Notes under the pieces: generated by a model | Database searches by the model: none | Told to the model about the DNA's origin: nothing | The model's input: the letters and a program-made list of their open reading frames with translations, nothing else | From: a virus | Taxonomy: Duplodnaviria; Heunggongvirae; Uroviricota; Caudoviricetes | DNA: 23,428 bases | Virus record (IMG/VR): IMGVR_UViG_2602041549_000007 | Span: 1-23,428 of that record | Direction: 5' to 3' (one strand) | Made by a program: the position numbers and the translations under genes | Part shown: positions 1 through 23,428 of the stretch, in pieces | Layout of the letters: each line of letters begins with the position of its first letter | Numbering within the stretch: the first letter of the stretch is position 1

Positions 1-19
1 CCTGATTTTCACCTGCCAG

Positions 20-559
20 ATGGAGTTGCTTATGTCAAATGTGAGCGGGATCGGTGATGCTTATTACTGGAGTGTTTTTAAAATCGCCGAGGCCTTTGGG
101 CTTCACCGGGACACAGTAAAAAAACGGCTCCTCGCGGCCAACACTCCTGTGGCTGCGACTGTCAGGGGGAACCCCGTTTACGCCCTGCAGCATGTCGGGC
201 CTGCCCTGTTTAGTGTGAAGCATGAGGCAGCAGACTCTGTTCATGATCCATCCCGTATGGAGCCGAAAGAGAGAAAGGACTGGTACCAGTCTGAAAATGA
301 AAGGATCAAGCTGGAAAAGGAGCAGCGAAAACTCATCCCCGTTGATGAAGTAGTCATCGTCTATTCGTCTATGAGAAAGGCTGTCGTCCAGGTTCTGGAG
401 ACAATTCCGGATGTTCTTGAACGCGATTGCGCCCTGACTCCTCAGGCCGTCGGCGTTGTACAGCAGGCCATTGATGACCTGCGATACACTCTTCAGGAAA
501 AATCCTACGAGGCTTGTGCTGCTGAAATAATTCCTGATGAGGAAGGAGAGAGTCTCTAG
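20..559 (+). CDS. Terminase small subunit, lambda Nu1-like (helper prophage)
   Basis: 179-aa ORF; N-terminal HTH-like segment and the WYQSENERIKLEKEQ stretch resemble lambda gpNu1 (WYAERDAEIENEKLRRE); lies directly upstream of the gpA-like terL. Alternative start ATG 32. Confidence 0.8.
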   Translation: MELLMSNVSGIGDAYYWSVFKIAEAFGLHRDTVKKRLLAANTPVAATVRGNPVYALQHVGPALFSVKHEAADSVHDPSRMEPKERKDWYQSENERIKLEKEQRKLIPVDEVVIVYSSMRKAVVQVLETIPDVLERDCALTPQAVGVVQQAIDDLRYTLQEKSYEACAAEIIPDEEGESL

Positions 560-567
560 GAGGAATA

Positions 568-1560
568 ATGGGTTTTTCATCAGCCCGAAATTTGGGAAGG
601 GACATATCGGCAGGATTTTCCCCACCACGTCGCATGCCGATTTCGGAGGCTGTTAAAAAATTCATGCGTGTTCCCAAGGGGGCTGGTAACTCGGTGCCAT
701 GGGATCCTGAACTGACACCCTACATCATTGAGCCCATGAACTGCCTGGCATCGCGTGAATACGATGCGGTGATTTTTGTTGGTCCTGCGCGAACAGGGAA
801 GACCATTGGTCTGATCGATGGATGGATTGTCTATACCATCGTTTGCGATCCTTCGGACATGCTCGTTGTGCAGATGACCGAAGATAAGGCCCGCGAGCAT
901 TCTAAAAAGCGCCTCGACAGAACGTTCAGAAGCAGTGCGGCGGTAAAGAAAAGAATGAGTCCACGTCGTAACGACAATAATGTCCATGATAAGACGTTCA
1001 GGGATGGCTCGTTCCTTAAAATTGGTTGGCCCTCGGTCAACATTATGTCGTCGTCGGATTACCGGTTTGTCGCCTTAACCGATTACGACCGTTTTCCGGA
1101 GAATATCGACAGCGAGGGTGATGGTTTCTCCCTGGCCTCAAAACGTACCACCACATTTATGTCCGCCGGGATGACTCTGGTGGAGAGCTCGCCGGGACGT
1201 GACATCTGCGACAGCAAATGGCGACGTAAGTCGCCTCATGAAGCGCCACCGACGACTGGGATTCTTTCCCTTTACAATCGTGGTGACCGCCGCCGCTGGT
1301 ACTGGCCATGTCCGCACTGCGGTGAATATTTTCAGCCAGCCATGGATGCCATGACCGGCTACCGTAATGAACCGGATCCCTTTAAAGCCAGTGAGGTGGC
1401 GTATCTACTTTGCCCGCACTGCAGCGGCATTATCACTGCGGAGAAAAAGCGTGAGCTCAATAGTGCAGGAGTCTGGTTGCGTGAAGGGCAGGTCATTGAT
1501 CGTAACGGCAACGTTTCCGGTGAACCGCGCCGCTCCCGTATCGCCAGTTTCTGGATGTAG
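568..1560 (+). pseudogene. Terminase large subunit (lambda gpA-like), N-terminal 330 codons; gene interrupted at 1557/1558 by the inserted element and resuming at 11899
   Basis: AGGAGG 5 nt upstream of ATG 568; CPHCG motif region and ...GVWLREGQVIDRNGNVSGEPRRSRIASFWM align with lambda gpA ...GIWTRDGILWFSSSGEEIEPPDSVTFHIWT; the ORF stops at TAG 1558-1560 where lambda gpA continues. Confidence 0.85.
1551..1557. repeat. Left copy of 7-bp direct repeat CTGGATG flanking the insert (putative att core/overlap)
   Basis: Identical heptamer at 11892-11898, exactly where the terL reading frame resumes. Confidence 0.6.
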
Positions 1561-1721
1561 GGTACATTTCTTACCTGTTTTTATGTTCTGGTGTCGTTTT
1601 GTAGTCTTTTCAATGAGTTGTGATTTTTTGTGTTTCCTCTCTTTACTTGATAATGAGTTAGTTTATCGCTTGTTATCGACTTGAAAGGACTACATGACGG
1701 ACTAAAAAATGAGGGCGATAG

Positions 1722-2960
1722 ATGCCGGTAAAGCCATTAACCGTGACTGAAGTTAAGGGAATGAAACCACGTGAAAAGGACTATGCCGTTTATGATGGGT
1801 TCGGTTTATTGCTGAATGTGAGTAAAGCTGGTGGGAAAGTGTGGCGTTTCCGTTATAGCCATCCGATAACGAAGAAACGGCAGACATACACGATAGGGCG
1901 TTTTCCTGAATTCTCACTCGCGGAAGCACGGGAAGTACGTGATGAACTTCGGCGAATGATTGCACGTGGAGTTGATCCAGTGACAGAGAAGAAAAATCGT
2001 AAAATTGAGATGTCACTAAAAAATCTACAAACATTTGAAGCTGTTGCTAATGCATGGATCGCTTTTAAAAAGGGATCGGAATTGCGGAAACCTACGCTGT
2101 ATAATATCGAATATGAAGTATACAAATATCTTGTTCCTTTCTTTGGTAAGTACAGCATAGAGAAAATTACAGCGCCAGTAGCTATTAATGCTCTGGATGC
2201 CGTATCCGATAAGAATGCGTTGCAAAAAAAATTAATATCAAGATTAAATGAAATTATGAATTACGCTGTAAATTGTGGAGCATTGAAAACGAATCCATTA
2301 CTTAAGATAAAAACTGCATTCACAGGAAAGAAAAATAAATCATTAGCTGCACTACCTGTTGAAAGATTGCCTGAATTTCTGAGTTGGTGGGATAGTGTGC
2401 CTCATAAGTATCAAATAGCTCACAATGCACTTTTATTCCAGATATTGACAATGGTCAGGCCAGGTGAGGCGATTAAAGCAGAGTGATCCGAGATTGATTT
2501 TGATTCTGGCTTGTGGATTATCCCCGCGCATAAAATGAAATGCCATCGTGAACATGTTGTGCCTCTCTCATCACAGGCTATTAGAATCCTAAGAACAATG
2601 CAGGAAATAAAAAGAGGGCGTTATATATTTTTTTCCTCCAGAACAAAAGATGCTCCTATGGGAAAGAATACTATCAATACCCCAATTGCTGCCAGCAAGT
2701 TCAAAGGGATTGTAACGTTACACGGTTTTCGTTCGATGTGGAGTACGCTTTTAAATGAGGAGGGTTTTAACCCTGATGTTATTGAGGCTGCATTAGCACA
2801 TAAAAGTGGTGATAAAATAAGAGATATTTATAATAGAACTACTTATTTAGAACAACGCAAAATTATGATGCAATGGGTAGGAGATTTTTTTGATGAGGCG
2901 AGAAAAGGGGTAATTAATAGATCCGGTGGTAAGAAAGGTTTGAGAATAGTAAATGGTTGA
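1722..2960 (+). pseudogene. int: P4-type tyrosine integrase interrupted by an in-frame TGA (2484-2486) at a conserved Trp codon
   Basis: ORFs 1722-2486 and 2511-2960 are in the same frame; read-through gives ...RPGEAIKAE*SEIDFDSGLWIIPA, matching the P4/CP4-57 integrase motif ...AEARWDEIDLD..W.IPA; C-terminal HGFRS and LAH box present; GAGGG RBS before ATG 1722. Confidence 0.85.
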
Positions 2961-2972
2961 GGAGTTCAGCAA

Positions 2973-3176
2973 ATGAATACCAATGAAGATATTTTATTTA
3001 CTAAAGACGTAATGAAAATTTTGCGCTATGGGGCAATGAGCGCATTCATCAATTTCTGGAAAGATGAAAATAATGGTTTTCCTCAACCGTTCAGAATTGG
3101 GCGGCGGCATACCTGGCACCGTAGAGATGTAGAGGCATGGTTAGATAAACAACGAGAACAGGCCAATCCCCACTAA
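2973..3176 (+). CDS. alpA: AlpA-family DNA-binding regulator / excisionase-like protein
   Basis: 67 aa immediately downstream of int; pattern ..FP.P...G.R..W...DVE.WL typical of the AlpA/phage regulatory family; GGAG RBS. Confidence 0.7.
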   Translation: MNTNEDILFTKDVMKILRYGAMSAFINFWKDENNGFPQPFRIGRRHTWHRRDVEAWLDKQREQANPH

Positions 3177-3190
3177 TAATATCTTTCATA

Positions 3191-3216
3191 CCCCGCACGC
3201 AATGCGGGGTTTTTTG
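3191..3216 (+). terminator. Rho-independent terminator after alpA
   Basis: CCCCGCA-cgcaa-TGCGGGG hairpin followed by TTTTTT. Confidence 0.7.
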
Positions 3217-3233
3217 TATGTGAGGTAAAAACG

Positions 3234-3812
3234 ATGAATAAAAATATTGCCGTGACGGGCAAGGGGTACGCTCGTTCAGTAAAAAAATTCTGCGATATTC
3301 GTGATCTTGTCGTTCTGCGCTTTAATGGCGTGGATGTTCGTGTGGTGTATCTGAACGGCGATCCGTGGTTTGTTGCAAACGATGTTTGTGCTGCGCTGGA
3401 ACTAACCAATTCGCGTACGGCGTTGCAGATGCTTGATGATGATGAAAAGGGAGTAAATTTAACTTACACCCCAGGAGGAAATCAGAATATGAGCATTATC
3501 TCTGGGTCAGGTTTCTACAAACTAATAGCCCGCAGCCGCAAAGCAACGACGCCTGGCACATTTGCTCATCGTTTCAGTAACTGGGTATTCAGAAATGTGA
3601 TACCGGGTATCAGAGAAACAGGGGCTTATGGTATCCCATGGGGTGCATTACAGGATTTTTCCCGCCGTAAAGAGCAATATCAAATAAGTGCCAGCGAGAA
3701 GGGGAGGGGGCTACAGGCATGTAAGCGCAAAAAGCGTGAGCTGGAGGAAGAAGAAAAAAGGCTGATACGTGAATATCAGCCTGAGTTTTACTTTGGTAAC
3801 CGCATTCAGTGA
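3234..3812 (+). CDS. Bro-N domain protein (phage antirepressor-like)
   Basis: 192 aa; ...VRVVYLNGDPWFVANDVCAALELTNSRTALQMLDDDEKG is a typical Bro-N motif; GAGG RBS 8 nt upstream. Confidence 0.8.
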   Translation: MNKNIAVTGKGYARSVKKFCDIRDLVVLRFNGVDVRVVYLNGDPWFVANDVCAALELTNSRTALQMLDDDEKGVNLTYTPGGNQNMSIISGSGFYKLIARSRKATTPGTFAHRFSNWVFRNVIPGIRETGAYGIPWGALQDFSRRKEQYQISASEKGRGLQACKRKKRELEEEEKRLIREYQPEFYFGNRIQ

Positions 3813-3841
3813 CAAAACAAAGGCGACCGGGGGCGGTCGCC
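3812..3841 (-). terminator. Hairpin terminator for the leftward transcript (between convergent genes)
   Basis: Perfect 8-bp stem GGCGACCG/CGGTCGCC with GGGG loop at 3822-3841; the T-rich tract is on the minus strand (plus-strand ACAAAACAAA, 3812-3821). Confidence 0.55.
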
Positions 3842-3905
3842 AATGGGAAAGCACTAAACATAAGCACGGGGATGATAGCCGCTATCAGGCTGGTGGGCAA
3901 TGCAA

Positions 3906-4094
3906 TCAGTCTGGTTCAGTTCGTTGCCATACCTGCAATGAGCGCGTTTCCCTGTACTCTTTAAGGAATTGCTCAAGGGCAAAAGCACATGGCGCGAATC
4001 TTTCTGATTCATGCTCTATCTTTCTGCGCCGTCTTTTCCGTGCCGGTGATAATGTTTTGGTCAATTCTTTATCGGTCATTGTGTTGTCCTGCAT
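3906..4094 (-). CDS. Hypothetical small basic protein (62 aa), downstream of the RHH gene on the same strand
   Basis: ORF lies between the RHH gene and the minus-strand terminator; no convincing Shine-Dalgarno; contains an RKRRRRK tract. Weak call. Confidence 0.3.
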   Translation of the reverse strand: MQDNTMTDKELTKTLSPARKRRRRKIEHESERFAPCAFALEQFLKEYRETRSLQVWQRTEPD

Positions 4095-4136
4095 AGCAAT
4101 GCGCCGTAATACCTTACACCACGGCGCTGATGGTGA

Positions 4137-4316
4137 TTACTCTGGTTCTTTGGCCTTGCGGCGCTGGCGGCGTTTGATCTCGCCTTCAAGTGCCGAAACG
4201 ATAAATTGCCCAGTGCTTTCGCCTTCTTCCTTTAAATTTTCTACAGCGTCAGCTATTGCATGGGGGACTCGTGCCTCAAGTTTTTTGGATTTTCCATTAA
4301 CTGCTTTCGTTGCCAT
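4137..4316 (-). CDS. Ribbon-helix-helix (CopG/Arc-like) DNA-binding protein, putative satellite repressor
   Basis: Start taken at internal ATG (MATKAVNGKSKKLEARVPHAIADAVENLKEEGESTGQFIVSALEGEI...) with AAGGA RBS; beta-strand plus two-helix pattern typical of RHH; the tracked 117-aa ORF is over-extended. Confidence 0.65.
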   Translation of the reverse strand: MATKAVNGKSKKLEARVPHAIADAVENLKEEGESTGQFIVSALEGEIKRRQRRKAKEPE

Positions 4317-4338
4317 ATCTGATTTCCTTGTTATTAGG

Positions 4339-4421
4339 TGGCTGACAGTATACACACAAGAAAATGGAAAAACACTATTGACGTGGCTGACACCTGTTAC
4401 TAGTATAGTGGCTGACACCTT
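4339..4421. promoter_or_regulatory. Divergent promoter/operator region with three copies of GTGGCTGACA(CCT)
   Basis: Copies at 4339-4348, 4383-4395, 4409-4421; rightward promoter TTGACG (4378-4383), 17-nt spacer, TAGTAT (4401-4406) overlapped by copies 2 and 3; candidate leftward promoter TTGTGT-17-TAATAA with copy 1 in its spacer. Confidence 0.5.
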
Positions 4422-4515
4422 TATTGAGGTAATCGATGAAAAGACAAAGCCCGCAGGTGCTACCAACACCAACGGGCTTCTAACCACCAACGATAGAAAG
4501 AGTATCGAGGTAGCT

Positions 4516-4722
4516 ATGAGAAATCATACCACACACCCGCAAGGGCGGGACTCGCACAACCTGAATAAATACATCTGGCGTTTTATCGCCCTGAGCACGG
4601 CACAACCGCGCGTGATTACCATTGAGGCCACTAGCGAACAGGAAGCACGCCAGCAATCCCCGGCTGGCTGCGTGATGGTATTCGCCGCCCGTATTCGTCA
4701 GGGGGTACGCCATGTGCAATAA
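4516..4722 (+). CDS. Hypothetical protein, first gene of the rightward early operon (possibly Ash/Icd-like; family uncertain)
   Basis: 68-codon ORF with GAGGTAGCT RBS; corresponds to the 3' end of the artifactual 317-aa ORF 3769-4722. Confidence 0.5.
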   Translation: MRNHTTHPQGRDSHNLNKYIWRFIALSTAQPRVITIEATSEQEARQQSPAGCVMVFAARIRQGVRHVQ

Positions 4723-4948
4723 CACCCGTCCGGACGCAGCCGCCGAAGCAATCAAAACACTGATTGATGCGCTGATTGATATTTCTGTTATCGCGGACAG
4801 GGCGCATAAGCACGCTACCAGTGAAACAGAATATACCAGGGCTTTCGTTCCTCGCTCACTGGTTGCTATGCGGATTATCGCTGATATGGCACTGAATGAG
4901 GCCAGCAAAATTATCATGGCTGATATGGAGGTGGTGAGCCATGCATAA
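4712..4948 (+). CDS. Hypothetical protein (78 aa)
   Basis: Start overlaps the previous stop (ATGTGCAATAA); same strand, operon-like packing. Confidence 0.5.
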   Translation: MCNNTRPDAAAEAIKTLIDALIDISVIADRAHKHATSETEYTRAFVPRSLVAMRIIADMALNEASKIIMADMEVVSHA

Positions 4949-5153
4949 TCATGAAACGCACTTACCTGTAGTGCTGAATGTGCCATCAGATTATACGGGT
5001 CGCGTACTGGTGTATCTGGGAAAAGGCCGGGTTAGATGCCAGTGCCGTTTAATGGAAAACGAATTTATCAGCACTCTTGCGGGATTTTCTGAAATGCTCA
5101 CTAAATCGGGTGTTAGTGCAGACCAGTTATGCGGGGGCGATTATGCGAAATAA
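4941..5153 (+). CDS. Hypothetical protein (70 aa)
   Basis: Overlapping start/stop with the preceding ORF; no recognisable domain. Confidence 0.45.
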   Translation: MHNHETHLPVVLNVPSDYTGRVLVYLGKGRVRCQCRLMENEFISTLAGFSEMLTKSGVSADQLCGGDYAK

Positions 5154-5361
5154 ACGTGATATTGAAGACCTGGCATTTGAAGCCCTGCACTCTGCGAAAA
5201 AGATCAGGGAAGTCGTCAATATGTGGATGAACAGCCTTAGCACCGATAAATCCGATAGCAGAGAAGAAATTCTTATTTCTTTGTTGTTAGACCTGGCAAA
5301 TACACAGGTTTCTCTGACATCTGATATTGAACTCGCCGCTAAAAAGCAGCCTCTGGAGTAA
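5143..5361 (+). CDS. Hypothetical protein (72 aa)
   Basis: ATG 5143 overlaps the upstream stop (ATGCGAAATAA); the tracked ORF from 5077 is judged over-extended. Confidence 0.45.
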   Translation: MRNKRDIEDLAFEALHSAKKIREVVNMWMNSLSTDKSDSREEILISLLLDLANTQVSLTSDIELAAKKQPLE

Positions 5362-5366
5362 AAACC

Positions 5367-5666
5367 ATGAAAAAGAAAAATTCTGGCATTACTGCCAGCG
5401 GCCTCTCTCGGCCTGAAATCCGCCCAGGCGATATTTTCCGGGATAACTACGGCGGCACGGTAACGATTAAAAGCGTGGCGGGACGGTGCGTTACTTACCG
5501 CCGTGATGGGTACGGCTATGACTGCGTGATGCCTGTTTATCAGTTCCGGCGTGATTTTTCACTGATACAGGCCACACCACGCAAACAGCCCACCAGCAAC
5601 GCCAGGGCACGGGCGAACATTCAGAAAATGAAAAACATGATTAACGCATTCAGGGGCAAAAAATGA
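5367..5666 (+). CDS. Hypothetical protein (99 aa)
   Basis: GGAG RBS; stop overlaps the start of the replication gene. Confidence 0.5.
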   Translation: MKKKNSGITASGLSRPEIRPGDIFRDNYGGTVTIKSVAGRCVTYRRDGYGYDCVMPVYQFRRDFSLIQATPRKQPTSNARARANIQKMKNMINAFRGKK

Positions 5667-7078
5667 AACTGGCACCGAACTTAAAAAAACAGCCACACGA
5701 CAAAATGACCGAAGTCATTATTTTTGCGGGTAGTGATGCCTGGGCGCACGCGAAACAATGGCAGGAGCAGGACGGGCGACTTGCTGGCGATAACGTCCCG
5801 CCTGTATGGCTGGGAGACAGCCAGCTTGACGAACTGGCAGACCTTAAAATCATCGACGATGGTCGCTATTGTGTCCGGCTGTACAAGGCAGGCCACATCA
5901 AGCCGTCAAATATTAATGCCATCGGGCAAAAGCTGGCGACGGCAGGTGTACGGGATGCGAATTATTACCCCGAGGGAATGCACAGCCAGAAGCGGGAGGA
6001 GTGGCGCGAATATCTGGAGCGTGAGCGCCAGAAAAAAATGTCCGGAGAGATACCGGAGGAAGAAAAAAACGAACAGCGAAAAACCACGCTACCAATGAGT
6101 ATTGGATCTGCAGGGTACGACACACAGCTTGATTATGTCGTTAAGGGCGTGATTCCGGCTAATTCGTTGTGCAGCACATACGGCGCGAGCGGTTCCTATA
6201 AATCGTTCCTTGCGTGTTCCTGGGCGTGTCATGTTGCCACTGGTCGCCACTGGGGAGGCCGCAGGGTGGCGCATGGTTCGGTGATGTATGTTGTCGGTGA
6301 AGGTGGCATTGGTGTCCCCCGTCGTATCAAGGCATGGGAAATCGTTAATGATGAACGGGTGAAAAATCTGTACCTGGTAAACCGCCCGATTTTTCCGGCA
6401 GCCCCGCTTGATGTTGATGAAATGGTCATCGCTTCCCGCCAGGTTGAACGGGAAACGGGTAAACCGGTACGCATGATTATTCTGGATACGCTGGCGCGTT
6501 GCTTTGGCGGTAATGATGAAAATGACGCGCGGGATATGGGGGCGTTTATCCGTGGATGTGACGAACTGAAACGCCGCACAGGGGTCACGGTGCTGGTGGT
6601 TCACCATTCCGGCAAGGATGAAACAAAGGGAGCGCGTGGTTCCAGTGCATTTCGTGCATCTCTGGACGCTGAATACCGTATTCGCCGGGAAGGTGCAGAC
6701 AGCGAAGCTCTGGTTATCTCCTGCACCAAAATGAAGGACGCGGAGGAACTGAAAGAGGCTGCATATGATTTACGTGTGGTGGAGCTTTTTACCGACACTG
6801 ACGGGGAGTTAATCACGTCGCTGGTGGTTGTGGATAAGCCGCGCCCGCCTGTTGAACTGGAACGCATCGAGGAAGCCGGGAACAAGACGGAGAATCATGC
6901 CGCGCTATGGGGATGTATCCGTTCACGCACACAGCGTGGCGATAAATGCACTATTCCGTTGTTGCGCGATGATATGAAAAAGCTGGGGTATGAGATGAAA
7001 CACTTCCGGCGCTGGCTGTACAAGCTGGAAGGTGATGGCGTTATTGCTATTGACGGTGATGACGTGCGCCCACTGTAA
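5663..7078 (+). CDS. Replication protein, RepA/DnaB-like AAA ATPase (helicase) with C-terminal putative origin-binding domain
   Basis: 471 aa; Walker A-like GASGSYKS, Walker B-like MIILD, VVHHSGKD motif typical of the AAA_25/RepA helicase family; iteron array starts at its stop codon. Confidence 0.75.
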   Translation: MKLAPNLKKQPHDKMTEVIIFAGSDAWAHAKQWQEQDGRLAGDNVPPVWLGDSQLDELADLKIIDDGRYCVRLYKAGHIKPSNINAIGQKLATAGVRDANYYPEGMHSQKREEWREYLERERQKKMSGEIPEEEKNEQRKTTLPMSIGSAGYDTQLDYVVKGVIPANSLCSTYGASGSYKSFLACSWACHVATGRHWGGRRVAHGSVMYVVGEGGIGVPRRIKAWEIVNDERVKNLYLVNRPIFPAAPLDVDEMVIASRQVERETGKPVRMIILDTLARCFGGNDENDARDMGAFIRGCDELKRRTGVTVLVVHHSGKDETKGARGSSAFRASLDAEYRIRREGADSEALVISCTKMKDAEELKEAAYDLRVVELFTDTDGELITSLVVVDKPRPPVELERIEEAGNKTENHAALWGCIRSRTQRGDKCTIPLLRDDMKKLGYEMKHFRRWLYKLEGDGVIAIDGDDVRPL

Positions 7079-7271
7079 AAAGTGGGTAGTAAAAGTGGGG
7101 AGTGTGGGGAATTTAACAAAATTGAAACGTGATTCCCCACTTTCCCACCTGTATATACCCCAAAAAGTGGGGAGTAAAAAACACATTGAAAAACAGTACA
7201 TTAGAGTCACAAAAAAAAGAAGTGGGGAGACGTTGGGTAATTTCAAAAAGTGGGGAACAAAAGTGGGGAGT
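7078..7271. repeat. Iteron array (AAGTGGGGAG), putative satellite replication origin
   Basis: Direct copies at 7078-7088 (variant), 7091-7101, 7165-7175, 7219-7229, 7248-7258, 7261-7271, one inverted copy at 7134-7143 and a degenerate copy at 7103-7110, separated by A-rich tracts. Confidence 0.6.
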
Positions 7272-7279
7272 GGTGAGGA

Positions 7280-7531
7280 ATGACCAGAAAAACCAGAGAT
7301 AAAACAGCGCCAAAATATCGCGCATTAGACATGACAGAGCACGCCTTAAAGGTGGCAATCAGAACAATAGACCGCCATGCCGGAGAAGGATACGCGAAAA
7401 CACATCCCGAACTGATAAGCGCATTCATGACAGCGGCGGCGGCAAACTTTGCCACGCTGACAGAGCTGGAGATAGCCGAAGCGGAACAGGTGACAACCAT
7501 CAACGTTAAAACCGGAGAGCAGACAGCATGA
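7280..7531 (+). CDS. Hypothetical protein (83 aa)
   Basis: ORF immediately downstream of the iterons; stop overlaps the start of the SSB-like gene. Confidence 0.5.
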   Translation: MTRKTRDKTAPKYRALDMTEHALKVAIRTIDRHAGEGYAKTHPELISAFMTAAAANFATLTELEIAEAEQVTTINVKTGEQTA

Positions 7532-7950
7532 CAGCACAGATAGCGGCTTACGGGAGGCTGGCGACTGACCCGCAGTTAAAGACCACCAGCAAAGGGACAC
7601 AAATGGCGATGGCGAGTATGGCGGTCCCACTGCCATGCAGTCAGGCAGATGACGGAACGGCGACGATGTGGTTATCCGTCCTGGCGTTTGGCAGACAGGC
7701 CGATGCGCTGGCCAGACACCACAAAGGCGAACTGGTGAGCGTGGCGGGTAACATGCAGGTAAGCCAGTGGACAGGCCAGAACGGGGAAACGCGGCAGGGC
7801 TGGCAGGTTATCGCAGACAGTGTAATCAGTGCGCGAACGGCGCGACCGGGCGGCAAAAAAGGCCAGCAGGGCCAGGCTACTGACGCACTGAACAGGGCAA
7901 AACAACAGGCGGGGAATGATGATCCGTACGGGGATAACATACCGTTTTAA
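7528..7950 (+). CDS. Single-stranded DNA-binding protein-like (divergent SSB)
   Basis: 140 aa; OB-fold-like N-terminal region with the SSB pattern (...W..V..FG..A......KG..V...G.....W.......R...) and C-terminal DDPYGDNIPF resembling the SSB tail DDDIPF. Confidence 0.65.
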   Translation: MTAQIAAYGRLATDPQLKTTSKGTQMAMASMAVPLPCSQADDGTATMWLSVLAFGRQADALARHHKGELVSVAGNMQVSQWTGQNGETRQGWQVIADSVISARTARPGGKKGQQGQATDALNRAKQQAGNDDPYGDNIPF

Positions 7951-7965
7951 GCAACGAGTAACAGA

Positions 7966-7989
7966 AGCCGGAGTAATCCGGCTTTTTTA
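7966..7989 (+). terminator. Rho-independent terminator after the SSB-like gene
   Basis: AGCCGGA-gtaa-TCCGGCT hairpin plus TTTTTT. Confidence 0.65.
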
Positions 7990-7990
7990 T

Positions 7991-8062
7991 GGGTCCTTCC
8001 GGTGTAGTGACCTGCCACGGGGCGGGAGCGTCGCGGGAAAAGGCTGGTTTTTGCATTTTCAT
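7991..8062 (+). other. cos site A (lambda-like cosQ-cosN), satellite copy 1
   Basis: GGGTCCTTCCGGTGTAGTGACCTGCCACG GGGCGGGAGCGT CGCGGG matches lambda ...GGGTCCTTTCCGGTGATCCGACAGGTTACG GGGCGGCGACCT CGCGGG (lambda sequence recalled from memory); predicted 12-nt cohesive end 8020-8031. Confidence 0.75.
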
Positions 8063-8113
8063 GGCGGCGGCAGCATGTGTGATAATTTATTGATAATTAA
8101 AAATTATTTCTGC

Positions 8114-23428: not shown

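What the first reader, a model, noticed from the sequence alone, without database searches (positions are those of the whole stretch)
1722..2960. Integrase carries a single in-frame TGA at a conserved tryptophan codon
The P4-type integrase reads through in one frame except for TGA at 2484-2486, where homologues have Trp (ARW-EIDxD). Both flanking parts are intact with conserved catalytic-region motifs downstream. Either the satellite is immobilised by a recent TGG-to-TGA nonsense mutation or sequencing error, or low-level UGA read-through by tRNA-Trp, which would restore the wild-type residue, gives a deliberately low integrase dose. Given that the element sits inside helper terL, a locked-in satellite would permanently cripple the prophage.
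Basis: partly seen in the sequence, partly recalled or inferred. Interest (0 to 1): 0.5.

Follow-up and report, generated by a model that had tools for sequence, protein, structure and literature searches.

The report
Broken integrase locks satellite in terminase
A single G-to-A change has turned a conserved tryptophan codon of a phage-satellite integrase into a stop codon in one E. coli clone, an ordinary gene-killing mutation that probably strands the satellite inside its helper prophage's packaging gene.

Summary
ATG 1722 to TGA 2958-2960 is one frame of 412 sense codons with a single internal stop, TGA at 2484-2486. That codon is Trp in 112 of 115 homologues.

The closest intact alleles differ by two bases, one of them TGG versus TGA. 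All other copies examined carry TGG: 79 complete E. coli genomes, 31 IMG/VR contigs and 5 metagenome contigs.

It is not a one-off sequencing error. The exact 254-aa truncated product occurs on at least 24 contigs. These include four NCBI assemblies and two gut metagenome assemblies. The six loci fetched are 99.98-100% identical to the window over about 12.5 kb. It is therefore a real, recent allele inherited vertically in one clone.

The stop separates catalytic Arg246 from Lys273, His334, Arg337, His360 and Tyr370, so the product should be inactive.

Nothing supports programmed read-through. The +4 base is U, the low read-through context. There is no downstream RNA structure, no tRNA gene and no conservation of the TGA.

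The element is a helper-embedded PICI (a class described in 2023). It splits a GpA-type terL at a 7-bp core, and in-silico excision restores an intact terL. The finding is real and of low novelty.

The parts
1722..2486 (+). 5' part of the P4/CP4-57-type tyrosine integrase gene. It encodes a 254-aa product with the arm-binding and core-binding domains and catalytic Arg246, and ends at the premature TGA.
   Evidence: ORF list and translation. Pfam Arm-DNA-bind_3, Phage_int_M and Phage_int_SAM_3. The exact product is present on at least 24 public contigs.
2484..2486 (+). Premature stop TGA at codon 255, where the ancestral codon is TGG (Trp). It arose by a G-to-A transition at 2486. The next base, 2487, is T, so the stop signal is UGA-U.
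   Evidence: W in 112 of 115 homologues. TGG in 36 of 36 other contigs.
2487..2960 (+). 3' part of the integrase gene, in the same frame. It is identical to intact alleles and encodes Lys273, His334, Arg337, His360 and Tyr370/375. It is not expected to be translated beyond trace read-through.
   Evidence: PF00589 spans residues 235-374.
2973..3176 (+). AlpA-like excisionase and transcriptional regulator (67 aa), intact.
   Evidence: PHROG 66, 'excisionase and transcriptional regulator', E 9.3e-07. Relatives are annotated as a helix-turn-helix regulator, WP_001095275.1.
1551..1557 (+). attL core CTGGATG, the left junction of the satellite with helper terL. The terL 5' fragment ends ...FWM followed by TAG at 1558-1560.
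   Evidence: Read directly from the sequence. The joined junction matches uninterrupted terL genes.
11892..11898 (+). attR core CTGGATG, the right junction of the satellite with helper terL.
568..1560 (+). Helper prophage terL, 5' fragment (GpA ATPase domain, 330 aa), truncated by the satellite insertion.
   Evidence: Pfam GpA_ATPase, E 2.3e-81. RefSeq relatives are annotated as 'incomplete; missing C-terminus'.
11896..13008 (+). Helper prophage terL, 3' fragment (GpA endonuclease domain, 370 aa).
   Evidence: Pfam GpA_nuclease, E 5.4e-84. Joining it to 568-1557 gives a 699-aa open frame.
1558..11891 (+). Body of the helper-embedded satellite, about 10.3 kb. Gene order: int, alpA-like gene, Bro-N anti-repressor (3234-3812), DUF4222 (5367-5666), AAA_25 replication protein (5663-7078), SSB (7528-7950), ClpP-protease/major-capsid fusion (8581-10494), terS-like DUF1441 (10695-11237).
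   Evidence: The same gene order is seen in relatives.

Best explanation
A spontaneous G-to-A transition (TGG to TGA) at codon 255 inactivated the tyrosine integrase of a helper-embedded PICI-type phage satellite. The mutation is real, recent and inherited vertically in one E. coli clone.

The 254-aa product keeps the arm-binding domain, the core-binding domain and catalytic Arg246. It lacks Lys273, His334, Arg337, His360 and the tyrosine nucleophile, so it cannot cut or rejoin DNA.

The satellite sits at a 7-bp core (CTGGATG) inside the helper prophage's GpA-type terL. Only Int-mediated excision rejoins the two halves of that gene. The mutation is therefore inferred to strand the satellite and leave the helper without its own large terminase.

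Read-through of UGA by tRNA-Trp would regenerate wild-type Int, but only as unselected background leakage.

Shown here: the mutation, its derived state, its presence in independent assemblies, the clonal context, the split terL, and the restoration of terL by in-silico excision. Inferred: loss of excision, and the consequences for the satellite and the helper.
For: - One internal stop in an otherwise intact 412-codon frame.
- The nearest intact alleles differ only at 1742 (synonymous) and 2486 (TGG/TGA).
- W255 is W in 112 of 115 homologues. R246, K273, H334, R337, H360 and Y370 are invariant, and five of these lie after the stop.
- The exact truncated protein is indexed in 39 blocks of the collection, and 24 contigs were read. 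They include GCA_000496995.1, GCA_040936145.1, GCA_051013205.1, GCA_053285515.1 and the ENA metagenomes ERZ27271792 and ERZ28581431.
- The six loci fetched all carry TGA. They differ from the window at 0-3 positions in about 12.5 kb, flanks included.
- No exact match to the TGA-containing 61-mer in 79 complete E. coli genomes that carry the region.
- TGG in 36 of 36 IMG/VR and metagenome contigs. Of 31 full-length copies, 30 have no internal stop; the 31st was an out-of-register extraction.
- The +4 base is U, a context linked to low read-through (PMC5289835).
- No downstream RNA structure (z = -0.42), no tRNA gene and no Rfam hit.
- The integrase's own natural stop is also TGA, so UGA means stop in this system.
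- terL is split into GpA_ATPase and GpA_nuclease fragments.
- Joining at CTGGATG gives a 699-aa ORF. The 600-nt junction matches uninterrupted terL in one piece at 99.7%.
- The other satellite genes are full length against PHROG profiles.
Against: - No functional data. Excision was not measured, and raw reads could not be inspected.
- UGA is the leakiest stop codon in E. coli, about 2% at 37 C in a K-12 reporter (PMC10570021). Read-through inserts Trp, the wild-type residue, so some full-length Int must be made.
- int is co-oriented with the helper late operon, so it may be heavily transcribed late in induction. That would raise the absolute amount of read-through product.
- Because the carriers are clonal, the fact that every TGA copy was found integrated in terL does not by itself prove immobility.
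- The rest of the carriers' genomes was not searched for a second, intact integrase of the same specificity.
Confidence: 0.85

Rival explanations
1. Leaky or attenuated integrase. tRNA-Trp reads UGA at a low rate and regenerates wild-type Int. Excision and terL repair then occur rarely, and the allele is tolerated or even favoured as a way of damping satellite and helper activity.
For: - Read-through of UGA in E. coli occurs by competition between Trp-tRNA-Trp and RF2, at about 2-4% in a K-12 reporter (PMC10570021).
- The residue restored would be the conserved Trp.
- The downstream coding sequence is still identical to intact alleles.
- int is co-oriented with the helper late operon.
- The allele is present in assemblies whose accession series are far apart. 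That these span more than a decade is my inference from the accession numbers.
Against: - The TGA is confined to one near-identical clone and absent from all relatives examined. There is no recurrent or conserved use of the stop.
- The +4 U context lowers read-through.
- No stimulatory RNA structure.
- With 0-3 SNPs among carriers, the intact downstream sequence reflects recency and gives no evidence of selection.
- From general knowledge: tyrosine integrases act as tetramers, so activity should fall much faster than dose.
Confidence: 0.1
2. Sequencing or assembly artefact. The true sequence is TGG.
For: It is a single-base difference from intact alleles. Raw reads could not be checked.
Against: The same TGA is present in six fetched loci from four NCBI assemblies and two metagenome assemblies. 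These were made by different projects, and the contig names suggest different assemblers. The truncated protein is on record from NCBI, JGI/IMG, Logan, ENA and UniRef.
Confidence: 0.01
3. The satellite stays mobile by complementation. Either a second, intact integrase of the same specificity elsewhere in the genome acts in trans, or the two Int fragments reassemble (the N-terminal 254 aa plus a re-initiated C-terminal piece).
For: Several complete E. coli genomes carry two copies of this integrase family (column places_in_record = 2). Gene callers propose C-terminal ORFs of 100-155 aa after the stop.
Against: - All TGA copies seen are in the same terL context.
- No ATG or GTG start lies directly after the stop. 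The first listed start is a TTG at 2511, and the gene-caller start at 2493 falls on ATT. No ribosome-binding site was tested for.
- The split falls inside the catalytic domain, between Arg246 and Lys273.
- The attP junction 30-mer was not found in the viral or metagenome contig collections.
Confidence: 0.04

Closest known systems
Helper-embedded PICIs (HE-PICIs), prototype 11capE in prophage 50icd of E. coli NRG857c (Tommasini, Mageeney & Williams 2023, PMC10111431)
   Same: - The satellite is integrated inside a late gene of a lambdoid helper prophage and is co-oriented with it.
- It has the same four zones: int + AlpA, Bro-N, replication, and captured late genes (capsid).
- The att identity block is short, and attP carries no replacement sequence, so the helper gene stays broken until the satellite excises.
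- Integrase relatives target other late-gene sites.
- A cos-like copy of helper sequence lies inside the satellite.
   Different: - The target is a GpA-type terL at the ATPase/nuclease boundary. The terminase sites I could retrieve from the paper's text and supplements are A:Terminase_1:132 and A:Terminase_1:245/246. Its attL and attR alignments contain no GpA entry and no match to this att flank.
- The doubled TGTATTGC arm motif at -81/+132 is not present as such. Only related TTTATYGC-like repeats occur, at about -103 and +117.
- This copy has a dead integrase.
Defective prophages with disrupted integrases, for example those of E. coli O157 Sakai (Asadulghani et al. 2009, PMC2669165)
   Same: Point or insertion lesions in integration or excision functions strand mobile elements in the chromosome. 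Other resident prophages can still complement lost functions such as terminase.
   Different: Here one lesion disables two nested elements at once, because the stranded element interrupts the helper's terL.
Natural UGA read-through by tRNA-Trp in E. coli, for example native nudL (PMC10570021) and the phage Q-beta A1 protein (the latter from my own knowledge)
   Same: The decoding event would be the same: Trp-tRNA-Trp competing with RF2 at UGA.
   Different: Functional read-through sites are conserved among relatives. This TGA is private to one clone, sits at an internal catalytic-domain codon that is TGG everywhere else, and has the unfavourable +4 U.
Regulated gene integrity (as discussed in PMC10111431), in which excision of an integrated element restores the gene it interrupts
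   Same: Excision of the element is what restores the interrupted gene (in-silico restoration).
   Different: The interrupted gene belongs to another mobile element. In this allele the switch is inferred to be jammed.

Membership tests
P4/CP4-57-type tyrosine integrase | N-terminal arm-type DNA-binding domain (Arm-DNA-bind_3, formerly DUF4102) | tested here: met
   PF13356, E 4.9e-23, residues 6-92. PDB matches to the N-terminal domains of 'CP4-like integrase' 3jtz and 'Phage integrase' 3ju0.
P4/CP4-57-type tyrosine integrase | Core-binding (SAM-like) domain plus C-terminal catalytic domain PF00589 | tested here: met
   PF22022 E 3e-10, PF14659 E 2.5e-06, and PF00589 E 7.1e-21 at residues 235-374, all on the read-through translation.
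P4/CP4-57-type tyrosine integrase | Catalytic residues Arg, Lys, His-x-x-Arg, His and Tyr are present | tested here: met
   R246, K273, H334, R337, H360 and Y370 (also Y375) are invariant columns among 115 homologues and are present in the window's conceptual translation.
P4/CP4-57-type tyrosine integrase | Uninterrupted reading frame giving a full-length enzyme | tested here: not met
   TGA at codon 255. The gene is a member by descent but a pseudogene in this clone.
Helper-embedded PICI (HE-PICI) | [quoted passage not shown] | tested here: met
   The element lies between the GpA_ATPase and GpA_nuclease fragments of one terL, and all named satellite genes are on the + strand like the helper late genes. 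The same arrangement is seen in relatives.
Helper-embedded PICI (HE-PICI) | Zone order int + AlpA / Bro / replication / late genes | tested here: met
   int, a PHROG 66 excisionase, a Bro-N anti-repressor, AAA_25 + SSB, a protease-capsid fusion and a terS-like gene, in that order.
Helper-embedded PICI (HE-PICI) | Short att identity block, no replacement sequence in attP, and precise excision restores the late gene | tested here: met
   7-bp CTGGATG at 1551-1557 and 11892-11898. The terL fragment ends in TAG straight after the core. The in-silico joint gives a 699-aa ORF and matches intact terL at 99.7%.
Helper-embedded PICI (HE-PICI) | Doubled TGTATTGC motif about 81 bp upstream and about 132 bp downstream of the attP centre | tested here: not met
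   No exact TGTATTGC anywhere in the window, and one-mismatch hits are at chance level. Related repeats occur: TTTTTTGC/TTTATTGC at 11783-11801 and TTTATCGC/GTTATCGA at 1662-1679, at roughly -103 and +117, with different spacing.
Helper-embedded PICI (HE-PICI) | Integrase falls inside the 11capE integrase clade | not tested
   No tree was built with 11capE Int. Indirect support only: a 59%-identical relative (P0014) sits in another late-gene site downstream of Phage_cap_E/FI/FII, and a 75%-identical Salmonella relative sits in GpA terL.
Programmed stop-codon read-through or selenocysteine recoding | The stop codon is conserved at the site among relatives | tested here: not met
   TGG in all relatives: no exact match in 79 complete genomes, 36 of 36 contigs, and W in 112 of 115 proteins.
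Programmed stop-codon read-through or selenocysteine recoding | A stimulatory context or structure (leaky +4 base, or a SECIS-like hairpin just downstream) | tested here: not met
   The +4 base is U (PMC5289835). The 71-nt fold has z = -0.42 against shuffles. No Rfam family matched.

The most novel reading that the evidence does not exclude
The UGA at Trp255 works as an attenuator, not a kill switch. Read-through by tRNA-Trp depends on growth state, and it regenerates exactly wild-type Int at a percent-or-less level. Satellite excision, and with it repair of the helper's terL, would then become a rare stochastic event. The clone would keep a mostly silent but not dead satellite-helper composite.
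Probability: 0.05. Interest if true: 0.6.

Novelty: new member of a known kind. Interest (0 to 1): 0.2.

Why it matters
In itself this is an ordinary pseudogenising mutation, and it should be annotated as such rather than as recoding.

Its modest interest lies in the architecture. The satellite is nested in the helper's terminase gene, so one base change in the satellite integrase is predicted to immobilise two mobile elements at once. The change is also reversible by a single transition.

The carrier clone and its TGG relatives would make a natural isogenic pair for testing how satellite excision gates helper packaging in helper-embedded PICIs. The GpA-terL site seen here is widespread: 89 of 5426 complete E. 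coli genomes carry this integrase. It appears to extend the published list of HE-PICI target sites.

Tried and rejected
- **Selenocysteine or structure-stimulated read-through.** Rejected: the fold of 2475-2545 is no better than shuffled sequence and there are no Rfam hits.
- **Suppressor tRNA in the window.** None found.
- **Alternative genetic code.** Rejected: the host is E. coli, and the gene's own terminator is TGA.
- **Exact scan of GTDB species representatives around the codon.** 0 hits. Uninformative, because there is only one genome per species.
- **Search for the excised circular form (attP 30-mer).** 0 hits in IMG/VR and in the metagenome contigs. This is weak negative evidence only.
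- **Published HE-PICI arm motif TGTATTGC.** Not present.
- **HE-PICI paper supplements searched for a GpA site or this att flank.** Nothing found. One spreadsheet was truncated when stored.
- **Poole et al. 1995 (PMC398062), for quantitative UGA-N termination values.** Not held. The context argument therefore rests on PMC5289835.
- **Split-integrase idea.** Considered and rated low: the break lies inside the catalytic domain, and no ATG or GTG start lies directly after the stop.

Full report
**1. The observation**

Reading 1722-2960 on the + strand gives one frame of 412 sense codons. It starts at ATG 1722 and ends at TGA 2958-2960. The only internal stop is TGA at 2484-2486, which is codon 255. 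The ORF finder accordingly splits the gene into 1722-2486 (254 aa) and a same-frame remainder.

On the conceptual read-through protein, Pfam finds the full architecture of a P4/CP4-57-type tyrosine integrase:
- Arm-DNA-bind_3 (E 4.9e-23)
- Phage_int_M and Phage_int_SAM_3
- Phage_integrase, residues 235-374 (E 7.1e-21)

The N-terminal domain also matches the solved structures 3ju0 ('Phage integrase') and 3jtz ('CP4-like integrase').

**2. Is codon 255 a conserved Trp?**

I aligned 115 full-length homologues, 39-97% identical, drawn from 4171 hits. The column is W in 112, F in 2 and I in 1.

Invariant columns include R246, K273, H334, R337, H360 and Y370/Y375. These are the Arg, Lys, His-x-x-Arg, His and Tyr residues of tyrosine recombinases; that assignment follows established knowledge of the family. 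Only R246 lies before the stop.

**3. Is the TGA ancestral, recurrent or private?**

- The closest intact alleles in complete E. coli genomes are strains EC21GDE043 and A5. They differ from the window at two of 1239 positions: a synonymous C/T at 1742 and G/A at 2486.
- A 61-mer centred on the stop has no exact match in any of the 79 complete genomes that contain this region.
- A degenerate pattern that allows any base at 2486 found 5 metagenome contigs and 31 IMG/VR contigs. All 36 read TGG. Of the 31 full-length copies, 30 have no internal stop. The remaining one (L041) was only 67% identical in my ungapped extraction and so was not read in register.

The TGA is therefore derived and rare. 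Nothing has changed downstream of it, so it is also recent.

**4. Is it an artefact?**

No. The exact 254-aa product is indexed in 39 blocks of the assembly collection, and 24 contigs were read. They include four NCBI assemblies (GCA_000496995.1, GCA_040936145.1, GCA_051013205.1, GCA_053285515.1) and two ENA metagenome assemblies (ERZ27271792, ERZ28581431). The protein is also on record in NCBI, JGI/IMG, Logan, ENA and UniRef.

All six fetched loci carry TGA. They are 99.98-100% identical to the window over about 12.5 kb, helper flanks included. The only differences are at 8113, 8127 and 9138.

This is one clone carrying one allele by descent. It gives no evidence that the TGA-bearing element has moved between backgrounds. 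Given the clonality, it also gives no strong evidence that the element cannot move.

**5. What the gene belongs to**

The integrase opens a satellite of about 10.3 kb (1558-11891). Its genes, in order:

| Coordinates | Gene |
|---|---|
| 1722-2960 | int |
| 2973-3176 | AlpA-like excisionase |
| 3234-3812 | Bro-N anti-repressor |
| 5367-5666 | DUF4222 |
| 5663-7078 | AAA_25 replication protein |
| 7528-7950 | SSB |
| 8581-10494 | ClpP-protease/major-capsid fusion |
| 10695-11237 | terS-like DUF1441 |

All are full length against PHROG or Pfam profiles.

The satellite interrupts a GpA-type terL. The GpA_ATPase fragment is 568-1560 and the GpA_nuclease fragment is 11896-13008. The junctions share a 7-bp core, CTGGATG, at 1551-1557 and 11892-11898. 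Joining them gives a 699-aa open frame. The 600-nt joint matches uninterrupted terL genes in a single piece at 99.7% identity, and 1064 genomes cover at least 80% of it.

This is the arrangement described as a helper-embedded PICI (HE-PICI) by Tommasini, Mageeney and Williams (PMC10111431). Such an element is a satellite co-oriented inside a helper late gene. Its attP carries no replacement sequence, so the helper gene is restored only when the satellite excises.

Relatives of this integrase behave the same way:
- A 75%-identical Salmonella integrase also follows a GpA_ATPase fragment.
- A 59%-identical E. coli integrase sits in a different late-gene site, downstream of cap_E/FI/FII.

Two details differ from the published set:
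- Its terminase sites are in Terminase_1-type genes, and its att alignments contain no GpA entry or this flank.
- Its doubled TGTATTGC arm motif is absent here. Related TTTATYGC-like repeats occur at different distances instead.

**6. Mechanism**

*Shown.* A single transition creates a stop that removes 158 of 412 residues, including five of the six catalytic residues.

*Inferred.* The 254-aa product may still bind arm and core sites, but it cannot catalyse strand exchange. The satellite would then not excise, and the helper's terL would stay split.

- One base change reverts the stop.
- Some genomes carry two copies of this integrase family.
- Terminase from another resident prophage with a matching cos can package a terminase-defective prophage, as proposed for Sp4 and Sp14 in O157 Sakai (PMC2669165).

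**7. The read-through idea**

It is true that UGA is decoded at a low rate by Trp-tRNA-Trp in competition with RF2. The rate is about 2% at 37 C and 4% at 25 C in a K-12 reporter (PMC10570021). The residue inserted would be the wild-type Trp.

Every test for a programmed event failed:
- The stop is not conserved.
- The +4 base is U, the context associated with reduced read-through in E. coli (PMC5289835).
- The 71 nt from 2475 fold no better than shuffles (z = -0.42).
- The window has no Rfam family and no tRNA gene.
- The gene's own terminator is also TGA.

Some trace of full-length Int is expected. There is no evidence that it matters or was selected.

**8. Verdict**

The 'recent nonsense mutation' reading is supported, 'sequencing error' is excluded, and 'deliberate low dose' is unsupported.

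The feature is an integrase pseudogene in one clone. It lies within a known class of satellite, at a helper-gene site that seems not to have been catalogued. Interest is low for the stop codon itself and moderate for the context.

Noticed in passing
window 1551-1557 and 11892-11898; relatives L001, L002, L003, L049: The satellite family targets a GpA-type terL at the ATPase/nuclease domain boundary (core CTGGATG). The integrase occurs in 89 of 5426 complete E. coli genomes, including O157:H7, O121 and O111 strains, and a 75%-identical relative occupies the same site in Salmonella. The HE-PICI paper's att alignments list only Terminase_1-type terminase sites, so this looks like an uncatalogued HE-PICI site group.
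   Followed up: partly
window 7983-8062 and 10519-10598; also 7991-8227: An 80-nt direct repeat (93% identical) lies inside the satellite. The second copy sits just upstream of the satellite's terS-like gene. The stretch 7991-8227 is 92% identical to the region just upstream of the helper's terS, seen in L004 at 8086-8322. It is probably a cos or packaging-site copy captured from the helper.
   Followed up: partly
window 7077-7289: Three copies of AAAAAGTGGGGAGTAAAA-like 18-mers, spaced about 84 nt apart, lie immediately after the AAA_25 replication gene. They look like iterons of the satellite's replication origin.
   Followed up: no
window 8581-10494 versus 14478-16697: Both satellite and helper encode a ClpP-protease/major-capsid fusion protein (637 aa, and up to 739 aa for the helper). 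The two genes share an 87-nt patch of about 93% identity, at roughly 9333-9419 and 15557-15643. This hints at recombination or capture of the helper's capsid gene.
   Followed up: no
window 1662-1679 and 11771-11801: Repeated TTTATYGC-like octamers flank the attP core on both arms, at about +117 and -103. They may be arm-type Int sites. They resemble the published HE-PICI motif TGTATTGC but differ from it in sequence and spacing. A block TCAATGAGTTGTGATTTT (1610-1627) is conserved in the attL arm across integrases down to 59% identity.
   Followed up: partly
window 8113, 8127, 9138: These are the only polymorphisms among the six TGA-carrying loci. The window and GCA_000496995.1 have C and C at 8113 and 8127, while the other five loci have T and A. 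Both positions lie within 7991-8227, the stretch that resembles the helper's terS-upstream region. One metagenome contig also has G>T at 9138.
   Followed up: no
window 2485-2488: The G-to-A change creates a new GATC (Dam) site, GGTCC becoming GATCC. The original TGG context is not a Dcm CCWGG hotspot.
   Followed up: no
window 11896-11898: The att core supplies an in-frame ATG at the start of the terL 3' fragment. A free-standing 370-aa nuclease-domain ORF therefore exists on paper. I did not test whether it has a ribosome-binding site.
   Followed up: no

What the first reader, a model, noticed from the sequence alone, without database searches (positions are those of the whole stretch)
4137..4516. 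Compact genetic switch: RHH regulator with three operator repeats over divergent promoters
GTGGCTGACA(CCT) occurs three times within 85 bp. Two copies overlap the -35 and the start region of a near-consensus rightward promoter (TTGACG-17-TAGTAT) that would drive the early/replication operon. The third lies in the spacer of a candidate leftward promoter for the RHH gene itself. This is the layout expected for an autoregulated master repressor of the satellite.
Basis: partly seen in the sequence, partly recalled or inferred. Interest (0 to 1): 0.55.

Follow-up and report, generated by a model that had tools for sequence, protein, structure and literature searches.

The report
RHH repressor switch of PICI satellites
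A 59-residue ribbon-helix-helix protein of a phage satellite lies beside three copies of its probable 11-bp binding site, placed over two back-to-back promoters. Across related satellites the protein's DNA-reading residues and all three sites change together, which points to an undescribed repressor switch in Gram-negative phage-inducible islands that are currently thought to be run by an activator.

Summary
GTGGCTGACA occurs exactly three times (4338, 4383, 4408) and nowhere else in the window; chance expectation is about 6e-5.

The sites are 11-bp pseudo-palindromes, GTG-N5-CAC. O2 starts at the last base of the -35 of a rightward promoter (TTGACG-17-TAGTAT) and O3 covers its -10/+1 region. 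O1 abuts a conserved TATACT on the minus strand, which is probably the -10 of the RHH gene's own promoter.

In 55 distinct homologous loci the promoter geometry is fixed. The N5 core of all three sites changes in concert with ribbon residues 11-15, giving at least 14 classes. Four of five out-of-sample predictions were exact. Neighbouring genes do not covary.

The same cassette sits in the model PICI EcCICFT073, where AlpA is the published activator. Repression of the early/replication operon and autoregulation are well-supported inferences. "Master repressor" is not established, and binding is untested.

The parts
4137..4316 (-). RHH regulator gene (59 aa), YlcI/YnfO family. Extended segment residues 9-17 (ribbon), helix 19-28, G32-E-S-T turn, helix 35-56, invariant basic tail EIKRRQR.
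4325..4329 (-). Shine-Dalgarno AAGGA of the RHH gene
   Evidence: Read directly from the sequence.
4338..4348 (.). Operator O1, GTGGCTGACAG. It deviates from CAC at its last base in nearly all loci. It covers about -8 to +3 of the leftward promoter.
4347..4352 (-). Probable -10 (TATACT) of the leftward promoter P_L for the RHH gene. No recognisable -35.
   Evidence: Minus-strand hexamer conserved in 55 distinct loci (T47 A52 T52 A52 C44 T55 of 55); variants are TATAAT, TATATT, TATTCT, TACAAT, TATAGT and TAAAAT. Not found by the consensus scan.
4357..4374 (+). A-rich tract between the two promoters. Its length is fixed (25-26 nt between the P_L -10 and the P_R -35). Possibly UP-like for P_R and the spacer of P_L.
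   Evidence: The function is inferred.
4378..4383 (+). -35 (TTGACG) of the rightward promoter P_R
   Evidence: TTGAnG is invariant in 55 of 55 loci.
4383..4393 (.). Operator O2, GTGGCTGACAC. It starts at the last base of the -35 and fills the upstream half of the spacer.
4401..4406 (+). -10 (TAGTAT) of P_R. Predicted start near 4413-4414.
   Evidence: TAnnnT at 17-18 bp from the -35 is kept across loci. The start site is inferred.
4408..4418 (.). Operator O3, GTGGCTGACAC. It covers about -6 to +5 of P_R.
   Evidence: It is inverted in some loci (L029, L047, L089, L104, L107).
4419..4515 (+). Structured 5' leader of the P_R transcript: hairpin HP1 (about 4420-4440), HP2 (4446-4480), the conserved single-stranded motif YUCUAACCA, and HP3 (4491-4507) next to the GAGG Shine-Dalgarno of the first gene.
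   Evidence: Fold z=-3.2. Consensus structure with compensatory changes in 12 of 16 pairs; 91% paired against 78% in shuffles and 32-39% in slid controls. No Rfam family.
4516..4722 (+). First gene of the P_R operon, an Icd-like protein. It is followed by small ORFs, DUF4222, the replicase (5663-7078) and SSB (7528-7950).
   Evidence: NF033153 E=1.5e-19. Pfam AAA_25 and DUF4222. Annotation of the near-identical island in fS58a.
3906..4094 (-). Small ORF (57-62 aa) downstream of the RHH gene, probably co-transcribed. Function unknown.
   Evidence: phrog_21027, unknown function. Annotated in CFT073. Present only in some loci and does not covary with the operators.
3812..3841 (-). Terminator-like hairpin plus T-run that closes the leftward transcript. 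There is no T-run on the + strand.

Best explanation
The region is a compact repressor/operator cassette of a Gram-negative phage-inducible chromosomal island. A dimeric ribbon-helix-helix protein of the YlcI/YnfO family most likely binds three 11-bp sites (GTG-N5-CAC), probably one dimer per site. Ribbon residues 12 and 14, with 11 and 15, would read the variable N5 core, and the invariant Arg16 would read the constant outer triplets.

O2 (spacer next to the -35) and O3 (-10/+1) lie inside the core of the rightward promoter P_R. P_R drives the early/replication operon: Icd-like gene, small ORFs, replicase, SSB. Occupancy should exclude RNA polymerase and repress this operon.

O1 has the same position relative to a conserved minus-strand -10 (TATACT) as O3 has to the P_R -10. 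The protein should therefore also repress its own promoter. O1 carries a conserved mismatch and may be the weaker site.

Shown here: the repeats, the conserved promoter/operator geometry, the RHH fold, the concerted covariation, and the mosaic cassette boundaries. Inferred: binding, stoichiometry, repression, autoregulation and transcription starts.

How the switch is flipped is unknown. Candidates are a helper-encoded anti-repressor, or override by AlpA-dependent or helper late transcription running rightward through the cassette.
For: (1) Three exact sites occur only here.

(3) In 55 distinct loci from Escherichia, Salmonella, Xenorhabdus, Pectobacterium, Yersinia, Serratia, Limnobaculum and metagenomes, TTGAnG, a 17-18 bp spacer, TAnnnT and the minus-strand TATACT are fixed. 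All three sites carry the same lineage-specific core.

(4) Locus pairs with identical residues 11-15 have an identical O2 in 111 of 125 cases. Pairs that differ share an identical O2 in 34 of 1150 cases.

(5) Predictions were written down beforehand. Four of five new ribbons had exactly the predicted operator and the fifth was one base off. Two new ribbons had new cores at the expected three positions.

(6) Window versus Xenorhabdus: operators 33/33 identical, other intergenic positions 29/54; RHH residues 1-18 17/18, residues 19-55 24/37.

(7) Mosaic structure. L047 is 92-100% identical to the window on both sides but 63-84% identical across 4150-4450, and it has a different ribbon and operator. 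The specificity determinant therefore lies inside the cassette, whose only ORF is the RHH gene.

(8) The Icd-like protein, the downstream small ORF and the replicase C-terminal domain do not covary.
Against: There is no experimental binding or expression data. Foldseek against the PDB and sequence searches of the PDB gave nothing significant, and Pfam gives no hit for the window protein itself. The dimer could not be modelled.

P_L has no recognisable -35 and was not called by the scan.

Part of the covariation is expected from physical linkage within a 350-bp cassette; the rest of the protein also correlates with operator type (Mantel r 0.57 against 0.63 for the ribbon).

O2-O3 spacing (22-35 bp) is not a whole number of helical turns, so cooperative binding is not obvious.

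In EcCICFT073, which carries this cassette, AlpA over-expression alone induced replication and AlpA is required for transfer (PMC6092414). Any repression by the RHH protein can therefore be overridden and it is not the sole control.
Confidence: 0.75

Rival explanations
1. The three sites are read by a different protein, and the RHH gene is a bystander. Candidates are the helper prophage repressor, AlpA, the Icd-like product (PHROGs labels its family 'transcriptional repressor'), or the replication initiator, in which case the sites would be iterons.
For: No binding data exist. PHROGs annotates the Icd-like family as a transcriptional repressor. Iterons are common in satellites. The helper's immunity region is outside the window and cannot be inspected.
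Against: Near-identical Icd-like proteins (at least 85% identity) sit next to operators that differ at 3 or more positions in 65 locus pairs. Icd-like proteins below 50% identity sit next to identical operators in 25 pairs (rho 0.07). The replicase C-terminal domain is swapped between the window and fS58a although the switch is 98.6% identical. In Salmonella loci the cassette precedes a KilA-N gene instead. The diverged segment in L047 versus the window contains only the RHH gene. The sites lie on core promoter elements, not downstream of the replicase, where PICI origins are reported (PMC10111431). A helper repressor would not explain why the adjacent ribbon tracks the core.
Confidence: 0.07
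2. The RHH protein is the antitoxin of a type II toxin-antitoxin pair, with the downstream 62-aa ORF as toxin, and the repeats only serve autoregulation of that pair.
Against: The downstream ORF is absent from many loci that keep the RHH gene and all three sites: Xenorhabdus L001/L003/L005, L009, L041, L046, L085 and L089. Two of the three sites sit on the divergent promoter, not on the RHH promoter. The protein ends in a short invariant basic tail rather than a toxin-binding extension. The ORF matches only a PHROG of unknown function.
Confidence: 0.04
3. The protein is a dual regulator like lambda CI. Bound at O2 (centred about 48 bp upstream of the predicted P_L start) it activates its own weak, -35-less promoter. 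It represses P_R through O2 and O3, and shuts P_L off through the weaker O1 only at high concentration.
For: P_L has a good -10 but no -35. The distance between the P_L -10 and the P_R -35/O2 is nearly invariant (25-26 nt in 54 of 55 loci), while O2-O3 spacing varies from 22 to 35 bp. O1 carries a conserved deviation from the consensus.
Against: The evidence is purely geometric. The fixed spacing may only reflect tightly packed back-to-back promoters. Position -48 is not a canonical activator position. The O1 mismatch is also forced by the overlapping -10 hexamer.
Confidence: 0.12
4. The repeats are a chance or slippage-derived duplication with no regulatory role.
For: Direct repeats can arise by duplication. 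Deletions between the repeats occur (L002, L013).
Against: Chance expectation is about 6e-5. The positions are conserved in 55 loci. The cores change in concert with the ribbon, and the out-of-sample predictions were met.
Confidence: 0.01

Closest known systems
Arc and Mnt repressors of the phage P22 immI region
   Different: There is no significant sequence homology in database searches. Arc binds one 21-bp operator as a dimer of dimers (my own knowledge). Here there are three separate 11-bp sites, 22-45 bp apart. This protein has a long second helix with an invariant basic tail.
CopG/CopA-type RHH repressors and RHH antitoxin DNA-binding domains (CopA_SO 6iya, omega, AmrZ)
   Different: The window protein has no toxin partner. 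The omega repressor uses tandem heptads (title of PDB entry 2bnw). The family here is a separate NCBIfam family (YlcI/YnfO) with no assigned function.
Stl/Rpr master repressors of Gram-positive PICIs (SaPIs)
   Same: The repressor gene is transcribed divergently from the replication operon of a phage satellite, with int on the repressor side (layout as described in PMC6092414).
   Different: Nothing in these searches linked the two, and I recall Stl as a larger HTH protein. Derepression by a helper protein is established for Stl and untested here. This element also carries AlpA.
Lambdoid immunity regions (CI/Cro with OR1-3)
   Same: Three operators lie over back-to-back promoters, with autoregulation. 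The cassette exchanges between otherwise near-identical elements as a mosaic block, giving many specificity types.
   Different: The fold differs (RHH, not HTH). The first rightward gene does not covary with the operators, so there is no Cro-like second reader. No SOS-cleavable domain is present.
AlpA-controlled induction of Gram-negative PICIs (EcCICFT073)
   Same: This is the same element family. EcCICFT073 carries the same cassette with ribbon QALKARV and operators GTGGGCCACAC.
   Different: AlpA is an activator encoded next to int and is experimentally required (PMC6092414). The RHH cassette is not mentioned in the papers read here (PMC6092414, PMC10111431, PMC11773190).
P1 c4-icd-ant and P4 CI immunity RNAs
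   Same: A structured RNA lies between a promoter and an icd-like gene. Tommasini et al. report C4/isrK-type RNAs in some PICIs (PMC10111431).
   Different: Rfam C4/isrK models do not match anywhere in the window. The leader hairpins here are a different, unclassified structure.

Membership tests
Ribbon-helix-helix (RHH / MetJ-Arc) superfamily | Strand-helix-helix fold of about 45 residues | tested here: met
Ribbon-helix-helix (RHH / MetJ-Arc) superfamily | G-x-S/T/N turn at the start of helix B and alternating hydrophobic residues in the strand | tested here: met
   G32-E-S34-T35 is nearly invariant. Positions 13, 15 and 17 are hydrophobic or small. Positions 12, 14 and 16 are polar or charged.
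Ribbon-helix-helix (RHH / MetJ-Arc) superfamily | Homodimer forming a two-stranded antiparallel ribbon that enters the major groove | not testable with these tools
The pseudo-palindromic sites and the orientation-independent O3 are consistent with a symmetric dimer.
Ribbon-helix-helix (RHH / MetJ-Arc) superfamily | Significant sequence match to a curated RHH family | tested here: inconclusive
   No Pfam hit for the window protein. Single homologues hit RHH_1 (0.009), CB_ParB_C (0.049) and PSK_trans_fac (0.03). hhalign to Arc gives P=8e-4.
YlcI/YnfO family (NCBIfam NF041551; phrog_949) | Score above the curated cutoff of the family model | tested here: met
   61.9 bits against a cutoff of 30, E=4e-17. 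phrog_949 E=1.5e-22, the same PHROG as E. coli K-12 YlcI. RefSeq names the homologues YlcI/YnfO family protein.
Gram-negative PICI, helper-embedded type (HE-PICI) | int plus an AlpA/HTH_17 gene, a Bro zone, a replication zone with replicase and SSB, and a late zone with captured capsid/packaging genes, co-oriented, inserted in a helper prophage late gene | tested here: met
   The parts are: int 1722-2960; an HTH_17-like gene 2973-3176 (E=0.004, 17.7 bits, below the Pfam cutoff of 27, so AlpA-like by position only); Bro-N 3234-3812; AAA_25 replicase; SSB; protease-capsid fusion 8581-10494; DUF1441 terS-like 10695-11237. They lie between the two halves of a terminase large-subunit gene (568-1560 and 11896-13008). 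The configuration is described in PMC10111431.
Type II toxin-antitoxin antitoxin | A conserved adjacent toxin gene co-inherited with the antitoxin | tested here: not met
   The downstream ORF is missing in many loci that keep the RHH gene and its sites. It has no toxin family match.
C4/CI antisense immunity RNA (Rfam C4, isrK) | Match to the covariance model | tested here: not met
   No hit at gathering score in the window. No C4 or isrK hit up to E=10 in 4300-4800.
Satellite master repressor (Stl/Rpr-like role) | Loss of the repressor, or its sequestration by a helper protein, induces excision and replication | not testable with these tools
   Only the divergent layout is shared. AlpA is the experimentally defined regulator in this element family (PMC6092414).

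The most novel reading that the evidence does not exclude
Gram-negative PICIs, including the model island EcCICFT073, may possess an overlooked Stl-like repressor: this YlcI/YnfO-family RHH protein. It would keep the replication operon silent and would be the target of helper-mediated derepression, or would be bypassed by AlpA-driven read-through. Its hypervariable ribbon would create at least 14 mutually orthogonal 'immunity' types on one invariant scaffold. The invariant arginine-rich tail (EIKRRQRRK) and the conserved structured leader with a hairpin followed by YUCUAACCA might add an RNA-level layer.
Probability: 0.3. Interest if true: 0.75.

Novelty: new member of a known kind. Interest (0 to 1): 0.6.

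Why it matters

A conserved repressor/operator cassette sits exactly where Gram-positive islands keep Stl. It is present in EcCICFT073, and its neighbouring Icd-like region is found in about 1,700 of 5,426 complete E. coli genomes. This gives a concrete, testable candidate for the missing layer.

The result also assigns a probable function to the YlcI/YnfO family, which includes two E. coli K-12 y-genes.

The natural series of ribbons and matched 11-bp operators on a fixed 59-residue scaffold is a ready-made data set. It could serve as an RHH recognition code and as a source of orthogonal repressor/promoter pairs.

Tried and rejected
- Rfam search of the whole window at gathering score, and of 4300-4800 at E up to 10. 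No C4/isrK/CI-type RNA was found. The only hit was a sub-threshold SymR-like match on the minus strand (28.6 bits against 61), which I do not accept.
- Foldseek against the PDB gave nothing significant. phmmer and a profile search of PDB sequences gave nothing.
- blastn against the phage collection gave no match.
- I searched for further operator copies elsewhere in the window, for example at int, alpA or the late genes. Only hits with 1-2 mismatches were found; the total of 30 was reached or exceeded in 7 of 100 shuffles of the window.
- I looked for a leftward -35 at 16-18 bp from TATACT and found none.
- I considered a LexA box over O1. There is no CTG-N10-CAG.
- K-12 ylcI lies divergent from nohD next to cos, and I did not see the three-operator layout there. 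I did not analyse it further.
- I could not list all places per genome, so I could not test whether co-resident PICIs carry different classes.
- Five literature searches found no characterisation of YlcI/YnfO/DUF3950 and no RHH repressor in Gram-negative PICIs. Subscription-only papers were not searchable.

Full report
OBSERVATION. The 10-mer GTGGCTGACA is present exactly three times, at 4338, 4383 and 4408 on the + strand, and nowhere else in the window. The second and third copies share a longer match (ACTAnTnnnGTGGCTGACACCT, 22 nt). The first continues GTATAC instead of CCT. A triple 10-mer within 85 bp was seen in 0 of 300 Markov simulations, and the analytic expectation is about 6e-5. Each copy is really an 11-bp pseudo-palindrome, GTG-N5-CAC; O1 ends in CAG. 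The consensus scan independently finds TTGACG(4378)-17-TAGTAT(4406) on the + strand, and nothing leftward in the intergenic region.

ANATOMY.
- The minus-strand ORF 4137-4316 encodes MATKAVNGKSKKLEARVPHAIADAVENLKEEGESTGQFIVSALEGEIKRRQRRKAKEPE behind an AAGGA ribosome-binding site.
- It is followed by a 57-62-aa ORF (3906-4094) and a leftward terminator-like hairpin (3812-3841).
- O2 (4383-4393) begins at the last base of the -35.
- O3 (4408-4418) begins two bases after the -10. With a start near 4413-4414 (inferred), O2 and O3 span about -31 to -21 and -6 to +5.
- Downstream lie a roughly 100-nt leader and an Icd-like gene (4516-4722, NF033153). After that come small ORFs, DUF4222, an AAA_25 replicase (5663-7078) and SSB.

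THE PROTEIN. NCBIfam places it in the YlcI/YnfO family (61.9 bits, cutoff 30). PHROGs places it in phrog_949, of unknown function and shared with E. coli K-12 YlcI. Pfam gives nothing for the window protein.

A profile comparison with Arc (P=8e-4) aligns K12, E14 and R16 with Arc Q9, N11 and R13. From my own knowledge, these are Arc's base-contacting ribbon residues.

In the family alignment R16 and EIKRR (46-50) are invariant, and Q51-R52 nearly so. Positions 11, 12, 14 and 15 are the most variable. The family is small: 94 representative clusters at E<=0.001 among 1.84 billion.

COMPARATIVE EVIDENCE. I collected homologous loci from one genome per species, from metagenomes and by exact-protein look-up. 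This gave 55 distinct locus types.

In all of them the layout is the same. One site abuts a conserved CAGTATAC. A second starts at the last base of TTGAnG, which is invariant in 55 of 55. A third lies at or just after a TAnnnT placed 17-18 bp downstream of the -35.

The N5 core, however, differs between lineages and is the same in all three sites of a locus. It tracks the ribbon as follows.
- KKLEARV and RKLEARV: GCTGA
- KRIDARV and KRFDVRV: TCC(C/G)A
- QALKARV and QSLKSRV: GGCCA
- QKISVRI and QKTSVRI: TCCGT and relatives
- QK(L/V)Q(A/T)RA: GAnTC
- QKMSARV: GGTGC
- QQLNARF: CGATT
- QSVTARI: TAAGA
- QT(I/L)AAR(V/I): TTCAA
- LQ(V/L)SVRL: GTGTT
- TQLASRV: CTAA(G/C)
- QQIVSRI: GCATT
- QKIQARV: TAGTC

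Pairs of loci with identical residues 11-15 have an identical O2 in 111 of 125 cases. Pairs that differ have an identical O2 in 34 of 1150 cases.

I wrote five predictions into the notebook before looking. Four were exact and one was off by one base. Two unseen ribbons came with new cores at the expected positions.

Between E. coli and Xenorhabdus the 33 operator bases are all identical, while only 29 of 54 other intergenic bases are. RHH residues 1-18 are 17/18 identical against 24/37 for residues 19-55.

O3 is inverted in several loci, as expected for a site read by a symmetric dimer.

EXCLUDING OTHER READERS. Linkage alone would make neighbouring DNA covary, so the boundaries matter.
- Locus L047 is 92-100% identical to the window at 3850-4150 and 94-98% at 4500-4650. 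It is only 63-84% identical across 4150-4450, and it has a different ribbon (QSVTARI) and operator (GTGTAAGACAC). The specificity determinant must therefore lie in that segment, whose only ORF is the RHH gene.
- Nearly identical Icd-like proteins accompany five or more operator classes. Operator distance does not correlate with Icd-like distance (rho 0.07).
- The small downstream ORF is identical in L047, and absent from many loci.
- The replicase C-terminal domain differs between the window and E. coli fS58a, although their switches are 98.6% identical.
- In Salmonella loci the cassette drives a KilA-N gene instead.
- In E. coli the cassette alone is in 144 of 5,426 complete genomes at 80% coverage or more. 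A 900-bp query that also spans the neighbouring Icd-like gene and small ORF matches 1,678 genomes in part, but only 89 at 80% coverage or more.

PROMOTERS. P_R is supported by invariant TTGAnG, conserved spacing and a TAnnnT hexamer.

The data do not support that. The conserved element is the hexamer on the minus strand that ends on the last-but-one base of O1. It reads TATACT in 36 of 55 loci. Variants are TATAAT, TATATT, TATTCT, TACAAT, TATAGT and TAAAAT, with A2 in 52 and T6 in 55 of 55.

This puts O1 at about -8 to +3 of P_L. That is the same geometry as O3 has to TATAGT-type -10 elements of P_R. It also explains why O1 always deviates from CAC at its end.

P_L has no recognisable -35. The distance from its -10 to the P_R -35 is almost invariant at 25-26 nt.

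LEADER. Between O3 and the Icd-like start codon there are three hairpins. HP2 (4446-4480) and HP3 (4491-4507) are supported by compensatory changes in 12 of 16 pairs, with 91% of cells paired against 78% in shuffles and 32-39% in slid controls. HP1 is a hairpin of variable sequence directly after O3. HP2 is followed by a conserved YUCUAACCA. No Rfam family matches. The role of the leader is unknown. The 15-codon ORF at 4436-4483 did not appear to be conserved in the other loci by inspection; I did not test this.

CONTEXT. The island (about 1700-11600) is a PICI inserted in the terminase large-subunit gene of a Qin-like lambdoid prophage. The same arrangement is found in E. coli fS58a. This helper-embedded configuration was described by Tommasini et al. 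(PMC10111431), whose four-zone scheme puts the cassette at the Bro/replication boundary.

The model island EcCICFT073 contains the same cassette, with ribbon QALKARV and three GTGGG(G/C)(G/C)ACA(G/C) sites. In that island AlpA is an activator needed for induction, and its over-expression suffices for replication. [quoted passage not shown] None of the papers I could read mentions this gene or its sites.

MECHANISM.
- Shown: three cognate-looking sites on core promoter elements, an RHH fold, and concerted ribbon/operator variation.
- Inferred: RHH dimers bind each site. O2 and O3 occlude P_R and silence the early/replication operon. O1 gives negative autoregulation. The different ribbons make islands heteroimmune.
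- Unknown: the inducing signal. The hairpin after the Bro gene lacks a T-run on the + strand. AlpA-dependent or helper late transcription could therefore read rightward through the cassette and bypass P_R. This is speculation.

VERDICT. It is a new, well-defined member of the RHH repressor/operator kind. It is interesting mainly because it sits unnoticed in a well-studied satellite family, and because it offers a natural specificity series.

Noticed in passing
window 568-1560 and 11896-13008, with the island between about 1700 and 11600: The satellite is inserted inside the terminase large-subunit gene of a Qin-like lambdoid prophage, splitting it in two. The same arrangement is present in E. 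coli fS58a (L014). This is the helper-embedded PICI configuration already described in PMC10111431.
   Followed up: partly
window 2484-2486: The satellite integrase carries an in-frame TGA where the fS58a copy has TGG (Trp). This copy may be unable to excise, which would leave the helper terminase gene permanently split.
   Followed up: yes
window 4419-4515: The 5' leader of the Icd-like gene forms conserved hairpins with many compensatory changes, followed by a conserved YUCUAACCA motif. No Rfam family matches; there is a weak sub-threshold SymR-like hit on the opposite strand. The function is unknown. A resemblance to boxB/boxA or to RNase P substrates is only a lead.
   Followed up: partly
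window 4137-4180 (protein residues 46-59): The C-terminal EIKRRQR(R/K)K of the RHH protein is invariant across the family and looks like an arginine-rich motif. It is kept even in loci that lack the structured leader (L100/L101).
   Followed up: no
L002 and L013 (Xenorhabdus): Two loci have lost the DNA between operator copies (O2-O3 in L002, O1-O3 in L013), apparently by recombination between the direct repeats. This removes promoter elements.
   Followed up: partly
window 8581-10494 and 10695-11237, compared with 14478-16697 and 20-559: The satellite carries its own ClpP-protease/major-capsid fusion gene, 57% identical to the helper's. It also carries a DUF1441 small-terminase-like gene, 49% identical over 75 residues to the helper's. 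These suggest capsid and packaging redirection.
   Followed up: partly
window 5663-7078 compared with L014 15814-17631: The replicase shares its first ~120 residues (91% identical over a 139-residue alignment) with the fS58a island but has a different C-terminal domain (AAA_25 here, primase-family there), although the switch regions are 98.6% identical.
   Followed up: partly
window 3906-4094: The small ORF after the RHH gene (motif ERFAPCAFxLExFLKEY) is conserved in E. coli islands including EcCICFT073. It matches phrog_21027 of unknown function, is absent from many other genera, and is unrelated to operator class.
   Followed up: partly
L100/L101 (Salmonella reads) and hit H28: The same RHH/operator cassette precedes a KilA-N gene in L100/L101 and lies over an ash-family gene annotation in H28, rather than the Icd-like gene. 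The cassette therefore moves as a unit between different downstream operons.
   Followed up: partly
L097 8252-8446 (E. coli K-12 ylcI): K-12 YlcI, the name-giving family member, is transcribed divergently from nohD right next to the DLP12 cos region. It has an RHH-like sequence pattern, but I saw no three-operator layout upstream.
   Followed up: partly

What the first reader, a model, noticed from the sequence alone, without database searches (positions are those of the whole stretch)
7078..7271. Iteron array immediately downstream of the replication helicase gene
Six well-conserved direct copies of AAGTGGGGAG plus one inverted and one degenerate copy, embedded in A-rich DNA, begin at the stop codon of the RepA/AAA helicase gene. 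This is the classic arrangement of a replicon origin bound by its own initiator, here in a satellite.
Basis: partly seen in the sequence, partly recalled or inferred. Interest (0 to 1): 0.5.

Follow-up and report, generated by a model that had tools for sequence, protein, structure and literature searches.

The report
Satellite replication origin with matched initiator
The repeat cluster is real and is most likely the replication origin of a small phage satellite, bound by the satellite's own helicase; this layout is already known for such satellites, but one amino acid of the helicase tracks one base of the repeats across about 100 relatives.

Summary
Observation confirmed. AAGTGGGGAG (up to 1 mismatch) occurs 7 times in the 23-kb window, all within 7080-7270: six direct copies, one inverted, plus four degenerate copies. 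The array starts at the rep stop codon and flanks a 76% A+T core (7175-7219).

Interpretation supported. The host element is a 10.3-kb helper-embedded PICI satellite inserted in a prophage terL gene. It has the same gene order as EcCICFT073, whose rep-ori segment was shown experimentally to replicate. About 160 related loci keep the same array layout, but all repeat copies change together. Base 6 of the repeat follows Rep residue 447 without exception (98 unique pairs): His or Lys with G, Asn with A, Ser with C. Three further loci add Gly with C. There were at least 9 independent switches. Residue 447 caps the recognition helix of a confidently predicted C-terminal winged helix. The flanking small proteins do not track the repeats.

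Most likely mechanism (inferred): Rep binds the iterons, melts the AT-rich core and loads itself as the helicase. This is a new member of the known PICI-type origin class. Replication itself was not tested. The residue-to-base code was not found in the papers read here.

The parts
5663..7078 (+). rep: 471-aa initiator-helicase with an N-terminal domain, a RepA/DnaB-like RecA-fold ATPase and a C-terminal winged helix
   Evidence: Pfam AAA_25 E=6e-44 over residues 152-320. phrog_2850 matches full length. The closest solved relative by sequence is the RSF1010 RepA helicase 1g8y, E=5e-5. The Walker A stretch GASGSYKS and the HHSGK stretch are invariant or nearly so in 38 homologues; the motif names are my reading.
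5663..6073 (+). Rep N-terminal domain (residues 1-137), shared with the otherwise unrelated Pri-Rep of EcCICFT073
   Evidence: 62% identity over residues 1-137/1-143; the rest of the two proteins shows no similarity. AF2 pLDDT 82-93, alpha/beta fold.
6854..7075 (+). Rep C-terminal winged-helix domain (residues 398-471), the proposed iteron-binding domain
   Evidence: AF2 model has mean pLDDT 86.7 with elements H-H-H-beta-beta. The top Foldseek hits are mostly winged-helix DNA-binding domains (DtxR, MexR, LexA-DNA complex, Fur, histone H1), with probability 0.9-0.99 and TM 0.6-0.7 but weak E-values.
7001..7003 (+). Codon of His447, the N-cap of the recognition helix and the proposed specificity residue
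   Evidence: It is the only Rep column with normalised MI of 1.0 against iteron type; the next best is 0.35. Nucleotide 7001 is the only rep-gene nucleotide with MI of 1.0, while the 75 nt between it and the array reach 0.35 at most. The predicted helix covers 448-457.
7080..7111 (+). Left iteron cluster: copies at 7080-7089, 7093-7102 and 7102-7111, the first two starting 13 nt apart
   Evidence: These slots are conserved at offsets 4, 17 and 26 after the stop codon in related loci.
7133..7151 (-). Inverted iteron (7133-7142) and a degenerate inverted copy (7142-7151). Together with the left cluster they form a 29-nt imperfect palindrome.
   Evidence: (inverted repeat I1). The slot at offset 58 on the minus strand is conserved in nearly all related arrays.
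7150..7157 (.). Conserved TGTATATA box that is not an iteron; function unknown
   Evidence: A YRTATAYR box lies 56-86 nt (mostly 69-76) after the rep stop in 119 of 136 unique arrays, whatever the iteron class.
7165..7174 (+). Single direct iteron bordering the AT-rich core
   Evidence: The slot at offset 89 is conserved.
7175..7219 (.). AT-rich core (76% A+T), the proposed DNA-unwinding element
   Evidence: The A+T peak lies at offset 100-140 in 137 unique related arrays, at 71-74% against 50-61% elsewhere in the array. It shares an ACATT...CAGTACATTA stretch with the EcCICFT073 ori core.
7220..7279 (+). Right iteron cluster: 7220-7229, a degenerate copy at 7230-7239, 7248-7257, 7261-7270 and a degenerate copy at 7270-7279 that overlaps the ribosome-binding site of the next gene
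   Evidence: The 45-nt unit at 7245-7289 repeats the unit at 7077-7121 at 76% identity.
5367..5666 (+). DUF4222 gene whose end overlaps the rep start. It is a conserved neighbour but not the specificity determinant.
   Evidence: Pfam DUF4222 E=2e-24. It is 71% identical to the EcCICFT073 homologue, although the iterons there are unrelated.
7280..7531 (+). 83-aa gene (phrog_1231) downstream of the array. It is not the iteron binder.
   Evidence: It is 73% identical to the EcCICFT073 homologue, although the iterons there are unrelated. MI with iteron type is 0.44 or less.
7528..7950 (+). Satellite-encoded single-strand DNA-binding protein, part of the replication zone
   Evidence: Pfam SSB E=7e-16 and phrog_44.
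1558..11898 (+). The whole 10.3-kb helper-embedded PICI satellite, bounded by CTGGATG cores at 1551-1557 and 11892-11898 inside the prophage terL gene
   Evidence: The terL halves match phrog_15 positions 334-644 and 644-985. The reconstructed empty site is an intact terL at 99.7% identity in E. coli genomes. The same junction occurs in 19 of 5426 genomes.

Best explanation
The array at 7080-7279 is the vegetative replication origin of a PICI-type phage satellite. The protein that binds it is the Rep encoded immediately upstream.

Shown by comparison: Rep's C-terminal winged helix is matched to the 10-nt iterons, and residue 447 at the start of the recognition helix is matched to iteron base 6. 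In this window that pair is His with G.

Inferred: several Rep molecules occupy the two iteron clusters and the inverted copy. They assemble into the ring expected for a RepA/DnaB-type helicase and open the 45-nt AT-rich core between the clusters (7175-7219). The helicase loads itself there without DnaA. Host primase and polymerase then copy the excised satellite, helped by the satellite's own SSB.
For: Clustering: 7 of 7 matches fall within 191 nt, and no shuffle reached 7.

Layout: two iteron sets flank a 76% A+T core directly after the rep stop codon. This is the published definition of PICI origins (PMC6092414).

Positional homology: EcCICFT073 has the order DUF4222 (71% identical), Rep (N-terminal domain 62% identical), a 289-bp iteron region, a small gene (73% identical) and SSB. 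Its rep-ori segment drove replication, and the rep and ori mutants did not.

Conservation: the array layout is kept in about 160 loci across Enterobacterales, while the iteron sequence changes in all copies together.

Co-variation: residue 447 against iteron base 6 gives His/G 24, Lys/G 24, Asn/A 42 and Ser/C 8, with no exceptions in 98 unique pairs. Normalised MI is 1.0 against a next best of 0.64. The signal is confined to single positions rather than a linkage block. There were at least 9 independent switches on the tree of the domain itself. Loci fetched afterwards fit: Ser with C in L166, and Gly with C in L165, L167 and L168.

Structure: residues 398-471 are predicted as a winged helix at pLDDT 87, with residue 447 at the N-cap of helix 3.

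Helicase: the Walker A and HHSGK stretches are invariant or nearly so, and Rep is related to the RSF1010 RepA helicase.

No DnaA box, IHF site or GATC lies in the array. This fits an initiator that is its own helicase.
Against: Nothing here shows replication; the co-variation shows cognate binding only.

This Rep lacks a primase domain, which its 680-aa relatives have (Zn_Ribbon_Prim plus Toprim_3). Priming must therefore come from the host or the helper.

The AF2 model of the ATPase core is partly of low confidence.

Foldseek E-values for the 74-residue domain are weak, 0.08-0.3.

The experimentally tested EcCICFT073 Rep has a different helicase and DNA-binding part and different iterons. The functional evidence therefore transfers by position and layout, not by homology of the binding module.

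This copy's integrase carries an in-frame stop, so this particular satellite may be unable to excise.

The last iterons abut the next gene's ribosome-binding site, so an added regulatory role is not excluded.
Confidence: 0.82

Rival explanations
1. The repeats are Rep-binding operator or roadblock sites. Their main job would be to control transcription running from rep into the 83-aa gene, SSB and the late genes, not to start replication.
For: The array lies inside a block of co-oriented genes with no predicted terminator. The last copies abut the ribosome-binding site and ATG at 7280. Iteron-binding initiators often also regulate transcription (general knowledge of iteron plasmids).
Against: No sigma-70-like promoter was found in or near the array. 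An AT-rich core flanked by two iteron sets is conserved in 137 arrays, which an operator would not need. The region at the same position in EcCICFT073 was required for replication. The downstream gene stays 73% identical where the iterons are completely different. This role could coexist with origin function.
Confidence: 0.1
2. The repeats are a packaging signal (pac or cos accessory site) recognised by the satellite's small terminase.
For: The satellite encodes its own TerS-like protein (10695-11237). Packaging sites can contain short repeats.
Against: The repeats co-vary with a Rep residue 76 nt upstream of the array. terS lies 3.4 kb away. The same array layout follows Rep homologues in loci with different late zones.
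Confidence: 0.03
3. The repeats are a by-product of slippage or of a small coding ORF (for example 7032-7283 on the plus strand) and have no binding function.
For: Several ORFs of 57-107 aa overlap the array in the mechanical ORF list. One relative (L009) carries four extra 13-nt units, which shows that slippage happens.
Against: Indels that are not multiples of three (52 nt in L009, single-base changes in L010 and L015) would break any ORF. The slot positions are conserved across genera while base 6 switches in all copies at once and matches a Rep residue in 98 of 98 pairs. Neutral repeats would not behave this way.
Confidence: 0.02

Closest known systems
PICI replication origins: SaPI ori, and EcCICFT073 ori of Gram-negative PICIs (Fillol-Salom et al. 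2018, PMC6092414)
   Same: The origin lies immediately 3' of the initiator gene, with two sets of short iterons flanking an AT-rich core, in a phage satellite. The gene order DUF4222, rep, ori, small gene, SSB is the same. The flanking proteins are 71% and 73% identical to those of EcCICFT073, and the Rep N-terminal domain is 62% identical.
   Different: The helicase and DNA-binding part of Rep is a different module: AAA_25/RepA-like plus a winged helix here, against D5_N/DUF5906/Pox_D5 in EcCICFT073. The iterons are unrelated (AAGTGGGGAG against CTGTCTACC). This allele's origin has no experimental test in the papers read here.
Helper-embedded PICIs (Tommasini, Mageeney and Williams 2023, PMC10111431)
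   Same: [quoted passage not shown] It has the four ordered zones: integration, Bro, replication and late.
   Different: The insertion site here is in a GpA-type terL (Pfam GpA_ATPase). The terL sites found in that paper's text and held supplements are in Terminase_1-type genes (132, 245, 246), and 'Terminase_GpA' does not occur there (one supplementary file was cut when stored).
Satellite phage P4 alpha protein with ori and crr
   Same: One polypeptide combines a helicase with a C-terminal winged-helix origin-binding domain that recognises short iterons. Long relatives of this Rep also carry an N-terminal zinc-ribbon plus Toprim primase. The description of P4 alpha comes from my own knowledge and from PMC6092414.
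   Different: The window's Rep has no primase domain. No second iteron cluster like crr exists in the window. The iteron sequence differs. PMC6092414 describes PICI Pri-Rep proteins as only distantly related to P4 alpha.
RSF1010 (IncQ) RepA helicase with RepC and oriV iterons
   Same: The ATPase core is the closest solved relative by sequence (1g8y, E=5e-5).
   Different: In RSF1010, iteron binding is done by a separate protein, RepC (my own knowledge). Here the DNA-binding domain is fused to the helicase.
Iteron plasmids with Rep_3-type initiators (pSC101, F, R6K, pPS10)
   Same: Repeated initiator-binding sites lie next to an AT-rich unwinding region, and specificity is matched between initiator and iterons.
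   Different: There is no Rep_3 or double winged-helix initiator and no DnaA box. The core is 10 nt with 13-nt spacing, not about 20-nt iterons in helical phase. The initiator is itself the helicase.

Membership tests
PICI-type replication origin | Lies immediately 3' of the replication initiator gene | tested here: met
   The rep stop codon is at 7076-7078 and the first iteron at 7080.
PICI-type replication origin | Two sets of iterons flank an AT-rich region | tested here: met
   The left set covers 7080-7174 and the right set 7220-7279. The core 7175-7219 is 76% A+T. The same holds in 137 related arrays.
PICI-type replication origin | Iterons are specific to the cognate Rep (matched Rep-ori pairs) | tested here: met
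   This is comparative evidence, not biochemical. Residue 447 agrees with iteron base 6 in 98 of 98 unique pairs, with at least 9 switches. Three loci fetched afterwards fit the pattern. EcCICFT073 has a different Rep module and different iterons.
PICI-type replication origin | The rep-ori segment supports autonomous replication, and ori or rep mutants do not | not testable with these tools
   This was shown only for EcCICFT073, SaPIbov1, SaPI1 and EfCIV583 in the literature.
Gram-negative PICI / helper-embedded PICI satellite | Co-oriented int, alpA-like and rep genes, a size of about 10-20 kb, and no tail or lysis genes | tested here: met
   The element carries int, an AlpA-like HTH, Bro-N, an Icd-like protein, DUF4222, rep, SSB, a protease-capsid fusion and terS within 10.3 kb. 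The portal, tail and tape-measure genes lie outside it in the helper.
Gram-negative PICI / helper-embedded PICI satellite | Integrated inside a prophage late gene, in the same orientation, with a precise empty site | tested here: met
   terL is split at phrog_15 position 644. The rebuilt empty site is an intact terL at 99.7% identity. The junction recurs in 19 genomes.
Gram-negative PICI / helper-embedded PICI satellite | Integrase belongs to the HE-PICI integrase clade | not tested
   Only the Pfam Arm-DNA-bind_3 and Phage_int_M domains were seen. No phylogeny was made. The gene carries an in-frame stop here.
Rep_3-type iteron plasmid origin | Initiator of the Rep_3 / WH1-WH2 family | tested here: not met
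   Pfam finds only AAA_25 and nothing on the terminal fragments even at E up to 10. The C-terminus is a single winged helix.
Rep_3-type iteron plasmid origin | DnaA boxes next to the iterons | tested here: not met
   TTATNCACA with up to 1 mismatch does not occur in 7050-7330.
P4 alpha / ori-crr system | Primase, helicase and origin-binding domains in one protein | tested here: not met
   The window's Rep has no primase domain. Long relatives do have Zn_Ribbon_Prim plus Toprim_3.
P4 alpha / ori-crr system | A second cis-acting iteron cluster (crr) is needed | tested here: not met
   No iteron copy with up to 1 mismatch lies outside 7080-7270 anywhere in the window.
RepA/DnaB-like hexameric helicases (AAA_25) | RecA-fold ATPase with Walker A, Walker B and the H-H-S-G-K motif | tested here: met
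   AAA_25 E=6e-44. The relevant residues are invariant or nearly so in 38 homologues; the motif assignment is my reading. RSF1010 RepA 1g8y E=5e-5. RadA/Rad51 fold matches. Hexamer formation was not tested.

The most novel reading that the evidence does not exclude
Residue 447 of the Rep winged helix may act as a one-residue specificity switch: His or Lys reads G, Asn reads A, and Ser or Gly goes with C at iteron base 6. It has flipped at least 9 times together with every iteron copy. This would create mutually orthogonal rep-ori groups among satellites that share hosts and helpers. The selective reason could be to avoid cross-initiation, titration or interference between co-resident satellites. 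If so, a single H447N change together with G-to-A iterons should be enough to re-target replication.
Probability: 0.45. Interest if true: 0.55.

Novelty: new member of a known kind. Interest (0 to 1): 0.35.

Why it matters
The finding itself is the expected origin of a PICI-type satellite, so it mainly confirms the annotation. It marks where replication of a widespread E. coli satellite should start; at least 80% of the rep-ori-SSB stretch (5300-8200) is found in 465 of 5426 complete genomes.

The added value is the residue-to-base match. It gives a specific, cheap experiment: swap H447N and swap the iterons. It also gives a way to predict which satellite Rep proteins can fire which origins. 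That bears on incompatibility between co-resident satellites and on building orthogonal replicons.

Tried and rejected
- A Foldseek search with the whole Rep model returned only RadA/Rad51-type ATPase cores and noise, so the C-terminal domain was modelled separately.
- A full-text search for the iteron sequences found only unrelated eukaryotic papers. The supplements of PMC6092414 contain neither iteron sequences nor 'RepA', so I could not tell whether this iteron type was drawn in that paper's Fig. 2a.
- Promoter and terminator scans of 6800-7600 found nothing. DnaA-box, IHF and GATC scans of the array found nothing. Rfam and tRNA scans of the window found nothing.
- The ORFs overlapping the array were rejected as coding because relatives carry indels that are not multiples of three.
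- The 83-aa protein and the DUF4222 protein were considered as iteron binders. Both were rejected because they stay 71-73% identical in EcCICFT073, whose iterons are unrelated.
- Simple linkage between the rep 3' end and the array was considered as the cause of the co-variation. It was rejected because the signal sits on nucleotide 7001 alone, while the 75 nt between it and the array reach MI 0.35 at most.
- A possible second contact (iteron base 8 with residues 453 and 448, MI 0.8 and 0.59) is only suggestive and is not claimed.
Full report
**1. The observation**

AAGTGGGGAG with up to one mismatch occurs seven times in the 23,428-base window. All seven lie between 7080 and 7270. Dinucleotide-preserving shuffles of the whole window gave a mean of 1.44 matches and never reached seven.

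- Direct copies start at 7080 (one mismatch), 7093, 7165, 7220, 7248 (one mismatch) and 7261.
- An inverted copy lies at 7133-7142.
- The core GTGGGGA is also exact at 7104-7110.
- Weaker copies lie at 7142-7151 (minus strand), 7230-7239 and 7270-7279.
- A 45-nt unit, made of two iterons starting 13 nt apart plus a degenerate third, occurs at both ends of the array: 7077-7121 and 7245-7289.
- Between the two halves GC falls to 0.32, and 7175-7219 is 76% A+T.
- The rep stop codon (7076-7078) overlaps the A-rich flank of the first copy. The last degenerate copy overlaps the ribosome-binding site of the gene that starts at 7280.

**2. Context**

The window holds a lambdoid prophage late region. 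It comprises a small terminase, a GpA-type large terminase, a portal, a protease-capsid fusion, tail genes and a tape-measure gene.

The large terminase gene is split. ORF 568-1560 matches phrog_15 positions 334-644, and ORF 11896-13008 matches positions 644-985. A 10.3-kb element lies between the halves. It carries:

- a P4-type integrase and an AlpA-like HTH protein;
- a Bro-N protein and an Icd-like protein;
- small ORFs and a DUF4222 protein;
- the AAA_25 helicase, then the array, an 83-aa gene and an SSB;
- a second protease-capsid fusion, a second TerS-like gene and a phrog_1561 gene.

The junctions share a CTGGATG core. Joining the two flanks rebuilds an intact terL that exists at 99.7% identity in E. 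coli genomes. The same terL-integrase junction is present in 19 of 5426 complete E. coli genomes.

This configuration has been published as a helper-embedded PICI, with the same four ordered zones (PMC10111431).

**3. What is known about such origins**

Fillol-Salom et al. 2018 (PMC6092414) state that in PICIs the region immediately 3' of the initiator gene is the origin. [quoted passage not shown] The EcCICFT073 rep-ori segment kept a temperature-sensitive plasmid alive at the restrictive temperature, while the rep and ori mutants did not.

I fetched EcCICFT073. It has the same local gene order:

| Feature | EcCICFT073 compared with the window |
|---|---|
| DUF4222 protein | 71% identical |
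| Rep N-terminal ~140 residues | 62% identical |
| Rest of Rep | unrelated: D5_N / DUF5906 / Pox_D5, against AAA_25 here |
| Non-coding stretch after rep | 289 bp, full of repeats |
| Iterons | CTGTCTACC / GGTAGAYA, unrelated to AAGTGGGGAG |
| Small gene after the array | 73% identical to the 83-aa protein |
| Next gene | SSB |

The iterons therefore change together with the helicase and DNA-binding part of Rep. They do not change with either flanking small protein. The AT-rich cores of the two origins share a short ACATT...CAGTACATTA stretch.

**4. Comparative test of who binds the repeats**

Eighty IMG/VR loci encode Rep proteins 62-100% identical to the window's. Eighty species-representative genomes across Enterobacterales encode proteins 50-71% identical over residues 138-471.

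Nearly all carry an array right after the rep stop with the same slot pattern. The offsets are about 4, 17, 26, 58 (inverted), 89, 144-155, 172, 185 and 195. An A+T peak sits at offset 100-140.

The repeat sequence differs between loci, and within a locus all copies, including the inverted one, carry the same variant.

Among 57 unique Rep sequences of the first set, one alignment column was perfectly associated with iteron type. It is residue 447, His with AAGTG-G-GG and Asn with AAGTG-A-GG. Its normalised mutual information was 1.00, against 0.35 for the next best column.

At the DNA level only nucleotide 7001, the first base of that codon, reached 1.0 within the rep gene. The 75 nt between it and the array reached 0.35 at most, and the downstream gene 0.44 at most. 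The association is therefore confined to single positions and is not a co-inherited block.

The distant set added two more classes: Lys with AAGTG-G-GGG and Ser with AAGTG-C-GGC. A strict count over both sets gave:

| Residue 447 | Iteron base 6 | Unique pairs |
|---|---|---|
| His | G | 24 |
| Lys | G | 24 |
| Asn | A | 42 |
| Ser | C | 8 |
| any other combination | | 0 |

These are 98 unique pairs. Normalised MI was 1.0 over 80 unique combinations, with a next best of 0.64.

Fitch parsimony needs at least 25 state changes on a helicase-core tree. It needs at least 9 on a tree of the C-terminal domain with residue 447 masked. Loci fetched afterwards fit the pattern: a Salmonella Ser-447 Rep has ten AAGTGCGGC copies, and Gly-447 Reps have AAGTGCG copies.

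**5. Structure**

AlphaFold models residues 400-471 with confidence. The whole-protein model gives pLDDT 77-94 there, and the domain-only model has a mean of 86.7. The elements are three helices and a beta hairpin, with helix 3 at 448-457.

The best Foldseek matches are mostly winged-helix DNA-binding domains: DtxR, MexR, LexA bound to DNA, Fur and linker histone. Probabilities are 0.9-0.99 and TM-scores 0.6-0.7, but E-values are weak for so short a domain.

Residue 447 is the N-cap of the recognition helix, a position from which side chains commonly reach bases. His or Lys with G and Asn with A agree with common amino-acid-to-base preferences; that statement rests on my own knowledge.

K446, R450, W451, L452, K454 and L455 are invariant, which fits the invariant AAGTG part of the iteron.

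The central domain is a RepA/DnaB-type ATPase. Evidence: AAA_25, RSF1010 RepA 1g8y at E=5e-5, and invariant or nearly invariant residues in the stretches I read as the Walker A and HHSGK motifs. Long relatives add an N-terminal zinc-ribbon and Toprim primase. The window's protein instead has the 137-residue domain shared with EcCICFT073 Pri-Rep.

**6. Mechanism**

Shown by comparison: the array is the cognate binding site of Rep's winged helix, and it occupies the position and has the layout of a proven PICI origin.

Inferred:

- Several Rep molecules bind the two clusters and the inverted copy.
- They assemble the helicase ring and open 7175-7219.
- The helicase loads there without DnaA; no DnaA box, IHF site or GATC is present.
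- Host primase and polymerase, together with the satellite's SSB, then copy the excised element.

Not shown: replication itself, hexamer formation, and the melting site.

**7. Rival explanations**

- **Transcriptional operator or roadblock.** This cannot be fully excluded as an extra role. No promoter or terminator is predicted, an operator would not need the conserved AT-rich core, and the downstream gene is conserved where the iterons are not.
- **Packaging site for TerS.** This does not explain co-variation with a Rep residue.
- **Coding or neutral slippage.** This is contradicted by frame-breaking indels and by the concerted, protein-matched base changes.

**8. Comparison with known systems and novelty**

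The array meets every testable defining feature of a PICI-type origin. It fails those of Rep_3-type iteron plasmids: there is no Rep_3 initiator and no DnaA box. It also fails those of the P4 alpha/ori-crr system: this Rep has no primase domain and the window has no second iteron cluster.

It is best filed as a new member of a known kind: a PICI origin served by a RepA-like helicase fused to a winged helix. The one-residue, one-base match across about 100 unique pairs was not found in the papers I could read. It is a modest, directly testable addition.

**9. Limits**

- All functional claims rest on comparison and literature.
- The integrase of this copy has an in-frame TGA, whereas a relative has an intact 399-aa gene. 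This particular satellite may therefore be immobile, and the helper's terL may be permanently split.

Noticed in passing
window 1551-1557 and 11892-11898 (junctions); terL halves 568-1560 and 11896-13008: The satellite sits inside a GpA-type large terminase gene of a lambdoid prophage. The rebuilt empty site is an intact terL at 99.7% identity in E. coli genomes, and the same junction occurs in 19 of 5426 complete genomes. Helper-embedded PICIs are published (PMC10111431), but the terL sites I found in that paper's text and held supplements are in Terminase_1-type genes. 'Terminase_GpA' does not occur there, so this may be an additional target site.
   Followed up: partly
window 2484-2486: The satellite integrase (1722-2960) is interrupted by an in-frame TGA, while the homologue in E. 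coli EC42405 is an intact 399-aa gene. If the stop is real, this copy cannot excise and the helper's terL stays split.
   Followed up: partly
window 7983-8062 and 10519-10598: An 80-nt direct repeat at 93% identity lies upstream of the satellite's protease-capsid gene and again upstream of its TerS-like gene. It may be a repeated late-promoter or regulatory module. It was not analysed.
   Followed up: no
window 7150-7157: A TGTATATA box lies between the inverted iteron and the next direct copy. A YRTATAYR box is present at a similar offset in 119 of 136 unique related arrays, whatever the iteron class. Its function is unknown; it could be a host-factor site or an early melting point.
   Followed up: partly
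window 5663-6073, compared with L164:9242-9670: The Rep N-terminal domain (residues 1-137) is 62% identical to the N-terminus of the EcCICFT073 Pri-Rep, while the rest of the two proteins belongs to different helicase families. This is a module swap within the initiator gene. The role of the shared domain is unknown.
   Followed up: partly
window 8581-10494 against 14712-16694, and 10695-11237 against 20-559: The satellite carries its own protease-capsid fusion, 57% identical to the helper's. Its TerS-like protein is 49% identical to the helper's over 75 residues. This fits the capture of helper late genes described for these satellites.
   Followed up: partly
L009 and L011, downstream of rep: One relative (L009) has four extra tandem 13-nt iteron units. 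Another (L011) lacks the left half of the array. The array evidently grows and shrinks in iteron-sized steps.
   Followed up: no
window 4374-4420: Two adjacent 22-nt direct repeats (ACTATTGACGTGGCTGACACCT and ACTAGTATAGTGGCTGACACCT) lie in the Bro/Icd zone. They may be a regulator binding site. No Rfam immunity RNA (C4 or isrK) was detected in the window.
   Followed up: no
L085, L096, L105 and L160 (Xenorhabdus and relatives): Arrays reading AAATGAGGAA, with A instead of G at iteron base 3, go with Reps ending the recognition helix in ...KLEN instead of ...KLEQ or ...KLEH. One Xenorhabdus bakwenae genome holds both kinds (L087, L093, L160). This may be a second specificity pair and a case of co-resident satellites with different origins.
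   Followed up: no
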